DNA of 64,000 bases from Candidatus Paceibacter sp. (lineage in GTDB: Bacteria > Patescibacteriota > Minisyncoccia > Phycocordibacterales > BOKC01). The stretch spans positions 3,103 to 67,102 of the forward strand of contig DYGD01000003.1 in the NCBI GenBank assembly GCA_020724885.1, in the 5' to 3' direction. Both the position numbers and the translations under genes were made by a program. Below are positions 1 to 64,000 of the stretch, in pieces (position 1 is the stretch's first letter; each line of letters begins with the position of its first letter). Under the pieces are notes generated by a model. It saw only the letters and a list, made by a program, of their open reading frames with translations. It was not told the DNA's origin and made no database searches.

Positions 1-290
1 TTTGTTTTTTGTTGTGAATATAATTTTGATCGGTTATTTAATTCTTAAACACCACAACATCACAGGGTCCGTTCCAGACCTTCCCAAACCGGATCCTGAG
101 ATAAGATTAATAGACCCAGAGGCCATAGATAGCGTTTTATCGGTTTACGAACAAAAACAAAAAAAAATCTTTGAACTGACAGAAAATCCGAGCGAAATTC
201 CAGACCCGTCAATTTGAATCTAGTTAGATATTACAATCAAAGAAGGCAGGGCTTGCCTAGTTGTTTTTTTTAGTCCAAAATGAGTAGATT

Positions 291-362
291 CTCCCCGTAG
301 TTCAATGGATAGAACGAGGGACTTCTAATCCCTAAATGTAGGTTCGATTCCTACCGGGGGGA
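291..362 (+). tRNA. tRNA-Arg (anticodon TCT)
   Basis: 72-nt cloverleaf read by eye: acceptor CTCCCCG/CGGGGGG, D-stem GTTC/GAAC, anticodon stem AGGGA/TCCCT with loop CTTCTAA, T-arm GTAGG-TTCGATT-CCTAC, discriminator A. Confidence 0.8.
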
Positions 363-471
363 CAGAAAACAAGACAACAGGTCGAATGTCGGCAAATTTA
401 AAACCCTTCTTTAAACTCAGAATTAGTTTATAATTAAGGAACAATTATAAGGTGCGAATTATAAAACAAAA

Positions 472-627
472 ATGGATAAAATAGTACGAGATTTTGTTTC
501 CAAAGAACCGAGGCAGTATAAAATGAAGATTGGCAGAACAGTTGCCTCTTCCCTGACTGGTTTTATAGTCGGAGCAGTATCCGCAAGTATTGTTTGGCAC
601 GTCGCCATAAATAATTTCGGTCTCTAA
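472..627 (+). CDS. small hydrophobic peptide (51 aa, or 34 aa from an internal ATG at 523 that has a GAGG Shine-Dalgarno)
   Basis: Short ORF (...GRTVASSLTGFIVGAVSASIVWHVAINNFGL) with one TM-like segment, ending just before the hairpin terminator at 646-675; not in the ORF track because it is shorter than 60 aa. Confidence 0.25.
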   Translation: MDKIVRDFVSKEPRQYKMKIGRTVASSLTGFIVGAVSASIVWHVAINNFGL

Positions 628-645
628 AACATAATCCGAGAAAAC

Positions 646-675
646 AAAAACCCCGCTAAAGCGGGGTTTTTGTTT
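646..675. terminator. bidirectional Rho-independent terminator hairpin (aaaaaccccgc-taaa-gcggggttttt)
   Basis: Perfect GC-rich stem flanked by A-run and T-run; lies immediately 3' of rpsT on the minus strand and 3' of the small + ORF. Confidence 0.75.
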
Positions 676-685
676 ATCCTTCCAC

Positions 686-943
686 TTATTTAGTTAACAT
701 CGCCGCCATTTGGGACTTTTTTCTAGCCGCCCTGCTTTTACTGATAACTTTCCTTTTCGCCGCCTTATCTATGGCTTTATAGGCCTTAGACAGCAGTTCT
801 CTGACTTTCTCTGGATTTTTTTCAGCTGAATTCTTCTTTACCTCTTTAGTAGCAAGAGACATTGCGTTTTTCCGACGCAAATTAAAAAGTTGTTTTCTTT
901 TTGATGATCTCAGCGCTTTTTTTGCTGAACTTGTTATGGGCAT
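686..943 (-). CDS. rpsT: 30S ribosomal protein S20
   Basis: 85-aa basic alpha-helical protein (AKKALRSSKRKQLFNLRRKNAMSL...KAAKRKVISKSRAARKKSQ) typical of S20. Confidence 0.85.
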   Translation of the reverse strand: MPITSSAKKALRSSKRKQLFNLRRKNAMSLATKEVKKNSAEKNPEKVRELLSKAYKAIDKAAKRKVISKSRAARKKSQMAAMLTK

Positions 944-1057
944 AATAAAATTCTAATCTACAAATGGTATGCTAATCAACGAATTTAAACACTTATTGGT
1001 TAGTCGCTAAAATAGCAGAAATCGCCCAAAAAAGCAAATTTTGTTATCATTAATAAA

Positions 1058-1627
1058 ATGATCGCCAAATTAAAAGGTCCTATAATCTTTAAAGATGAAA
1101 AAAGTATAATTATTGACGCCCAAGGTGTCGGCTACAGGATATTTGCACCGACTCATTGCCTTTTGAAATTCAAAATTGGAGAAATTGGCGAAATCTGGAC
1201 ACATCTTTCAGTCAAAGAAACTTCTCTGGAAATTTTCGGGTTTATTTCCCAATCGGAGCTTAATTTTTTTGAACTTTTGATTTCAATTTCCGGCATTGGC
1301 CCAAGATCAGCTCTCGGAATCCTAAACATCGCCGAAATAGAATCCCTAAAAAAAGGAATTTCGGAAGGCGACATTACTTATCTGACCAAGGTCTCCGGCA
1401 TTGGCAAAAAAACCGCCGAAAAAATTGTGGTGGAATTAAAAGACAAACTGGGCGCCAAGGACTCGCAAGTCGGCTCAACTAAAGAAGACGTGGAAGTGGT
1501 GGAAGCCCTGAAAGCTCTTGGTTATTCCCAAGAAGAAGCTAGGAGCGCTTTGAAAAGAATATCGGCCGAAACAGAAGGCACTTCGGCAAAAATAAAAGAA
1601 TCATTAAAAATTTTAAGCGGGCAATAA
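1058..1627 (+). CDS. ruvA: Holliday junction DNA helicase RuvA
   Basis: 189 aa; N-terminal MIAKLKG...IIDAQGVGYRI OB-fold start and HhH segment (GIGPRSALGIL...VSGIGKKTAEKIV) characteristic of RuvA. Confidence 0.85.
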   Translation: MIAKLKGPIIFKDEKSIIIDAQGVGYRIFAPTHCLLKFKIGEIGEIWTHLSVKETSLEIFGFISQSELNFFELLISISGIGPRSALGILNIAEIESLKKGISEGDITYLTKVSGIGKKTAEKIVVELKDKLGAKDSQVGSTKEDVEVVEALKALGYSQEEARSALKRISAETEGTSAKIKESLKILSGQ

Positions 1628-1632
1628 ATAAA

Positions 1633-2916
1633 GTGAATTCAATAAAAAAACTGATACCGCCAAAAGTTTTAAATACCGTTCGCCCACCCTATCACTATTT
1701 TCTGGCTTTAATCGGGGCGGTATTTTACCGTTTCCCTTCCAAAAAAATAAAGGTGGTGGCAATAACTGGCACTAAAGGCAAGTCCACAACGACTGAAATT
1801 GTAAACGCTGTTTTGGAAGAAGCCGGTTTCAAAACCGCTCTGGCCAACACTTTAAGATTTAAAATCGGCGAGGAAGAAAAAAGGAATCTTTTCAAAATGA
1901 CTATGCCGGGCAGGTTTTTTCTCCAAAAGTTCTTGGGGCAGGCGGTCGGGAAAAATTGCGATTGGGCGGTGATTGAAATGACGTCCGAAGGTGCGCGACA
2001 ATTCCGGCACAAATTTATTGATTTAGACGTGCTGATCTTTTCCAACCTCTCGCCGGAACACATTGAATCCCACGGCTCTTACGAAAATTACGTCAAAGCT
2101 AAGCTTAAAATTGCCAATTCGCTCGCAAACAGTTCTAAAAAAAGACGAGTTTTAGTTGTAAACAATGACGACAAAGAAGCCGAAAAATTCAAAGCCGTAA
2201 AAAACACCGAAAAAGTTTTGTATTCGCTGAAAGACGCGGTTGATCTTAAATTAGAAGAAGCAAAAAGCGTCTTTGTCTGGCAAAATCAAAGAATTGAAAC
2301 AAAGTTAATCGGCGAGTTTAATGTTTATAACATTTTGAGCGCCCTGACTTTCGCCAAGGCGATTGGCATTGATTTGGAAAAAACCGCGCGAGCGATTCAA
2401 AAAATTGAAAAAATCAGGGGCCGGGTGGAAAAAATCTCGACAGACGGCTTTGATGTTTATGTTGACTACGCCCACACGCCAGATTCTTTGGAGAAATTTT
2501 ATCGGGCTTTTGAAGGCCGGAGAAAAATTTGCGTGCTTGGTAATACCGGCGGTGGACGCGACCAATGGAAACGGCCGGAGATGGGGCGTATTGCCGACAA
2601 ATATTGCGACCAAATAATTTTAACCAACGAAGACCCTTATGACGAAGACCCGAAAAAAATTCTAGATGAGATGATAACTGCTATAAATAAAGAAAAATTA
2701 AAAATAATAATAGACCGCCGAGAAGCGATTCATGAAGCCCTAAACCAAGCCAAAAACAATCTAAGGGTGTCGGAAACCCTTAGATTAAAAACGGTAGTTT
2801 TGATAACGGGTAAAGGCACCGACCCGTTTATAATGGGTCCGCAAGGCACAAAAATCCCGTGGGACGACGCAGAGGTGGTGAGGGAGGAAATTGAAAAACT
2901 AGGGTCTAGGGTATAG
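1633..2916 (+). CDS. Mur ligase family protein (MurE/MurF/MurT-like peptidoglycan ligase)
   Basis: P-loop ITGTKGKSTTTEIV and the DYAHTPDSL motif typical of Mur ligases; 427 aa; subfamily not resolvable by eye. Confidence 0.7.
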   Translation: MNSIKKLIPPKVLNTVRPPYHYFLALIGAVFYRFPSKKIKVVAITGTKGKSTTTEIVNAVLEEAGFKTALANTLRFKIGEEEKRNLFKMTMPGRFFLQKFLGQAVGKNCDWAVIEMTSEGARQFRHKFIDLDVLIFSNLSPEHIESHGSYENYVKAKLKIANSLANSSKKRRVLVVNNDDKEAEKFKAVKNTEKVLYSLKDAVDLKLEEAKSVFVWQNQRIETKLIGEFNVYNILSALTFAKAIGIDLEKTARAIQKIEKIRGRVEKISTDGFDVYVDYAHTPDSLEKFYRAFEGRRKICVLGNTGGGRDQWKRPEMGRIADKYCDQIILTNEDPYDEDPKKILDEMITAINKEKLKIIIDRREAIHEALNQAKNNLRVSETLRLKTVVLITGKGTDPFIMGPQGTKIPWDDAEVVREEIEKLGSRV

Positions 2917-2940
2917 CCAATAGCTAATAGAGTTTGAGAC

Positions 2941-2978
2941 AAAAGCCCTTTTTCGCCTTTAGCGAAAAAGGGCTTTTG
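2941..2978 (+). terminator. Rho-independent terminator after the Mur-ligase gene
   Basis: aaaagccctttttcgcc-ttt-agcgaaaaagggctttt hairpin with flanking T-run. Confidence 0.7.
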
Positions 2979-3007
2979 CTGGATAAGAAAAAACAAAGAA
3001 AATCTTA

Positions 3008-3037
3008 TCAACACTCCCACGATCGTGGGAGTGTTGA
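3008..3037 (-). terminator. perfect 30-bp palindrome (TCAACACTCCCACGA|TCGTGGGAGTGTTGA) acting as terminator of the minus-strand structured RNA
   Basis: 15-bp perfect arms centred on CGATCG; on the minus strand it is followed by a T-rich run (AAGATTTTCTTTGTTTTTTCTT). Confidence 0.6.
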
Positions 3038-3039
3038 TA

Positions 3040-3383
3040 TTCCGGTTCTTAAAATTTAGAAATAGAGAAACCCCCGAGCCAGCTAGCGCCAACCCGGGGG
3101 TGATTTTTCGGACCGCCTGCCCTCTTTCAGGGGCTTTAAGCGAGAACCACGTTCGCGCGCGCGAACATGGCCGGTCCTACCCGATCGAATCAGAGGGAGA
3201 GAAGCAGTTTGGCTTTCCTGCGACGCTCTCCCTGCACCTAGTGCTTGACCACAGCTTGACAAGTGCCCCTGACAAGATATGGTCTTCCTTTTTCGATCGT
3301 GCCCGCGGTGACCTGGGCCGTTCGTCCTCACCTTTGCCATGGGCAAGGATTATTAGGGGAACCAGGACACCTTGAAAGAACAA
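3040..3383 (-). ncRNA. unclassified ~340-nt structured RNA (housekeeping-RNA-sized; tmRNA, 6S or other; class not assignable by eye)
   Basis: Sharply G+C-rich block in an AT-rich genome with no credible ORF (overlapping ORFs are R/P-rich alternate frames). Minus-strand sigma70-like promoter TTGACA-16-TATGAT just upstream (plus coords 3391-3418) and palindromic terminator at 3008-3037. Internal hairpins include CAGGGAGAG...CTCTCCCTG, GTTCGCGCGCGCGAAC and CCCCCGGG...CGGGGG. Confidence 0.5.
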
Positions 3384-3390
3384 CTCAATT

Positions 3391-3418
3391 ATCATAGCAG
3401 ATTCAAATTTTTTGTCAA
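3391..3418 (-). promoter_or_regulatory. sigma70-like promoter for the minus-strand structured RNA
   Basis: On the minus strand: TTGACA (plus 3413-3418) - 16 nt - TATGAT (plus 3391-3396). Confidence 0.5.
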
Positions 3419-3582
3419 GCTTTTGGGGGTGTTTTTTCATTTTTCTTTTTTATCACAGCAAAAATACGGCTAAAAATACAGCTTCTTAGTGGACAAGAAT
3501 TAATTGGCAAAAAATGATATTTGGGAATTTTCCCAGAAAACCTATTGGCTAGTGGCCATACCCTAGTGGCTAATTTATTTAG

Positions 3583-3777
3583 CTAACAACCGCATTTCGT
3601 CTCGGCCTCTCCACACTTTTTGCACTTGAGTTTAATCTTGCCACCATAAGCGCAGTGGCGAAAATGGTCAGGGTCGTGGCGAGAAGAAGTAACGCCACAC
3701 TCCGGACACTTAAAACCCTCAACTTCCCCGCCACAAACACTGCAATGCCCGCTTGAAGCGATGTGATGATGTTGCAT
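3583..3777 (-). CDS. small Cys/His-rich putative zinc-ribbon protein (64 aa)
   Basis: MQHHHIASSGHCSVCGG...CPECG...CKKCGEAETKCGC: four CxxC-type pairs; divergently arranged with the GIY-YIG gene. Confidence 0.5.
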   Translation of the reverse strand: MQHHHIASSGHCSVCGGEVEGFKCPECGVTSSRHDPDHFRHCAYGGKIKLKCKKCGEAETKCGC

Positions 3778-3825
3778 GATAATATTATACTACTTCATCC
3801 TCTCAAAATTTTTGGCTGTGGAATT

Positions 3826-4089
3826 ATGCAATACCTTTACATTCTAAAAAGCACTGTGGATGATGAGTTGTATGTCGGTTGCACAAATAATCTCAAGAAA
3901 AGGATAGAATTGCATAATTCCAAGAAAGTATATTCAACAAGCAGTAGATGTCCATTTGAGCTGATATACTATGAGGCGTATTTGAACAAAAAAGACGCTT
4001 TCGCAAGAGAGCAATTTTATAAGTCCGGCTGGGGAAGAAAGCATATCAAGAAAATTCTTGCTAATTACTTTCACAGCCAAAAAATTTAG
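3826..4089 (+). CDS. GIY-YIG nuclease superfamily protein (YhbQ/UPF0213-like)
   Basis: MQYLYILKSTVDDELYVGCTNNLKKRIELHN...FELIYYEAY...AFAREQFYKSGWGRKHIKK matches the GIY-YIG core; start moved to the internal ATG at 3826 (ORF track starts at 3763). Confidence 0.7.
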   Translation: MQYLYILKSTVDDELYVGCTNNLKKRIELHNSKKVYSTSSRCPFELIYYEAYLNKKDAFAREQFYKSGWGRKHIKKILANYFHSQKI

Positions 4090-4097
4090 GAGGACAA

Positions 4098-5030
4098 GTG
4101 CCCGAACTGCCAGAAGTCCACACAACCGCAAAAATGTTAAACGACCTCCTGCCCGGGCGGAAGATTTTGGATGTCTGGAGTAGCTACGGAGGAGTAATTC
4201 ATCGCGGAAAAAATCACATTAAAAACAAAAAATATTTTTCTCAATTTCGAAAAAAAGTCGTTGGAGAGAAAATTGAGAGTGTAAACCGAAGAGGTAAAAA
4301 CGTTTTGATTCATCTTAACAAAAACAAAACAATTTTAGTCCATATGAAAATGACGGGGCACCTGCTTTTTGGCAAATACCAAAAAGCAGGTGCCGAAACA
4401 AAAAAACCGGAGGGTTGGGAGAAAGAACCTTGGTTTCCTATAAAAAACAAAGCGCTCCAAGACCCTTTTAACCGCTTCATCCGGCTCGTCTTCACTCTTT
4501 CAAACGGGAAACACTTAGTGCTTTCCGATGTCCGCAAATTCGCCAAGGTTTGCTTGATTGAAAAAGGCGAAAAAACCGACTTAGACGACCTTGGTCCCGA
4601 ACCGCTAGACAAAAATTTTAATTTTGAAATTTTCAAAACAATAATACTTCATCGCCCAAATAGTCCGATAAAAAGTGTCCTGATGGATCAGGGTCTAATC
4701 GCGGGAATTGGAAATATCTATTCGGATGAAATTTTGTGGCTTTCGGGAATTCATCCGGAAAGCAGAGTTTCAAAAGCGCCCGAAGAAAAACTGAAGTTGA
4801 TTTTTAAAAATATAAAACTGCTTTTGGCCAAAGGGATTAAATTTAAAGGCGACTCAACTTCGGACTACAGAAACCCTGATGGAATACGTGGCGCCTTCCA
4901 ATATCATCACAAGGTCTATCAAAGAAAAGGAGAAAAATGCCTAAAAAAAGGTTGCGGTGGCAAAATTTCAAGGATTGTTGTTGGTGGCCGAAGCGCCCAC
5001 TTTTGCGACAGACACCAGAAAAAATACTAA
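4098..5030 (+). CDS. mutM: formamidopyrimidine-DNA glycosylase (Fpg/MutM/Nei family)
   Basis: N-terminal MPELPEV catalytic Pro2/Glu3 motif and C-terminal zinc finger CLKKGCGGKISRIVVGGRSAHFCDRHQ. Confidence 0.85.
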   Translation: MPELPEVHTTAKMLNDLLPGRKILDVWSSYGGVIHRGKNHIKNKKYFSQFRKKVVGEKIESVNRRGKNVLIHLNKNKTILVHMKMTGHLLFGKYQKAGAETKKPEGWEKEPWFPIKNKALQDPFNRFIRLVFTLSNGKHLVLSDVRKFAKVCLIEKGEKTDLDDLGPEPLDKNFNFEIFKTIILHRPNSPIKSVLMDQGLIAGIGNIYSDEILWLSGIHPESRVSKAPEEKLKLIFKNIKLLLAKGIKFKGDSTSDYRNPDGIRGAFQYHHKVYQRKGEKCLKKGCGGKISRIVVGGRSAHFCDRHQKKY

Positions 5031-5506
5031 ATACCCAAAATCCGGAAGAGTGAGACACCAACGGCAACAGCCACATTCAAAGATTCTTTTTTGCCCTTCA
5101 TCGGGATTTCGGCTATTGTGTCGCAAAGCTTGAGAGATGATTTTGGAAGTCCTTGAACTTCATTGCCGAAAACAAAAGCTGTTTTGGCTTTTGGTTTGAT
5201 TTTTTTATAATCAACGGAATTTTTTGCCTGCTCCAAAGCGACAATATAAAAACCTTGTTTCTTCAAATCCTTCAGAAGATTTTCTGCTGATCTAACCACC
5301 TCCCAATCAACACTTCTTTCAGCGCCAAGTGAAACTTTGGTCAGATCGCGTCGCTCGCGTCCGAAACGGTCCTTCGGCGCTGGAGTTATGCCGGCCAAAT
5401 AAATTTTTGAAACCCCGCAAGTGTCGGCCGTGCGAAAAACAGAGCCAACATTATGGACACTCCGAACGTTGTCCAAAACAATTACATTTTTTTTCTCCCT
5501 TGCCAT
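5027..5506 (-). CDS. SpoU/TrmH-family RNA 2'-O-methyltransferase
   Basis: 159 aa; SPOUT motifs VVLDNVRSVHNVGSVFRTAD...FVFGNEVQGLP...IPMKG...SLNVAVAVGVSLF. Confidence 0.75.
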   Translation of the reverse strand: MAREKKNVIVLDNVRSVHNVGSVFRTADTCGVSKIYLAGITPAPKDRFGRERRDLTKVSLGAERSVDWEVVRSAENLLKDLKKQGFYIVALEQAKNSVDYKKIKPKAKTAFVFGNEVQGLPKSSLKLCDTIAEIPMKGKKESLNVAVAVGVSLFRILGI

Positions 5507-5533
5507 TGTGTTTTTTTAAGTTAAAATTGAGAA

Positions 5534-5938
5534 ATGCTAAACCCTTTTCCAGAACTTCTCGCATACGGCCTCTTGGCCCCCTTTATATTGCGGTTAGCCA
5601 TTGGTTTTTTGTTTATCAATTTGGGTTATCTAAAATTAACCACCGAGAAAGACCGCTGGATTTCCTCTTTTAATGCCCTAAGGTTAAAACCGGCGGCTTT
5701 TTTTGTAAAGGCATTAGCGCTAGTTGAAATAATTGGCGGAATAATGCTTGTTGCCGGCTATCGCACCCAAATCGCCGCTTTGGTTTTGGCGCTTTTGGTT
5801 TTCTCGGAACTTTACGTTGAATATAAAGAAGAATCCGTTTTAAAAAGAAACCTGGTTTTCTATCTTTTGGTTTTTGCGATTTGTCTCTCTCTTCTCTTCT
5901 CCGGCGCCGGATTTTTCGCTTTTGATTTGCCACTGTAA
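5534..5938 (+). CDS. DoxX family membrane protein
   Basis: 134 aa, four hydrophobic helices, LRLAIGFLFINLGYLKL and ALVEIIGGIMLVAGY motifs typical of DoxX. Confidence 0.65.
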   Translation: MLNPFPELLAYGLLAPFILRLAIGFLFINLGYLKLTTEKDRWISSFNALRLKPAAFFVKALALVEIIGGIMLVAGYRTQIAALVLALLVFSELYVEYKEESVLKRNLVFYLLVFAICLSLLFSGAGFFAFDLPL

Positions 5939-5943
5939 GAACC

Positions 5944-6043
5944 TATACAACCGACAACCTCTACGACCTATACAACAAAAACCTTGAATTTTCTGATTTG
6001 TTTGATATATTTTTGTCGTTAGTTGTTGGTTGTATAGGTTTTT
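5944..6043 (+). terminator. imperfect long hairpin plus T-run after doxX
   Basis: cctatacaaccgacaac ... gtcgttagttgttggttgtatagg followed by ttttt; also contains the direct repeat cctatacaac x2. Confidence 0.4.
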
Positions 6044-6116
6044 CCGCCCATAGCTCAATTGGTAGAGCAGTTGCCTTTTAAGCAATTGGTTGTAGGTTCG
6101 AGTCCTACTGGGCGGA
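6044..6116 (+). tRNA. tRNA-Lys (anticodon TTT)
   Basis: Acceptor CCGCCCA/TGGGCGG, D-arm GCTC-AATTGGTA-GAGC, anticodon loop CTTTTAA, T-arm GTAGG-TTCGAGT-CCTAC. Confidence 0.8.
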
Positions 6117-6127
6117 CAATTTAGAAA

Positions 6128-6823
6128 TTAAATTCTCAAAATAAATTGTTCCAGACCGGTGGCGAAATCTTTTTGACCCAAGTGGGACCGGTGATAAAGC
6201 TCAACCAAATCGGTTGAGTGCGTTTTTAATTCCTCGTCGGTAAAATTCTTGGAAAACTCTTTGGCTTTCTTAAAAGGAAAGGGTTTCAAGCCGCTCTCGG
6301 ACGGACTTTTTGATTCCTTGGCAATTAAAATATTTTTCACCTGCCAAAATAAAACACCTTGAATTTCTTCCGGAGTAAAGCCGGCTAAAACCGCCTTTTG
6401 ATAAAGCGCCCAAAGCTTTTTTTTGTTTTTCTGACCAAAAGCGTCGGTCAAAGAATAAAGGTTAAATGCCTTGACCTCCGGCCGGCTGAATTTTTCAAAT
6501 TTGCCTTCTTTCTTGAAAAGACCGAGTAAATCTTCTTTCAGCTCGGTTTCCAAAAAAACAAAAATATTTTGGGATTCGGCAAAATTGCGAGCTCGGGCGA
6601 CAAGCAGTTCTTTTAATTCCTCAAAAGAAAGGAGGTGGTCCAAAACAACTAACCGCTTTTTTTCAAAAAGCCCTTGGCCTTGAATCAAATTTTCTATTTC
6701 GCTTAAAGAAAAATTATCTTGGTCAAAACGGATAATGGAAACGTCTTGGCCGGATTTTTCCATGAACTCCCCGGCTTTTTGTTTAATTTTTTTAAAATCG
6801 TTTCCGTGAAGTAAAATTAACAT
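6128..6823 (-). CDS. holA: DNA polymerase III delta subunit
   Basis: 231 aa; MLILLHGNDFKKIKQKAGEF... N-terminal clamp-loader delta signature. Confidence 0.7.
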   Translation of the reverse strand: MLILLHGNDFKKIKQKAGEFMEKSGQDVSIIRFDQDNFSLSEIENLIQGQGLFEKKRLVVLDHLLSFEELKELLVARARNFAESQNIFVFLETELKEDLLGLFKKEGKFEKFSRPEVKAFNLYSLTDAFGQKNKKKLWALYQKAVLAGFTPEEIQGVLFWQVKNILIAKESKSPSESGLKPFPFKKAKEFSKNFTDEELKTHSTDLVELYHRSHLGQKDFATGLEQFILRI

Positions 6824-7034
6824 ATGACCGATAGCTCATGACTTATAACCGCCTAATGTTTAAATTATACTCTATCCACTGAAATCTTTGGATTGCGTAA
6901 GAACCAGTAAGATGATAAGATTTTGGTATGTCTAAAAAAACCCTAACTATAAAAACAAAATACGGTTCGTTTCGGTGCGTTTTTGAGCCGGAGAAAGATA
7001 TGGGTGGATACATGGCAGAGGCGCGGGGCGTTTT

Positions 7035-9431
7035 CTAATGACCTGTTTTTTTCACCTCCTTCAACTCCCCCCAGTTTTTACCAATTTCGGCGTTTACAAC
7101 AAGAGGCACACCGCCAGTTTCTTCTAAAGTTAGAACTTCTTCCATAATTTTTTTAATTTTTGGAACCACTTCTTCCGCCAAATCTTCAGCCACTTCATAA
7201 ACCAATTCATCGTGAATTTGCAAAACCAAATAAGCTTTGTTCTGCAAATTATTATTTTCAATATATTTATCAACGGCAATCATTGCCAGTTTTATAATAT
7301 CAGCGGCAGTGCCCTGAAGCGGCGCGTTGACCGCCATTCTCTCAGCGGCCGAACGGATATAATCCATCTTTGAGCGTAAAGTGGGAAAATAGCGGCGGCG
7401 ACCAAAAAGCGTTTCCGTATAGCCGTTTTTCTCCGCCTGTTTTTTAATTTGCTCCAGATAATCCGACAAGGTGCTGAAATTCTTGAAGTAGTCGTCTAAA
7501 AACTTTTGAGCTTCTTCCCGACTGGTGCCGAGATTGGCTCGTAAAGCATTTACTCCCATACCGTAAATAATGCCAAAATTTATAACTTTAGCTCTTCGGC
7601 GCATTTCATAATCAACTTTTTCAAGCGGCACGTCAAAAACCACAGACGCTACGGCAGAGTGAACGTCTTCGCCTTTTTTAAAAATCTCCAAGAGTTTTTC
7701 ATCTCTTGAAAGAAAGGCCGCGACTCTAAGCTCAATTTGAGAATAATCAAAAGCGGAGAGTAAAAAGCCACCTTCGGCCACAAAGGCCCCTCTAATTCTT
7801 TTTCCAAGTTCTGTTTTAATAGGAATATTTTGCAAATTGGGAGAGCTTGAAGACATTCGGCCAGTAGTAGTGCCCGTTTGTGAAAATTTAGCGTGAAGCC
7901 GGCCATCGCTTGATAGCATTTCAGGAATATTATCAATATAAGTAGAAAGCAGTTTTTGAAATTCGCGGTATTCCAAAATTAGCGGAATTACCGGGTGCGA
8001 GCCCTTCATTTTTTCCAGCTCTGATTCGCGAGTGGACTTGGCGCCGGTTGAAGTTTTTTTCTGATTTTTGGGTTTTAATTTGAGACCGTCAAAAAGCACT
8101 TGGCCCAACTGTTTGGGCGAATTGATATTAAATTCCAAACCGGAAAGCGACCAGATTGCCTGTTCAAGTTTTTTTAATTCTTGGTGATACTCGGCCGATA
8201 GTTTTTTCAAAAAAGCCGTATCTATTTTTATCCCCCGATCCTCCATTTTCTCCACAATCGGAATAAGTGGTTTTTCTATCCGTTTAAAAAGATCTTCTAA
8301 TTTCCGTTTTTTAAGTTCGGCAAAAATTTTCTCTCCAGCCCGTTCAAACGATTGGCTGTCGGCAAACCCTAAAACCTCGTCCAAGCCCGGATTGGTAATG
8401 TTGGAATCAATAAGCCACAAAGCAATGGCTGTTTCTTTCAGTTTTGATTCTGAAATATCGCTAGTTTTATTTTCATCGAGAGTTAACTGGCGCTTTTCTT
8501 CACCGCCAAAAAAATTATTCTTAACCCGATCACTCAAGGCCCGAAATTCCAACTGGCTAAACATTCGCAGGACTTCTTCTCTCTTTAGTCCGGACAACCA
8601 ATTCTCTTTCGGCAATTCAAAATCGATCGGCGCTTGGAAATTGATGGTAGCCAACGCCTTAGAAAAAATCGCCTCTTCTTCATTCTCCTTTAAGATTTCT
8701 ATCACTCGCGGGCTTACGCCGGCTTGTTCAAGTTTGGCAGGGTCTTTCTTTAAAATTTTATAAATTTTTTCAATAGTGCCAAATTCTTTTATTAAAATAC
8801 CGGCGGTTTTCTCGCCAATGCCGGGCACGCCGATAATGTTGTCGGACGGATCGCCGCGCAGACCTTTATAATCCGGCAAGAGCTCCGGCTGAAAACCAAA
8901 CCGCTCCAAAACCGCCGGCTCGTCATAAATTATCGTGTCTTTTATGCCTTTTTTCAGAGTGTAAACCTTGACTCGGTCTCCTTTCACCAATTGCAAAGTG
9001 TCCATATCGCCAGAAGCGATAATAATTTCCAAATCCTTTCTGTCTTTTAGTTTTTCTACAATCGTTCCCAGCAGGTCATCGGCCTCAAAGCCTTGTTTTT
9101 CATAAACCGGCACATTAAAAGCGGTAAAAAGTTCTTTGGATTTTTCAATCTGCCAAATTAGGTCGTCTTTGGTCTTCGCCCTCTTGGCTTTATATCCCTC
9201 ATAGGCCTCGTGCCGATAGGTCGGGCCTTTAACATCAAAACAAGCGACGATATAATCTGGTTTGAATTCGGAAATAATTTTTAACAACATCAAGGATAGA
9301 CCGTATAAAGCTCCTGTCGGTTCGCCCTTGTTTGAAGAAAAATCCGGCAGAGCGTGATAAGCCCGATGCAAGATGGCTTGAGCGTCTAATAAAACCAAGC
9401 TTATTTTTTTGTCTTTTTCTTTTCCGGCCAT
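7035..9431 (-). CDS. polA: DNA polymerase I (5'-3' exonuclease plus polymerase domains; compact form)
   Basis: N-terminal 5'-3' exo/FEN domain (KISLVLLDAQAILHRAYHA...), polymerase motifs (DYSQIELRV..., KVINFGIIYGMG, LQIHDELV). Start set at internal ATG 9431 (MAGKEK...); track ORF starts at 9488. About 800 aa suggests a reduced or absent 3'-5' exo domain. Confidence 0.85.
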   Translation of the reverse strand: MAGKEKDKKISLVLLDAQAILHRAYHALPDFSSNKGEPTGALYGLSLMLLKIISEFKPDYIVACFDVKGPTYRHEAYEGYKAKRAKTKDDLIWQIEKSKELFTAFNVPVYEKQGFEADDLLGTIVEKLKDRKDLEIIIASGDMDTLQLVKGDRVKVYTLKKGIKDTIIYDEPAVLERFGFQPELLPDYKGLRGDPSDNIIGVPGIGEKTAGILIKEFGTIEKIYKILKKDPAKLEQAGVSPRVIEILKENEEEAIFSKALATINFQAPIDFELPKENWLSGLKREEVLRMFSQLEFRALSDRVKNNFFGGEEKRQLTLDENKTSDISESKLKETAIALWLIDSNITNPGLDEVLGFADSQSFERAGEKIFAELKKRKLEDLFKRIEKPLIPIVEKMEDRGIKIDTAFLKKLSAEYHQELKKLEQAIWSLSGLEFNINSPKQLGQVLFDGLKLKPKNQKKTSTGAKSTRESELEKMKGSHPVIPLILEYREFQKLLSTYIDNIPEMLSSDGRLHAKFSQTGTTTGRMSSSSPNLQNIPIKTELGKRIRGAFVAEGGFLLSAFDYSQIELRVAAFLSRDEKLLEIFKKGEDVHSAVASVVFDVPLEKVDYEMRRRAKVINFGIIYGMGVNALRANLGTSREEAQKFLDDYFKNFSTLSDYLEQIKKQAEKNGYTETLFGRRRYFPTLRSKMDYIRSAAERMAVNAPLQGTAADIIKLAMIAVDKYIENNNLQNKAYLVLQIHDELVYEVAEDLAEEVVPKIKKIMEEVLTLEETGGVPLVVNAEIGKNWGELKEVKKTGH

Positions 9432-9871
9432 AAAATTTTTATTTGTCTGACATCCCCTCCCAGATGTCGCAGTTCTATTTTGACGCAATTTTCAGGCAAA
9501 AGCCCCCCGACTCTTTCCGGCCATTCTACAAAGATAATGTTCTCGCCATTTTCTAAAATTTCTTGCCAGCCGAGCTTCGCTAGTTCATCGGAAGATTCCA
9601 AGCGATAAGCATCTATGTGCACCAAGGTCTTAAAACAAGAATCGCGAACCTTGTAATTTTTCATAATCACAAAGGTCGGACTGATTATATTACTCTCAAT
9701 TCCAAAGTGTTCTGCCAAAAAACCGACTAGGGTCGTTTTGCCGGTCCCCAATTCACCAGAGAGGCAGACAATGACTGCGTGCGCCCCGACACCGCCCAGC
9801 TTCAATAATTTTGAGTGGATTTCTCCCGCCAAAAGACCTGTCTCTTCTCGGTTTTTGCAAATTGTTTCCAT
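9401..9871 (-). CDS. tsaE: tRNA threonylcarbamoyladenosine biosynthesis protein TsaE (YjeE)
   Basis: 156 aa; P-loop LSGELGTGKTTLVGFLAE...SPTFVIMKNY typical of TsaE; 3' end overlaps polA start. Confidence 0.8.
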   Translation of the reverse strand: METICKNREETGLLAGEIHSKLLKLGGVGAHAVIVCLSGELGTGKTTLVGFLAEHFGIESNIISPTFVIMKNYKVRDSCFKTLVHIDAYRLESSDELAKLGWQEILENGENIIFVEWPERVGGLLPENCVKIELRHLGGDVRQIKILWPEKKKTKK

Positions 9872-10008
9872 AAAGATATTCTACCAAAACCTTCTGTCTT
9901 TGCCTTGTTTGTCCAAAATCAACAAAAAGAGTAAAATTAGAGACACGCATCAAGCGAAATCTTGTTTCGGCCACATCAAAAATTTCGAATTTTTTTCATA
10001 AATTTCGT

Positions 10009-11694
10009 ATGCCCAAATTCCAAGACGAAAAACAAAATTTAAAACTGGAAGAGTTGAGAAAACAAGAGGCCGAGGATTTGGCCAAAACCTTGTCTGAAAA
10101 ATATAATCTACCCTACATAGACCTGACAATCAGTCCAATCAATATAGAGGCCTTAAGAATAATAAACAAGAAAGACGCCGAGGAACACGGCTTAACCGCT
10201 TTTGACATCATAAACAAAAAGCTGAAAATTGGCATCTTGGCTCCAAAAAACCTTAAAAGCCGAGAATATATTGAAATTTTAAAGCGGAAAGGATACGAGC
10301 CAGAACTCTATATGGTTTCTCAAGAGGGCTTAAATAGAGCGTGGGAACGGTATGAAGATCTCCACGCCGACACAAAGACCAGGAAAGGTGGTCTGGACAT
10401 TTCAAACGACGAAATTTTAAAGTTGATAAAAACAACCGGCAGTTTGGAAAATATAAAAAACTTGGTTGAAAATAGTTTGTCTGAAAAAAGTGTTTATCGG
10501 ATATCAAAGATATTTGAAGTAATCTTGGCTGGCGCCCTAGCGACAAAAGCGTCCGATATTCATTTGGAACCAGAAGCGGATTATGTTCGCCTTCGGTACC
10601 GACTGGACGGGGTTTTGACCGACATACTTAACTTTGATACCGCGACATACAAACGATTGCTTTCAAGAATAAAACTGCTGTCGGGTTTAAAGTTAAACAT
10701 CACCAGCCAAGCCCAAGACGGCCGTTTCAGTATCGGCTTGAAAGATAAGGAAATAGAAGTAAGAACCTCTATCCTGCCGGGCGCGTATGCAGAAACCATT
10801 GTCTTGAGAATTCTTGATCCCAAAGCTATTTCCGTACCTTTGGAAGAACTGGGGATTCATCCCCGATTGCTACAAATTTTGTTGTATGAAATAAGCAAGC
10901 CGAACGGTATGATTTTAAACACCGGCCCGACCGGCTCCGGCAAAACCACGACTCTTTACGCATTCTTAAAAAAAATCCACCAACCCGGGATAAAAATAAT
11001 TACAATTGAAAACCCGATTGAATACCACCTGCCAGGGATAGTCCAAACCCAAACTGATGCCAAGCAAGGTTATACATTTCTTTCCGGCTTAAGAAGCGCT
11101 TTGCGCCAAGATCCAGATGTTATTATGGTCGGCGAAATTAGAGACCAAGAAACCGCGGAAGTTGCTGTCAATTCGGCTCTGACCGGACACTTGGTTTTTT
11201 CCACCCTGCACACAAACAATGCCGCCGGCACTTTTCCTCGGCTTATAGATTTAAAAATAAATCCAAAAATATTAACTTCGGCTATCAACGTCGCCATGGC
11301 GCAAAGATTAACCAGAAGATTGTGCGATTCTTGTAAAAAACCCAAAAACTTATCGGGCCAAGAAAAAAATAAAGTAGATAAAATTATTAACTCAATCAGA
11401 GACAAAAGCTATCTTGAAAATGTTCAGACAAAACAAACATGGGAAGCAGTCGGATGCAAAAAATGCAATTTTACAGGATTTAGCGGCAGAATCGGTGTCT
11501 ATGAAGCAATCAGAACCGACGAGAACATAGAGATGGTTATTCAGAAAAATCCAAGCGAACGAGAAATTAATAAAGCAGCCGAGGGACAAAATATTTTGAA
11601 TATGGCCCAAGATGGAACGATTAAAATCTTGCAAGGGATCACTTCCCTAACAGAGCTAGAAAGAGTGGTGGATTTGTCTTCCGAAAAGGTGTGA
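10009..11694 (+). CDS. pilB: type IV pilus / type II secretion assembly ATPase (PilB/GspE family)
   Basis: 561 aa; N-terminal GspE-N domain, Walker A GPTGSGKTTTLYAFL, Asp/His boxes, C-terminal tetra-Cys motif CDSCKKP...CKKCNFTGFSGR. Confidence 0.85.
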   Translation: MPKFQDEKQNLKLEELRKQEAEDLAKTLSEKYNLPYIDLTISPINIEALRIINKKDAEEHGLTAFDIINKKLKIGILAPKNLKSREYIEILKRKGYEPELYMVSQEGLNRAWERYEDLHADTKTRKGGLDISNDEILKLIKTTGSLENIKNLVENSLSEKSVYRISKIFEVILAGALATKASDIHLEPEADYVRLRYRLDGVLTDILNFDTATYKRLLSRIKLLSGLKLNITSQAQDGRFSIGLKDKEIEVRTSILPGAYAETIVLRILDPKAISVPLEELGIHPRLLQILLYEISKPNGMILNTGPTGSGKTTTLYAFLKKIHQPGIKIITIENPIEYHLPGIVQTQTDAKQGYTFLSGLRSALRQDPDVIMVGEIRDQETAEVAVNSALTGHLVFSTLHTNNAAGTFPRLIDLKINPKILTSAINVAMAQRLTRRLCDSCKKPKNLSGQEKNKVDKIINSIRDKSYLENVQTKQTWEAVGCKKCNFTGFSGRIGVYEAIRTDENIEMVIQKNPSEREINKAAEGQNILNMAQDGTIKILQGITSLTELERVVDLSSEKV

Positions 11695-11744
11695 ATTAAT
11701 CACTTGTTTTGTAAGACGGGTTGTGAAATGATTAAAAAATCAAA

Positions 11745-11879
11745 AACACAAACCTCTAAGCAGCACTTTTAAGTGGAACAAAAAAGTATGGTGTTTGGCT
11801 AAGGATAGTTCCAGCCGAGGCCAAAAGGTCCTCGCCAAAAACCAAAAGGTCCGGAGACCCGTTGCTTAGAGGTTTGTGT
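11745..11879 (+). repeat. 19-bp long-range inverted repeat (ACACAAACCTCTAAGCAGC / GTTGCTTAGAGGTTTGTGT) flanking 96 nt in the 283-nt pilB-ruvB spacer
   Basis: Arms at 11745-11764 and 11861-11879 (18/19 complementary, 1 G-U); interior has small hairpins GGTCCGGAGACC and GAGGCCAAAAGGTCCTC. Confidence 0.45.
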
Positions 11880-11976
11880 TTTCAATTTCAAAAACCCTAA
11901 CCTCTGGTATCCTAGCATAAAAGATTGCCTGTGTCAAATGTTTCCCTAACCGACCCAAACGGGGTAAAATTTAGCT

Positions 11977-13050
11977 ATGGCTAAAAAAGAAAGCGGAATA
12001 AATCCTCCGTCCCGCCCCGATTCCGCTAAAGCGGAATCGGGGCGGGACACCTCCTTTAGAAAAGTAGGAATAAATAGCGATTTTCAGTACTTAGACCAAA
12101 AACTCCGGCCAAGCCGTTGGGACGAATACATCGGGCAAAAAAACATAAAAGATAATCTGCATATTTTGCTGTCAGCGGCAAAAGAAAGAGAGCACCCGCC
12201 AGAGCATATTCTGTTCTACGGCCCGCCGGGCTTAGGAAAAACCACCCTGGCACACCTTATCGCCAAAGAAATCAACGCTCAAATTAAAATAACTTCCGGT
12301 CCGGCGATTGAAAGAGTTGGCGATTTGGCTTCAATTTTGACCAACCTCTCTCCGGGCGATATTTTGTTCATTGATGAAGTCCACCGCTTGCATAAAACCA
12401 TAGAAGAAGTCCTATACCCAGCAATGGAGTCCGGCAGTTTGGATATTGTCCTCGGCAAAGGCCCTTCGGCCAGAACCGTTCAGTTGGAGTTGCCACCCTT
12501 CACTTTAATCGCCGCTACCACCAGAATTGCCATGCTGTCGTCTCCCCTTCGCAGTCGCTTTTCCGGTGGCGTCTTTAGATTGGAATATTATAATCAGGAA
12601 GAAATCGCCGAGATTATCCGCCGTTCGGCCAAAATCTTAGGAATTAAGATAGAAAATAAAGCGGTGGAAGAAATCGCCAAACGAAGCCGATTCACTCCGC
12701 GTACCGCAAACTATTTTCTGAAGCGATGTCGCGATTTTGCGCAAATTAAAAAAACCAGTTTGACGGAAGGAGTCGTGACTGAAGCATTGAAAATGCTTGG
12801 TATTGACGAAGTCGGTCTTTGGCCATCCGACCGAAAAATTTTGGAAGTCATAGCCCACAACTTCCGAGGCGGGCCGGTCGGACTCAACACTTTAGCCGCC
12901 TCAATTTCCGAAGAATCGGCAACAATTGAAGAATACAACGAGCCATATCTGATTCAAATCGGTTTTTTGGAACGAACTCCAAGAGGCCGAGCGGTTACCA
13001 GTTTCGGACTTAAACACATCAACAAACAAAAAGAAGGTTTGTTTAAATAA
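11977..13050 (+). CDS. ruvB: Holliday junction DNA helicase RuvB
   Basis: 357 aa AAA+; LRPSRWDEYIGQ..., Walker A GPPGLGKTTLAHLIAKE, Walker B FIDEVHRL. Confidence 0.9.
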   Translation: MAKKESGINPPSRPDSAKAESGRDTSFRKVGINSDFQYLDQKLRPSRWDEYIGQKNIKDNLHILLSAAKEREHPPEHILFYGPPGLGKTTLAHLIAKEINAQIKITSGPAIERVGDLASILTNLSPGDILFIDEVHRLHKTIEEVLYPAMESGSLDIVLGKGPSARTVQLELPPFTLIAATTRIAMLSSPLRSRFSGGVFRLEYYNQEEIAEIIRRSAKILGIKIENKAVEEIAKRSRFTPRTANYFLKRCRDFAQIKKTSLTEGVVTEALKMLGIDEVGLWPSDRKILEVIAHNFRGGPVGLNTLAASISEESATIEEYNEPYLIQIGFLERTPRGRAVTSFGLKHINKQKEGLFK

Positions 13051-13062
13051 AGTTTCATTCAC

Positions 13063-13099
13063 GGCAAGGGCTCCCCTAGTAAGAAGGGGAGCCCTTGCC
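13063..13099. terminator. bidirectional hairpin terminator (GGCAAGGGCTCCCC-tagtaagaa-GGGGAGCCCTTGCC)
   Basis: 14-bp perfect stem between convergent ruvB (+) and the island ORF (-). Confidence 0.65.
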
Positions 13100-13172
13100 A
13101 TATTCCGTTATAAAAAATAACCCTCCGTCTGCCGAAGCAAACAGAGGGTCAAGGGGTCCAAGTGCCAAAGTG

Positions 13173-13835
13173 TCAGCTTGCGGCAGACACAGTGGCAGAG
13201 GGCCCAAGAACAGAATTACTGCGAGAGAACACCATGAGGCCAGCGTCCCACCTGCCCGGGTACTCAACGGGGTCGGCGCGGACGAGCCAGCCGTCGCCAT
13301 CCCAGAAGACGTAGACCGCGCGAAGGACGCCATTCCGGTCGTGAGCGTAGAAGATGTTGGCACGGCCGTTGTTCAAGAGAACGCCGGCTTCGCCGTTCTT
13401 CTGTAGTGTCATGAGGTGGTAGATATGTCTGAGTGTCGTTCTTGGGTTCTCCTCCCCGCCGAGTTCGGCGATGATGGGTCCGTCCACCTCTTGTCTTGTG
13501 AGCTTGTAGTAGCAGAGAGTGGCATAGCTTTCCGGCTCTTCTGCCATCCCGCCGAAGTAGTTTCGGAAGTTGTATCCGATGAAAGAGATATTGACCGGAG
13601 CTTTTGGACTTGTGTCCACCTTGAAGTGGTCGTCCACGATGAACGGCTCCGTGCCGGCCGGCACATCCACAGTGCCGATGTGTTGGAGGAGTAGTGGCTT
13701 GGAAGCTTCGTTGATCTGAAACTCCACCGTTCCGTTGAGAACACCGATGACGGTTTTCGCGCCTCCAACCTTCTTGACGAAGGCGTTCAGTTGTCCGACG
13801 GTTAGACTGGCAGATGCGAATTCGGGTGAACTCAT
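13173..13835 (-). CDS. hypothetical protein (220 aa) encoded in a G+C-rich island; no recognisable domain
   Basis: Balanced amino-acid composition (MSSPEFASASLTVGQLNAFVKK...VYVFWDGDGWLVRADPVEYPGRWDAG...), GGAG RBS 7 nt before the ATG. The two other long ORFs over the same DNA are Arg-rich alternate frames. Confidence 0.55.
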   Translation of the reverse strand: MSSPEFASASLTVGQLNAFVKKVGGAKTVIGVLNGTVEFQINEASKPLLLQHIGTVDVPAGTEPFIVDDHFKVDTSPKAPVNISFIGYNFRNYFGGMAEEPESYATLCYYKLTRQEVDGPIIAELGGEENPRTTLRHIYHLMTLQKNGEAGVLLNNGRANIFYAHDRNGVLRAVYVFWDGDGWLVRADPVEYPGRWDAGLMVFSRSNSVLGPSATVSAAS

Positions 13836-13901
13836 CTTTACTCCTTGCCCTTGCTCGGGCGGTTTGATTTGCTCTAATCCGAGCTAGGAGCCATGCCAAC
13901 A

Positions 13902-13951
13902 TGGTCATAGCCAGAAAACCTCTATATTTCAAGGTCTTTTGGCTATGACCA
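13902..13951. promoter_or_regulatory. 12-bp perfect inverted repeat TGGTCATAGCCA-N26-TGGCTATGACCA upstream of the island ORF
   Basis: Arms 13902-13913 and 13940-13951; operator-like dyad about 70-115 bp upstream of the island ORF start. Confidence 0.4.
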
Positions 13952-14087
13952 TAGTATCCTTATCCGCAAGTATAACTTCAAAGAGCAAAACTGCTTCTAG
14001 TATACACTAAAGTAGTTTTTTGTCAATCTTACGAGTGAAAACTCTGATGATATACTACAAACTACCCCGAACTAAAGCACAGCTTAG

Positions 14088-14137
14088 TACGGGACAGGCT
14101 TACTATCCCGACACGCAAAGCGGTCGGGATCCCGTAC
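14088..14137 (+). promoter_or_regulatory. imperfect GC-rich hairpin in the yebC 5' region
   Basis: GTACGGGA...TATCCCGAC-acgcaaagcg-GTCGGGATCCCGTAC, about 40 nt upstream of the yebC TTG start. Confidence 0.35.
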
Positions 14138-14178
14138 CTCCGGCAAAGCCGAAGCGTCGGGACTAACTACAAACTAAC

Positions 14179-14706
14179 TTGGCTGGTCACAACAAATGGT
14201 CAAAAGTTAAGAGGAAAAAGGCGGTTACCGACGCTCAAAAGAGCAAGCTTTTCAGCAAGGCTGTAAAACTGATCAGCGCTGAAGCCAAAAAGTCCGGCGG
14301 AGTAGAGTCCGTCGGTCTAAAGTCGGCGATTGAAAAAGCCAAGGAGGCAAATGTTCCAAAAGATGTCATTGAAAGAGCGGTCAAAAAAGCCAAGGAAAGC
14401 GCGTCACAAGAAGCAATAACCTATGAGGCCTATGGTCCGGGCGGAGTAGCGATAATCATTGAAGCATTAACTGAAAACCGCAACAAAGCGGTGGCGGAAA
14501 TAAAACATATTTTGTCAAAACACGGTTTTGCCTTGGCCACTACAGGCAGTGCTGTTTGGGCTTTCAAGAAAGAGCCGGCTGGGAGCGATTGGCAACCGGC
14601 CAACACCCTTAAACTCTCTGCCGAAGACGAAGAAAAACTCGGCGCCCTAATTGATGACTTGGAAGAAAACGACGAGGTTCAAGAGGTTTTTACCAACGCA
14701 GAGTAA
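14179..14706 (+). CDS. yebC: YebC/PmpR family DNA-binding regulatory protein (short form)
   Basis: (M)AGHNKWSKVKRKKAVTDAQKSKLFSK... canonical YebC N-terminus; TTG start codon at 14179; 175 aa (shorter than the ~240-aa canonical form). Confidence 0.8.
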   Translation: MAGHNKWSKVKRKKAVTDAQKSKLFSKAVKLISAEAKKSGGVESVGLKSAIEKAKEANVPKDVIERAVKKAKESASQEAITYEAYGPGGVAIIIEALTENRNKAVAEIKHILSKHGFALATTGSAVWAFKKEPAGSDWQPANTLKLSAEDEEKLGALIDDLEENDEVQEVFTNAE

Positions 14707-14712
14707 AAAGCT

Positions 14713-14979
14713 ATGGAGGATATTTCAAGTTTTCTAAAAAAATTTCGCTTGCTGGTCAAAGATGGTAGCGAACAAAAGAAAATGGTTGCCGGTGTTCTAA
14801 AACCTTTTTGCAGTTGCGACATTCTACCGAGTGAAATAGATTTTCGCCAAAGAAGAATTTACTTGAAAACAAACAGAACCCAACCCGCCGACAAAAACAA
14901 CATATTCCTGAATAAAAAAGAAATTATAGAAAAAATAAATAAAGAAACCGGACTAAGTTTTGAAGACATCGGTTTTTAA
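14713..14979 (+). CDS. hypothetical protein (88 aa)
   Basis: ORF immediately downstream of yebC in the same orientation; no recognisable motif. Confidence 0.35.
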   Translation: MEDISSFLKKFRLLVKDGSEQKKMVAGVLKPFCSCDILPSEIDFRQRRIYLKTNRTQPADKNNIFLNKKEIIEKINKETGLSFEDIGF

Positions 14980-15009
14980 ACATTCTCCTAACATTTATAA
15001 CAATCTCGG

Positions 15010-17511
15010 TTAGTCAAGAAAAACAAAATCTGCCTCAACTTCAGCTCGATTGAACACCGAATCATAGACAACGGCCTTAAGAGTGTTTTCTCCCTCAAGC
15101 GCTCCAACTTCTACGGGAACAAAAGAGAATGTGAAATTTGGTCCGTTCTCCGAGTTCCCTAAATATCCTTCATTCAAGAAAAATTCGGTTTTAACCCTTG
15201 GATAAAAACCGCCCGTATTCAAACTAACATTGATTCTTTGATTTAAATCAAATCTTGAGCCGGAATTTGGGGTTGAAAAATTAGCAGTTGGAAACCTGGC
15301 GGGAATATGAACATCGTCATACTCTTTCGGCACATCATTTTCAGTTAATTCCTTTATACCCTGCCGCACCACCCACTCTCTGACAGAAAAATCCCAAAGA
15401 GAATATTGAGGGTCTCTTGCGGGGTTGGCCGGCCGTGGCCCTCTCGGCGCATCTTTATCAAGCCAGTGCAAAATTGTTCGGACTTCGCCAATTACAACTT
15501 CTTCCATGGTTTCTTTGGGAGTAAATTCGGTCGCCAACTTACCGGAAATCCTGTCAATGAAAAAGGACTCCCCGCCCTGCCAAATCCCCCTAAGAACGGG
15601 TTTCAGATCTTCCGTTTCGGTCGGCATATCAGGCAAAGGGTTGGAAAATCTTTCGTCCGGAAAAAGAGGCAGGACCTCATCCATAAATGCTCTCCAAAAA
15701 GGCGCGATTATAAAACCAGCGATCTGCTTTTCCATTGGCCTATTATCATTATTGCCTGCCCAAGCGCCAACCGCCAAGCCGGGTGTATAGCCGACAATCC
15801 AAGCATCGCGATAATCATTAGTGGTTCCTGTTTTGACCGCTACCTGCCGGGTCTGAAAATTCAAAGGAGAATTTTGGCCAAAAGCCGGGGCCCGGGCGGT
15901 GTTATCAGACAAAACGTCAGAAATTTTCCTAGCAATATTTTCTTGAAGCACGATTCTCGGCTCAACATTCGCCTTTTCCAAAATTTTGCCAGAGGAATCA
16001 GAAATTTCCAATACGCTGTTATAAGGGATTCTTACCCCATCATTGGCAAACACCCCATACGCGCTCACCAGATCAAGCAAGGACACCTCGCCACCACCCA
16101 AAACCAGTGTTAGTCCGTACTGATTGGCATCTTTCAAATTCTGAATTCCCATTGCTCGAGCCAAGCTCAAGGTCTGTTGCAAACCAGCAAGATAAAGAGT
16201 TTTAACCGAGGGAACATTAACCGACTGCGCCAGCGCTTCTCTCATTGTCATTGGCCCACGAAATACATTGTCATAGTTTTGTGGAGCATAACAATTTACA
16301 CCAACACCTTGGGGCGAACAGCCGGCGGTAAAAACGGTCGGCAAATCAAATAAAGAGGTCTCCGGGGTGTAGCCCTTGTTGAAGGCGGCGGCATAGGCAA
16401 ACGGCTTGAAAGCAGAGCCCGGCTGACGATAAGCGGTAGCAACATTAAAATTGCCGTCTATCTCCTCATCAAAATAATCACGAGAACCAACCATCGTCAG
16501 AATCTCACCCGTCTTTGGAGAAACTGCGACCAAAGATATGTTTTCTGCATTAAAATCAACCGTGTTGCGCAGAGCGAAGTTTTTTGCCAAATCTTCGGCT
16601 TTTTTTTGAATTTCATAATCAAGAGTGGTTATAACCTTGAGACCTCCAGTTTCCAAAACCTGCTGGCCGTATTTTTCCTCCAAGGTTTCTTTCACAAACA
16701 TAACAAAATGTGGGGCCTTTATTCCGGCATCCTCCCGCGACCTAAATTCAGTTTTCTCTTCCAAAGCCCGCTCGTATTCTTCTGTGTTAATAAAACCGTG
16801 ACGCAACATTTCTCTTAAAACCAGATTTTTTCTGTTTTCCAACCTTTCTCTGTTAGCCGGCTGGTAAGGAGAATAAAAAGACGGGGCCTGCGGTAGGGCC
16901 GCTAAATAAGCGGCCTCAACCAAAGTTACCTCGGATGCCTTTTTTCCGAAAAAAGCGCTGGAGGCCTCTTCAACTCCATACAAGTTTCCGCCATAAGGGC
17001 TTTCGTTTAAATATATCGCTAGGATCTCGTCTTTGGTTAAAACATTTTCAAGTTTTACCGCCAAAACCCATTCTTTGATTTTTCTGGAAATTCTTTTTTC
17101 TGTGGTCAAAAGAGAGTTTTTAATAACTTGTTGAGTAATTGTTGAACCGCCCTGCCTGAAACCCAGAGAACCAATGTTCACCAAAATAGCCCTAATAGTA
17201 GAGCGGATCTGGACACCGCCATGATTGTAAAAATCAGCATCTTCTATAGCCAAAGTCGCTTTCTTTATGTGCTCCGAAATTTCCTCAATCGGCACAATCG
17301 TCCTTTTAATATTTTGTGACAGGTCAAACAAAAGAGTTTCGCCAGTTCTATCATATATTTTAGTAGATTGGGCTAAAATTCTCTGATTAAAAGATTGCAG
17401 GTCTGGAATTTTAAAGGTTGAAATCCAAACAGCCAAAAAACCAGCCGCTAAAAAGCCGGCGATCAAAACGCATATTGCTAAAATTTTAATTTTTGATTTT
17501 AAACCTCTCAT
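15010..17511 (-). CDS. penicillin-binding protein 1A-type bifunctional transglycosylase/transpeptidase with C-terminal extension
   Basis: N-terminal TM anchor, GT51 motifs (EDADFYNHGGV, GGSTITQQVIKN, RKIKEWVLAVKLE), transpeptidase SAFKPF...SVN...KTGTTND; start set at internal ATG 17511. Confidence 0.85.
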   Translation of the reverse strand: MRGLKSKIKILAICVLIAGFLAAGFLAVWISTFKIPDLQSFNQRILAQSTKIYDRTGETLLFDLSQNIKRTIVPIEEISEHIKKATLAIEDADFYNHGGVQIRSTIRAILVNIGSLGFRQGGSTITQQVIKNSLLTTEKRISRKIKEWVLAVKLENVLTKDEILAIYLNESPYGGNLYGVEEASSAFFGKKASEVTLVEAAYLAALPQAPSFYSPYQPANRERLENRKNLVLREMLRHGFINTEEYERALEEKTEFRSREDAGIKAPHFVMFVKETLEEKYGQQVLETGGLKVITTLDYEIQKKAEDLAKNFALRNTVDFNAENISLVAVSPKTGEILTMVGSRDYFDEEIDGNFNVATAYRQPGSAFKPFAYAAAFNKGYTPETSLFDLPTVFTAGCSPQGVGVNCYAPQNYDNVFRGPMTMREALAQSVNVPSVKTLYLAGLQQTLSLARAMGIQNLKDANQYGLTLVLGGGEVSLLDLVSAYGVFANDGVRIPYNSVLEISDSSGKILEKANVEPRIVLQENIARKISDVLSDNTARAPAFGQNSPLNFQTRQVAVKTGTTNDYRDAWIVGYTPGLAVGAWAGNNDNRPMEKQIAGFIIAPFWRAFMDEVLPLFPDERFSNPLPDMPTETEDLKPVLRGIWQGGESFFIDRISGKLATEFTPKETMEEVVIGEVRTILHWLDKDAPRGPRPANPARDPQYSLWDFSVREWVVRQGIKELTENDVPKEYDDVHIPARFPTANFSTPNSGSRFDLNQRINVSLNTGGFYPRVKTEFFLNEGYLGNSENGPNFTFSFVPVEVGALEGENTLKAVVYDSVFNRAEVEADFVFLD

Positions 17512-17647
17512 GTGTTCAAAAAACCCACAAAAACAAATATTAGCACGAATCAACAAATATGATACATTTATAAGCGACGCCAAGCGAGAACGAAGGCCTG
17601 CCAGATAACTAATCTCGCCCATCAAATAAGCAACACAAAATTCTCAA

Positions 17648-19060
17648 ATGCTAAAAAACAAGAACAGACAAGAAGTTGATGATTTTTTCACACGAGGAGT
17701 TCGCGATGTAATTGACCCGGACGGGGCTTTCAAGCGCAAACTAGAAAGTGTGCTGGATGGTCAAAATAAGAGAGAAATCATCGTCAAGTGGGGGGTAGAC
17801 CCAACCAGTCCCGATATTCATATAGGACACGCTGTAGTTTTAAGAAAACTAAGACAACTTCAGGAGTTTGGTTGCAAGATCGTCTTCTTGGTGGGCGACT
17901 TCACCTCCCTTATCGGCGATCCAACTGGTAAAAACGTAACTCGTCCAGAAATTGAACAGAAGGTGGTCGAAGAAAATATGAACACCTATCTGAAGCAGAT
18001 AGAAAAGATTCTGAGAACAGAAAAGGAGGTTTTTTCGTGGATAAGAAATTCCGACTGGTTCACCTCGCCGACAGATTTAAACTTGCCGGAAACTTACAAA
18101 GTAAATTTAGAAGTAAATCAAAACAATCAAAAAATAAACGTTCCTATCGCTCCAAATTCTTTTGTCGGCAAGGCAATTGTGTTTGAAAAAACAAGAATGC
18201 AACTTTCGGAGAACACTAAAAACAAAGTGGCGGTTGTCACTTTAAAAAATTTCCTCTGGTTTCTAAAAAAATTAACTCATGCCCGCCTTATTGAACGAGA
18301 CATGTTTCAGGAAAGAATCAGATCGGGCAGAGAGCTGTATATGCATGAGCTGGCCTATCCAATTTTGCAAGGCATTGACTCCCACATAATATCGGAAATT
18401 TACGGGAGTTGCGATCTGGAAGTTGGTGGCAGCGATCAGACCTTCAATATGCTTTGCGGTCGGGAGATAATGAAAAACAACGGTCAGGAACCGCAAGCGG
18501 TTATCACCTTTGAACTCCTTGAGGGGACCGATGGTAAAGAAAAAATGAGCAAAAGTTTAAATAATTATATTGGCATCAACGAGCCGGCAGAAGAAATTTT
18601 TGGGAAAACCATGTCCATACCGGATACCCTTATCATCAAGTATTTCAATCTGTGCACCTACACCCCACGACAAGAGATTGAAGAAATTGAAGAAAAAATA
18701 AACTCTGGAAAGATCAACCCCAGAGATGCAAAAATGCGTTTGGCAAAGGAGATTGTTTCAATCTACCATGGCTCAAGCTCGGCAGAGGAGTCAGAAAAAA
18801 ACTTCTTAAAAGTTTTCCAAAAAAAAGAGGCGCCCGATAATCCGGAAGAGTTGGGGGCAGAAACTGATGAATTTTTATCTGAAATTTTAACTAAAAATAA
18901 ATTTGTAAAATCCAAATCTGATTTCCAACGACTTGCCCGGGCCGGAGCAATTGAAAATGTGGAAACCGGTGAAAAAATCACCGACCGGTTTTTCAAAATA
19001 AAAGAAAAAACTTATCTCAAAATAGGCAAAAAGAAATTTGTCAGAATAAACCCCAGATAA
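17648..19060 (+). CDS. tyrS: tyrosine--tRNA ligase
   Basis: Class I motifs: GVDPTSPDIHIGHAV (HIGH) and KMSKS; GDFTSLIGDPTGK TyrRS signature; C-terminal S4-like domain. Confidence 0.8.
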   Translation: MLKNKNRQEVDDFFTRGVRDVIDPDGAFKRKLESVLDGQNKREIIVKWGVDPTSPDIHIGHAVVLRKLRQLQEFGCKIVFLVGDFTSLIGDPTGKNVTRPEIEQKVVEENMNTYLKQIEKILRTEKEVFSWIRNSDWFTSPTDLNLPETYKVNLEVNQNNQKINVPIAPNSFVGKAIVFEKTRMQLSENTKNKVAVVTLKNFLWFLKKLTHARLIERDMFQERIRSGRELYMHELAYPILQGIDSHIISEIYGSCDLEVGGSDQTFNMLCGREIMKNNGQEPQAVITFELLEGTDGKEKMSKSLNNYIGINEPAEEIFGKTMSIPDTLIIKYFNLCTYTPRQEIEEIEEKINSGKINPRDAKMRLAKEIVSIYHGSSSAEESEKNFLKVFQKKEAPDNPEELGAETDEFLSEILTKNKFVKSKSDFQRLARAGAIENVETGEKITDRFFKIKEKTYLKIGKKKFVRINPR

Positions 19061-19117
19061 ATTCTCTTCTCGTTCTATTTTAGCTCGGAGGATGAGAAGG
19101 CGAGTATCGACAAAAAA

Positions 19118-19150
19118 CAAACACCCCGCTTCAGCGGGGTGTTTGTTTTT
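19118..19150. terminator. bidirectional hairpin terminator (AAACACCCCGCT-tcag-CGGGGTGTTT)
   Basis: Between convergent tyrS (+) and the small acidic ORF/ruvC (-); A-run and T-run on both sides. Confidence 0.7.
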
Positions 19151-19272
19151 TACATTTCTTCTTCGTCATCCTCCTCGTCTTCGTCGTCAGAATCATCTCC
19201 ATCATCGACCGTAGCAGAATCATCGGGGGTTTCCTCATCCGCGCTCATCAAATCATCATGGTCACTATCCAT
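19150..19272 (-). CDS. putative small highly acidic protein (40 aa; MDSDHDDLMSADEETPDDSATVDDGDDSDDEDEEDDEEEM)
   Basis: Short ORF between ruvC and the terminator; weak RBS. The track's 94-aa version starts inside ruvC and is less plausible. The opposite frame is a poly-Ser artefact. Confidence 0.25.
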   Translation of the reverse strand: MDSDHDDLMSADEETPDDSATVDDGDDSDDEDEEDDEEEM

Positions 19273-19396
19273 ATTCTTAGATTTCTTAAAAATTATAAGT
19301 TGGCGACCACCTCCACAGGTAGCTGGAGGTAAATCATTTTTACCAAATTTGGATTTTATTGTAAACAGCCCAAACCCCCAGTGTGGATAACAAAAA

Positions 19397-19900
19397 CTAG
19401 ACGGGTTGGTTTTTAAAATTTTTAAGATGGGCAAACGCGGTCAAGCCGACTGCGACAGCATCATATTCATCATCCTTCAATCCGTCCGGCTTTGTCATTT
19501 TAACAAGTTTTTTGACCATCACTTCAATCTGGCCCTTGTCGCTTCGGCCATATCCGGTAACGGCAACCTTTATCTGTAGAGGGGAATACTGGACCACACG
19601 AACACTCGCCTTCATGGCCTCGTATATCACCACCCCTCTAACTTCAGCAACCTGAAAAGCTGTCTTTTGGTTTTTATTGAAAAAAAGTTTTTCAATGGCC
19701 AAAAGATCTGGAGAAAATTTGCCAATTAACCTTTCAATCTCCCGACCAACCAATAGACACTTTTTTTCAAAGCTGTCGGACTTTTTGGCGGGGGGAGAGA
19801 AACAGTCGGAATACAGCAATTTTTCTCTGCCGTCTGGTTGTCGCTCCAAAACCGCCAAACCAAGGCGGTCATAACCAGGATCAACTGATAAAATCACCAT
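19397..19900 (-). CDS. ruvC: crossover junction endodeoxyribonuclease RuvC
   Basis: 167 aa; MVILSVDPGYDRLGLAVLE... with catalytic Asp in DPG and RNase H-like fold motifs. Confidence 0.85.
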   Translation of the reverse strand: MVILSVDPGYDRLGLAVLERQPDGREKLLYSDCFSPPAKKSDSFEKKCLLVGREIERLIGKFSPDLLAIEKLFFNKNQKTAFQVAEVRGVVIYEAMKASVRVVQYSPLQIKVAVTGYGRSDKGQIEVMVKKLVKMTKPDGLKDDEYDAVAVGLTAFAHLKNFKNQPV

Positions 19901-19907
19901 ATTAGAT

Positions 19908-21008
19908 TTAACGGTTCATCGGCATCACTAAATAAAGAAAACTTTTGTCGCCGACACCCCTTATAACCATTGGTTTGGAAACATCATTTAATGACACAGA
20001 AACGCTGTCGGCGGTTAAAGAATTCAAGCAGTCAGAGACGTATTTCAAATTGAAACTGATATCTATGTCTTTACCGGAAAGAGCCGCGTCGATGCTGTAA
20101 ATATTTTCTCCTAGTTCGGTATTTTTTGTTTTCATTTCAAAAACCTTTTTTACCGGATAAATCACTAAATTTATTTGGTTGAATTTATCAGACATGACGT
20201 TAGCTAACTTTAGAGAAGAAGCCAAATCTTGCCTCAAAACAACTGCTTCTGTTTCAAACTCTTTTGGAATTATTTGCTTATAATCCGGAAAAGTGCTGTC
20301 AACAAGGCGCGAGGTTATGTAAGTCCCGCCGGAACTCAAGGATATTTGATTTTTATCAATAAAAACAGAAACATCTCCACCTTCTCCGTCAAGAATTCGG
20401 GTGATTTCCAAGGCGTTTTTATACGGCAGAAGAACGTTACCAAAATCCTTTGACTGCTTTAACTTGATTCTTTTTTCTGCCAACCTAAACGAATCTGTTG
20501 CGGCAAAGACCAAATCTTCCGAATCGCTATAAATAAAAACACTTGAAAGCTCTGGTTTGATTGATGACTGGGTTGAGCTGTACCAGACGGCCTTTAAGCC
20601 ATTTACAAAATCAGAAGCTGGCATATTAAACGGCTCGGATTTTGTTTCTGGAATACTTGGAAAATCATTTGGGTCTTTGGTTTTTATTGTCGCGAAATTT
20701 TTATTTGTCGTAAGTTTAACCTCGCCGTTAGACCCCTCAAATTTTATATTTTTGGTCTCCGGTAAGTTGCCAATCAAATTTATCAAAACCTCTCCCGGTA
20801 CTGCAACTACCCCGGGGGTTTCTGTTTTTACCGGGACCTCCAACCTGATTCCGATATCCAGGTTTGTCGCTTTTATAATCAATCGATTATTTTTATTTTC
20901 CAAAAGAAAACAACTTAGCACTGGCAACCCAGGATTTCTGTTGGTTGCGATTTTTCCGGCTTTAGTTATGGCGTCTAGTAATTTATCTTTTATACATTCA
21001 AATTTCAT
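19908..21008 (-). CDS. dnaN: DNA polymerase III beta sliding clamp
   Basis: 366 aa; MKFECIKDKLLDAITKAGKIATNRNPGLPVLSCFLLE typical DnaN N-terminus; three-domain length. Confidence 0.85.
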   Translation of the reverse strand: MKFECIKDKLLDAITKAGKIATNRNPGLPVLSCFLLENKNNRLIIKATNLDIGIRLEVPVKTETPGVVAVPGEVLINLIGNLPETKNIKFEGSNGEVKLTTNKNFATIKTKDPNDFPSIPETKSEPFNMPASDFVNGLKAVWYSSTQSSIKPELSSVFIYSDSEDLVFAATDSFRLAEKRIKLKQSKDFGNVLLPYKNALEITRILDGEGGDVSVFIDKNQISLSSGGTYITSRLVDSTFPDYKQIIPKEFETEAVVLRQDLASSLKLANVMSDKFNQINLVIYPVKKVFEMKTKNTELGENIYSIDAALSGKDIDISFNLKYVSDCLNSLTADSVSVSLNDVSKPMVIRGVGDKSFLYLVMPMNR

Positions 21009-21215
21009 TTATTTTTATTATTAGCTATGTTGATAAGTGGAAAAGTTTTAAAATGTTTCAAAATAAGGTTTTTTTGTTGTTTTTCGTGTGTATAAACACT
21101 GGAAAACTGGTGGCTTGTTTTTAATAAGGTGTTGAATTAATTTTTAAATTTACAAACGACATTTTTAATGAACATTTTTCCCAACTTTTCTCAACAGCTT
21201 TTCCAGGCCAGTTTT

Positions 21216-22565
21216 TTAATTTATCATTGTTCGCAGTTGGTCTATTTCTTTGCATAAATTGCTGTCGTGTCGCATCTCCGCTTTTATTTTTTCGCAGGAA
21301 TGGATCACGGTGGTGTGGTCCCTCCCCCCCATCTTTTCACCTATAGAGGGATACGAAATTCCGAAATCCTCTCTCAATAAAAACATCACTATTTGTCTCG
21401 GACGAATTACCTCTTTTTTTCTGGTTTTTTCATAGATTGTGTTTTCTTCCATATTATAGAAATCAGAGACAATTCTGGCGACCTCTTTGACCGACAGCGT
21501 CTTTTTCGGCTTGGAACTGTGTCTCAATAGATTTTTGACCTCTCCAAGAGTAAGCTCCTTGTTTTTTATTTGGTGGTGGCACGAAATAGCGTTGAGGGCA
21601 CCTTCAAGCTCTCGAACATTTGTGGTGATACTTGAAACTATAAAGTCAACGACTTCCTGAGCCAACTCTATTCCCAGATTTTTTGCCTTGGATCTAAGGA
21701 TGGCTGCCCTTGATTCGTGATCTGGGGTCGGGATATCGACTATCATTCCGGCGCTGAACCTAGATTTCAAACGGTCCTCCATATCGGGAATAAAGTTCGG
21801 GTGTTTGTCCGAAGAAAAAATTATTTGTTTATTGCTGTCGTGGATATTATTGAAAAGATGAAAAAGCTCTTCTTGGGTCTTTTCTTTGCTAGATAAAAAT
21901 TGTATGTCATCCATAATCAAAACATCGTATTTTCTGTATTTTTCTTTGAAATTATTTACCTTATTTGCTTGAACAGAACCGATATAATCCATAGCAAACT
22001 TTTCTGATGTCACATAGTGAACTCTTTTTTCCGGATAGGAGTTTTTTATTTGGTTTCCTATCGCTTGAATCAGATGAGTTTTGCCGACGCCGGTGTTGCC
22101 GTAAATGAATAGCGGGTTGTACACCAACCCCGGTTGTTTTACGACCGCCTGTGAGGCCGCGTACGCTAATTCGTTAAAGGGGCCAACCACAAGAGATTCA
22201 AATGTGTATTTTGGATTCAGGTTGTCGTCTTTGTTTATGTAGAGTTCCTCCAAAGGAAGCTCTCTGTTGGGGCTGGTCCTGACTTTGGTTGGCAACTCCT
22301 GTTTTTTCTTGGGGTCGGTTGGTGCGATCGTATACTCCAAAGATCTGATATCACTTGAAAGCCCCCTTAGGATTTTTAGAATGAAGCCGTGATGTTTTGA
22401 GGACAACCAATCCTTAACAAAGGCGTTTGGCACGCTTAAGAACACAGCCCCGCTGTCTTTTTTTAGTATGCGAGTGTCTTTAAACCAAGTGTTAAAATTC
22501 GCTGGAGAAGTGTTCATCTCTATTTCGGCCAAGGTGTTTTCCCATAGTTTTTTTGTGTCATCCAT
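21216..22565 (-). CDS. dnaA: chromosomal replication initiator protein DnaA
   Basis: AAA+ Walker A GNTGVGKTHLIQAIGN, Walker B DVLIMDDIQFL, C-terminal DnaA-box binding HTH (GRDHTTVIHSCEKI); start set to internal ATG 22565 (MDDTKKLWEN...). Confidence 0.9.
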   Translation of the reverse strand: MDDTKKLWENTLAEIEMNTSPANFNTWFKDTRILKKDSGAVFLSVPNAFVKDWLSSKHHGFILKILRGLSSDIRSLEYTIAPTDPKKKQELPTKVRTSPNRELPLEELYINKDDNLNPKYTFESLVVGPFNELAYAASQAVVKQPGLVYNPLFIYGNTGVGKTHLIQAIGNQIKNSYPEKRVHYVTSEKFAMDYIGSVQANKVNNFKEKYRKYDVLIMDDIQFLSSKEKTQEELFHLFNNIHDSNKQIIFSSDKHPNFIPDMEDRLKSRFSAGMIVDIPTPDHESRAAILRSKAKNLGIELAQEVVDFIVSSITTNVRELEGALNAISCHHQIKNKELTLGEVKNLLRHSSKPKKTLSVKEVARIVSDFYNMEENTIYEKTRKKEVIRPRQIVMFLLREDFGISYPSIGEKMGGRDHTTVIHSCEKIKAEMRHDSNLCKEIDQLRTMIN

Positions 22566-22667
22566 AGTGTTTGGGTAATTATATACTCTAGATCTGTTTT
22601 TGAAACTTGTTAAAAGCGTCTGATTATGTTTATAATATGTGAATAAATTGTTAATAAAGTTTAGCCC

Positions 22668-22712
22668 CGTCCTATTCCCGATGCTCTGCATCGGGAATAG
22701 GACGGGGCATCA
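22668..22712. promoter_or_regulatory. 18-bp-stem hairpin (CCCCGTCCTATTCCCGATGC-tc-TGCATCGGGAATAGGACGGGG) in the AT-rich dnaA-rpmH intergenic, candidate oriC region
   Basis: Very stable palindrome inside the 200-bp AT-rich spacer between divergent dnaA and rpmH; near-consensus DnaA box TGTGAATAA at 22638-22646. Confidence 0.4.
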
Positions 22713-22765
22713 GGGTAAATTTTTGTAATAAAATGGCAAAAGCAAATAAATTAAAAAGGAGAAAA

Positions 22766-22867
22766 ATGTCTCGCGCCCACGGCTTTCTGAAGAGAAAAAG
22801 TTCCTCGGGAGGCAAAAAAGTCGTTCGGTCTCGCAGAAGGAAGGGACGCCGGGCGCTTACTAAATAA
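22766..22867 (+). CDS. rpmH: 50S ribosomal protein L34
   Basis: 33-aa MSRAHGFLKRKSSSGGKKVVRSRRRKGRRALTK; not in ORF track (shorter than 60 aa); canonical position upstream of rnpA. Confidence 0.8.
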   Translation: MSRAHGFLKRKSSSGGKKVVRSRRRKGRRALTK

Positions 22868-22917
22868 TCCCCTATCCCGACTTTCGCTAGCGAGGTTTTT
22901 GGGAACTTAATATCATT

Positions 22918-23265
22918 ATGCTACCCCGAGAATATCGGATCAGTAGGGCTCATTTTGCCGATATTTTTAAAAAAGGCCGTTTTTTCTCCGGCCAAAATTT
23001 AACTCTGGTTGTGCTGAAAAAACCGGAATCGGCTAAAAAGAGTAGCCGCTTTGCTTTTTCGGTGTCCAAAAAAGTCAGCAATAAGGCGGTGGTTAGGAAT
23101 AAGTTAAGGCGACGTGGTTATGAGGCCGTCGGAGAGCTGATTTCCCAAGTAAAATCTGGTTTTTTGGCAGTTTTTGTTTTAAAAAAGGGTGCCGAAAAAC
23201 TGAAATTTGAAGAATATAAAAAAGAAATAAAAGGACTTTTGATTAAATCGGGCTTGACAAAATAA
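22918..23265 (+). CDS. rnpA: ribonuclease P protein component
   Basis: 115 aa basic protein; MLPREYRISRAHFADIFKKG...FAFSVSKKVSNKAVVRNKLRRRGYEAV typical RnpA. Confidence 0.85.
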   Translation: MLPREYRISRAHFADIFKKGRFFSGQNLTLVVLKKPESAKKSSRFAFSVSKKVSNKAVVRNKLRRRGYEAVGELISQVKSGFLAVFVLKKGAEKLKFEEYKKEIKGLLIKSGLTK

Positions 23266-23357
23266 CAGAATTTGGTATCTTGTTAGCGGAAATGCACCCA
23301 GACGAAGGCGTGTTGCCTTTGTCGGACAGAACAAACGAACCCTGTCAGGAGATAGAA

Positions 23358-23762
23358 ATGCCAAGGTTTACCCTGAATTTTCGAGACGGAACCACCGGGG
23401 TAGTGGATGGGGAGACCATCAGTGATGCCTGCAGAATCTACAACCATCGGCCGGTTCATGTTCTCGCAGATCTTCAAAACTACACCACGGAAGATGGCCA
23501 AGAAGTTCCTGTGGCCGGAATCGCAGACTGTGGTTGCTTCTACCACGCGGAGCGGGGTGAAGCATGCCGCCACGATCTCGAAAAGGCCGGGATCATTACA
23601 GCCAGCGACAATGGCTGTGATACGGACGAGCATGACCGCCGTGATTTTGAGTGCGGTCCGCAACTTCTCGATCCGGCGCTTCGCGGTCTTGATGCTAGCA
23701 AAGTGCCGGCGGAGAGGCCGGAGGAATGCTTTCCGGGCGATGCCCAACGCAGGAATGCGTAA
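23358..23762 (+). CDS. hypothetical acidic Cys-containing protein (135 aa) in a G+C-rich island between rnpA and yidC
   Basis: AGGAGA RBS 6 nt upstream of ATG 23358; followed by a Rho-independent terminator; MPRFTLNFRDGTTGVVDGETISDACRIYNHRPVHVLADLQNYTTEDGQEV...; the competing minus-strand ORF 23283-23825 is Arg-rich at its N-terminus (alternate-frame artefact). Confidence 0.45.
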   Translation: MPRFTLNFRDGTTGVVDGETISDACRIYNHRPVHVLADLQNYTTEDGQEVPVAGIADCGCFYHAERGEACRHDLEKAGIITASDNGCDTDEHDRRDFECGPQLLDPALRGLDASKVPAERPEECFPGDAQRRNA

Positions 23763-23787
23763 GTGTCGATCTGAGCAGGTTCCTAAA

Positions 23788-23839
23788 CCGTACGCGACAC
23801 GCAAACGAAAGTTTGCTCCGCGCACGGTTTTTTCTTTTT
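23788..23839 (+). terminator. Rho-independent terminator after the island-b ORF
   Basis: CCGTACGCG...CGCGCACGG stem followed by TTTTTTCTTTTT. Confidence 0.6.
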
Positions 23840-23890
23840 ATTGCAATTCGTCAATCCCAAAAGATTGACTTAAATTTCACTTGCTATAAT

Positions 23891-23924
23891 TCCACTAATT
23901 TTCCCGATCGGGAAAATTAGTGGA
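23891..23924. promoter_or_regulatory. perfect 34-bp palindrome TCCACTAATTTTCCCGA|TCGGGAAAATTAGTGGA abutting a TATAAT -10 element upstream of yidC
   Basis: 17-bp perfect arms centred on CGATCG, starting 1 nt after TATAAT (23885-23890); TTGACT at 23865-23870. Confidence 0.5.
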
Positions 23925-24024
23925 ATTAGAGTGTAACGAATCGCTTAGAATTTTATCAACATTCAGATTAGGAACAAGTCGATATAAAATTGTAATTTTA
24001 AGGCAAATGATTTAAAATAGCCGA

Positions 24025-24738
24025 ATGTCTTGGCTTTATCATACTCTCATTTATCAACCACTCTACAACGGGTTGGTTTTTTTGATGGATATTGGGGCTG
24101 ATGCCGGTATTGCGGTGGTGGTTTTGACCCTCGCCGTTCGTTTTATTCTGTTCCCTTTATCTAAGAAAGCGGTTACCACTCAACAAAAAATCAGAGAATT
24201 CCAGCCGGAAATAGACCGCGTAAAGGAACAATATAAAAAAGACCGACAAGAACAAGCCAAGAAAATAATGGAGTTTTACAAGGAAAAAGGCATCAATCCT
24301 TTTTCAAGTTTTTTTCTGGTTTTAATTCAGTTGCCGATAATTTTCGGTCTCTATCGCATTTTCTGGGCTTCTGGCTTGCCGGAAATTCAACAACAAATTC
24401 TTTATTCATTTGTTCCAGTTCCCGCTTCGGTTGATATGATATTTTTGGGATTGGTTGATATTGCCTTAAAGAGCTGGCCGTTAGCTATTTTGGTGGGCAT
24501 TACCACCTTTTTCCAAATGAAGCTCTCAATGCCTGCTCTGAAGAATACCAAACCGGTCGGTCAATCTTTCAAAGATGATTTGGCGCGCAGTATGAACCTG
24601 CAGATGCGATACTTTTTTCCGGTCATTTCCATTTTTTTGTCCTACACCCTTTCGGGTGCTATCGCTCTCTACTGGTTGACTAGCAATCTCTTTACCATCG
24701 GACAAGAAATGTTTTTGAAGAGAAATAATAAAAAGTAG
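24025..24738 (+). CDS. yidC: membrane protein insertase YidC (short Oxa1-like form)
   Basis: 237 aa, five TM segments; canonical placement after rnpA. Confidence 0.85.
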   Translation: MSWLYHTLIYQPLYNGLVFLMDIGADAGIAVVVLTLAVRFILFPLSKKAVTTQQKIREFQPEIDRVKEQYKKDRQEQAKKIMEFYKEKGINPFSSFFLVLIQLPIIFGLYRIFWASGLPEIQQQILYSFVPVPASVDMIFLGLVDIALKSWPLAILVGITTFFQMKLSMPALKNTKPVGQSFKDDLARSMNLQMRYFFPVISIFLSYTLSGAIALYWLTSNLFTIGQEMFLKRNNKK

Positions 24739-24743
24739 AAACC

Positions 24744-25241
24744 ATGGAAGACAAAAACAACAACGAAGAGCATATAAATTCCCTTGCCTATTGTATGGAA
24801 GTAAGGACGGTTATTGAAGAATTATTGCGCCAAATGAACGTCGCCTACGAAGAAGTGGAGGTTTTTAAGGGACTTTCCGAAGTTGGCCCGAAGTTTATTA
24901 TAAAAAGCCGAGAGTCGGGAATTTTAATCGGCGCTCGCGGTGAAAACTTGCGGGCTTTCAGCCACTTGGCCAGAAGAATTGTTTTCAAGAAAAAGGACGG
25001 CTTGGCCAAATTTACCTTGGACATTAACAATTACCAAGAGGAGGCGACTAAGAAAATCAAAAACCAAGCGCTGTCTTTGGCCGAAGAAGTCAGAAAGAAT
25101 AAAAGGCGGATTGAATTGGAACCAATGTCTTCTTACGAACGAATGATTATTCACTCCCTTTTTTCTACCGACCCGGAAATTGAAACCGAATCAATCGGCG
25201 AAAAATCCGACCGGCGGGTGGTAATAAAACCTAGAAAGTAG
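24744..25241 (+). CDS. jag: Jag/KhpB-like RNA-binding protein (KH + R3H)
   Basis: 165 aa; C-terminal R3H motif (ELEPMSSYERMIIHSLF); canonical placement after yidC. Confidence 0.8.
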   Translation: MEDKNNNEEHINSLAYCMEVRTVIEELLRQMNVAYEEVEVFKGLSEVGPKFIIKSRESGILIGARGENLRAFSHLARRIVFKKKDGLAKFTLDINNYQEEATKKIKNQALSLAEEVRKNKRRIELEPMSSYERMIIHSLFSTDPEIETESIGEKSDRRVVIKPRK

Positions 25242-25326
25242 TTTGTAAGTTAAAAACCCTAAGGACTCAGTTTTGAACTTATAGCAGAGCGGAACTTACC
25301 AACTTACCAACTTACAAACTTACCAA

Positions 25327-26880
25327 CTATTGCAATTCAAACACCCAAAGTGAATAGTCGTTTTTGTTGGTGAAAAAAATAAATTTTTCTGTTTCGTCTA
25401 AAAACAGATTGGTGGCGTCTATGTTTTCCAATTGAGATAATGGGAAAATTCGTCCGTCTGAAACATTAATTTCCCAAAGCGCGTCGCTGAAAGAAATTGC
25501 GCCTTGATACCAACTGTCCGGGTAAGCGAATCCTTCCGGTATAACTTCAGGCATAGCGCAGTAAAGAATTATGGGATTTTTCTTGCTCCAGACGCATTTT
25601 TCTGGAAAGGTGCCGCCAAAATCCGACAAGTCGCTTGTTTGCCTGCCGTTTAAATCAAAAAGATTAAATGAAATTCTACCTTGAGTTGACCCAGAATAAA
25701 CCGCTTTTGAAACATCGGGGCTGATTAAAGCAGATAACCCGAATATGCCGTCTAAAATTTTCCGCATTTCTCCGTTGCTATTTAAAATGTATGCCAGCCC
25801 CGGGAAAAGAAAAGACGGCTTGGTCTGAATTAAGATACCCTGCCCGTTTATGCCGGAAGCGCGCCACTCCCGCGCCGGCGATTCAAAAATTTGCTGTCTT
25901 TGGCTACCGTCAGGGTTAGCCAGAAAGCCAACCGAACCCGAAGCGTCCTCAAGTAAATAGAAAATTTTGTTTAAATTTGGTAGATAAATCAGATTTTTGA
26001 TATCAGTCGGCAGAAAATTTAGAGCTGTGCGATAAAATTCGTCCTCGTTTCCGTCTTCTGTAACTTCGGCCGGTTTTTTGGCGCCGGTTATTTCATTCAA
26101 TTTTTCTCTGGTTAATTCGTCTACAATACCCGTCGGCTCTGTCAGATTTTGCGGGGTAAGAATTTCAACAGTGTATTTTTCTTGGAATTTTTCAACCGCT
26201 ACTCTGGTTGCCGGTCCGAAAATAGTGGTTTCCAACCCCGGACTGCCGGCGCCAGTTGATGCAATTCTGGTATCCGGGTCCTGATTTAAGATCCTTTGCA
26301 AGTTTAGCACCGCCGCACCAGTGCTACCTTGGCGCAGTTCGGAAGTAAATTCATAGCCGGAGGCAACGGTGCCTGTTTCGGCGCCGGCCGTTAAAAGTCG
26401 CAAGCTAACACTCTCTACTGTTTCCCGATCTTCTTTTAGAAATCTCAAAATAACATTGTTCGGTCCGGCCCAGACGGCCTCTTGGATTTTGGGTATGGTG
26501 GTGTTGGAAACCCGACCTAGCCCGGAGGTCTCAACGTTTCCTTCCCAAATGTGGCCGGTGGCGCGGTCAACAAAACGAAATAAAGTTTCTCCGTTTAAGT
26601 TAAAGACGGTGGCGCCGGCAATCGGCCGTTCGGAAATTTTTCTCAATTGCGTCAAAAAGGTTTCTGCCGGCGCAATTGGCCTCTCCTCTGTCTGCCCCAA
26701 GCCATTTTGAGGAGTGGTTGGGCGCGGAGTGTCGGTCTCCGAAGTTCGGCCAAAAGGAAAAAAGTCGCGGACGCTTAACCCGTTCTGCCTTTCTCCCGCG
26801 CTCTGCCTGTTGGTGAAAATAAAAATTACAAAAAACAAGACAATCAGAATCAGAGCAATAATTATCAATTTTTTTTTCAT
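25327..26880 (-). CDS. membrane-anchored secreted protein with a peptidoglycan-binding (PG_binding_1-like) domain
   Basis: N-terminal signal-anchor MKKKLIIIALILIVLFFVIFIF; internal GSTGAAVLNLQRILNQDPDTRIASTGAGSPGLETTIFGPATRVAVEKFQ resembling the PG-binding repeat. Confidence 0.55.
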   Translation of the reverse strand: MKKKLIIIALILIVLFFVIFIFTNRQSAGERQNGLSVRDFFPFGRTSETDTPRPTTPQNGLGQTEERPIAPAETFLTQLRKISERPIAGATVFNLNGETLFRFVDRATGHIWEGNVETSGLGRVSNTTIPKIQEAVWAGPNNVILRFLKEDRETVESVSLRLLTAGAETGTVASGYEFTSELRQGSTGAAVLNLQRILNQDPDTRIASTGAGSPGLETTIFGPATRVAVEKFQEKYTVEILTPQNLTEPTGIVDELTREKLNEITGAKKPAEVTEDGNEDEFYRTALNFLPTDIKNLIYLPNLNKIFYLLEDASGSVGFLANPDGSQRQQIFESPAREWRASGINGQGILIQTKPSFLFPGLAYILNSNGEMRKILDGIFGLSALISPDVSKAVYSGSTQGRISFNLFDLNGRQTSDLSDFGGTFPEKCVWSKKNPIILYCAMPEVIPEGFAYPDSWYQGAISFSDALWEINVSDGRIFPLSQLENIDATNLFLDETEKFIFFTNKNDYSLWVFELQ

Positions 26881-26889
26881 TTTCTCAAT

Positions 26890-27756
26890 CTAAATAAGTT
26901 TACAGGTAAAATACTGACATGCTGGAGGGCCAGTTTCACTCCCCCAAATTTCTTTTACATATTCTTCGCATTCTTCTGGTGTGTTGAATTGTATTTGTGT
27001 TCGGTAGTTCATAACGACTTTCCGGTCGCCAACGCATTGATCTGGTGATGTTTCTTCCACATCTCCGTTCAACGCATAAACTGTCGGCCCAAAACAACGC
27101 CAGGCTTGACAGCTTTGGGATGGTCCTTCAAATTGTTCCCTTAACCACATTGTTTCAGAAACTTTTCTGGCGAACCGATCATTTTGGAAGAATTCTGCCA
27201 ACCAGAGCTGGCATGCTTCCGGACTTGATCTAGTAATCCCTTCATCACCCCGCTGACTAAAATCATAAGAACAAGAAAACTGTTTTTTTTGAAATGTGTT
27301 TTGAAGCACCTCGATAGAATATTTTGGCAATGTGGGTTGTGGTGGAGTTGGTTGTATTGGCGGTAGTGGTTCAATGCCGATTCGCAGAGATAAAATATTT
27401 GGATTAATGGTGTATAAAATCAGATAAGCGGCAATGGCCAGAATCAAACCGAGCACGGCTTTGGTAATTTTTTCCTTCCCCTCCTCTTTGCCCGTGAAAG
27501 AGTCGGTGGTGATATATTGAATCCCACCAATCATAATTACGATTACCGCCAAGACCCCGGCAATTCCTATCAAAATAGCGAAAGCGCCACTTAGGTAAGA
27601 AACCAAATTTATTTTTTCTCCGGCTTCCGGAGTAACTCCCGGAATCGGCGCCAAAGGCACATAGCCAGCATCTTGAGCAAAAATCAAAAATGGCGTCGCG
27701 ATTAGCGTTAAAGTAATTATTAAAATAATTGTTTTGGCGACTATTTTTATTTTCAT
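26890..27756 (-). CDS. putative VirB2/TrbC-like pilin-type protein with Cys-rich C-terminal domain
   Basis: Signal peptide then two long hydrophobic helices (LSGAFAILIGIAGVLAVIVIMIGG... / KAVLGLILAIAAYLILY) as in VirB2/TrbC pilins; C-terminal 150 aa with 10 Cys. Confidence 0.45.
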   Translation of the reverse strand: MKIKIVAKTIILIITLTLIATPFLIFAQDAGYVPLAPIPGVTPEAGEKINLVSYLSGAFAILIGIAGVLAVIVIMIGGIQYITTDSFTGKEEGKEKITKAVLGLILAIAAYLILYTINPNILSLRIGIEPLPPIQPTPPQPTLPKYSIEVLQNTFQKKQFSCSYDFSQRGDEGITRSSPEACQLWLAEFFQNDRFARKVSETMWLREQFEGPSQSCQAWRCFGPTVYALNGDVEETSPDQCVGDRKVVMNYRTQIQFNTPEECEEYVKEIWGSETGPPACQYFTCKLI

Positions 27757-28745
27757 TGCGATAAATTAATTGAAACATCGGTGCCGGTATTTTGTAGTAA
27801 GCGGTTTTTATGCCGAACCGATACCGAGATTTCCGCTTGCCCCGTCGCTTGCTCTTCATTTCTCAAAGTAATTAAGCTTTGATTGCCGGTGGTTCTAATC
27901 GTCTGCCCGCTCTGTCGCCAGACATATTCCAGGTCGCGACTTTCTCTGAAAAAAGTTGAAAAAGAATAAGGGATGGCCGATAAAACTATTTCTCTGTCTT
28001 TTAATTCAAAATTTTGCAGGGCGCGGTTGAAAAGCAGTCCGTAAAGCGGGCTGTCTTCGTATATCAGAACCTGTGGATCGGTGTTAATGATGGTGGCGGT
28101 TTTCTCGGCCCGCATTGAATTGTTCTGCGTCGCCACTACGACTTTTATGCCTATCGGCCTAGTGATCGGGCCGGCGCCTATGGTTATCCGGTCGCGACCG
28201 ACCCCGGACAAATCTCTTAATAAGAGATTTTCTCTATACCAACTGTAAACCAAATTTTTCGGGTCAGCCATTCCGCCTTGGCTGTCTAAAAACAAAGGAA
28301 TAGCGGAGACCGTAATCTCACTGCGGTCGGTGAAAAGTGATCGGCCGGAATAAAACGGCGGGCTGTAGGTCTCGGCGTTCCAGACGATATTCACTTCCGC
28401 CGGCCGGATCACTATTTCCCTTCTGAAAGTTTGCCCCTCAAAAGTTTTTAATTCCAGATTTAAGCGGGTGGTGTCACCGGGGGCGCCAGCGTTAAACTCA
28501 AAACGGGTATTGCCAATCCCACTTTCTGCCAATTCTCCGTCTATAAACCAAGCTACTTCAGCTTTTTTAAGGTCGGTTAAATTCAGCTCAATATTGGCGG
28601 TGATTGTTTCAAAAGGCGCTGGATTGGCCGGACGCAAATTAAGTTTCAAAAACTCGTTCAGGATTGGCATCTGGGCGCTGGCTGGAAAAGCAAGCAAAAG
28701 CAGGGGAAAAACCAAAGAAGTTAGTTTTAGAAAAATCCCTTTCAT
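27753..28745 (-). CDS. secreted protein, function unknown (330 aa)
   Basis: Signal peptide MKGIFLKLTSLVFPLLLLAFPASA; translationally coupled (ATGA overlap) with the downstream gene. Confidence 0.5.
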   Translation of the reverse strand: MKGIFLKLTSLVFPLLLLAFPASAQMPILNEFLKLNLRPANPAPFETITANIELNLTDLKKAEVAWFIDGELAESGIGNTRFEFNAGAPGDTTRLNLELKTFEGQTFRREIVIRPAEVNIVWNAETYSPPFYSGRSLFTDRSEITVSAIPLFLDSQGGMADPKNLVYSWYRENLLLRDLSGVGRDRITIGAGPITRPIGIKVVVATQNNSMRAEKTATIINTDPQVLIYEDSPLYGLLFNRALQNFELKDREIVLSAIPYSFSTFFRESRDLEYVWRQSGQTIRTTGNQSLITLRNEEQATGQAEISVSVRHKNRLLQNTGTDVSINLSQ

Positions 28746-28820
28746 TGCCCTAATTTTAGCATATTTAGACGCGGGCGCGGGTGAAGCTGTGAATTTTTTG
28801 CTCCTGGAACTGTTTGGAAT

Positions 28821-29267
28821 TCAAACCGGCTTAGCGACTTTGCCGATAGCAAGCAATTCCTCTCTTTTTTCAAAAAAAATAGTGAAAAATACGGAGGCGG
28901 TGATAGCCGGAAGTGGCGTCCAGGAAAACAGAAAACCCAAACCCATTGATGCTAGTTTTTTAGGTGTTAACATCCGAACTCCTTTTAATGAAAACCAGAA
29001 AAAGAAAATGCCATACGCCAAAACGCTGATGGCTAATCCGATTATTTGTCCAGCGATCGGTATAATGTTTATTAAGGCAATCAGGAGATCAAAAAAAATG
29101 GCGGTCCCGTACATTAAATACTTGGTTCCTTGGCTCAATTTCTCACCATTTCCACCGCTAGCCCTGGCTTTATTGGGCGAGGTATTAGGAGGCTCCTTTT
29201 TTTCTTGCCGTGGCCTAATATGATGCGCCTCTGTTTTTTGTTGCGCGGACTTTTGTTGTTCATCCAT
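28821..29267 (-). CDS. small polytopic membrane protein (148 aa)
   Basis: Three hydrophobic helices after a charged N-terminus; sits between the VirB4-like ATPase and the secreted protein. Confidence 0.45.
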   Translation of the reverse strand: MDEQQKSAQQKTEAHHIRPRQEKKEPPNTSPNKARASGGNGEKLSQGTKYLMYGTAIFFDLLIALINIIPIAGQIIGLAISVLAYGIFFFWFSLKGVRMLTPKKLASMGLGFLFSWTPLPAITASVFFTIFFEKREELLAIGKVAKPV

Positions 29268-29295
29268 TTTTATATTTTGTTATTTAGCCATTTGG

Positions 29296-31125
29296 TTATT
29301 TGTTCTCGGTTTCTTCTAGCTCCTGCTTGGCTTTTTTAATTGCCAGAATCTGCGACGGGTCGGAGGTGATAATCTGGTCTTCGGTGTAGGAAGCAATAAT
29401 TTTTATGGCCACGTGTTTTAAGCCGGCAAAGAAGATTCCCTCGCCAACTCCTGACTCTAAAAGCAGAAACTTTTCCTCGTCGGTCAGGTTAAAGACCTTT
29501 TGGAGTTTGTCTATTACGGTAGGCGATTGCTTAAGCAGGACCTGAATTGAAGAATTGGTGATAATCGGCAAACCGTAGGGTGATTTCAAAAAATCGTCAA
29601 CGTCTTGGGTGATAGTAGAAAGACCGAGATAGTATTTTCTCCCTCTTTTTGCCAAACTAAGCAAAAAAGAAGCCGTGTCTTCGGATTTCATCATCCACCA
29701 TGCCTCATCTATAACCAAAAGCCGTTTTTTCAGTTCTTTCCGGATAGCGTTCCAGATGTAATGCATAACTATATACATTGCCACTGGCTTTAGCTCGTCT
29801 TCCATATCGCGCAAAGAAAAAACGATAAATTTGCTGTTGATGTCTATGTTGGTTGGCTGATTGATAAAACCAGACCAGGTGCCGACGGTGTATTTTGTCA
29901 GACGTTGGGCTAAAGATTCAGCCCCCTCCATCCCCTTCAAGACCGTTTCAAAATCGGAAAGCAGAGGCGCTTCAACATTTGAGAAATCGGACTCGGTGGT
30001 GATATCTTTCAGGGCGTAGGTCTCGCTGATAGCGCGGTCAATAATGGCGTCTTCTTCCGGTGTCAAACCGCCTAGCATCAATCGGAAAAGTCCGACCAGG
30101 TTAATGATGTGCGAGCGCAAAACATCAGAACGAGATTCATCTTCGGCCGCAATCGGCAAGTCAAACGGGTTGATGTGGTGTTCTGATGTCAGTGAGATTT
30201 TAAAATAGCGACCGCCGATAGCATCAGCCATATATTCATATTCACGCTCCGGATCAATCACCATCACGTCGGTATCAAACATCAGAGTTCTCAAAATTTC
30301 TAGTTTTGTCGTGTAGCTTTTGCCGGAGCCGGATTTGGCGAAAATTACCGAGTTATAATTCTCCAAAGAGAAGCGATCAAAGAGAACCAAGCTAGAGTTG
30401 TGGCGGTTGATACCGTAGAGGATTCCCCGGTCCGAAGTCAAGTCAAAAGAGATGAAAGGAAACACGCTTGATAAGGGCGAAGAATTAAGTTTGGAGTGAA
30501 CTTCCAAAAGGTCGGTGCCGATTGGCACTACGCTTTTTAAGCCCTGCTCTTGTTGGAAAAGAGCCGGTTTGACATAGACAAGCTGGGCTTCCAGAATTGA
30601 CTTCATTTCTGTCTCTATTTTATCCATCTCTTCTTCGTTGTCGGCATAGATTGAAACATATAAACCAACGTCAAAAATTTTTTCTTGGGCTTGTTGCAGT
30701 TGATCGCGCAATGCTTCCAAGTCGGCATACGCGGTGTCAAGCATTGGGTCGCGGACCATACCTTTCTCTTCTCGGGTGTGGATCTGGCTCTGGATTTCCG
30801 CGACCTTTTTTTGGAATTGCTTTAAAATTCTGGCGGTGTCTATTGGGTGCACAAAAATTGAAACATCAAAAATTTTGTCCAAGTTTATAATCGGGGCAAA
30901 CCATCCTTCGGCCAAATATCTTGGATAAGAGATAACAAAATAAGTTCTGACAATTTTGTTGCCCAGATTCAATTCTCGCGGGCCTACTTTCAAAGCGCTG
31001 GGCGCGATAATATCTTTTAGCTCCAAAGCGCTGGCCCGATAAAGTTCTTGGGGCAGAATGAGATTTTCCTCCGCCTCCCCGCCCTCCTCATCTTTCTTTT
31101 TTTTGAACAAACCTAAAAAACTCAT
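29296..31125 (-). CDS. virB4: VirB4/TrbE/CagE-family type IV secretion ATPase (ATPase domain portion)
   Basis: Walker A FAKSGSGKSYTTK, Walker B-like LLVIDEAWWMM, TrbE-like C-terminal region; start set at ATG 31125. Confidence 0.75.
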   Translation of the reverse strand: MSFLGLFKKKKDEEGGEAEENLILPQELYRASALELKDIIAPSALKVGPRELNLGNKIVRTYFVISYPRYLAEGWFAPIINLDKIFDVSIFVHPIDTARILKQFQKKVAEIQSQIHTREEKGMVRDPMLDTAYADLEALRDQLQQAQEKIFDVGLYVSIYADNEEEMDKIETEMKSILEAQLVYVKPALFQQEQGLKSVVPIGTDLLEVHSKLNSSPLSSVFPFISFDLTSDRGILYGINRHNSSLVLFDRFSLENYNSVIFAKSGSGKSYTTKLEILRTLMFDTDVMVIDPEREYEYMADAIGGRYFKISLTSEHHINPFDLPIAAEDESRSDVLRSHIINLVGLFRLMLGGLTPEEDAIIDRAISETYALKDITTESDFSNVEAPLLSDFETVLKGMEGAESLAQRLTKYTVGTWSGFINQPTNIDINSKFIVFSLRDMEDELKPVAMYIVMHYIWNAIRKELKKRLLVIDEAWWMMKSEDTASFLLSLAKRGRKYYLGLSTITQDVDDFLKSPYGLPIITNSSIQVLLKQSPTVIDKLQKVFNLTDEEKFLLLESGVGEGIFFAGLKHVAIKIIASYTEDQIITSDPSQILAIKKAKQELEETENK

Positions 31126-31126
31126 A

Positions 31127-31768
31127 TTATTTTTCGTTAATTTTGATGGCCTTTTCGAGCTCTCCGGGGTTAAATGTTTTGTAAAACAATTCAACCACTT
31201 CTTCCGTTTTTAAGACCGCCGTTCTAAGACCAAAACTTATAAGCCCTTGTTCAATAACCGAGATTCTCTGCTCCAGTTGGGTGATGTTTTCTTCAAACCC
31301 GCTTTGTTGTGTGTCTTTTTTGGTTTCTTTTTTCCCGAATCTACCAAAAGAAATTTTGCCACCGGCTTTGCCGAGAATTGCCGGCGAGTATGGCACAATG
31401 ATAAAAAAATGCTTGGTCATTATATTTGTGCTTTCGGTGAAGGCCTTAATGAAGCCGATGTATTCTCTGACCTGGATTTTCATCAGGTCGCTCTTCTGTT
31501 CTCGCTCTCTTTCTTCGAGCAGGGTTATGTATGGCCGGATATCCAATCTTCTGGATTGGATGACAATTTGGATTGAAAAATCCAGAGAATTCAGAAGATT
31601 TTGGAACTGATAAATTATCGCTTTTCTTTCATCTTCTGACTTTAAGGCAAAATTTGTTGATGAAACCATCAAGACGGCCCTCAAGCTGTTGTCTTTTAAT
31701 TTTATTATTCCATCCCGAATTTCTTTTATTGGGACGAATTCTTGTGTCGCCTTCGCTGATAAAGCCAT
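31127..31768 (-). CDS. VirB4/TrbE N-terminal-domain protein (separate ORF; split or frameshifted virB4)
   Basis: FVPIKEIRDGIIKLKDNSLRAVLMVSSTNFALKSEDE matches the CagE/TrbE/VirB N-domain; stop TAA (31129-31127) is 1 nt from the ATG of the ATPase ORF in a different frame; combined length about 820 aa, a full-size VirB4. Confidence 0.6.
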   Translation of the reverse strand: MALSAKATQEFVPIKEIRDGIIKLKDNSLRAVLMVSSTNFALKSEDERKAIIYQFQNLLNSLDFSIQIVIQSRRLDIRPYITLLEEREREQKSDLMKIQVREYIGFIKAFTESTNIMTKHFFIIVPYSPAILGKAGGKISFGRFGKKETKKDTQQSGFEENITQLEQRISVIEQGLISFGLRTAVLKTEEVVELFYKTFNPGELEKAIKINEK

Positions 31769-31825
31769 AAGAAATTTTATTGCAAACTTGGAAGATGCTA
31801 GAAGTTTACCCGCGGTGTTAATTCT

Positions 31826-32308
31826 TTATTCTCCGCTACCGCCCATTTTAACATTTTTTTCTGCCGTTTTTTGCGCCAAATTGCTATCCTTGTATCTTCT
31901 GATTTCAGCACCCTGCTCTTTTATGTCTAAGTTCCAAGTGAGCTCCTTTAGCTTGGAGCCGGACATTCGAGGAATCATACTACTGGCCGCTTTTTCGCGG
32001 ATAATTTCTTCGGCGATTTCAACTTTTGGATCCTGCTTTTTCCAGATATAAAGTTTCCCACCAGCCAGATACTTGAAAGCTGCCTCCAGAATTTCAATAA
32101 ACGGCTTATTGTTGATCTTCCAAAAAGCCAGAGCAATTCCCAACCCGCCCATTGGAATTATCAGAAAAAAAGCCAGGAATTTCGGCAGAGCGTTGTATAA
32201 AACGACGATAATCCCAGCCGTACCGGCCAGATAGATAAATTGTTTCAAGGTAAAAGGCCCGATAATCTTGTCTTCCACTTCTATAAATTGGGGGACTTGA
32301 AAACGCAT
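31826..32308 (-). CDS. putative VirB3/PrgI-like small membrane protein
   Basis: 160 aa; N-terminal two-helix hydrophobic hairpin (FIYLAGTAGIIVVLYNALPKFLAFFLIIPMGGLGIALAF) then a charged tail; immediately upstream of the VirB4 genes. Confidence 0.4.
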   Translation of the reverse strand: MRFQVPQFIEVEDKIIGPFTLKQFIYLAGTAGIIVVLYNALPKFLAFFLIIPMGGLGIALAFWKINNKPFIEILEAAFKYLAGGKLYIWKKQDPKVEIAEEIIREKAASSMIPRMSGSKLKELTWNLDIKEQGAEIRRYKDSNLAQKTAEKNVKMGGSGE

Positions 32309-32365
32309 GTCGTTTAATTACTCTAATTACTCTAATTTACCTAATTTCTAAACAAGCACCAATTT

Positions 32366-32641
32366 CTAATCTTCCCTAATCTTTTTATAAATGGAGTTAA
32401 AAATGAGATTTAATTCTTTTGCTTCGGTCCATAAAACTCTCGCCCTTTCTGCCATTTCAGGAACAGCTACTCCAGACATTCTTAAGAAGTGTTTTGATTC
32501 TCTTGATTCTTTCTTACAAATTCCGATCTTATGCCTGAAATCTTCCCTGCTCTCCGCGTCATCGGCTTCGCAGTAATTGGCACCGACACTTGTTCCAAAT
32601 TTAGCGGTTCTTTCTTCTAGAACATATTTGTCATCAGACAT
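32366..32641 (-). CDS. four-helix-bundle protein (family often annotated as 23S rRNA intervening-sequence protein), N-terminally short
   Basis: TSVGANYCEADDAESREDFRHKIGICKKESRESKHFLRM matches the conserved core of the family. Confidence 0.55.
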   Translation of the reverse strand: MSDDKYVLEERTAKFGTSVGANYCEADDAESREDFRHKIGICKKESRESKHFLRMSGVAVPEMAERARVLWTEAKELNLIFNSIYKKIRED

Positions 32642-32661
32642 TGGGATTTTCTTAGGTCAAT

Positions 32662-33708
32662 TTACTCAGTCGGTTCTCTATACGGATCCTCGTTGTGATA
32701 TCTTTCTTTCCTGGCATTTTCAATTTCTCTCGGATTTCTTTTCAAATCAGGTTCTTTGGTTGGTAAATTTTCCGGTGCTTGGCTTTTGGGCCGAAAGTCG
32801 GTCTGTTTTGAATTTCCAAAGACCTGATTTTCAAATGGGGTTTTCGGAGCGTATGATGGCGGATGCTCTATTTCTTCAAGAATTTTATTTTTATCAAGGT
32901 CTTCTTCGTTGCTGTCGCCAATTTCGTCGTGTTGGCTTTCTATCTCAACACCGCCGACGCTTCCCTTCCAGTCAAAATCGTCTGTGCCCAAGTCGCGCGC
33001 CGGCTCCACTCCATACCTTCTTTCCGCTTGAGCCGAAGCGTCGGCGCTCAATCGCGCGCCCAAGTTTCCACTCTGTGAAAATCTGGGCTGGTCTTGTTTA
33101 CCTAAGTTTTCGGCCGGCGAAAATCTGGCGGGTCTAGTTTGGGCAGGAGAGGTTCCAGTTCTCGGTTCTGTGGTCGGCGGGACGTATCTTTTTTCTGGAG
33201 TGCTTGTCGCTTTGGGCGTTTGGGGAATTTGCGCCAACTCTTGCCGAAGCCGTCTCAAGGATTCCCCATCGCCGTTTTTTGGTTTTGAAGCGGTTGGTGG
33301 AGAGTAGACCTCCGGTTCCCTTTTAAAAGCTTCGGAGGGGGTACCCTCTTTCCGGTCTTCCCCCTTCCCCTCTTCGTTTTCTGGTTCTAGAGAATTTTCA
33401 ATTGCTTCAAGGGTTTCTTCTACTGGTTGGAATATATTTTTATAAACATCCAATGCGATTGAGGTTGCCCGATCCAACCCGACTTCCAACCCCCTTTTTA
33501 CATTTCCCGTATAATCGCTCAAATCAGACAAGCCCAGCAAGACAAGATAGGTTTCGTCTTTCAATCTGGTCAGCTGATCTTCGCTGATACTGTGGGCGGT
33601 AGCAATTGCTTGGAATTTGTCCTTGAGACCCGGGTCCGTTATTACCGCCTTCAGATCTTCAGGCAGGATCGGATAAATCTCCTCTATTGTTTTTTGTAAT
33701 TCGTCCAT
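32662..33708 (-). CDS. low-complexity Pro/Glu/Thr-rich protein (348 aa), likely disordered
   Basis: Structured N-terminal 100 aa then P/E/T/S/K-rich sequence; embedded in the T4SS-like cluster. Confidence 0.45.
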   Translation of the reverse strand: MDELQKTIEEIYPILPEDLKAVITDPGLKDKFQAIATAHSISEDQLTRLKDETYLVLLGLSDLSDYTGNVKRGLEVGLDRATSIALDVYKNIFQPVEETLEAIENSLEPENEEGKGEDRKEGTPSEAFKREPEVYSPPTASKPKNGDGESLRRLRQELAQIPQTPKATSTPEKRYVPPTTEPRTGTSPAQTRPARFSPAENLGKQDQPRFSQSGNLGARLSADASAQAERRYGVEPARDLGTDDFDWKGSVGGVEIESQHDEIGDSNEEDLDKNKILEEIEHPPSYAPKTPFENQVFGNSKQTDFRPKSQAPENLPTKEPDLKRNPREIENARKERYHNEDPYREPTE

Positions 33709-33725
33709 TGTTTTTTTGATTTTTA

Positions 33726-35693
33726 TTATTGGGGTTTTTTGTCTCCGCCTGCGTCTTTATCTTTCTTTTCCTCGTCTTTTATCAGTTTCTTGAGCGTATC
33801 TTCCAAGGAATCTTTGGGTCCTTCAATTTTTTCTCCGACCTTGGCCTTTCTTACTTTTTCGGCTATTTCCTTACGCCTCTTTTTGCTAAGAGAAACAAGT
33901 AGTGTGCCAGTTTTGACTTGTGTTTTTTTATCGGTAAAAGGTATCCTTATTTTTATTGAAGGTCCTTCTTCTATCTTGCTTGCGCTCAGTTCTTGGATTT
34001 CTTTAAGTATTTCAGGGTCTATTTTTCCTTCCCGCTTTATCTCTCTTTCTTGCTCCTCTTTCTTTTTTCTGGCTTCTTGTATCGCTTTGTCGTATTTTGC
34101 ATTTATTGAGGCAACAACATCAGCGCTTGAAGTCCCGAGTTTTTGCGCCCTCGCTTGCTCGATGTCTCTTCCGGCATTTATTGTTTGTTCGTCCGATTGG
34201 AGTTTGGTGTTTAATTCTTCTATTCTTTTTTCGGTAGTTTGCTCTCTCGCCTTACGCTCATTTGATTTTCTTTCTGCTTCAGCTTTTGCGCTGTCATAAG
34301 CCCCCTTTCTCTTCTTTGTCTTTGCGTTTAAATTAGCTCCTGAAGGCCCCTTGCTACCAAACTTGCTTTTGCCGACCGCGCCGAGAGGAGCTCTAAGAGC
34401 CGACCCAACCAGTGTGTTGCCGAAGCGGGTTTTTCCAAGCCACGAGTCCGCTCCCGCTGCCAATCTTCCGGTATGTCTTGCTGGCGCGCTGGCCACTCTT
34501 TTGCTCGCGTTGGTCGCCCATTTCACCGCTTTTTCTCCGCCTTGAACCCCGAGTATTTTTGCGGCGATTATTGAGAATATTGCCATGCCGATGATTATTA
34601 TGAAATTCAGAACCAATTGAATACTGCCTTCCTTACCCGGTTCAAAAACCCCCTTTTGACCTTCTGTTGGAATTAAATCTACAAAGGATGCTTGGTTGTT
34701 GCCAACCACATCGCCCAAGATAACTAAAGTAACCCAAATCAGGGCCAAAAAAGCTGGCGCAAAAATTGCTTGAGAAATCAGAGCGTCCCACCATTTCTTG
34801 GACCATTTGTCGTTGGGTAAGGCCATTGCGGCGAAAGCTAGTGGCGACAAGATCATCAAAAATATGAAAACAACGAATCTGATCACAAGAAGTATGGCGG
34901 CGGCGGCAAAAACAAAAGCAACAATCATAAAAAGAAGTGAGGCGAGAAATCCCAACAATAGAATATTTATAAAACCCTTTCGCCCTCCTAATAATTTCGC
35001 CGCTCCGGCAGGATCCAAAAAGCTCTGCATCCCGAGCTTCTGCATAAAAGCTCCGGAAAGCCCCATATCGCCACCCGCATCTTTTATTTGTTCGTAGAAA
35101 AAAGTCGCGGTTATATTGGAGGTGTCAATAACCACTTTGGTGAAAAACAAACTGAAATTCAAGAGTAGAGCCATAATGACCACATGGACCAAGAGTTTTT
35201 TGGTGGTGGCAGTATCCATCCGCAATATGGTCATTATGGCGATATAGAGAATAATGAAAATAAAGAATATGTTGGCCAGGTCCCTGAAGGTTGACCACGC
35301 AGTATTTATACTAACCATTCCTCTGACCATTTCAGACATTTCCACAATGGTGTAGCTTATTGTCGTGTTTAGCAATAATCCGGACAAACCGAGCACCCAG
35401 CCGGCTATCATGAGTAGTAAACCAGCGACCCAGCCGGCTAAAAATTCTGCTACCTTTTCACCACATTTAGATATGTTTCTAAGGCCACATTTGTCGTTAT
35501 CTGCTTCTATATGCGCGGATGAATTTGCACTGGTGCCGTGAGCAATTCCTGCGCTGTTAACAGAAGTATCTAGCGCATTTACAATATTTCTATCAAAATT
35601 GTCAAAAGGAAAGGGTGCCACTGCGGTAAACAAAAATACCCCGATCATTGCCAGAGAAAATATTATTTTCTGTTTTTTGTTGACGTTAAACAT
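33726..35693 (-). CDS. VirB6/TrbL-like polytopic inner-membrane protein with charged coiled-coil C-terminal tail
   Basis: 655 aa; signal/TM, about 6-7 TM helices in the central 300 aa, then a long K/E-rich hydrophilic tail; architecture of TrbL/VirB6. Confidence 0.55.
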   Translation of the reverse strand: MFNVNKKQKIIFSLAMIGVFLFTAVAPFPFDNFDRNIVNALDTSVNSAGIAHGTSANSSAHIEADNDKCGLRNISKCGEKVAEFLAGWVAGLLLMIAGWVLGLSGLLLNTTISYTIVEMSEMVRGMVSINTAWSTFRDLANIFFIFIILYIAIMTILRMDTATTKKLLVHVVIMALLLNFSLFFTKVVIDTSNITATFFYEQIKDAGGDMGLSGAFMQKLGMQSFLDPAGAAKLLGGRKGFINILLLGFLASLLFMIVAFVFAAAAILLVIRFVVFIFLMILSPLAFAAMALPNDKWSKKWWDALISQAIFAPAFLALIWVTLVILGDVVGNNQASFVDLIPTEGQKGVFEPGKEGSIQLVLNFIIIIGMAIFSIIAAKILGVQGGEKAVKWATNASKRVASAPARHTGRLAAGADSWLGKTRFGNTLVGSALRAPLGAVGKSKFGSKGPSGANLNAKTKKRKGAYDSAKAEAERKSNERKAREQTTEKRIEELNTKLQSDEQTINAGRDIEQARAQKLGTSSADVVASINAKYDKAIQEARKKKEEQEREIKREGKIDPEILKEIQELSASKIEEGPSIKIRIPFTDKKTQVKTGTLLVSLSKKRRKEIAEKVRKAKVGEKIEGPKDSLEDTLKKLIKDEEKKDKDAGGDKKPQ

Positions 35694-35695
35694 TT

Positions 35696-36982
35696 TTACA
35701 GCGCCTTAGTTCGTGCAATGACGGGCGATGAAAGATTTGATTCCCCCGCTTCATTGAAAGCCGAGATCTGATAGATGTATTCGGTGTCGGGCAATAGACC
35801 AACGTCGGTAAAAATGGTTTCAATGGTTGTGACGATCGCCTCCCCGTTTCTAAAAACTCGATAATTTATTGATCCAACTTGGCCGACTGACGCTTCCCAG
35901 CTCAAACTTATATTTGATTGGGTAATTTCTGTCGCGGTCAATTTTTCCGGAGTCAAAGGAACAAAACTTCTGGTCGGGACGATAAACTTGCCTTGGCTAT
36001 CTTTCTCTCGGGTGTCTGATGCCTCTTTTAAACCACCGCTACTCAAAACGCTGGTTATAAGATTGCTAGAAAGGGCTTGCAAAATCCGATCAAAACTATC
36101 GGCCGTTTCAAGCTCTCGTAATTCGGAGCCCAAAACCTGATCCAAGCTGTTGGCGATTGTTTTCCCGGGAGTGATGATGTTGCCCCCGTCGTCGGTTAGA
36201 GAAAAGAAGCCGTCGCCCCAATTCAACTTCATCAGTTCTATATTTTGAGCGCTGGAAATTCTGGCGCCGAGTTCTGTTTCGGCCGCCAACAGCGCGCCAT
36301 AAGCGTTGTTTTGTGGCTGAATAATTTGGAACCATCCGTCCCAACCGCCGACAGCAAAACCGTCCGGCTTGGTGAAAGCGGCATAATTTTCAGCATTACT
36401 GATGGCCCCATCAAGGGTGCAGGACCATTGAGATCTTTGAGGTTCAGAGCGACCACTGTAGCGGAAATCAAGTAAGCTTCTCAAATTAAAACCAAAATCA
36501 GGAATGTTGGTTTGAAATGGTTGACAGAGAGAATTAAGCCCAGACCCATTTATAAATTCACCGGAAACTTGGTCGGCAATATCCAAAAAATATCTGCTCG
36601 GATCGGAAACAAAAGCCGGACCACCGTTAAATTCAGAATAAATCCATTTGATCATACTACTTGTCAGTTGCCCGGTAATTTCGCTGGAAATCTGACGAGC
36701 AATAAAGTCATGACTGGTCGGCGCCAGCCCAGCGGCCATGCCTGGACTAGGAGACAGAGGATGAATGCCCGGCACCTGGCCGACTTCTTTGGCGGTTTGA
36801 GCGCCCGCGGCAATGGCGGTTTGCGTTTGCAAAGTATTGAGTTGAGTGCCAAGCAGGGCGTCAATCGGCACATACGGATACTGCTGGGCTTCCGAGAAAT
36901 TCGGGTTGGAAAAAATCCCCACAATCAACGCAAAAAAACCTGCCGAAACCAGCCCGTATTTTTTTCTTTTAGAAATGTTCAT
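35696..36982 (-). CDS. secreted protein with C-terminal fibronectin type III domain
   Basis: Signal peptide; C-terminal LTATEITQSNISLSWEASVGQVGSINYRVFRNGEAIV...TEYIYQISAFNEAGES is an FN3 fold signature. Confidence 0.55.
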   Translation of the reverse strand: MNISKRKKYGLVSAGFFALIVGIFSNPNFSEAQQYPYVPIDALLGTQLNTLQTQTAIAAGAQTAKEVGQVPGIHPLSPSPGMAAGLAPTSHDFIARQISSEITGQLTSSMIKWIYSEFNGGPAFVSDPSRYFLDIADQVSGEFINGSGLNSLCQPFQTNIPDFGFNLRSLLDFRYSGRSEPQRSQWSCTLDGAISNAENYAAFTKPDGFAVGGWDGWFQIIQPQNNAYGALLAAETELGARISSAQNIELMKLNWGDGFFSLTDDGGNIITPGKTIANSLDQVLGSELRELETADSFDRILQALSSNLITSVLSSGGLKEASDTREKDSQGKFIVPTRSFVPLTPEKLTATEITQSNISLSWEASVGQVGSINYRVFRNGEAIVTTIETIFTDVGLLPDTEYIYQISAFNEAGESNLSSPVIARTKAL

Positions 36983-36983
36983 T

Positions 36984-37883
36984 TTAATGAGCCGCGACTC
37001 TAACTTGGATTGCTCTTTCTATCACATACCCAAGCTCGTCTTCCGAAAAAACAATCTTGTTTTTTTTCAGATAGCTGTCAATTTGTTTCAAGGCCTCATG
37101 CAGGTCGGCGCCGTAGCCGGCGTAATTGGTCAAGACCAAAATTCCGTCAATCGGGTCAATCAAAACCGACTCAAAGTTTTGCACGCTGTTTTTGACTCCA
37201 TTTAAGGCATTGATCATATTCAAATGACCGGAAGAGATTTCAGCCGGAACTTCGGTTTTCAAATATTCCGCAATCAAGTTGTTGTAATTTTTGACGACCG
37301 CTTCAAGCGCTATCAAGTCGGCCGAATTTTTGGACATCATTGCCTTGGCAAGTATTTCGCTCGGGTCGGTGGTCTCGCCAGCGAAAGCGTATTTGACAGC
37401 GATTTCTCCGATTTTGTTGCCATAATTGCGGAGCGATTCGGAGTCATTCTTTCCTGTTATTTTCAGGTCGGAAATTTGATAACTTGGCGCCGCTTTTCTT
37501 GCTATCTCGCGGTCAACCGGATTTTTCTGTAAGACATTTTCCACCAAAACGCTTTCATTGGGCTTCTGGTCGGCTAGAAAAAATTCTTCCAAAACACTCT
37601 TTGCCAATTCTTCTGAATAAGCCCCACTGACTCTGGGGATGATATTTTTTTGTCGAGCTAGAATATTTTTCTCCCAATCGGATAAAGTATTTTTATCGGT
37701 CGTCCCGACTCCGTTAGCCGATAAAAGCACTGGCTCGGCTTTGTAGCTTACACTGCCGGCGACACCATCGTGCCACTTATAAGACAGAGACCCCAAAATA
37801 ATGAAGGCAGAAAAGATTCCGGCGCTTGTAATCGCAAATATTTTTTTATTCTTTCGGGAGTTAAGCATAGAATTCAAGAACAT
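36984..37883 (-). CDS. membrane-anchored hypothetical protein (300 aa)
   Basis: Start set at ATG 37883 (MFLNSMLNSRKNKKIFAITSAGIFSAFIILGSL TM anchor); a TATAAT overlaps the start (possible leaderless mRNA); the track ORF extends to 38186. Confidence 0.45.
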   Translation of the reverse strand: MFLNSMLNSRKNKKIFAITSAGIFSAFIILGSLSYKWHDGVAGSVSYKAEPVLLSANGVGTTDKNTLSDWEKNILARQKNIIPRVSGAYSEELAKSVLEEFFLADQKPNESVLVENVLQKNPVDREIARKAAPSYQISDLKITGKNDSESLRNYGNKIGEIAVKYAFAGETTDPSEILAKAMMSKNSADLIALEAVVKNYNNLIAEYLKTEVPAEISSGHLNMINALNGVKNSVQNFESVLIDPIDGILVLTNYAGYGADLHEALKQIDSYLKKNKIVFSEDELGYVIERAIQVRVAAH

Positions 37884-38025
37884 TATACCAAAAAAACCGC
37901 CATTTTTTATTTTTATTTTTGTTGTGTGGATTGCTACGGACGACCTGACTTGTTGGGGTTTGTTCGGGTATCCCGCCACCACTTTGCCTTTTTCGGCAGA
38001 ACCTATAAAATGGAGGTTATTGGAT

Positions 38026-39093
38026 ATGGGCTTTAAAAGATTTTTAAAACCGTTCTTAAAATATTTGTTTGTGGTCGCCCTGTTTTTGGTTTTAATGTTG
38101 GCCGGAATTAATTTCGGTTTTTTGCAGAAGGATTTCCAGCCCGCGGTTGTTTTTCTGTCGGAATATTTTGATTTTTCAAAACTCAAGCTCGCCGAAGCAT
38201 CGATCCACTTTTTCTTTTTGTTTCCATCGGATAATTGCCGAGAGATAACTTACTCATACGGTGTGTTTCCTGAAAAAATGCCATCTTGTTACGGCATTTT
38301 TAATTCTTGGCGCAAATGGGGTTTTGACATTGACAGCGACTCTCATCCTCTTTGGCTGGTTTGGAATTATTGGCAAGAAAACACGGAACGGCGCCGACCG
38401 ATTACTTTTGGAGAATGGGAAACAGGGGCTTTACAGATGGGTTCTTCCTGGGCACCCTTTATGGAAAAATACGAAGGTTCGGTTGATGATATTCATAATC
38501 CTTGCCACGAAATCACTCTTTATTATACTTCTGATCCAAATTATACCGGGAGTTTTTACAACAAAGGATGGGGTAGTTATGGAGATTATTACAAAAGATG
38601 CGAAGAGAAATTCAATGAAACCAGCGGTTTTGAGTATGACGACCCCGACCACCCGCTCTGGCTTTTCTGGCAGATGTGGGATTCTGACGAAAAGGCGGAT
38701 AATCAGCGTTCCCAATTACCCCCTCTCTTTGATCAGTGGGAAACTGGCGCCGGTCTCTTAGCCCAAAGTGGTTGGGATTTTGCTAGGCAACCTTTTTTCA
38801 GCAGTTTGCCGGGTTTCGGAGGTAATCTTTCCATAGTTCATGATTGTACTTGCTATTTTAAAGACAAGTTGTTTTATATGACTCCTGTTCCTGGCAGTTG
38901 GTCGGGTCCGTATCTGGTCACGCCATCTTCAGATTTGCACCCGATTTATGGCAATATTTCGCCGGGTCGGTGGGTTCTTGGCGATGTCAATTCCGGCGGG
39001 GTTTGTATGATGCGCTCTAATACGGGCTGTTATCCGATCCCGACTATGTTTAAAGTTCAGCCACGCCCGGCCGGAATAGGCACCAGTCAGTGA
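38026..39093 (+). CDS. membrane-anchored protein with tandem Trp-rich repeats (355 aa)
   Basis: Start at ATG 38026 with GGAGG RBS; TM anchor; two copies of D(S/P)D(S/H)HPLWL(V/F)W..W...(F/L)(G/D)(E/Q)WETGA; several Cys. Confidence 0.5.
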   Translation: MGFKRFLKPFLKYLFVVALFLVLMLAGINFGFLQKDFQPAVVFLSEYFDFSKLKLAEASIHFFFLFPSDNCREITYSYGVFPEKMPSCYGIFNSWRKWGFDIDSDSHPLWLVWNYWQENTERRRPITFGEWETGALQMGSSWAPFMEKYEGSVDDIHNPCHEITLYYTSDPNYTGSFYNKGWGSYGDYYKRCEEKFNETSGFEYDDPDHPLWLFWQMWDSDEKADNQRSQLPPLFDQWETGAGLLAQSGWDFARQPFFSSLPGFGGNLSIVHDCTCYFKDKLFYMTPVPGSWSGPYLVTPSSDLHPIYGNISPGRWVLGDVNSGGVCMMRSNTGCYPIPTMFKVQPRPAGIGTSQ

Positions 39094-39902
39094 CAGATAT
39101 TTTTCACCAAACAGCCCCAGTTTTCCAAAGATAAATTTTCGGCGCGGACTTTCTCATTGAGCCCGCAGGTTTTAAAAACTTCTTCAATTTTTTCCGGTGT
39201 CGCAAACCGCAAAAGTTTTTTGTTCAAGACCTTTCTTTTTTGAGCAAAACCGGCTTTTAGAATTTCAAAAAATTCTTGTTCGTTGATTTTATTATGTCTA
39301 AAAAAATCTCTGCTGATTTTCGAGATAAGTAGAATTGCCGAATCAACTTTTGGTGCCGGCCGAAACGCGCCGGCTTTTACTGTTTGAATATATTTGGGCT
39401 CTCCAAAACATTTGATGCTCAAAGACAGGACACTTTGACGATCGTCAGGGTGTCCATATCCGGCAATTCTTCTAGCCACTTCTTTTTGGAGCATTAGGAC
39501 CATTAATTTTGGCTGGTTTTCGGCTTGCAAAAATTTCCGCAAAAACTTTCCGGTGATGTAGTAAGGTAAATTCGCAACGATCTTATAAGGTTCTGTTGAA
39601 AATTGAAAATTGAAAATTGGAGTTTCTAAAACGTCTCCGTGTATGAGTTCAAATCTAGAGTCAGAAATTTCATCAGAAAATTTGTTTTTCAGAAAATCTA
39701 TTAGCCGGTCGTCTTTTTCAACGGCGATAACCTTGCCAGCGGCTTTTAAAATCTCTTCGGTCAGAATTCCCTCACCCGGGCCGATTTCCAATACCAAATC
39801 TTTGCCGGTTATTTCTCCAATCACAACCATCTTTCGCAAAATTGTTCTATCACGCAAAAAATTTTGCCCCAGTGTTTTTTTTGTCTTGATTTTTTCGTCC
39901 AT
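39087..39902 (-). CDS. ksgA: 16S rRNA (adenine1518/1519-N6)-dimethyltransferase
   Basis: 271 aa; TLGQNFLRDRTILRKMV...VLEIGPGEGILTEEIL SAM motif. Confidence 0.85.
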   Translation of the reverse strand: MDEKIKTKKTLGQNFLRDRTILRKMVVIGEITGKDLVLEIGPGEGILTEEILKAAGKVIAVEKDDRLIDFLKNKFSDEISDSRFELIHGDVLETPIFNFQFSTEPYKIVANLPYYITGKFLRKFLQAENQPKLMVLMLQKEVARRIAGYGHPDDRQSVLSLSIKCFGEPKYIQTVKAGAFRPAPKVDSAILLISKISRDFFRHNKINEQEFFEILKAGFAQKRKVLNKKLLRFATPEKIEEVFKTCGLNEKVRAENLSLENWGCLVKNICH

Positions 39903-39903
39903 T

Positions 39904-41838
39904 TTAAAATTCTATGTTCAGCAATCCGCCGGACGCTCCGCTTGTTCCCACTCCGGTTTCAATTAAGGCCGCTGGAATATCGTTTATGAATGATGACGGC
40001 AAGTTGTAGACATTAGCTCCGAAGATCCCTCTTTTTACCGAGTAAGATAAGAAAACTTTTTTTCTGGCTCGGGTCAGGGCGACATAAAATAATCTCCGCT
40101 CTTCTTCCTTTTCTTCTTCGTTTGAGTCAGATTTTTTATAAGGAAAAAGTTCCTCCTCCAGTCCACTGATGAAAACATAGTCAAATTCCAGACCCTTGGC
40201 GGCGTGGACTGTCATTAGCTTTATGTTTTCCGCGCTTTTGTTCAGCCCGTCTTGGTCGCTGGCGAGGGCGATATCGTCTAAAAACTTATTCAGAGCTTCA
40301 GTCGGACTGCCGAAACCGTATCGGCCGGCAAAATTTACAAGTTCAAAAATGTTTTCCAATCTTTCTTTTTCTTCCTGGCCGCCGGATTCAAGGTGTGTTT
40401 TCCAGCCGCTTTTTTCAAGGGTAAAATTTATCAATTCGGCTGGGAATTTGTTGGCGGCCTCGGCTTTTATAGTTTTTAGGAGGTCTCTAAATTTTGCGAT
40501 CTTCTCTCGCATTCCTCTATTAAGTCCCTCTTCCCGACCGGCCAAAATTTTTTCTAAAGCCGTTTTGCCGAGACCTCTTGGCGGGACGTTGATGATTCTT
40601 TTTATATCGGAGAATGATTTTTCATTCATAGCTGACCTTAAATAAGAAACCACGTCTTTCACCTCTTTCCTTTCAAAGAATTTTGTGCCGACAACCTGAT
40701 ACGGCAACCCTTCTTCCATAAAAACTTCTTCCAACGCTCGTGATTGAAAATTTGCGCGGTAAAGAACCGCAATTTCTCCGGTATTTCCGCCATTCTCTAT
40801 TATTTTTCTAATCGTCAAGGCGATTTTTCCGGCCTCGTTATTTTCATCCAACGCTTCCGTTAGGGATATTTTTTCACCACTGTTGTTTTTGGTGAAAAGT
40901 TTTTTTTCTATCCTGAATTTATTTTTGCCGATAACAGAATTTGCGGCGTCAAGAATGTTTTGACTGGATCGATAATTTTCCTCAAGTAGGATAATTTTTG
41001 CTTCCGGATAATCTTTTTCAAAATCAATTAAGTTTTTAAATCTGGCGCCTCGAAAACTGTAAATGCACTGGTCATGGTCACCGACGACGCAGATGTTTCT
41101 GTGTTTGTCTGACAGCAACTTTGCGATCGCGTATTGGGCTTTGTTCGTGTCTTGATATTCGTCAATGTGTATGTACTGCCATCTGTTTTGATATTGGTTT
41201 TTTATGTTTTCGTTTCTTAACAATTTTTCTGTTTTGAGCAGGAGGTCGTCAAAATCAAGGGCCCCCTCTCTCTTTAGTATTTTTTCGTATTCTTGCCAGA
41301 CCTTGAAGATCTCCCGACTTAAATACGCCTCGTTACCATCTTCATCTATTGTGTTTTCAAATTCTTCAATAGATCTAAGCTCTCCCTTTTGTTTTGAAAT
41401 TATATTTAAAACCGCTCCCGGCGAGAGGTTTTCTTCCCCCACCTTCTTTAGCGATTCTCTCACTGCCTTTTTGGATTCGTCTCTGTCAAAAATTTTGAAA
41501 TACCTGTTTAACCCCAAACTTTCGGCGTTTTCCCGAATGATTCTAACTCCCAAGGCGTGAAATGTGCCTATGAAAGGCGCGCGGTCTGATTGATGATTGT
41601 CTGTGTTTTTATGCAAAAGAGCGAGGACTCTGACTCTCATCTCTTCCGCGGCTTTGTTCGTAAAAGTTATTGCCAGTATTTTTTCTGGTGAAACCCCGCT
41701 TTTTATTAGATGAAAAATTCTTCTGGTTATTGTTTTTGTCTTGCCGGCACCGGCACCAGCCACTATTAGGACAGGCCCCTCGGTCGTTTTGACCGCCTCT
41801 TCTTGTTTGGGGTTCAAATTTTCTTCTGGATTATCCAT
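39904..41838 (-). CDS. UvrD/PcrA/Rep-family ATP-dependent DNA helicase
   Basis: Motif I AGAGAGKTKTITRRI, motif II/III DEYQDTN...GDHDQCIYSFRGA, motif VI VALTRAR; start set at ATG 41838. Confidence 0.85.
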   Translation of the reverse strand: MDNPEENLNPKQEEAVKTTEGPVLIVAGAGAGKTKTITRRIFHLIKSGVSPEKILAITFTNKAAEEMRVRVLALLHKNTDNHQSDRAPFIGTFHALGVRIIRENAESLGLNRYFKIFDRDESKKAVRESLKKVGEENLSPGAVLNIISKQKGELRSIEEFENTIDEDGNEAYLSREIFKVWQEYEKILKREGALDFDDLLLKTEKLLRNENIKNQYQNRWQYIHIDEYQDTNKAQYAIAKLLSDKHRNICVVGDHDQCIYSFRGARFKNLIDFEKDYPEAKIILLEENYRSSQNILDAANSVIGKNKFRIEKKLFTKNNSGEKISLTEALDENNEAGKIALTIRKIIENGGNTGEIAVLYRANFQSRALEEVFMEEGLPYQVVGTKFFERKEVKDVVSYLRSAMNEKSFSDIKRIINVPPRGLGKTALEKILAGREEGLNRGMREKIAKFRDLLKTIKAEAANKFPAELINFTLEKSGWKTHLESGGQEEKERLENIFELVNFAGRYGFGSPTEALNKFLDDIALASDQDGLNKSAENIKLMTVHAAKGLEFDYVFISGLEEELFPYKKSDSNEEEKEEERRLFYVALTRARKKVFLSYSVKRGIFGANVYNLPSSFINDIPAALIETGVGTSGASGGLLNIEF

Positions 41839-41902
41839 AAAATTGCCGGACTGTGATATCCACACACTTTTTTGCGATCTATTGACCGGACTGGTGGTAT
41901 GT

Positions 41903-42057
41903 ATATAATGGCAAGTATACCAGAAAACGGACTCGGCTGGATTATAAAGCGAGAGGGGGGCCAGAACGTCTGATTTATCATTTATTTAAGCAATATTTTA
42001 GCTAATTCTAAGTATCCTGACCCCCTAGGGTCTCAAAGCGGGGGGCGGAAAAATAAT
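41903..42057 (+). promoter_or_regulatory. promoter (TTGACC-16-TATAAT, 41903-41930) plus about 120-nt structured leader of the M23/LysM peptidase gene
   Basis: Leader has a C-run (42028-42033) that can pair either with an upstream G6 run (41978-41983, inside GAGAGGGGGGCCAG) or with the downstream G6 run (42044-42049) next to the RBS. Confidence 0.45.
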
Positions 42058-43050
42058 TTGTTTTTGAATCAGCCCTTTTTGGGTGTTTTTGGCTTGTTTT
42101 TGCTTGTGATTATCCCTTTTTTGGCTCAAGCCAACATCTTCCAGCGGATTTTTGATCGTGATAGGCATAATGAACCCGCGCAACTGCCAAACTCACAACA
42201 AATGGAATTGCTGGCACCGCCACTATCCCCCTTTAATTCAATTGGTGGTGGAGATATCACTATAGTTGACGGGGCTCTTTCAGCAGAGACCGGCTTTAGT
42301 GGTAGCTTGTTCTCTGAACCCGGCCGGAAGAGTGTTTATACCGTGAAAGAAGGAGAAACCTTATCAGAAATAGCCGAGATGTTTGGAATTTCTACAAACA
42401 CTTTAAGATGGAGTAATGATATCTCAGGCAGTACCATTAGGCCGGGACAAATTTTAACAATTCTACCTGTTTCCGGGGTGTCACATATTATTAAATCGGG
42501 TGATACTTTGCAAAAAATTGCCTCCCAATATAAGGGAGATTTAGAGGGAATCGCTTTTTACAATAATATTTCCAGAGACGCTAAGCTGGCTATTGGAACT
42601 GAAATCATAATCCCGGATGGAGTTATTCCGGCCGCCGCTCCATCTCCAAAGATTTCTACCTCTGTGGCGTCCAGACCGTCCACTGAAACAGCGGCGCAAG
42701 TCGGCTATTATATCAGGCCAGTTGTCGGAGGATATAGAAGTCAGGGGTTGCACTCTCAAAACGCGGTTGACATAGCGGTTTCCTTCGGCACTCCGATTCG
42801 GGCCGCCGCTAATGGCGTTGTAGACGCAATTTGTAATGGCTGGTGCGCCGGTTACGGCAATTTTGTCTTAATTGCTCATCCAAACGGTACCAAGACTAGA
42901 TATGCTCATAATAGTAAAAATCTTGTTATTGAGGGCCAACAGGTTTCTCAGGGAGAAATAATCGCTGAAGTCGGATCTACTGGTCGTTCAAGCGGTCCGC
43001 ATGTTCACTTTGAAATTGTCGGCCGTAATGCTCCAAGAAACCCATTTTAA
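42058..43050 (+). CDS. secreted LysM-LysM-M23 peptidoglycan endopeptidase
   Basis: TTG start; signal peptide; two LysM repeats (YTVKEGETLSEIAEMFGIS..., HIIKSGDTLQKIASQYKGD...); M23 core HPNGTKTRYAHNSKN...GSTGRSSGPHVHFEI. Confidence 0.85.
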   Translation: MFLNQPFLGVFGLFLLVIIPFLAQANIFQRIFDRDRHNEPAQLPNSQQMELLAPPLSPFNSIGGGDITIVDGALSAETGFSGSLFSEPGRKSVYTVKEGETLSEIAEMFGISTNTLRWSNDISGSTIRPGQILTILPVSGVSHIIKSGDTLQKIASQYKGDLEGIAFYNNISRDAKLAIGTEIIIPDGVIPAAAPSPKISTSVASRPSTETAAQVGYYIRPVVGGYRSQGLHSQNAVDIAVSFGTPIRAAANGVVDAICNGWCAGYGNFVLIAHPNGTKTRYAHNSKNLVIEGQQVSQGEIIAEVGSTGRSSGPHVHFEIVGRNAPRNPF

Positions 43051-43071
43051 AATAAAGGCAGGGCAAACCTA

Positions 43072-44643
43072 TTACACCAACTCCATTTTTTTCGGGCGGT
43101 ACTGGAGAGCTTCTAAAATATGCGGTTCTTTGATTTCCTCTGATTCTTCAAGGTCGGCGATGGTGCGGGAGAGTTTTAGCACTTTGTGATACGACCGCGC
43201 CGACAAGTCCAGCCGGCGGGCCATTTCATTAAATTTGTTTTTCAAATCATCCGGCAAGATAATTTGCTTTATCAAATCCTTGGCGCCAAGCGAGCTGTTG
43301 GTCCTGATGTTTTTTAAACCAAAATTCTCAAATCTTTTTTGTTGAAAATCTCTGGCTTTGACCACTCGCTCGCGAACCTTTTCCGTCTCACTCTCGCGCC
43401 GGCTTTCCGAAAGTTTTTCATAATCAATTTTGGCAACTTCAAGCCAGAGATCAATGCGGTCCATAATCGGCCCGGAAATTTTTCGCTGATATCGCTGGAT
43501 GTGCGAGGGTTGGCAAACGCATTCTTTGCCTTTGGTTCCGAAATTGCCACAAGGGCAAGGGTTCATCGCCGCCACCAAAATAAAATCAGCCGGGAACAAA
43601 GCCGAACCCTTGCTACGGGAAACATTTATAACTCTTTCTTCCAGGGGTTGTCTCAAGGACTCAACCACTCGCCGGTCAAATTCTGGAAATTCATCAAGAA
43701 AAAGCACCCCGCGGTGAGCCAAAGTGATTTCGCCCGGTTTAGGAATCGCGCCACCGCCTCCGACAACCGAAACATGGGAGGAAGTATGATGCGGGGCGCG
43801 GAAGGGCGGATGAATGACAAGTGTCTCCTGTAAAGAGCCGGCCACCGAATGAATGCCGGTAATTTCCAAAATTTCGTCAAAAGAAAGGGGCGGTAAAATA
43901 AAAGAAAAAGCTTTGGCTAGCATTGTTTTGCCGGTGCCGGGCGGGCCGTACATTGAGACATTGTGTCCACCGGCCGCCGCAATTTCCAATCCCCGCTTGG
44001 CGCTCTCCTGCCCTCGGACATCGGCAAAATCAATCGGGTAATGTCGCTCTTGGTAGACCACTTCGGTTTTTTTGCACGGTTCAATTTTGGCTTGCCAATG
44101 ATCTTCTTCAAATTTTTCACCCTGTTTTGTATTGATGTGAGAGATAACCTCTTTTAAAGTTTCAACGCCGAAAATCTTTATACCGCTAATCAAAGCGGCT
44201 TCGCGAGCGTTTTCTTTCGGCAAATAAATTTCTTCAAAACCGATTCTTTTGGCTTCTTGGGCAATTGGCAGAATACCTCTCATGGGTTGCAATTTTCCAT
44301 CCAAAGAAAGCTCGCCAACAAATAATTTTTTTGAAGGGTGAAATTTTATTTCTTGAGCGGCCAAAAGATACCCCAGAGCAATCGGCAAATCAAAAATCGG
44401 CCCCTCTTTTTTGAGATCGGCCGGGGAAAGAGAAACGATAACTTTTTGATTTTTGGTTTTTGGTGAAGTAAAGCCGGTGTTTTTAATTGCGGCGCTGACC
44501 CGGTCTTTTGATTCTTCCACTGCCTTGTCCGGCAGACCGACGATTGAAAAAGCGTTGAGTCCGCCGGAAAGATCAACTTCAACATTGATCATTCGGGCTT
44601 TGAGCAAGATGTTCTGGGCGCTTTGGACTTTTGCAAAAGCCAT
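43072..44643 (-). CDS. comM: YifB/ComM-family Mg-chelatase-like AAA+ ATPase
   Basis: 523 aa; Lon-like N-domain, Walker A GPPGTGKTMLAKAF, ChlI motifs. Confidence 0.85.
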   Translation of the reverse strand: MAFAKVQSAQNILLKARMINVEVDLSGGLNAFSIVGLPDKAVEESKDRVSAAIKNTGFTSPKTKNQKVIVSLSPADLKKEGPIFDLPIALGYLLAAQEIKFHPSKKLFVGELSLDGKLQPMRGILPIAQEAKRIGFEEIYLPKENAREAALISGIKIFGVETLKEVISHINTKQGEKFEEDHWQAKIEPCKKTEVVYQERHYPIDFADVRGQESAKRGLEIAAAGGHNVSMYGPPGTGKTMLAKAFSFILPPLSFDEILEITGIHSVAGSLQETLVIHPPFRAPHHTSSHVSVVGGGGAIPKPGEITLAHRGVLFLDEFPEFDRRVVESLRQPLEERVINVSRSKGSALFPADFILVAAMNPCPCGNFGTKGKECVCQPSHIQRYQRKISGPIMDRIDLWLEVAKIDYEKLSESRRESETEKVRERVVKARDFQQKRFENFGLKNIRTNSSLGAKDLIKQIILPDDLKNKFNEMARRLDLSARSYHKVLKLSRTIADLEESEEIKEPHILEALQYRPKKMELV

Positions 44644-44739
44644 GTTTAGTTTATAAGTTTCGCTTTGCTCCTAAGTTGGTAAGTTAAGAAACTTACAGCG
44701 AGCGAAGCGAGCGGAACTTACCAACTTTTAAATTACCAA

Positions 44740-45108
44740 CTACTCCATATGCTTCTTGCATGTCGCCGCGGCCGGATTGGCTTCCAAGCGGTCGCTTTCA
44801 ATCGGTTCGCCGGACACTTCGCAAAAACCATAACTGCCGCCTTCAATTTTTTGCAGAGCTTTTTTGACGTTATTGAAGCGGATTTCCAACTCATTCAAAA
44901 TACCGGCGTTTTCGCCGTAGGCCTCATAAGCGTCGGCTGTCTCGTTTGGGTCGGCAGCAACGTCTAATTTTTCTGGTTTAGCTTCCCAATCGTCCGGATT
45001 GTCGGGGTTGATTCGCCCGACGGTTTTCAACTCCTCAATCAGAAGGGTTTTTTCTTCCTCCAGTTTTTTTCGAAAATATTCAAAATCTATGTCGTTTCTT
45101 TTTTGCAT
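44740..45108 (-). CDS. DksA/TraR-family C4 zinc-finger protein
   Basis: Start at ATG 45108 (MQKRNDIDFEYFRKKLEEEK...); C-terminal CEVSGEPIESDRLEANPAAATCKKH zinc-finger pattern. Confidence 0.65.
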   Translation of the reverse strand: MQKRNDIDFEYFRKKLEEEKTLLIEELKTVGRINPDNPDDWEAKPEKLDVAADPNETADAYEAYGENAGILNELEIRFNNVKKALQKIEGGSYGFCEVSGEPIESDRLEANPAAATCKKHME

Positions 45109-45166
45109 TTGATTAATTTTACTTTTTATTGGCAGACATAGCAAGAGAGCATAAAATTTATGGACT

Positions 45167-45574
45167 TTAATTGAAGAGTAATAAGCCGTTTTTGCGATAA
45201 TGAGTGTCAAAACTAACTATTGCTTGAAAATTTCCCAAACGAAACAAGGCGATATTGGCAGCATCAACAAAACTAACATTTTTAGATCGCTGTGAACGAA
45301 AAATTTTTTTACTTTCCTCAAACAACCTTTCCGACGGATGAATGATGGTAATTTCTGCTCTTTCTGTATCGTTCATAAAGTGCCTAGCTACAGACTGGCT
45401 AACTCTCATAGACAAAACCGTTGTTATTTCGCCATAGACAAAAACTGAAAGAGCCAAATCCAGACCGCGCTCTTGGATTTTTTCAAGAACGGCCAAAGCT
45501 CGCTTATGGTTGCTGTCGTCCTTTTTATAAAGAGCGATGAAAAAATCGGCGTCAGCCAGCAATCTATTTTCCAT
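45167..45574 (-). CDS. vapC: PIN-domain toxin (VapC-like)
   Basis: MENRLLADADFFIALYKKDD...VSFVDAANIAL...SFDTHY: conserved PIN Asp residues; overlaps the upstream antitoxin by 11 nt. Confidence 0.6.
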   Translation of the reverse strand: MENRLLADADFFIALYKKDDSNHKRALAVLEKIQERGLDLALSVFVYGEITTVLSMRVSQSVARHFMNDTERAEITIIHPSERLFEESKKIFRSQRSKNVSFVDAANIALFRLGNFQAIVSFDTHYRKNGLLLFN

Positions 45575-45818
45575 AAAGATAAAAATCGTGCCTTTTAGAA
45601 AGGTCTTTTGGACCGCCTTTCCCGGCATGCTTTCGGGCGTTTTTTAACAATAAACTCGCATTAAAGTTTTTCTTTGGTTGGTAAAACTCCTTATGCTTCC
45701 AGGCGCGCAACATATCGCGAAAAAATTCGCTTTTGGTGCCGTATCGCCCTTGTTTGATTTCCTGTTCAATCTCTTGATAGAGATGGTCAGGCATAGAAAT
45801 GTTAACAACTTTTCTCAT
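45564..45818 (-). CDS. ribbon-helix-helix (CopG/ParD-like) antitoxin
   Basis: KVVNISMPDHLYQEIEQEIKQGRYGTKSEFFRDMLRAW RHH signature; directly upstream of and overlapping the PIN gene. Confidence 0.55.
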   Translation of the reverse strand: MRKVVNISMPDHLYQEIEQEIKQGRYGTKSEFFRDMLRAWKHKEFYQPKKNFNASLLLKNARKHAGKGGPKDLSKRHDFYLYGK

Positions 45819-45934
45819 ATAAAGGTATTGTAGTGTTTTGTATTACAGAAGTCAATCATCACTTGTGGACTTCCGAAGTCCGAAAGCAGGTGATTTACAT
45901 GAGTGACATTCGTAGTGTCGTAACCCCGCCCCAG

Positions 45935-46006
45935 TTTTGTAAGCAAAACTGGGGCGGGACGTTAAACAATGAAAAAGACCGCGACGGTGGAACCGCGCGG
46001 TCTTGC
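45935..46006 (-). terminator. tandem hairpins; the proximal one plus T-run terminates the island pilin gene
   Basis: CCCGCCCCAGTTTTG-taagc-AAAACTGGGGCGGG (45935-45968) and AAGACCGCG-acggtggaac-CGCGCGGTCTT (45975-46006), followed on the minus strand by TTTTTCATTGTTT. Confidence 0.55.
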
Positions 46007-46027
46007 AAGGAGCGTTCCAGGGGATCT

Positions 46028-46462
46028 TCACTCGTCGCCGGATTCGGATTCAGCGACGAGTGTCCGAAGGCGCTGAAGATGATTGTCCAGCGCTCGCACC
46101 CATTCCTCGCTCGGCAACTCGCCGTCGCCTCGGGGAATTATTTCCCACTGGTGCCCTCTGCTCTGAACGGGTAGGATTACCCTTACCGCCAAAGTTCGGG
46201 GGTTGAGATGAAAGACCTCCACCTCATCTCCACTGAACTGGAAGAAGAAGTAGATCGGGCGATCGGGGAGAGCCGTGTTCCGGAGCAGATCTCCGGTCTG
46301 AATCTCGGCCCACTGCTCGCCGTGCTCCTCCACGATCTTCTGCCTGACCTCATCCGGAGTGGGGGCAGGATCCTTGAACATTGTCGTGGCAAGCAAGCCG
46401 AGGATTGTCACGATCAGGACAAGAACCACCAATTCGGGCAGGGTGAATCCGCGCTTCATCAC
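46028..46462 (-). CDS. type IV pilin / pseudopilin with class III (prepilin) signal peptide, encoded in a G+C-rich island
   Basis: MMKRG|FTLPELVVLVLIVTILGLLATT: textbook prepilin-peptidase site with Glu+5 and hydrophobic helix; 144 aa; local G+C visibly far above flanks. Confidence 0.65.
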   Translation of the reverse strand: MMKRGFTLPELVVLVLIVTILGLLATTMFKDPAPTPDEVRQKIVEEHGEQWAEIQTGDLLRNTALPDRPIYFFFQFSGDEVEVFHLNPRTLAVRVILPVQSRGHQWEIIPRGDGELPSEEWVRALDNHLQRLRTLVAESESGDE

Positions 46463-46672
46463 CTATCTCCTTGCTTTGGGTGTGGCAACAAGCCAAAACC
46501 CAGTTTGCGTCCGGTTGAAATACTAGCAAATTTAGTCTAAAAAGTCAAGCTGGTTTGGTAATGTGCACACACTTTTAAGGATAGCTGTTTTCAGCCCCCC
46601 TTTTTAGCGACACGTGTCGGCAAAAGGGGAGAGAAAAAAAGGGGGTGTGAAAATTTATGGTAAAGAATCGGA

Positions 46673-47644
46673 TTATCTGTGGGCTAGCAAAAACCTGTCC
46701 AGAATTTCCCGAAAAGTTTCTATTTCGTCGGTGATTAAAAGATGGCGATTGTCCAAAAACGAATACAAAACAATCGTCTCGCCGGCGCGCCCTCGCAAAA
46801 TTCTCAAGTCGCGGTTTCTGACTGTCGTGTCTTCAAAGTTTTCCCTCGCTTCCCCGCTTTTAGCGATTAAATCCCGCAAATCTCCCGCCAAATTTTTCTC
46901 CCAAGCAAGCATACCGGCAAAAGTATGCTCAAAGGACTCAATTTCCAGAATTAAAAACGGCGAAATATTTTCTTTGGCGAAGAAACCAAAAGTTATCTTC
47001 TCGCCCAAGGCCCGCAGTAAAGACGGCGGCGCGCCCCTTGCTGATATTTCCAGAAAAGTTTCAGCGTTTAGGGAAACATCCATTGTCGTTGCCTGTTGGG
47101 TCAGGTAAAGAATATTGATGCCGGAGTCGTCTGCCGTGTTGGCCGATTCGTTTCTTATGACCCCGACCAAATTTTCTCGGTTGAGTTCGGCCAGCGGAAC
47201 AATTCTCACTAAATCGCCACGGATGATTGTGTCGGCGGGTATTGTTCTTTCCACTGGAATTTCTTTAACCACTTTTTTGTTTTGAATAATCCGCGCCACT
47301 TGGAAAGATAGCAAAATACCACCCAACACAACCAAAAAAACCAAGCCGAAAACGGCAACTTTTTTGACCGTGGAATAATCGGATGCCCGACGCTCTATAT
47401 CCGGTGTCGGTTTTTTGCTTTTTTCTTTCGCCTGCTCTTTTTCTTCTCTTTTCTTTTGCTCTTCCAGCCGGACTTTGGTTTGCGAGGCCTCTTTTTCCCG
47501 GACTAACTCGGCCAAATCCCGCTCGTAGGTTCGGATTGGTTTTACCGCGCGAAAATAGTTTTCTTGTTCAGGAGAAATACCGCCTGCTTTTGTGGCGGAT
47601 CTATTGTCAGGTTCTGGAACTTTGCGCAGGTTTTCCGGAGGCAT
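46673..47644 (-). CDS. single-pass membrane protein, function unknown (323 aa)
   Basis: Charged N-terminus, one TM (VAVFGLVFLVVLGGILLSF), large C-terminal domain; 3' of pnp on the same strand. Confidence 0.5.
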   Translation of the reverse strand: MPPENLRKVPEPDNRSATKAGGISPEQENYFRAVKPIRTYERDLAELVREKEASQTKVRLEEQKKREEKEQAKEKSKKPTPDIERRASDYSTVKKVAVFGLVFLVVLGGILLSFQVARIIQNKKVVKEIPVERTIPADTIIRGDLVRIVPLAELNRENLVGVIRNESANTADDSGINILYLTQQATTMDVSLNAETFLEISARGAPPSLLRALGEKITFGFFAKENISPFLILEIESFEHTFAGMLAWEKNLAGDLRDLIAKSGEARENFEDTTVRNRDLRILRGRAGETIVLYSFLDNRHLLITDEIETFREILDRFLLAHR

Positions 47645-49763
47645 TGTGGTTTGGATTTGAAAGTTTGTTTTTTATGAAATCCGGATCGGTGTCTTTGAGT
47701 GAAAGCTTGATCCGATCGCGTTCGTCAATTTCTTTAATTATAACAGGTATTTTTTCTCCCAAACTCAAGACGTTTTCAACTTTTTCAATCCTCATCGGAG
47801 CGATTTCGGAAATGTGAAGCAGGCCTTCGGTATTGGCGCCGATTTTTACAAAGGCGCCGAATTCAACGATTTTGGTTATCTCGCCGATAAATTTTTCACC
47901 AGCCAAATATTCTCTGGTCATTTCTCGGATAATGATGGCGGCTTTTTCGGCCGAGCCGTTTTTGCCGGTGATAAAGACCGAGCCGTCGTCTTCTATGTCA
48001 ATTTCAACTTGAGTTGTGTCTTTTATTTGGTTGATGGTCTTGCCGCCGGAGCCGATGACTAGACCAATTTGATCGGGTTTTATTTTAACAATCACAATTT
48101 CCGGCGCGTTGGGAGAAATTTTTTCTCTAGGACTGGCAATTTCGGCTTCAATTTTATCCAAGATTTGCATTCGCGCCTCGCGACCGCGTTGCAAGGCCTC
48201 AATCAAAACCGAAACCGGCACGCCGTGGACTTTCACGTCCATTTGAACGGCGGTGATTCCTTCTCTGGTGCCGGCGACTTTAAAATCCATATCGCCGTGA
48301 TGATCTTCCGGCCCCTGAATATCCGTCAAAATCTTATATCTTTTCTCATCTTCCATCATCAACCCCATAGCAATACCGGCAACTGGCCGCTTTATCGGCA
48401 CGCCGCCATCCATAAGCGCCAAGGCGCCGGCGCAGACGGAAGCCATTGAAGTAGAACCATTGGAAGCCAGGCACTCCGAGACCAGACGAATGGTGTATGG
48501 GAATTCTTCTTTGTTTGGTAGAACGGCTGAAAGAGCTTTTTCAGCCAGAGCGCCATGGCCGACCATCCGCCGGTTGAAACCGCCGACCCGGCCGGTTTCT
48601 CCGGTGGAAAAAGGCGGAAAATTGTAATGATGCATAAACCTCTTCTGGGTTTGGAATTCCATAGCGTCTATTACTTGCGAATCGCCAGGACCACCCAAAG
48701 TCAATACTGACAAAACATGGGTGCCGCCCCGATAGAAAACGCCCGAGCCGTGTAGTATCGGCGAAATTCCGCCGGCTTTGGCAAAAAGCGGTCGGATTTC
48801 ATCAATTTTTCGCCCGTCAGCTCGCTTCTCGTTCTCTATGGCTTCTTGATGAATCAGTTCGTTCACTCTTTCTTCAAAGTATTCTTTGGCTAAATTTACA
48901 TCAGTGTCAGGTACTTTTTCTAAGAAAATTTCAAGCCAAATTTCAGAGAGTTCCGAGATTTTTTCCTTTTGGCCGCTAAATATGTATTCCGGCATTTTTT
49001 CGGCGATGTTTTCATTGAAAGTCCGTATTAATTGCTCCGGAAACTCAACTTTTTCCACTACAATTTTTTCCTGCCCGATTTCTTTAATGATGCTCCTCTG
49101 GAATTGTTGTAATTTCTCAATCTCTGAAAGAGCCAATTCAAAGGCCTCGGCTAGTTCTCCCTCTTTTACTTCCAAAGCTCCGACTTCAATCATATTGATA
49201 CTACCTTCTTTACCACAACATAAAATATCAGCTTGATATTCTGCCCCATCGCGGTTTTGGTAGGTCGGATTGATTTCAGGCTGGTTATTTTGTTTGTTTT
49301 TTCCGAGGCGGACGGCGCTGACCGGTCCGTTCCAAGGAATTTTGGAAGTTCCGAGTGCCAGTGACGCGCCGATCACCGATAAGACATCGGGGTCGTATTC
49401 GCCAAGCGAGAGCACGTTAATAATTACCTGCACTTCGTGCCGGATATGTTGTTCAAAAAGAGGCCTGATTGTCCGATCCACAATCCGGCCGGAAAGGATG
49501 GCCTCTTCAGTCGGTCGTCCTTCGCGGCGGGTGTATCGGCTGCCCAAAATCTTGCCGGCGGCATAGAATTTTTCTTCAAAATCAACAGTTAGCGGGAAAA
49601 AGTCGGTATTGTCTTTGGGAAATTTTGAAATGACGGCGGTAGCCAGAACCACCGTATCTCCCATTCTGACAAAAACCGAACCATTGGCCTGGTCTGCTAA
49701 ATCATTAAATTCTACCGAGAGTTTTTGCCCGGCTATGTCCAAAAAATACTCTTTCTTATTCAT
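47607..49763 (-). CDS. pnp: polyribonucleotide nucleotidyltransferase (PNPase)
   Basis: 718 aa; two RNase PH domains, KH and S1 C-terminal domains (GKTINQIKD..., GEKFIGEITKIVEFGAFVKI). Confidence 0.9.
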   Translation of the reverse strand: MNKKEYFLDIAGQKLSVEFNDLADQANGSVFVRMGDTVVLATAVISKFPKDNTDFFPLTVDFEEKFYAAGKILGSRYTRREGRPTEEAILSGRIVDRTIRPLFEQHIRHEVQVIINVLSLGEYDPDVLSVIGASLALGTSKIPWNGPVSAVRLGKNKQNNQPEINPTYQNRDGAEYQADILCCGKEGSINMIEVGALEVKEGELAEAFELALSEIEKLQQFQRSIIKEIGQEKIVVEKVEFPEQLIRTFNENIAEKMPEYIFSGQKEKISELSEIWLEIFLEKVPDTDVNLAKEYFEERVNELIHQEAIENEKRADGRKIDEIRPLFAKAGGISPILHGSGVFYRGGTHVLSVLTLGGPGDSQVIDAMEFQTQKRFMHHYNFPPFSTGETGRVGGFNRRMVGHGALAEKALSAVLPNKEEFPYTIRLVSECLASNGSTSMASVCAGALALMDGGVPIKRPVAGIAMGLMMEDEKRYKILTDIQGPEDHHGDMDFKVAGTREGITAVQMDVKVHGVPVSVLIEALQRGREARMQILDKIEAEIASPREKISPNAPEIVIVKIKPDQIGLVIGSGGKTINQIKDTTQVEIDIEDDGSVFITGKNGSAEKAAIIIREMTREYLAGEKFIGEITKIVEFGAFVKIGANTEGLLHISEIAPMRIEKVENVLSLGEKIPVIIKEIDERDRIKLSLKDTDPDFIKNKLSNPNHNASGKPAQSSRT

Positions 49764-50059
49764 TGTCTTTTTGTCTGCGCGCTAAGTTTGGTGGTGCGAG
49801 ATTAGCTCGCCCCCAGATTCTAGAGAGAAATCGAATTTTAAACCGATTTCACGCTATTTATCCGAAGACCAGCTGGTTATTGATAACGAAATCAATATAT
49901 CAAATTATCCACCTACTGGCCAATTACTGGATTACCGTTATTTATTTTTGGTATACTGATAGTCAGGTATCTTTATTAAGAGGTCGAATAAATTATCAGC
50001 TACTTCTCTTGCGCGTGAGTAAGCTTTTGTTTGGCTAATCCTCGGGCGAGAGATAAAAA

Positions 50060-50314
50060 ATGAAAAACAACGCTTTAAATTGGATCGCTTGGCTTTTGGT
50101 GGTTGTCGGAGCTCTTAATTGGGGGCTCGTCGGCCTCGGTTCTTTCTTGGGTGGAAACTGGAATCTTGTAAACTGGATTCTCGGCAGTTGGCCGGTTGTT
50201 GAAAACTTGGTTTATCTTTTGGTTGGTGTTGCTGGCGTTCTGTTTATTTTCAGCGGCAGATGCCGAACCTGTATGCCGAAGAGTTCTCAAGGTGGTTCAG
50301 CGCCGATGGCTTAG
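50060..50314 (+). CDS. DUF378-family small membrane protein
   Basis: WIAWLLVVVGALNWGLVGL...NLVYLLVGVAGV two-helix signature. Confidence 0.6.
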   Translation: MKNNALNWIAWLLVVVGALNWGLVGLGSFLGGNWNLVNWILGSWPVVENLVYLLVGVAGVLFIFSGRCRTCMPKSSQGGSAPMA

Positions 50315-50441
50315 GTCATTTTGGATTATAAACCGTTGTTGTCCCAGCTTGGCCACTTTATTATGGCCAAGCTGGGGGGCGCGGTATTTTTTAACTTCTG
50401 TGCCGCAAATTTAAGATGCGGCCATTACAGAGCCAGAAAAA

Positions 50442-51647
50442 ATGTTGGGCCAAATCGCCGGCTTGTCTTTTGAAAAGGACGAGGTCGGCAGTGAAATTTT
50501 AGATAATTTGATCAAAGAGGCGTTCAAGCTAAACGCTTCTGATATTCATATTGACCCAACCCCCAGTGGTTTAAGTGTTAGATTCAGAATAGACGGTAGC
50601 CTGCATCGGCTACCGTCTATTCATTTGGAAAGACACCCCGAAATTGTTTCCAGGATAAAAATTTTGGCTGGTTTGCGAATTGATGAGCATCGCAAAGCGC
50701 AAGACGGCAGAATAAGATTTGATTTGATTGGTAGCGATGGGTTTGTTGATATCAGAATCTCAACTGCGCCATCTTATCATGGGGAAAGCGTGGTATTAAG
50801 AATGCTTTATGATAAAGATGAAGCGATGAGTTTGCAGTCATTGGGTTTTAGTGAGTCCAATTTAGCCAAAATAAAGAGGGCGATGGGTAAAACAGGTGGG
50901 ATGATTTTGGCTACCGGCCCGACTGGTAGTGGCAAAACAACAACACTTTATTCTATTCTCAAAGAATTAAATACGGAAGATGCCTCTATTATCACAATTG
51001 AAGAGCCGATTGAGTATTCCATTCACGGAATTAGGCAGATTCAGGTTGATTATGGCAGTCAGATGAATTTTGCCAATGGCTTGCGTTCAATTTTAAGGCA
51101 AGACCCGAACATTATTATGGTCGGGGAAATTCGTGATCGGGAAACGGCGGCCATTGCGGTTAACGCGGCTTTGACTGGACACCTTCTTCTCTCAACCTTG
51201 CATACCAATGACGCCGCCTCTGCTCTGCCTCGTCTTATGGATATGGGTATTGAACCTTTCCTTTTGGCTTCAACTTTCAATTTGGCGATTAACCAGCGGT
51301 TGGTTAAAAAAATTTGTTTGAATTGCCGAACGAAGTTTGATGTCGGGGATTCGCAGAGAAAAACACTAGAAGAACTACTTAACAAATCTTTGCGAGACAT
51401 TGTGTTTTACAAAGGACTTGGTTGCGATCGCTGTCATCAAAGTGGCTATTCTGGTCGGACTTTGGTTGCCGAAGTTCTGGCTCTTAATGAAGAGATTCGT
51501 CGTCTGATAGTTGAGAAAAAAACTGCTGGCGAGATTAGGCAGAGAGCGGTCAAAAACGGCATGCCCCCGCTTTTAAGCGACGGCATTGCCAAGGCCTCGC
51601 TTGGTATTACAAGCTTGGAAGAGGCCCTGCGGGTTGGTTATGAGTAA
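50442..51647 (+). CDS. short-form PilB/GspE/ComGA-like pilus assembly ATPase
   Basis: 401 aa; Walker A ATGPTGSGKTTTLYSIL, Asp/His boxes, C-terminal tetra-Cys CLNCRT...CDRCHQSGYSGR. Confidence 0.8.
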   Translation: MLGQIAGLSFEKDEVGSEILDNLIKEAFKLNASDIHIDPTPSGLSVRFRIDGSLHRLPSIHLERHPEIVSRIKILAGLRIDEHRKAQDGRIRFDLIGSDGFVDIRISTAPSYHGESVVLRMLYDKDEAMSLQSLGFSESNLAKIKRAMGKTGGMILATGPTGSGKTTTLYSILKELNTEDASIITIEEPIEYSIHGIRQIQVDYGSQMNFANGLRSILRQDPNIIMVGEIRDRETAAIAVNAALTGHLLLSTLHTNDAASALPRLMDMGIEPFLLASTFNLAINQRLVKKICLNCRTKFDVGDSQRKTLEELLNKSLRDIVFYKGLGCDRCHQSGYSGRTLVAEVLALNEEIRRLIVEKKTAGEIRQRAVKNGMPPLLSDGIAKASLGITSLEEALRVGYE

Positions 51648-52725
51648 TTTATTTGAAAGGTTACAAAGTCGTCTTATCGCCGGAAGAAAAATCGGGCTTT
51701 CTGATCAGCTTGATTTTGCCGACCGGCTTTCTTTTCTTCTGAATTCCGACGTACCGATTCTTGAGGCGCTGAAAATTCTGGAGAATCAAACCGGGGATCT
51801 TCGCCGTAAAAATTTTTACCGGCAAATCGCCGGGGAAATTGCTCTCGGTAAATCTTTTTCTAAAAGTATCAGTCCTTTTGTCAGCAATTTTTTTCTTGGA
51901 GTCGTGGAAGCGGGACAGTCAGGTGGTTTTTTGGGCGCTAACCTGAAATATTTGTCTGACGAACTCAAACGAAAAAAAACAATGCGAAAAAAAGTAATTC
52001 AGGCCCTTGTCTATCCATCTTTCATCGCTTTAGCGACTCTGGCAATTGTCTCTTTTCTTTTGGTCTACATTTTCCCAAAAATCTTGCCGGTGGTCAGAGG
52101 TCTAAATATGGAATTGCCGTATTCCACCCGTTTACTTGTCGCAATAAGCGGTTTTATTTCAAACTTTGGGTTTTATTTTGTCTTGGGAGTCGTTGTTGTC
52201 GTAGTGGTGTTTGTTTTGGCAGTTAGGAAAAATAAAAAATTTAGATTTTCGGTCCATCGGCTAGCTTGGCGTTTGCCGATTTTGGGCAAAATTCACCAGG
52301 ACCTTCTGTTAGCAAATTTTTGCCGGTCTTTTGGGATGCTTTTGGGTAGTGGTTTACCGGCTGATCGGGCGCTTAAATTCAGTTTTTCGTCAGCCAATAA
52401 TCTTTTTATTCGCGCGAAACTATCAGAGATGGAAAAGGCGGTTGCTTGCGGCGCCACGATTTCCGCTTTTTTGTTGGCTGAGCATAAAATTTTTCCGTCA
52501 CAAATTGGAGAGATGGCGGCGGTTGGCGAGCGCACCGGAAATCTTTCATTGGTTTTTATAAACCTCGGAGATTTCTACAGCGAGCAGTTCTCTGATCGGG
52601 TCAAAAATATATCGGCCGTTATTGAACCCGGGCTTCTGGTCCTTGCCGGCCTCATTGTCGGTTTTGTTGCCGTATCAATCATCGCGCCAGTTTATGAGAT
52701 TACGCACGGTTTGCAAAAAAGATAG
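51640..52725 (+). CDS. single-domain GspF/PilC/ComGB-like pilus platform protein
   Basis: Start at ATG 51640 overlapping the ATPase stop; T2SS-F domain with three TM segments. Confidence 0.7.
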   Translation: MSNLFERLQSRLIAGRKIGLSDQLDFADRLSFLLNSDVPILEALKILENQTGDLRRKNFYRQIAGEIALGKSFSKSISPFVSNFFLGVVEAGQSGGFLGANLKYLSDELKRKKTMRKKVIQALVYPSFIALATLAIVSFLLVYIFPKILPVVRGLNMELPYSTRLLVAISGFISNFGFYFVLGVVVVVVVFVLAVRKNKKFRFSVHRLAWRLPILGKIHQDLLLANFCRSFGMLLGSGLPADRALKFSFSSANNLFIRAKLSEMEKAVACGATISAFLLAEHKIFPSQIGEMAAVGERTGNLSLVFINLGDFYSEQFSDRVKNISAVIEPGLLVLAGLIVGFVAVSIIAPVYEITHGLQKR

Positions 52726-52740
52726 ATTTCACCATCCACT

Positions 52741-53295
52741 ATGCCATTACATTTCGCAGCTAAATTAAAAAAATTTTGGCAGAAACTAATTTTTTATTGC
52801 GCCAGTAATTTTGGTTGGCAGGCGGGATGGAAAAATAAACCGCGATGCCGTAATGGACGTGGGGATAAAGGTTTTTCCATTGTTGAAATTGTTGTGGTCT
52901 TGGGGATTTTAACCTTCTTTTTAGCCGGCGGGATTTTTGTTAGTTTTGGCTCATTGCGAGGCCAGAATTTTTTATCGGAAGAAAAAATGTTAGTGGATCT
53001 TTTGTGGTTGGCTCGCAATCGGTCTTTGAATAATTTTGGAAGCAGTTCTCACGGAGTTTTTATTGATGAGGATAATTTTATTTTGTTTCAGGGCGAAGGA
53101 TTTTCTTATGCTGAAAAATCGGAAGAATTTGCTAGAGACAGAAGTGTGGAAATAAAGACCGACACCGGCGAAAATCAAATTGAAATTATTTTTCAGAAAT
53201 TGACCGGTCAGGTTCTTGACCCAAAAGCCCTGACTATGTCTGATGGCGCCAGGGAAATTTTGATCTCGGTAGGGGCGGAAGGTAGAGTTAATTAG
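52741..53295 (+). CDS. prepilin-type pseudopilin
   Basis: DKG|FSIVEIVVVLGILTFFLAGGIF class III signal; true start probably downstream of the annotated ATG (long leader). Confidence 0.55.
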   Translation: MPLHFAAKLKKFWQKLIFYCASNFGWQAGWKNKPRCRNGRGDKGFSIVEIVVVLGILTFFLAGGIFVSFGSLRGQNFLSEEKMLVDLLWLARNRSLNNFGSSSHGVFIDEDNFILFQGEGFSYAEKSEEFARDRSVEIKTDTGENQIEIIFQKLTGQVLDPKALTMSDGAREILISVGAEGRVN

Positions 53296-53303
53296 CCACC
53301 TTA

Positions 53304-54704
53304 ATGTCAAAGGTTAACAGCCGAATTTTAAATGTTGAAAGAGGTTTCAGCACCGTTGAAATTTTGGTCGCGCTTTTTGTTTTTTCAACCCTGACAGCTT
53401 CGGCTTTTATGTTTTCTTACGGCAGTCAATTTTCAATCACTAAAGCAAAAATTTACCAAGAGCTCTTGGCGCAGGCCCAAGAAGCCACGGAGGACAACAA
53501 GGCCGTTGTCTATAAAGATGTTTCTGGTTTTGAAGTTGAAAGAGATGATGTGAAAATAAATTCGGAGGTTTCTCTGCTTTATGATTTTTCCAAAAAGATA
53601 AAAACCCGCGTCTTTTCGCTGGTTGACAAAAATTTGCGTCCGGTGGAATTGCCACTTTTAATCTCCAATTGGTCAGAGAGTATTGGCGCAAGCACCTGCT
53701 TTAGAACATTACCTCCAGCCGAGAGTTATTCAAAGTTTGGAGAACTAGATTTACAAATAGATTATGCGCCTAAAGATATAGATGTTGTTCGCGGCAAAGC
53801 GTATATAACCGCTAATGGCACGACGGGCAGTGATAATTTTTTTATTGCTGATGTCTCTGATAAAAATTCGCCTATTCTACTTTCCGAGATTTCTACTAAA
53901 AATACTGGCAACGAAAAACTTCATGTGGTTGCCGGTTATGCTTTTGTTGCTAATGACTCAAAAACATCGCAACTGCAAGTAATTAATCTCGCCGATTTTA
54001 ATACTACAAATTTTAGAATTATTTCAGACGACCCGGAAATACCAAATCCGGGACAAGGAATTAGTGTTCTCCACAACAAAAACAAAATTTATCTGGGAAC
54101 AGCGGCCGGAGCAGAATCTGGGCCCGAGTTTCATATTGTGAATGTGGTAAACCCCGCTGCTCCTTTTCTGGAAAATTCTTGGGATATAGGAAATAGAGTA
54201 AATGATATTGTGGTTGAAAATAATTTTGCTTTTTTAGCTTCCGTTAATCCCTATCCGTTGAGGGTGGTTGATATTGGCAACTCGCAATCAGAACCCCTGA
54301 AAATTTTTGTTGAATCTTCAGATAACGAAAGCCAAGCTGGTCAAAATTTATTTCTTCTGGATAATTTTTTAGCTTTGGGACGTTCGGTTTTTAGTCGTCA
54401 TCCTGATTATCACGAGTTTTTAATTTTTGATATGAAACAACCGACCAGTCCGGAAATTATTGACAGCTTTCATCTTGGTCAAAGTGTCAGAGGTTTAGTT
54501 TTTAGAGAAAACTTAATTGTTCTGGCTACTACTTGGGGTAGTAAAAATGAGATCAGTTTTTTTGATTTTGACGGCATTACTTTGACCGAAAATTCTCATA
54601 AAATTGGATTACCGGGAAAACCCACCGCCTTGGATTGTGAAAACGATGTCTTGTATGTTGTCACCGAGGCGCCAAGCAAATTGTTAATTATTGCACCAAA
54701 ATAG
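53304..54704 (+). CDS. large prepilin-type protein (466 aa) with beta-rich C-terminal domain
   Basis: ERG|FSTVEILVALFVFSTLTASAF class III signal; long C-terminal region with repeated aromatic/Gly segments. Confidence 0.55.
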   Translation: MSKVNSRILNVERGFSTVEILVALFVFSTLTASAFMFSYGSQFSITKAKIYQELLAQAQEATEDNKAVVYKDVSGFEVERDDVKINSEVSLLYDFSKKIKTRVFSLVDKNLRPVELPLLISNWSESIGASTCFRTLPPAESYSKFGELDLQIDYAPKDIDVVRGKAYITANGTTGSDNFFIADVSDKNSPILLSEISTKNTGNEKLHVVAGYAFVANDSKTSQLQVINLADFNTTNFRIISDDPEIPNPGQGISVLHNKNKIYLGTAAGAESGPEFHIVNVVNPAAPFLENSWDIGNRVNDIVVENNFAFLASVNPYPLRVVDIGNSQSEPLKIFVESSDNESQAGQNLFLLDNFLALGRSVFSRHPDYHEFLIFDMKQPTSPEIIDSFHLGQSVRGLVFRENLIVLATTWGSKNEISFFDFDGITLTENSHKIGLPGKPTALDCENDVLYVVTEAPSKLLIIAPK

Positions 54705-54707
54705 TTC

Positions 54708-55310
54708 GTGAAACTGAAAGCCAGACAGCGAGTTTTCAATATCAATTTGGCAAACATTGTCGCGGGTTATCAAATGTCCTCAAATTTAATTGAAATGCTA
54801 AAAATCAAAGATCAAACACTCGCTTCACGTCGCGCCAGAGATTTTGTTCCGGATCTAAACTCTCCCAAGGGCTTTCTTTTGGTTGAAGTTGTTTTGTATA
54901 TTGCTCTCTTTTCAATCATTGTTGTCGGGGCGACAGTCGGTTTATACAACCTTTCTTCTGCCAACCGAGGTTTGGAATATCAGACGGCGCTTATCAATGA
55001 AACGGAATTTATTTTAAAAAAAATCGATCTGGTCTTATCTGACGTTTCTCAAATTTTTGAAGTCGGGGAAACCCTGGTTGTTTCTAATAGTGCTGGCGAA
55101 ACTCTAAGAATTGGATTAGAAGATGGAACGGTTTTTCTCCAATCTTTCTCTGAAAAACATTTTTTAAACGGCGATGTAATATGGGTGGAGGAGTTGGAAT
55201 TTGAAAAAGCCGATATCGGTTTGTCTGACAGATTTTTTGTAAAGATTTCTCTGGAGGCCGGCGGAGAAAAATTTAGCACGTCGCGCCTAGGTTATTTTAA
55301 TGAAAAATAA
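54708..55310 (+). CDS. prepilin-type pseudopilin
   Basis: SPKG|FLLVEVVLYIALFSIIVVG class III signal; the real start may be the internal ATG at 54774 or 54795. Confidence 0.5.
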   Translation: MKLKARQRVFNINLANIVAGYQMSSNLIEMLKIKDQTLASRRARDFVPDLNSPKGFLLVEVVLYIALFSIIVVGATVGLYNLSSANRGLEYQTALINETEFILKKIDLVLSDVSQIFEVGETLVVSNSAGETLRIGLEDGTVFLQSFSEKHFLNGDVIWVEELEFEKADIGLSDRFFVKISLEAGGEKFSTSRLGYFNEK

Positions 55311-55722
55311 AATTTATTTTGGAAAATGTGCTGAAGGGTATGTTGCTCTCATGGCGGTGCTCATAATTTCTTTAGTGACTTTGATGGCGGCTTCGGCAAC
55401 TTCTTTTGGTGGTTTTGGCGGGTTGTCGGCTGTTCTCAATAGAGAGAACAAAGAGATAAGTTTGAATTTGGCGTGGTCTTGTCTGGATCAGGCGATTTTG
55501 CGAACTGTCCAAAGTCCGAGCTGGCAGTTAAAAGATGAAGGCGAGAATGTTTTTATAGACAGTTGGTCGTGTGAAATTGTCAGTATTGAAAAAGAGGAAG
55601 ATCAGTTTTTGATAAAGACATTTTCTGAAGTTGGCCGAGCCGCAACTCAGCTTGAGACGAGAGTGGAAATAAAGACAGATGGCGGTCTACAAGTGAAGAT
55701 TTTTTCCGTCAGGGAAATTTAA
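55300..55722 (+). CDS. prepilin-like minor pilin (140 aa)
   Basis: AEG|YVALMAVLIISLVTLMAAS hydrophobic N-terminal helix after Gly; last gene of the pilus operon. Confidence 0.4.
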   Translation: MKNKIYFGKCAEGYVALMAVLIISLVTLMAASATSFGGFGGLSAVLNRENKEISLNLAWSCLDQAILRTVQSPSWQLKDEGENVFIDSWSCEIVSIEKEEDQFLIKTFSEVGRAATQLETRVEIKTDGGLQVKIFSVREI

Positions 55723-56415
55723 AAGCAACACAGAAGACACGGCGATGGCGGCGGTTTCGGCGCGGAGGATTTGTTCGCCTAACGAAACAATCGGAATTTT
55801 ATTTTTTTCAAACACCTTTATTTCATTTTCAGTCCAACCACCTTCGGGACCCACCAAAATTCCGATTTTTTTAGCCCCAAAATTTTCTGAAGAAAATTTT
55901 GGGGCATCGGGTTCAAGCGCAAGATAAACCCTTCCCTCTTCCCGACTTGCCAAGAAATCTGCGAGTTTGGCGAGGTCAAAAATTTCAGGCACGACAGCTT
56001 TGCCTGACTGCTCGGCCGCTTCAATTATAATTTTTCTGCTTCTTTCCAAGTTTAATTTTAACTTTATGCTTCGCTCGGAGATGACCGGTATGATTTTTGA
56101 GACACCAAGCTCGGTGGCTTTTTCCAGAACCAACTCAAAGCCCTCTCTTTTTATAATTGACGGAATGAGATGCAAATCGGTTTTTGGTTTGAATAAAACC
56201 GGATGCTCTTCAATAAAAGAAATTTCGACACCCTTGTCCGAGATGTTTTTAATGAGACATAGAAATTCACTGCCGTTGCCGTCAAAAAGGATAACCTTGT
56301 CGCCCGCTTTGAATCGCAGAACCTTTCTCCATTGGTTTAGCAGGGTCTTATCCGAAACGATCAATCTTTCGCCGGTATTGATTTTTTGATTTATAAAAAA
56401 ACGATGAAAACGCAT
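55687..56415 (-). CDS. rsmE: 16S rRNA (uracil1498-N3)-methyltransferase RsmE
   Basis: MRFHRFFINQKI...; C-terminal SPOUT knot motif GPEGGWTENEI...LGEQILRAETAAI; start at ATG 56415. Confidence 0.8.
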   Translation of the reverse strand: MRFHRFFINQKINTGERLIVSDKTLLNQWRKVLRFKAGDKVILFDGNGSEFLCLIKNISDKGVEISFIEEHPVLFKPKTDLHLIPSIIKREGFELVLEKATELGVSKIIPVISERSIKLKLNLERSRKIIIEAAEQSGKAVVPEIFDLAKLADFLASREEGRVYLALEPDAPKFSSENFGAKKIGILVGPEGGWTENEIKVFEKNKIPIVSLGEQILRAETAAIAVSSVLLLNFPDGKNLHL

Positions 56416-56470
56416 TTTTAATTTCAAATTTAGAATTTCAAATTTCAAATTTGCAATCTAAAATCTGCAA
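56416..56470. repeat. short AT-rich tandem repeats (ATTTCAA / AATCTGCAATTT) in the divergent rsmE-clpP promoter region
   Basis: aatttcaaatttagaatttcaaatttcaaatttgcaatctaaaatctgcaatttatgatttgc. Confidence 0.4.
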
Positions 56471-56544
56471 TTTATGATTTGCTAACTTAACTACACTTTG
56501 ATAACATGTTCCATTATAAAAGCAAAAGAAATAAGTAAAGTAAA

Positions 56545-57129
56545 ATGCTTATTCCAACAGTCATAGAAAAGTCCCAATTCGGTGAACGGGCTTACGATAT
56601 CTACTCTCGTTTGCTAAAAGAAAGGATTATTTTTCTGGGCGGGCCGATTGACGACCACATCGCCAATTTGGTTATTGCCCAGCTTTTGTTTTTAGAATCG
56701 GAGGACTCAAAAAAAGACGTTTCTTTATACATCAATTCTCCCGGTGGTTCGGTCACGGCGACTTTGGCGATGCTAGACACTATGAATCACATAAAACCTG
56801 ATGTTTCCACCGTTTGTGTCGGCATTGCCGCTTCCGGCGCCGCCATCCTTTTGGCTGCCGGCGAAAAAGGTAAACGCTTTGCCCTGCCAAATGCCGAAGT
56901 GATGGTGCACCAGCCGTGGGGTGGAGTGCAAGGCCAAGCCACCGACATTGAAATTACTGCCAAGCATATTTTGCAAACTCGCGACAAGCTCAACAAAATT
57001 TTAGCCGAACATACCAGTCAATCTTTGGAAAAAATAGAAAAAGACGTAGACAGGGATTTCTTTATGTCGGCCGAAGAAGCCAAAAAGTACGGCATCATAG
57101 ACAAGATCCACCAACCTAGAAATTCTTAA
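56545..57129 (+). CDS. clpP: ATP-dependent Clp protease proteolytic subunit
   Basis: 194 aa; catalytic triad context GGSVTA...MVHQP...; typical ClpP length. Confidence 0.9.
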
Positions 57130-57150
57130 TCACTTTTCCACGCTATAATC

Positions 57151-57178
57151 TTGACTAAAGTCCGGTTTCAGCTATACT
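57151..57178 (+). promoter_or_regulatory. sigma70-like promoter TTGACT-16-TATACT for the downstream structured RNA
   Basis: TTGACT 57151-57156, TATACT 57173-57178. Confidence 0.5.
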
Positions 57179-57184
57179 TGAATA

Positions 57185-57525
57185 AGGTATAAACAGACGA
57201 CACGTTACTACCGGCACTTCGCTTTCTGAAAAAGGCCTGATTCCCCACAGGATGGGGTTCGGGCTCTGGTCTAACGACCGAGGCGAGGGAATGGGAAACC
57301 GTGTCTGCTGTAGGGGTTACTCTCGCGCGAAGAGTACGCGCGAAAGCGAGAGTAAAAAACAGGGTGGTTGGTACCGTCCGTAACATATCGGACAAAAGGA
57401 CTTCGTCTGTAATTTGTGCAGACAGACGGTAGGAGGAAACCATACTCCCTCCACCCTGCCCCACGACCCGCTCGTTGCATTGATCCTCACCGACCAGGGG
57501 ATCATCTTGCGCGAGCGGGTTTTTT
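57185..57525 (+). ncRNA. ~340-nt structured RNA, candidate RNase P RNA (rnpB), divergent/reduced
   Basis: G+C-rich, no ORF; own promoter and Rho-independent terminator (CCCGCTCG...CGAGCGGG + TTTTTT at 57468-57525). By-eye resemblances to bacterial RNase P RNA: GGUC-UAAC-GACC hairpin (P8-like), GGGAAACC (P9-like), AGGGUG (P10/11 region), GUCCG-UAACAUAU-CGGAC hairpin (P13-like), ACAGACGGUAGG near the 3' end that can pair with CUACCG near the 5' end (P4-like). rnpA is present in the window. Confidence 0.45.
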
Positions 57526-57791
57526 CATTTGAATTACCCTAGCGCCTAGCGCCTGTTTACCCCGTCTGGACTTTTTAGAAAACCTGGAGTAATATGGGAT
57601 GGTACTTTTAATTGTTAATTTTATGATTTCGCTTCTTTTTAGTTTTTCTGTTGATTCTGCTGATTTTTTGCCGATTATGCCTAAAAACAACTTATTTCCG
57701 CCGAGGATATATTTACCAATCCCATTTTAAGGACTTCTGGTTGTTGTCTGAAGATAGGAAATTCTAGAAAAAAGCGAGTTCATTCGCTTTT

Positions 57792-59321
57792 ATGTCGTTA
57801 AAATTAGTTTTACTTTTGCTGATTGCCGCCGGTTTGGTCGGTACGGCTTTTGGCTATTTCTTGCGCTGGATAATTTCTTTGGGCAAGAAGGGTTCGGTTG
57901 AACTGGAAATAAAGCAGAGGATTTTTGAGGCCAACAGCGAAGCCAAAAAGATTGTTTCTGAAGCGGAAGAAAAAGCCAGAGAAACTCTTGAGGAGGTCAA
58001 GCGTGAGGTTAAAGAACGAGAGGCGGGGATCAAGAAGCAAGAAGAGCGCCTGATTAAGAAAGAGGAATTTTTGGATAATCGGCAGATGGATCTTGATAAG
58101 GAAGCCGAAAACCTGAAGGAGAAGGTTGCTGAAGTCAGGGCGATAAAAGACAAGACCGAAGATTTACAAAAGCAAAAGCAATCTGAATTAGAAAAACTGA
58201 GCCAGTTATCAAAAGATGAGGCTCGCGCCGAGCTTTTTGCCGCAGTGGAAAAAGAGAGTGAAGAGGACTTGGTTGTTAGAATGCAGAAACTTGAATTGCA
58301 AGCCAGCGAGCGCTTGGAAAGAAAAGCCAAAGATATTCTCGCCACAACTATTCAGCGTCTGGCGACATCCGTCTCTTCAGATATCATGACGACAAATGTT
58401 GCCATTCCATCGGGCGAGGTAAAGGGCAAAGTTATAGGCAAAGAAGGTCGCAATATTAAGGCCTTTGAAAGAGCTACGGGCGTGGAAGTTATTATAGACG
58501 ATACCCCCGGTTCTATAACCCTGTCTTCTTTTGATCCGATTAGGCGTCAGGTCGCCAGAGTGGCTCTGGAGAATCTGATTTTGGACGGTCGAATTCAGCC
58601 GGCTAAGATTGAGGAAATGGTGTCTAAAGCCAAAGAAGAAGTCGGCAAAATTATCAAAGAAAAGGGAGAGCAGGCGGCTTATGAGTGCGGTGTGCTAAAC
58701 CTTGACCCCAGAATTGTAATGATTTTGGGTCGCCTTCATTTTCGGACCAGTTATGGCCAGAACGTGCTCCAACATTCAATTGAAATGGCTCATATCGCCG
58801 GAATGCTTGCCGAAGAGCTTGATGCCGATATTGCCGTAGCTAAGGCCGGCGCCCTGCTCCACGACATCGGCAAAGCCCTTGATCATGAAGTGGTTGGTAG
58901 TCATGTTGAAATTGGGCGCAGAATTCTTCAGAAATTTGGCGCTAGCGAGGAAATCATAAAAGCTATGCAGGCCCACCATGAAGAATATCCATACGAAACC
59001 ATTGAATCAATCATTGTTCAGGTGGCTGATTCAATTTCGGGTGGCAGACCCGGCGCGAGACGCGATACGGTGGAGAATTATCTTAAAAGATTAGGCGAGT
59101 TGGAGGCGATTGCCAATTCTTTTGAAGGTGTTGAAAAATCTTATGCTCTGCAAGCCGGTCGAGAGATCAGAATTTTCGTTACCCCGGAAGCGATTTCTGA
59201 TCTTGATGCTCAAAAAATAGCCAGAGACATTGCGATGAGAATAGAAAATGAGCTGAAATACCCCGGCGAGATAAAAGTCAATGTGATTCGGGAGACAAGG
59301 GTGGTGGAATATGCCCGGTAA
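57792..59321 (+). CDS. rny: ribonuclease Y
   Basis: 509 aa; N-terminal TM, coiled coil, KH domain (GKVIGKEGRNIKAFE), HD domain (HSIEMAHIAGMLAEEL...HDIGKA). Confidence 0.9.
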   Translation: MSLKLVLLLLIAAGLVGTAFGYFLRWIISLGKKGSVELEIKQRIFEANSEAKKIVSEAEEKARETLEEVKREVKEREAGIKKQEERLIKKEEFLDNRQMDLDKEAENLKEKVAEVRAIKDKTEDLQKQKQSELEKLSQLSKDEARAELFAAVEKESEEDLVVRMQKLELQASERLERKAKDILATTIQRLATSVSSDIMTTNVAIPSGEVKGKVIGKEGRNIKAFERATGVEVIIDDTPGSITLSSFDPIRRQVARVALENLILDGRIQPAKIEEMVSKAKEEVGKIIKEKGEQAAYECGVLNLDPRIVMILGRLHFRTSYGQNVLQHSIEMAHIAGMLAEELDADIAVAKAGALLHDIGKALDHEVVGSHVEIGRRILQKFGASEEIIKAMQAHHEEYPYETIESIIVQVADSISGGRPGARRDTVENYLKRLGELEAIANSFEGVEKSYALQAGREIRIFVTPEAISDLDAQKIARDIAMRIENELKYPGEIKVNVIRETRVVEYAR

Positions 59322-59449
59322 AACCTTGCCTTGCCTAAAAAATCGCTTGAGATATAATGTTTTTAGCTATAAAGCATATAAAGCTTTGTGGAACGAGGAA
59401 AAGTCGAAGTTCCTTTGGTCCGGATTATAAGCAATTTCAAAATATTATT

Positions 59450-59722
59450 ATGAATAAAGCATCAATTGTTGAGGCGGTACACGCCAAGATCGGTGGCACC
59501 AAAGTTCAAGCCGAACAGGCAGTGGACACTGTGGTTGATTCAATAATCAACTCTTTGAAGCAGGGCAATGAGGTTTCTATTGCCGGCTTGGGAATTTTTT
59601 CGGTTAAAACCAGAGCGGCCCGAACCGCCAGAAACCCTCGCACTGGCGAGTCCATTCAAGTGCCCTCTATGAAAGTGCCTAAGTTTAGAGCCGCTAAAGG
59701 TCTCAAAGACGCGGTGAAATAG
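59450..59722 (+). CDS. hup: DNA-binding protein HU
   Basis: 90 aa from ATG 59450: MNKASIVEAVHAKIGGTKVQAEQAVDTVVDSI...ARTARNPRTGESIQVP. Confidence 0.85.
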   Translation: MNKASIVEAVHAKIGGTKVQAEQAVDTVVDSIINSLKQGNEVSIAGLGIFSVKTRAARTARNPRTGESIQVPSMKVPKFRAAKGLKDAVK

Positions 59723-59795
59723 ATCTCTTCAAAAACTAAAACTTTCTTAAGTAAAATACCGCCGGCCAAATGGTCGGTGGTATTTTACTTAAGGA

Positions 59796-59813
59796 TGTGG
59801 GATGGGAGAATCG
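59796..59813 (-). repeat. 18-nt direct repeat of the tRNA-Gly(TCC) 3' end (17/18 identical), 197 bp from the intact gene
   Basis: tgtgggatgggagaatcg vs tgcgggatgggagaatcg at 59993-60010; intervening 180 bp includes a G+C-rich stretch (59830-59940). Confidence 0.5.
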
Positions 59814-59992
59814 GTCAGCTTCGTCGGATTTTTTACTTCGCTCTGCTCGCAAAAAATCTCGACTACCCGACCCGCGCTTGGCGGCTCGCCGCTCGCAATG
59901 CTCGCGTCGGCTTCGCGCCGCCTCGGTTCAATTCTCCCTTTCCCTATAAAAATATACTCCGTAAATAATTCTTATTCACTCCGTTATTTTTT

Positions 59993-60063
59993 TGCGGGAT
60001 GGGAGAATCGAACTCCCAACCTCAGTTTGGAAAACTGATATTTTACCATTAAACTAATCCCGC
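59993..60063 (-). tRNA. tRNA-Gly (anticodon TCC)
   Basis: Acceptor GCGGGAT/ATCCCGC, anticodon stem TCAGT/ACTGA loop TTTCCAA, T-arm GGGAG-TTCGATT-CTCCC. Confidence 0.75.
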
Positions 60064-60103
60064 AACTCTTCATTGGAAGAGTTTACCAGTTTACAAGAAA
60101 TTT

Positions 60104-60133
60104 AAAAGCCCCGCGCGCAAGCGCGGGGCTTTT
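60104..60133. terminator. GC-rich hairpin AAAAGCCCCGCGCGC-aa-GCGCGGGGCTTTT
   Basis: Perfect stem with flanking A-run and T-run; 40 bp from the tRNA-Gly 5' end. Confidence 0.55.
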
Positions 60134-60353
60134 AAACTACATAGCAGTTTCTTCTTCGGTAGGGGTTTCAGGAGTAGGAGTGGTTTGCTCATCTCCTGTC
60201 GGAGTTGTTTGATCGTCCATTGTGATTTTCAGATTAACCCTGAGAAACCTGTTTCCTAAAAAAAATTAAGAAACAGACAAAGCAGAGCGCGCTGATAATT
60301 AAATCCGGCCAATTAAGCCAGATTTAAATCATTATACACTATTTTTTAAAAAG

Positions 60354-60659
60354 TCAAAGCTTTTTGGAAGAAATGTCTATAACTTTTTGGAAATCGTCTT
60401 TATCGCTCACCCCATTTCTTTTTTTAAATCGGCAGATTTCGCATTCGTGGACTAAAAAATATTTGCCGCTTTTTTTAAAGACAGATACTGGTCTCATCAT
60501 CCCACCGCACTCGGCTCTCCTATCTCCGGGGTTTATATCAACATGCCGGCTCCAAAGGCATTTTGGGCAATGATTGGTGTAGCCGTTTCCGCTTACACTA
60601 TGTCCACATTTTTTACAAACAAAATCCTCCTTATTTTTTTGAAATTTTCTCGCCCCCAT
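60354..60659 (-). CDS. RNHCP-domain zinc-ribbon protein (101 aa)
   Basis: From ATG 60659: FVCKKCGHSVSGNGYTNHCPKCLWSRH...ECGGMMRP...HECEICRF with the (R/T)NHCP motif and Cys pairs. Confidence 0.55.
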   Translation of the reverse strand: MGARKFQKNKEDFVCKKCGHSVSGNGYTNHCPKCLWSRHVDINPGDRRAECGGMMRPVSVFKKSGKYFLVHECEICRFKKRNGVSDKDDFQKVIDISSKKL

Positions 60660-60703
60660 ATTTGGCAAAAATATGCTAACATAGCAAGGCCTTGGAGAAA
60701 AAG

Positions 60704-60763
60704 CGGGGCGTAGTATATCGGCAGTATACATGGTTTGGGACCATGAGGTCCGAGCACGCCCCC
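60704..60763 (+). pseudogene. tRNA-Pro-like pseudo-copy (acceptor 5' strand, D-arm and anticodon arm intact; T-loop deleted)
   Basis: CGGGGCG-TA-GTAT-ATCGGCA-GTAT-A-CATGG-TTTGGGA-CCATG-AGGT-CCGAG then CACGCCCCC; a 45-nt block nearly identical to the true tRNA-Pro 98 bp downstream. Confidence 0.5.
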
Positions 60764-60798
60764 ACACCAATATTTGAAATAAAGTAAGTATGTTATTA

Positions 60799-60869
60799 CG
60801 GGATGTAGTATAGTGGTAGTATACATGGTTTGGGACCATGAGGTCCGAGTTCGATTCTCGGCATCCCGA
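60799..60869 (+). tRNA. tRNA-Pro (anticodon TGG)
   Basis: Acceptor CGGGATG/CATCCCG, anticodon stem CATGG/CCATG loop TTTGGGA (G37), T-arm CCGAG-TTCGATT-CTCGG. Confidence 0.75.
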
Positions 60870-60917
60870 AAAAATATATTGGTGTGAGATAAAATTCTCG
60901 GCGCTCTAATAGCCAAA

Positions 60918-61277
60918 TCACTCCGGCACCACATCTTCTATAATCTTAATTCTTGCTGTGCCGGATTCCGGATTTAACAAAATTGGTATGACCAAAAAAC
61001 GCCAATTTTTCCCTTCCAGGTTTTTTCTCAAGGTGTAAATTTGAATGGCGCGGGAGATTCTTTTTAACTTATAATGGTCTACCCTTTCTTCTGGCCGATT
61101 TTCTTTATCTACTTTGTCTAAACTGGTTTTAACTTCAACAAAATAAAATTCTTTGTCTTTTATGGCAATAATGTCCAACTCACCTACTTTCTTACTGAAA
61201 TTCCTTTCTACAATTTTAAACCCCCTTTTTACCAGATAAGCGGAGGCAATTTCTTCGCCCTTTTTTCCTATATTCAT
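60918..61277 (-). CDS. yraN: YraN/UPF0102-family endonuclease
   Basis: GEEIASAYLVKRGFKIVERNFSKKVGELDIIAIKDKEFYFVEVKTS matches the YraN core. Confidence 0.7.
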   Translation of the reverse strand: MNIGKKGEEIASAYLVKRGFKIVERNFSKKVGELDIIAIKDKEFYFVEVKTSLDKVDKENRPEERVDHYKLKRISRAIQIYTLRKNLEGKNWRFLVIPILLNPESGTARIKIIEDVVPE

Positions 61278-61368
61278 TATCTTTAAATTTCTAAAGAACC
61301 TTCGCCCTAAAGGTCAGTTTAGGGACTTTTTTAGGTAATTTGTCCTTTTAATTCACATTTCCACAGAG

Positions 61369-61390
61369 TTATCCACAGATTTGTGGATAT
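61369..61390. promoter_or_regulatory. inverted pair of DnaA boxes: TTATCCACA (perfect) - GATT - TGTGGATAT (8/9)
   Basis: TTATCCACAgattTGTGGATAT, 92 bp upstream of the yraN start, in an AT-rich spacer that also holds a stem-loop + T6 (61305-61332). Confidence 0.5.
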
Positions 61391-61523
61391 TTGTTATCAA
61401 AAAAGCGTTGAAAATCTGCCTTAAATTATGGCTTTTTAGTCAAAGTTTATTCAATTTTTCCGATCTTCGTGTTGCTATCAAAGTTCTTTAGGACACTTTA
61501 TGCGGGCACCCACACCTTTCATG

Positions 61524-61811
61524 TTACTGCAGACTTTCAGAAATTCTTCTTTTAAGTCGGGCGAACGCTTTACCATCTTTTGTAAGAGACACTTCCCGTT
61601 TAGGAGCGTCAGATTCACTATGAAATGCTTCATAGTAGCGCAGTAAAAACGGTTTCCGCGGTTTTGTAGATGGCACTTTTCCCTCGTTGTGTTCTGAAGG
61701 TCTGCGTTTCAAATCATCAGTAGAGTCGATATATAAATTTCCATCCTTCTTACTTTTCAAAAAAAGCGATAATACATACTTATTGTTACCTATGATTTGA
61801 AACAATAACAT
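61524..61811 (-). CDS. GIY-YIG nuclease superfamily protein (second copy)
   Basis: KYVLSL...GNLYIDSTDDLKRRPSEHNEGK...PFLLRYYEAFHSESDAPKRE matches the GIY-YIG core; directly abuts tRNA-Gly(GCC). Confidence 0.6.
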   Translation of the reverse strand: MLLFQIIGNNKYVLSLFLKSKKDGNLYIDSTDDLKRRPSEHNEGKVPSTKPRKPFLLRYYEAFHSESDAPKREVSLTKDGKAFARLKRRISESLQ

Positions 61812-61823
61812 GAAAGGTGAGGG

Positions 61824-61894
61824 TGCGGGCAGGGAGAATCGAACTCCCGTCTGATCCTTGGCAAGGATCTGTCATGCCACTAAACTATGCCCGC
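61824..61894 (-). tRNA. tRNA-Gly (anticodon GCC)
   Basis: Acceptor GCGGGCA/TGCCCGC, anticodon stem GATCC/GGATC loop TTGCCAA, T-arm GGGAG-TTCGATT-CTCCC. Confidence 0.75.
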
Positions 61895-61983
61895 GATTTA
61901 ATTGACCAGCAAAATCCTACAATTCACAACTCAAGAATATCAGAATCAAAATTAATTTCAATTTTCGGCTGTTGGTTTATTTG

Positions 61984-62056
61984 CGTCCCTGAGAGGATTT
62001 GAACCCCTGGCCTCTTCCTCCGGAGGGAAGCGCTCTATCCGCTGAGCTACAGGGAC
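61984..62056 (-). tRNA. tRNA-Arg (anticodon CCG)
   Basis: Acceptor GTCCCTG/CAGGGAC, D-arm GCTC-AGCGGATA-GAGC, anticodon loop CTCCGGA, T-arm AGGGG-TTCAAAT-CCTCT. Confidence 0.75.
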
Positions 62057-62145
62057 AAAATTTTAATATCGGGGTCTGTTAAATCCCGACGCTTCAGTCG
62101 GGACCTCGACCTCCGGCACACCCTGTGGTCGGAGCTCCAACGATA

Positions 62146-62218
62146 TACCCCCGGAAGGAATCGAACCCTCATCTGCGGTTCCGAAGACCGCTGCTTTTAT
62201 CCTTTAAGCTACGGGGGC
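62146..62218 (-). tRNA. tRNA-Arg (anticodon TCG)
   Basis: Acceptor GCCCCCG/CGGGGGT (G1-U72), D-arm GCTT/AAGC, anticodon stem GCGGT/ACCGC loop CTTCGGA, T-arm GAGGG-TTCGATT-CCTTC. Confidence 0.65.
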
Positions 62219-62239
62219 GATTGATTTGTACCACCGTCT

Positions 62240-62647
62240 TTATTTTGCAGTTTTTCTCCTATGACAATTGGCACATAAAACTTGACATTTTACTATTTCC
62301 TCCTTTATTGTATTTAAATTGTGATTCCTCCCAAGAATTGATACATCAGAAGTCTTTATAAAGTTCGGGAGATGATCAAACTCTAGAACAATAGGATCTT
62401 TTTCGCCACAATGCAAGCAAGGATGTTTTTTTAAATAATCATGCAGATATTTTCTGATTTCACTCCTAATTCTTTTGTTCCTCTTATATGCTTTCAATAA
62501 ATAATATTTTTTATTTTTTTCATAATGTGATTTTAAGTAAAATCGTCCACATTTCTTACAGTAACCATGCTTAATACCTCTTTCTTTATTTTTAAAACTA
62601 AATTCATCTAAAGGCTTTTCAATTTTACATCGATTACAAATTCTCAT
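62240..62647 (-). CDS. HNH endonuclease with zinc-ribbon motifs (135 aa)
   Basis: CNRC...C..C N-terminal Cys cluster and HNH core HPCLHCG...DHLPNF...N...CANCH. Confidence 0.6.
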   Translation of the reverse strand: MRICNRCKIEKPLDEFSFKNKERGIKHGYCKKCGRFYLKSHYEKNKKYYLLKAYKRNKRIRSEIRKYLHDYLKKHPCLHCGEKDPIVLEFDHLPNFIKTSDVSILGRNHNLNTIKEEIVKCQVLCANCHRRKTAK

Positions 62648-62750
62648 TGCAATATTATATCAAATTACTACTTCGAATCATAGTCAGCTTTCAAGGGACA
62701 AAGTAGACGCGATTAGCTAAAAATCAAAGCGTATATTAAAATTACTTGAA

Positions 62751-64000
62751 ATGAACTTCACCATCCCTAAGGAAATTACCGAAATAGCTGAAAAGCTAAA
62801 AAAGGGCGGTTTTGAGGCCTATTTAGTGGGTGGTTGCGTAAGAGATTTGCTTTTAGGTCTTAAGCCGAAGGATTGGGATTTTGCTACGAACGCTTTACCG
62901 GAAGAAATAATGAAAATTTTTAGTAATTCTTTTTACGAAAATGATTATGGCACGGTTGGAGTTGTGAATGATAATGTTTCTGATGAAACCTTAAAGGTTG
63001 TTGAAATCACTCCCTATCGAGAGGAATCCGAGTACACTGATTTTAGGAGGCCGGATAAAGTATCTTTTGGTACGACCTTGGAAAAAGATTTAGAAAGAAG
63101 AGATTTTACGATTAATGCGATGGCGTTTGATCCGACTAAAGGACAACTCATTGATATCCATAAAGGACAAAAGGATATAAAGGACAAAATTGTTAGAGCA
63201 GTAGGTAGTCCGGTGGATAGATTTTCAGAAGACGGTCTTAGAATACTAAGGGCTATCCGAATTTCTTCAGAGTTGGGTCTAAGTATAGAAAAAGAAACGG
63301 AAAAAGCCATAATTTCAAGCGCCAGTTTCATAAGAAACATCTCCAAGGAAAGAATAAGAGACGAATTTTCAAGAATAATTGACTCAAAAAATCCAGTAGG
63401 CGGTCTCATTCTTTGCCAAAATCTAGGGGTTTTAAAAGAATTTCTGCCGGAATTAGAGCAATCTGTGGGTGTAAAACAGAATAAAGCTCATTCTTACGAT
63501 GTCTGGACTCATCTTTTGAAAAGTTTAGAACATTCAAATAAGAAGAATATGAAGTTTCATGTGAAACTTTCTGCTCTTTTTCATGATATATCCAAACCAG
63601 AGACCAGAAGATGGTCTGATGAAAAGAAAGATTGGACTTTCTATGGTCATGACGTTGTTGGTTCTAGGGTAACAGAAAGAATTTTGAAGAGATTGAAGTT
63701 TCCCATGAAACTTATTGAAAATGTGGTTATTTTGGTTAGATGGCATATGTTTTTCTCTGATACTGATAAAATAACACTTTCTGCGGTTAGAAGGTTGGTT
63801 TCTAGGGTTGGAAAAGAAAATATTTGGGACTTGATGGATCTTAGAGCTTGCGACAGAATAGGAACGGGACGGCCCAAGGAAAGTCCTTACAGATTGAGAA
63901 AATTTCATTCAATGATAGAGGAAGTCATGGCGGATCCGGTTTCTGTTTCTATGCTTAAAATAGACGGTAAGAAGATTATGGAAGTTTCACAAGAAACACC
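62751..64000 (+). CDS. cca: CCA-adding tRNA nucleotidyltransferase with HD domain (3'-truncated by window end)
   Basis: Open frame from ATG 62751 to the window edge; not in the ORF track (no stop). Head-domain motif LVGGCVRDLLLG...DWDFAT, RRDFTINAMA; HD segment LSALFHDISKPE...HD. Confidence 0.8.
   Translation, partial: MNFTIPKEITEIAEKLKKGGFEAYLVGGCVRDLLLGLKPKDWDFATNALPEEIMKIFSNSFYENDYGTVGVVNDNVSDETLKVVEITPYREESEYTDFRRPDKVSFGTTLEKDLERRDFTINAMAFDPTKGQLIDIHKGQKDIKDKIVRAVGSPVDRFSEDGLRILRAIRISSELGLSIEKETEKAIISSASFIRNISKERIRDEFSRIIDSKNPVGGLILCQNLGVLKEFLPELEQSVGVKQNKAHSYDVWTHLLKSLEHSNKKNMKFHVKLSALFHDISKPETRRWSDEKKDWTFYGHDVVGSRVTERILKRLKFPMKLIENVVILVRWHMFFSDTDKITLSAVRRLVSRVGKENIWDLMDLRACDRIGTGRPKESPYRLRKFHSMIEEVMADPVSVSMLKIDGKKIMEVSQET

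What the first reader, a model, noticed from the sequence alone, without database searches (positions are those of the whole stretch)
59790..62660. tRNA-dense hotspot with partial tRNA duplications and four small nuclease-type genes
Within 2.9 kb there are five tRNAs (Gly-TCC, Pro-TGG, Gly-GCC, Arg-CCG, Arg-TCG). There is also an 18-nt direct repeat of the tRNA-Gly(TCC) 3' end flanking a G+C-rich 180-bp segment, and a 60-nt tRNA-Pro pseudo-copy that lacks its T-loop, 98 bp upstream of the real tRNA-Pro. The same stretch holds genes for an RNHCP zinc-ribbon protein, a YraN endonuclease, a GIY-YIG nuclease and an HNH endonuclease, plus a 29-aa acidic micro-ORF and isolated hairpin terminators. 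Partial tRNA direct repeats are the usual scars of site-specific integration or excision. The co-occurrence of homing-type nuclease folds (GIY-YIG, HNH) suggests repeated mobile-element traffic or decay at this locus. No integrase remains.
Basis: partly seen in the sequence, partly recalled or inferred. Interest (0 to 1): 0.55.

Follow-up and report, generated by a model that had tools for sequence, protein, structure and literature searches.

The report
tRNA-copying structured element beside tRNA-Gly
The GC-rich stretch behind a glycine tRNA gene is one copy of a widespread, apparently undescribed family of small folded non-coding elements that sit behind tRNA genes of Patescibacteria and carry a forward and a reversed copy of that tRNA's tail; it is most likely a miniature mobile element, and the rest of the locus is an old tRNA cluster that has picked up two small nuclease genes.

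Summary
The five tRNAs are not an accreted hotspot. The array Gly(TCC)-Pro(TGG)-Gly(GCC)-Arg(TCG) downstream of RNase Y and HU is conserved in 31 Patescibacteria loci. The spacers between the tRNAs vary from 3 bp to 4.2 kb. YraN (38 loci) and RNHCP (21 loci) are resident genes. GIY-YIG and the probable HNH gene are lineage-specific insertions.

The G+C-rich segment (59793-59947, minus strand) is the main result. It belongs to a structured family that is absent from Rfam 15. A model built from 7 copies found 109 copies in 80 metagenome loci, 73 of them directly 3' of a tRNA. They follow 31 anticodon types and also tmRNA. Pairing is strong: 95.9% of cells pair, and the covariation score is 0.51 against 0.15 for shuffles.

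Each copy brackets its conserved core with a reverse-complement copy and a direct copy of the neighbouring tRNA gene's 3' end, starting in the T-loop. Copies occur in tandem arrays. No recombinase gene is linked to them.

My best reading, at about 0.55, is a non-autonomous, tRNA-gene-targeting mini mobile element. The main rival is a tRNA-mimicking processed RNA.

The tRNA-Pro pseudo-copy keeps the ancestral acceptor stem and is a decayed gene copy, not an att-type repeat.

The parts
59992..60064 (-). tRNA-Gly(TCC). Its positions C56 to A73 (59993-60010) are the sequence 'X' that the element copies.
   Evidence: ARAGORN; Rfam 71.5 bits
59945..59991 (-). Spacer S between the tRNA and the element: AAAAATAACGGAGTG...TATATTTTTATA. 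This is the 'type A' spacer, shared by elements behind Gly, Glu and Pro tRNAs elsewhere.
   Evidence: No terminator or promoter is predicted in it on the minus strand.
59927..59944 (-). 5' arm X' (GGGAAAGGGAGAAUUGAA): an imperfect reverse complement of the tRNA-Gly(TCC) T-loop, T-stem 3' strand and acceptor 3' strand.
   Evidence: Inverted repeats I3 and I25; fold; model alignment
59814..59926 (-). Conserved structured core B. It is a three-way junction: P2 hairpin, P3 (GGUCG/UGACC) and P4 hairpin with a GAGCAGAGCGAAG loop.
   Evidence: Covariance-model match 59793-59947 at 86.8 bits, E=1e-23; the opposite strand scores 10.5 bits. Covariation.
59796..59813 (-). 3' arm X (CGAUUCUCCCAUCCCACA): a direct copy of tRNA-Gly(TCC) positions 56-73 with 1 mismatch. 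It pairs with X'.
   Evidence: (D2)
59741..59798 (.). Bidirectional hairpin terminator shared by hupA (+) and by tRNA-Gly plus the element (-).
   Evidence: Inverted repeat I2: 28 nt, 86% complementary
60101..60136 (.). Perfect 16-bp hairpin terminator between the micro-ORF and tRNA-Gly(TCC).
   Evidence: I7
60137..60220 (-). 27-aa acidic micro-ORF (MDDQTTPTGDEQTTPTPETPTEEETAM).
   Evidence: One look-alike lies beside tRNA-Gly(TCC) in L023.
60354..60662 (-). RNHCP-domain zinc-ribbon protein, a conserved resident of the array.
   Evidence: Pfam E=1.7e-28; homologues in 21 loci at the same position
60704..60764 (+). tRNA-Pro pseudo-copy. It has the ancestral acceptor stem, D arm and anticodon arm, but no T-loop or T-stem 3' strand.
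   Evidence: (D1)
60763..60886 (.). An 11-bp perfect inverted repeat (60763-60773 / 60876-60886) that brackets the intact, inverted tRNA-Pro.
60799..60869 (+). Intact tRNA-Pro(TGG). It has a derived acceptor stem CGGGAUG/CAUCCCG and is inverted relative to nearly all relatives.
60894..60904 (+). ATTCTCGGCGC: a relic of ancestral-type tRNA-Pro positions 58-68, lying 24 nt after the intact gene.
   Evidence: It is the only occurrence in the window.
60918..61277 (-). YraN/UPF0102 endonuclease-fold protein, a conserved resident.
   Evidence: Pfam E=8e-20; NCBIfam YraN; present in 38 loci
61501..61831 (-). GIY-YIG cassette. The ORF is 61524-61811. It is bracketed by a 29-nt inverted repeat (61501-61529 / 61803-61831). 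The outer 8 nt, TGCCCGCA, repeat the tRNA-Gly(GCC) 3' end.
   Evidence: Pfam E=4e-9; (I1). The bracket is unique among 68 window ORFs. The gene is absent from nearly all relatives.
61822..61894 (-). tRNA-Gly(GCC)
61983..62056 (-). tRNA-Arg(CCG), an extra member of the array; among the relatives it is seen only in L034.
62146..62218 (-). tRNA-Arg(TCG)
62240..62647 (-). 135-aa zinc-ribbon protein, probably HNH (beta-beta-alpha-metal fold). It is a lineage-specific insertion between tRNA-Arg(TCG) and cca.

Best explanation
The locus is an ancient, conserved tRNA array of Paceibacteria-type Patescibacteria that serves as a landing zone for small mobile DNA.

The G+C-rich 155-nt segment after tRNA-Gly(TCC) is an intact copy of a multi-copy, non-coding element family. 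Read on the tRNA strand, its architecture is:
- the tRNA gene;
- a spacer S, often a terminator hairpin;
- X', the reverse complement of the tRNA gene's T-loop, T-stem 3' strand and acceptor 3' strand, in many copies split by a small hairpin H;
- a conserved three-way-junction core B;
- X, a direct copy of the tRNA gene from T-loop position C56 to its 3' end, sometimes running into the trailer.

Shown: the family exists. It folds as a single strand of the tRNA sense. It always follows a tRNA or tmRNA gene. Its arms track that particular gene. It forms tandem arrays. It has no linked protein gene.

Inferred: it is a non-autonomous, site-specific mobile element mobilised in trans. It inserts at or just after the T-loop-to-3'-end segment of tRNA genes, leaves the tRNA intact and duplicates X as an att- or target-like repeat. 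The folded core is the substrate, or the guide, of the unknown enzyme. That enzyme could be a tyrosine recombinase acting at the T-loop, or an HUH-type single-strand enzyme with base-paired target recognition.

The GIY-YIG gene and the probable HNH gene are separate, lineage-specific insertions of free-standing nuclease genes into the same array. The tRNA-Pro pseudo-copy, the inverted intact tRNA-Pro and the 11-nt relic record a rearrangement at the tRNA-Pro T-arm.
For: Family and structure.
- A covariance model from 7 copies finds 13 strong copies in 81 sources from related genomes and 109 copies in 80 metagenome loci.
- 95.9% of cells pair. 21 of 26 pairs show changes on both sides. The covariation score is 0.511, against 0.146 for shuffles and at most 0.067 for slid partners.
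- One G-U pair is conserved in 95 of 107 sequences. The opposite strand of the window copy scores 10.5 bits against 86.8.

Link to tRNAs.
- 73 of 109 copies lie less than 120 nt 3' of a same-strand tRNA and 10 more sit in tandem behind such a copy. 31 anticodon types are involved, and tmRNA in L087 and L104.

The arms track the neighbour.
- A perfect 12-nt copy of tRNA positions 61-72 is present in 29 of 58 elements, against 0% with non-cognate tRNAs. The complement of the acceptor strand is perfect in 18 of 58, against 0.5%.
- X carries CCA only when the gene encodes it: 33 of 36 genes without CCA have none in X, and 6 of 7 genes with CCA have it.

Mobile-like behaviour.
- Tandem arrays: L134 holds 2.5 units, L091 three copies and L156 four copies in 2 kb.
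- Presence is patchy: about 8 of 53 orthologous tRNA-Gly(TCC) sites carry an element, and the window's closest relatives do not.
- In L121, a Gly-type unit sits in the T-loop of a tRNA-Pro fragment. It is 94% identical to the copy behind tRNA-Gly on the same contig.
- Cores 91-94% identical sit behind Arg(CCG) in L109 and L122 and behind Ala(GGC) in L133 and L149.
- Solo relics of X exist in L008 and at window 60894-60904.
- The distal X decays without compensation: X' follows the tRNA copy at 10 of 10 informative sites.
- No recurrent flanking protein was found.

Locus.
- The array is conserved and its spacers are variable. YraN occurs in 38 loci and RNHCP in 21. GIY-YIG occurs in 3 sources and the HNH-like gene in 1.
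Against: - No transposase or integrase has been found next to any copy.
- No excised or circular form and no clean filled-versus-empty pair of near-identical genomes was seen.
- How X' (internal) and X are rewritten when the element appears behind a different tRNA is unexplained. Simple cut-and-paste or Campbell integration does not produce conserved and tRNA-specific segments that alternate.
- The conserved G-U pairs and the G-C/G-U/A-U exchange pattern look more like selection on RNA than on DNA.
- In the window there is no terminator between tRNA-Gly and the element, and a strong one right after X. This fits co-transcription as a functional RNA.
- The L121 arrangement can also be read as gene conversion between two resident elements.
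- The viral-contig scan found only one chance match.
Confidence: 0.55

Rival explanations
1. The element is a functional non-coding RNA, a 'tRNA companion'. It is co-transcribed with, or made just after, the tRNA. Its closing helix reproduces the acceptor and T-stem minihelix of the neighbouring tRNA, so RNase P, RNase Z and the CCA-adding enzyme trim and finish it. The core B then acts as an effector, for example by binding a protein. The identity of the arms to the neighbour is kept by gene conversion or template switching with the adjacent tRNA gene.
For: - The fold is strongly conserved, with RNA-type covariation and conserved G-U pairs.
- The folding strand is always the tRNA strand.
- In the window there is no terminator between tRNA-Gly(TCC) and the element, and a strong one directly after X.
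- The window copy folds at -71 kcal/mol, z=-5.6.
- The closing helix has the sequence of the acceptor 5' strand joined to the T-stem 5' strand, paired with the T-stem 3' and acceptor 3' strands. In L012, L066 and L061 a hairpin sits at the junction.
- tRNA-mimicking bacterial RNAs are known (YrlA, PMC4201824, listed).
Against: - In most copies a terminator-like hairpin separates the tRNA from the element.
- The family is sporadic: about 13-17 copies among roughly 190 tRNA genes in the genome loci, and 1 of 7 tRNAs in the window.
- Tandem stacks of up to three or four copies exist.
- Mutations in the distal X are not compensated in X' (10 of 10 sites), so the closing helix is not under strong selection.
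- Processing enzymes do not require identity to the particular neighbouring tRNA.
- X' also complements the T-loop and, where the gene encodes it, CCA. No tRNA 5' half does this.
Confidence: 0.27
2. The repeats are attL/attR-type scars of a larger integrative element (prophage or island) that has been lost or has decayed, and the G+C-rich DNA is what remains of it.
For: - The direct repeat starts in the T-loop and runs to the tRNA 3' end, as for elements that integrate in tRNA genes.
- Partial tRNA genes left by integration are well documented (PMC9897764).
- Solo relics exist in L008 and at window 60894-60904.
Against: - The segment is not random residue. It matches a 127-position structural model at 86.8 bits.
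- More than 100 other copies share the same compact architecture and size (median 127 nt).
- None of them encloses or adjoins integrase or phage genes.
- The reverse-complement arm X' is not produced by ordinary integration.
Confidence: 0.1
3. The features are ordinary tRNA paralogy or chance repeats with no biological meaning.
For: T-loop and T-stem sequences are similar among tRNAs, so short repeats between tRNA genes are expected (D2, D4, I4).
Against: - The 18-nt repeat has 0 expected matches in shuffles.
- The arms match the cognate tRNA but not others.
- Covariation is far above both controls.
Confidence: 0.02

Closest known systems
Integrative elements that recombine in the T-loop of tRNA and tmRNA genes and carry the tRNA 3' part in attP (own knowledge: Williams 2002, sublocation classes; tRNA fragments from integration: PMC9897764)
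   Same: - The targets are tRNA and tmRNA genes.
- The direct repeat begins in the T-loop and runs to the 3' end.
- The tRNA stays intact.
- Elements can stack in tandem at the same tRNA.
- Solo relics are left behind.
   Different: - Size is 100-250 nt, not kilobases.
- There is no integrase and no gene at all.
- A conserved single-strand fold is present.
- There is an additional reverse-complement copy of the tRNA tail.
- One family is found behind at least 31 different tRNA species.
Non-autonomous hairpin elements mobilised in trans by HUH enzymes (REPINs with RAYTs, IS200/IS605 PATEs; own knowledge)
   Same: - They are short, non-coding and multi-copy.
- They are strand-specific folded elements in intergenic DNA.
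- No protein is encoded in cis.
- IS608 recognises its target by base pairing between a guide next to a hairpin and the flanking target. This has the same topology as target X, then spacer, then X', then hairpin.
   Different: - Known guides are 4 nt, not about 20.
- Known elements keep the same ends wherever they insert. Here the arms change with the neighbouring tRNA.
- No HUH gene has been identified. This is a resemblance only.
Integron gene cassettes and attC sites (own knowledge)
   Same: - They are small, sometimes ORF-less units.
- They are stacked in arrays at one attachment site.
- The recombination site is a folded single strand with conserved structure and variable sequence.
- They are mobilised in trans.
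   Different: No IntI, attI or GTTRRRY core is evident. The attachment site here is a tRNA gene, and the arms copy it.
tRNA-mimicking RNAs: the tmRNA tRNA-like domain, bacterial Y RNA YrlA (PMC4201824), viral tRNA-like structures
   Same: The closing helix has the sequence of an acceptor stem stacked on a T stem. It may be a substrate of tRNA-processing enzymes.
   Different: - The T-loop is not intact; it is paired and opened by the core.
- There is no D-arm or anticodon-arm analogue.
- It does not match the Rfam models of these RNAs.
- The mimicry is of the particular neighbouring tRNA.
Free-standing homing endonuclease genes inside phage T4-type tRNA clusters (segB GIY-YIG, mob HNH; own knowledge)
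   Same: Small GIY-YIG and HNH-type genes lie between tRNA genes. They are sporadic among relatives.
   Different: - This is a cellular genome.
- The proteins are catalytic-domain-only (95 and 135 aa), with no recognised DNA-binding domain.
- The GIY-YIG ORFs are bracketed by long inverted repeats.
- Cleavage specificity is unknown.

Membership tests
tRNA (Rfam RF00005), for the pseudo-copy 60704-60764 | Score at or above the gathering threshold, and a complete cloverleaf with a T-arm | tested here: not met
   27.9 bits against a gathering score of 29. ARAGORN does not call it. The T-loop and T-stem 3' strand are absent.
Any described RNA family (Rfam 15), for the element 59793-59947 | A match to a curated covariance model | tested here: not met
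   No match up to E=10 in the window, none at gathering threshold, and none on five other loci holding 12 copies.
tRNA-gene-targeting integrative element | A direct repeat of the tRNA 3' part (from the T-loop or anticodon loop to the 3' end) flanking the inserted DNA, with the tRNA intact | tested here: met
   Window: 17 of 18 nt. Family: perfect 12-nt copy in 29 of 58, against 0% in controls. The repeat starts at C56.
tRNA-gene-targeting integrative element | An integrase or recombinase encoded in the element | tested here: not met
   The element has no ORF. No recurrent flanking protein was found near 81 copies. A recombinase acting in trans cannot be excluded.
MITE or other non-autonomous transposon | Multi-copy, short and non-coding, with terminal inverted repeats and a target duplication | tested here: inconclusive
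   Multi-copy and non-coding: met. Inverted arms and a direct repeat exist, but both are copies of the target tRNA rather than element-specific ends.
MITE or other non-autonomous transposon | An autonomous partner with matching ends; insertion polymorphism between close relatives | not testable with these tools
   The only near-identical sequences to the window (99.9%) have the same arrangement.
tRNA-like RNA (tmRNA tRNA-like domain, YrlA, viral TLS) | Acceptor stem plus an intact T-arm with a T-loop; recognition by tRNA enzymes | tested here: inconclusive
   The acceptor and T-stem sequences are reproduced, but the T-loop is replaced by the core. There are no Rfam hits. Enzyme recognition cannot be tested here.
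GIY-YIG nuclease (PF01541), ORF 61524-61811 | Pfam match above the gathering score | tested here: met
   37.0 bits against a cut-off of 22.6, E=4.3e-9
HNH endonuclease (PF01844), ORF 62240-62647 | Profile match; beta-beta-alpha-metal fold with the catalytic His, Asn and His residues | tested here: inconclusive
   Pfam E=1.9. 7 of 28 homologues hit PF01844, best E=0.0016. D91-H92, N127 and H129 are invariant, as are two CxxC pairs. The AF2 model has pLDDT 94, but Foldseek finds only Cap5 HNH at E about 0.7.
YraN/UPF0102 and RNHCP | Pfam or NCBIfam match above threshold | tested here: met
   PF02021 at 71.4 bits and PF12647 at 98.9 bits. The NCBIfam YraN models match (best E=4e-22) but stay below their curated cut-offs.
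Free-standing homing endonuclease gene | Sporadic presence at a conserved site among relatives; site-specific cleavage of the gene-less allele | tested here: inconclusive
   Sporadic presence is met. In L088, tRNA-Arg(TCG) and cca are about 60 bp apart, which marks the HNH-like gene as an insertion. Cleavage cannot be tested.

The most novel reading that the evidence does not exclude
The element may be a new class of self-targeting or programmable entity. In this reading a scaffold RNA (or folded single-stranded DNA) uses its X' segments, about 20 nt and split by a hairpin, as a base-pairing guide to the 3' end of a tRNA gene or of the tRNA itself. The guide would be rewritten from the neighbouring gene, for example by template switching. 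One scaffold could then colonise or act on any tRNA. Alternatively it is a family of per-tRNA mimic RNAs that are finished by RNase P, RNase Z and the CCA enzyme and regulate or decoy the cognate tRNA's 3' end.
Probability: 0.25. Interest if true: 0.92.

Novelty: new variant of a known kind. Interest (0 to 1): 0.8.

Why it matters
If the reading is right, Patescibacteria (CPR) carry an abundant small element that targets the most conserved sequence available, the tRNA T-arm, and copies its target in both orientations around a conserved fold. I found no description of it in the sources I could search. These bacteria have tiny genomes and very little intergenic DNA.

- It gives a concrete system for asking how a non-coding element with no protein of its own recognises and re-targets to dozens of different tRNA genes.
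- That question touches on guide-based target recognition, as in IS200/IS605, IS110 and TnpB.
- It also touches on the old idea that the acceptor and T-arm 'top half' of tRNA is a general recognition tag.

In practice these elements are easily misread as tRNA fragments, att scars or unexplained G+C-rich spacers. A covariance model would let them be annotated. It would also allow tests of whether they mark strain-level variation and horizontal transfer in CPR genomes.

Tried and rejected
- Known structured RNAs (SRP RNA, 6S, RNase P RNA, tmRNA, ribozymes, YrlA) were considered for the G+C-rich segment. They were rejected because Rfam gives no match up to E=10 and ARAGORN finds no tmRNA there.
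- Priming or copying from mature tRNA (a retro-element-like primer-binding site) was rejected. The arms carry CCA only when the gene encodes it.
- A phage or viral attP source was sought. One scan of viral contigs gave a single chance hit in G+C-rich coding DNA.
- A coding function for the element was rejected. In L035 an ORF runs through it, but this is an in-frame read-through into a downstream GIY-YIG gene that has its own start.
- oriC was considered for the DnaA-box pair at 61369-61390. This is unlikely: there are only two boxes, and the GC-skew minimum lies near 46-50 kb.
- The G+C-rich spacer between the two tRNA-Arg genes is not a family member.
- An exact look-up of the 90-aa HU protein found nothing. 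The YraN look-up found only the same strain, so it gave no information on polymorphism.
- Five literature searches found no description of the element. This does not prove that none exists.

Full report
**What is at the coordinates**

ARAGORN and Rfam find five tRNA genes between 59992 and 62218: Gly-TCC (-), Pro-TGG (+), Gly-GCC (-), Arg-CCG (-) and Arg-TCG (-). Pfam confirms an RNHCP zinc-ribbon protein (60354-60662), a YraN/UPF0102 protein (60918-61277) and a GIY-YIG protein (61524-61811).

The fourth ORF (62240-62647) is only probably an HNH enzyme.
- Pfam HNH gives E=1.9.
- Sequence searches of the PDB find no nuclease; their weak matches are unrelated zinc-ribbon or helical stretches.
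- A confident AlphaFold model (pLDDT 94) matches only the HNH protein Cap5, weakly (E about 0.7).
- The protein belongs to a family of more than 900 unannotated proteins of about 145 aa. The family has invariant CxxC, CxxC, D-H, and C-x-N-C-H residues, and 7 of 28 members touch PF01844.

The 18-nt repeat of the tRNA-Gly(TCC) tail is real: 17 of 18 positions match, and none is expected by chance. The tRNA-Pro pseudo-copy is also real. Its first 51 nt are 90% identical to the intact gene, the T-arm is missing, and it scores 27.9 bits on Rfam tRNA against a gathering score of 29. The flanking genes are RNase Y, HU and the CCA-adding enzyme. A JGI contig and four Logan contigs from the same strain show the identical arrangement.

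**The tRNA cluster is ancestral; its spacers are not**

I used RNase Y as an anchor to fetch 80 loci from Patescibacteria MAGs, with at most 77% amino-acid identity. The order Gly(TCC)-Pro(TGG)-Gly(GCC)-Arg(TCG) recurs in 31 loci including the window, nearly always all on one strand. The spacers vary widely:
- Gly to Pro: 22 to 4185 bp;
- Pro to Gly: 355 to 2340 bp;
- Gly to Arg: 3 to 2537 bp.

The spacers hold 49 ORF clusters, 31 of them singletons. YraN is present in 38 loci and RNHCP in 21, at the same positions. GIY-YIG occurs only in the window (twice), L069 and L035, and the HNH-like gene only in the window. The array is therefore old, two of the four 'nuclease-type' genes are residents, and two are lineage-specific insertions.

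**The G+C-rich segment is a member of a structured family**

On the minus strand, 59790-59955 folds at -71 kcal/mol (z=-5.6). The closing helix pairs GGGAAAGGGAGAAUUG with CGAUUCUCCCAUCCC. The segment therefore begins with a reverse complement of the tRNA tail and ends with a direct copy of it.

Relatives show the same arrangement behind tRNA-Gly(TCC) (L035, L050, L066, L012, L023, L046). They also show it behind tRNA-Pro (L051, L066, L034, L061), Gly(GCC) (L001, L047) and Arg(TCG) (L046). In each case the arms match that genome's own tRNA.

An alignment of seven copies gave a consensus of 26 pairs, 13 with compensatory changes, and the model R1. R1 then found 109 copies in the 80 loci returned.

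On that alignment:
- 95.9% of cells pair;
- 21 of 26 pairs change on both sides;
- the covariation score is 0.511, against 0.146 for shuffles and at most 0.067 for slid partners.

One G-U pair is kept in 95 of 107 sequences and another position shows 37 G-U pairs. The window's opposite strand scores 10.5 bits against 86.8. The folding strand is therefore the tRNA strand. The window holds one copy only. Rfam 15 has no model for it. Five literature searches found no description.

**Architecture and the link to tRNAs**

Of the 109 copies, 73 lie less than 120 nt 3' of a same-strand tRNA. Ten more sit in tandem behind such a copy, and 13 of the remaining 26 are at a locus edge. Thirty-one anticodon types are involved, and tmRNA in L087 and L104.

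Read on the tRNA strand, the order is:
- the tRNA gene;
- spacer S, usually a terminator-type hairpin;
- X'a, the complement of the acceptor 3' strand, including CCA when the gene encodes it;
- in 39 of 59 copies, a small hairpin H;
- X'b, the complement of the T-stem 3' strand and T-loop;
- AAAG;
- core B, with helices P2, P3 and P4 and a consensus ...UCGAAAG-CCG-GAG...CGAG-GCG-GGGUCG...GUGAC;
- X, a copy of the tRNA gene from C56 to its 3' end, sometimes up to 15 nt further.

The arms match the cognate tRNA far more often than controls:

| Segment | Perfect match | Non-cognate control |
|---|---|---|
| tRNA positions 61-72 in X | 29 of 58 (42 of 58 with at most 2 mismatches) | 0% (1.7%) |
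| Complement of acceptor strand in X'a | 18 of 58 | 0.5% |
| Complement of T-stem 3' strand in X'b | 20 of 58 | 5.7% |

X mirrors the gene rather than the mature tRNA. 33 of 36 genes without CCA have no CCA in X, and 6 of 7 genes with CCA have it. This argues against copying from mature tRNA.

**Evidence bearing on mechanism**

For a mobile element:
- Tandem arrays exist: L134 has 2.5 units with diverged cores but near-identical S, X' and X. L091 has three copies behind one tRNA. L156 has four copies in 2 kb.
- Presence is patchy. About 8 of 53 orthologous tRNA-Gly(TCC) sites carry an element, and the window's nearest relatives are empty.
- In L121, a complete Gly-type unit (X, S, X', H, B) is 94% identical to the copy behind tRNA-Gly on the same contig. 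It sits in the T-loop of a tRNA-Pro fragment and is followed by the Pro-type X and trailer.
- Cores 91-94% identical occur behind Arg(CCG) (L109, L122) and behind Ala(GGC) (L133, L149), with different arms and spacers.
- The 'type A' spacer is shared by copies behind Gly, Glu and Pro tRNAs.
- A solo X relic of a foreign allele lies in L008.
- Distal-X mutations are not compensated in X': it follows the tRNA copy at 10 of 10 informative sites.
- No conserved neighbouring protein was found.

For a single-stranded nucleic acid being what matters:
- The strand-specific fold already described.
- The heptamer GCGNAGC occurs 48 times on the sense strand, 3 times on the antisense strand and 14 times in shuffles. 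From my own knowledge it forms very stable DNA mini-hairpins. This is a lead, not a test.

For RNA:
- The G-C/G-U/A-U exchange pattern.
- In the window, no terminator lies between tRNA-Gly and the element, and a strong one follows X directly.

Unexplained: how the internal X' segments are rewritten when the same core appears behind another tRNA. Possible routes are quasipalindrome template switching against the adjacent tRNA gene, guide-type recognition as in IS608, or capture of the tRNA 3' part by a shifted left boundary. These are inferences only.

**The tRNA-Pro locus**

Relatives carry tRNA-Pro on the minus strand, mostly with the acceptor stem CGGGGCG/CGCCCCG. The window's intact gene is inverted and has the derived stem CGGGAUG/CAUCCCG.

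The pseudo-copy keeps the ancestral 5' strand and a CGCCCC 3' strand. It shares a 30-nt identical anticodon-arm block with the intact gene and lacks 12 nt of T-loop and T-stem. An 11-bp perfect inverted repeat (60763-60773 / 60876-60886) brackets the intact gene. An 11-nt relic of ancestral-type positions 58-68 follows it at 60894-60904.

The pseudo-copy is thus a decayed or interrupted whole gene tied to a rearrangement at the T-arm. It is not an att-type partial repeat, and it is not a plausible functional T-armless tRNA: it has a C1-C72 mismatch and a fold z of only -2.2.

**The nuclease genes**

The GIY-YIG ORF is bracketed by a 29-nt inverted repeat (61501-61529 / 61803-61831). The outer 8 nt, TGCCCGCA, repeat the tRNA-Gly(GCC) 3' end. 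Among 68 window ORFs this bracket is unique, scoring 18 against at most 8 for the others.

The window's second GIY-YIG gene (3826-4089) is 50% identical in amino-acid sequence and has its own 29-nt bracket. The L069 gene has a perfect 14-nt bracket. The arm sequences differ between copies, so these are not one transposon with fixed ends. The brackets may be mRNA 5'-3' pairing that limits expression, or traces of insertion.

In L088, tRNA-Arg(TCG) and cca are about 60 bp apart. This marks the HNH-like gene as a roughly 500-bp insertion.

**Verdict**

The locus is a conserved tRNA array that acts as an insertion hotspot.

Its most interesting component was misread as a scar. It is a complete copy of a widespread structured element that is missing from Rfam 15 and from the literature I could search. 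It is linked to tRNA genes and copies its neighbour's tail in both orientations.

I rate a trans-mobilised, tRNA-gene-targeting mini element as most likely (about 0.55). A functional tRNA-mimicking RNA is second (about 0.27). A decayed remnant of a larger integrative element is third (about 0.1).

Noticed in passing
window 61369-61390: A palindromic pair of DnaA-box-like sequences (TTATCCACAGATTTGTGGATAT) lies about 95-115 bp upstream of yraN. It is conserved at the DNA level in L019, L027, L014, L023, L001 and L021. The GC-skew minimum lies elsewhere (about 46-50 kb), so it is probably an operator or a hairpin rather than oriC.
   Followed up: partly
window 3798-4094: A second GIY-YIG gene (3826-4089, +) is 50% identical in amino-acid sequence to the one at 61524-61811. 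It is also bracketed by a 29-nt inverted repeat (3798-3826 / 4066-4094). The L069 GIY-YIG gene (20189-20473) has a perfect 14-nt bracket.
   Followed up: partly
L032 (after tRNA-Gly 13340), L061 (after tRNA-Gly 14223), L067, L066 (~20430-20630): A second, different core type (GGGGUCGGGAGAGG...CCCGUGGAGGAA...GGAAAACCGUGGGUUUCC) uses the same logic: a reverse-complement arm of the upstream tRNA tail. In L066 it sits in tandem with a type-1 element behind tRNA-Pro.
   Followed up: no
L087 3111-3206 and L104 3839-3940: These elements lie directly 3' of tmRNA genes, and their arms copy the tmRNA 3' end.
   Followed up: yes
window 62057-62145: A G+C-rich 89-nt spacer lies between tRNA-Arg(TCG) and the extra tRNA-Arg(CCG). 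It contains a 9-bp hairpin (fold z=-2.2). It is not a member of the element family. Arg(CCG) is otherwise seen only in L034.
   Followed up: partly
window 60137-60220; L023 12862-12966: An acidic, Thr/Pro-rich micro-ORF lies next to tRNA-Gly(TCC). One similar ORF (MDTTNPTPGEDVV...) was found in L023. No other case turned up in 81 sources with a strict composition filter.
   Followed up: partly
window 62240-62647: The HNH-like protein belongs to a family of more than 900 proteins of about 145 aa. None of the 120 listed has a Pfam annotation. The family occurs in Patescibacteria and also in Chloroflexota and Solirubrobacterales records. It combines an N-terminal zinc ribbon, a long helical hairpin and a CxxC/DH/CxNCH module.
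   Followed up: partly
L008 ~13770-13790 (downstream of tRNA-Gly 13841-13912): A solo copy of a foreign-allele tRNA-Gly tail (CGATTCTCTCTACCCGCAC) lies after a terminator hairpin, with no core. It looks like a relic of an earlier event at the same site.
   Followed up: no
elements in L087-L166 (sense strand): The heptamer GCGNAGC (a mini-hairpin with a GNA triloop) is strongly strand-biased within the elements and their spacers: 48 on the sense strand, 3 on the antisense strand and about 14 in shuffles.
   Followed up: partly
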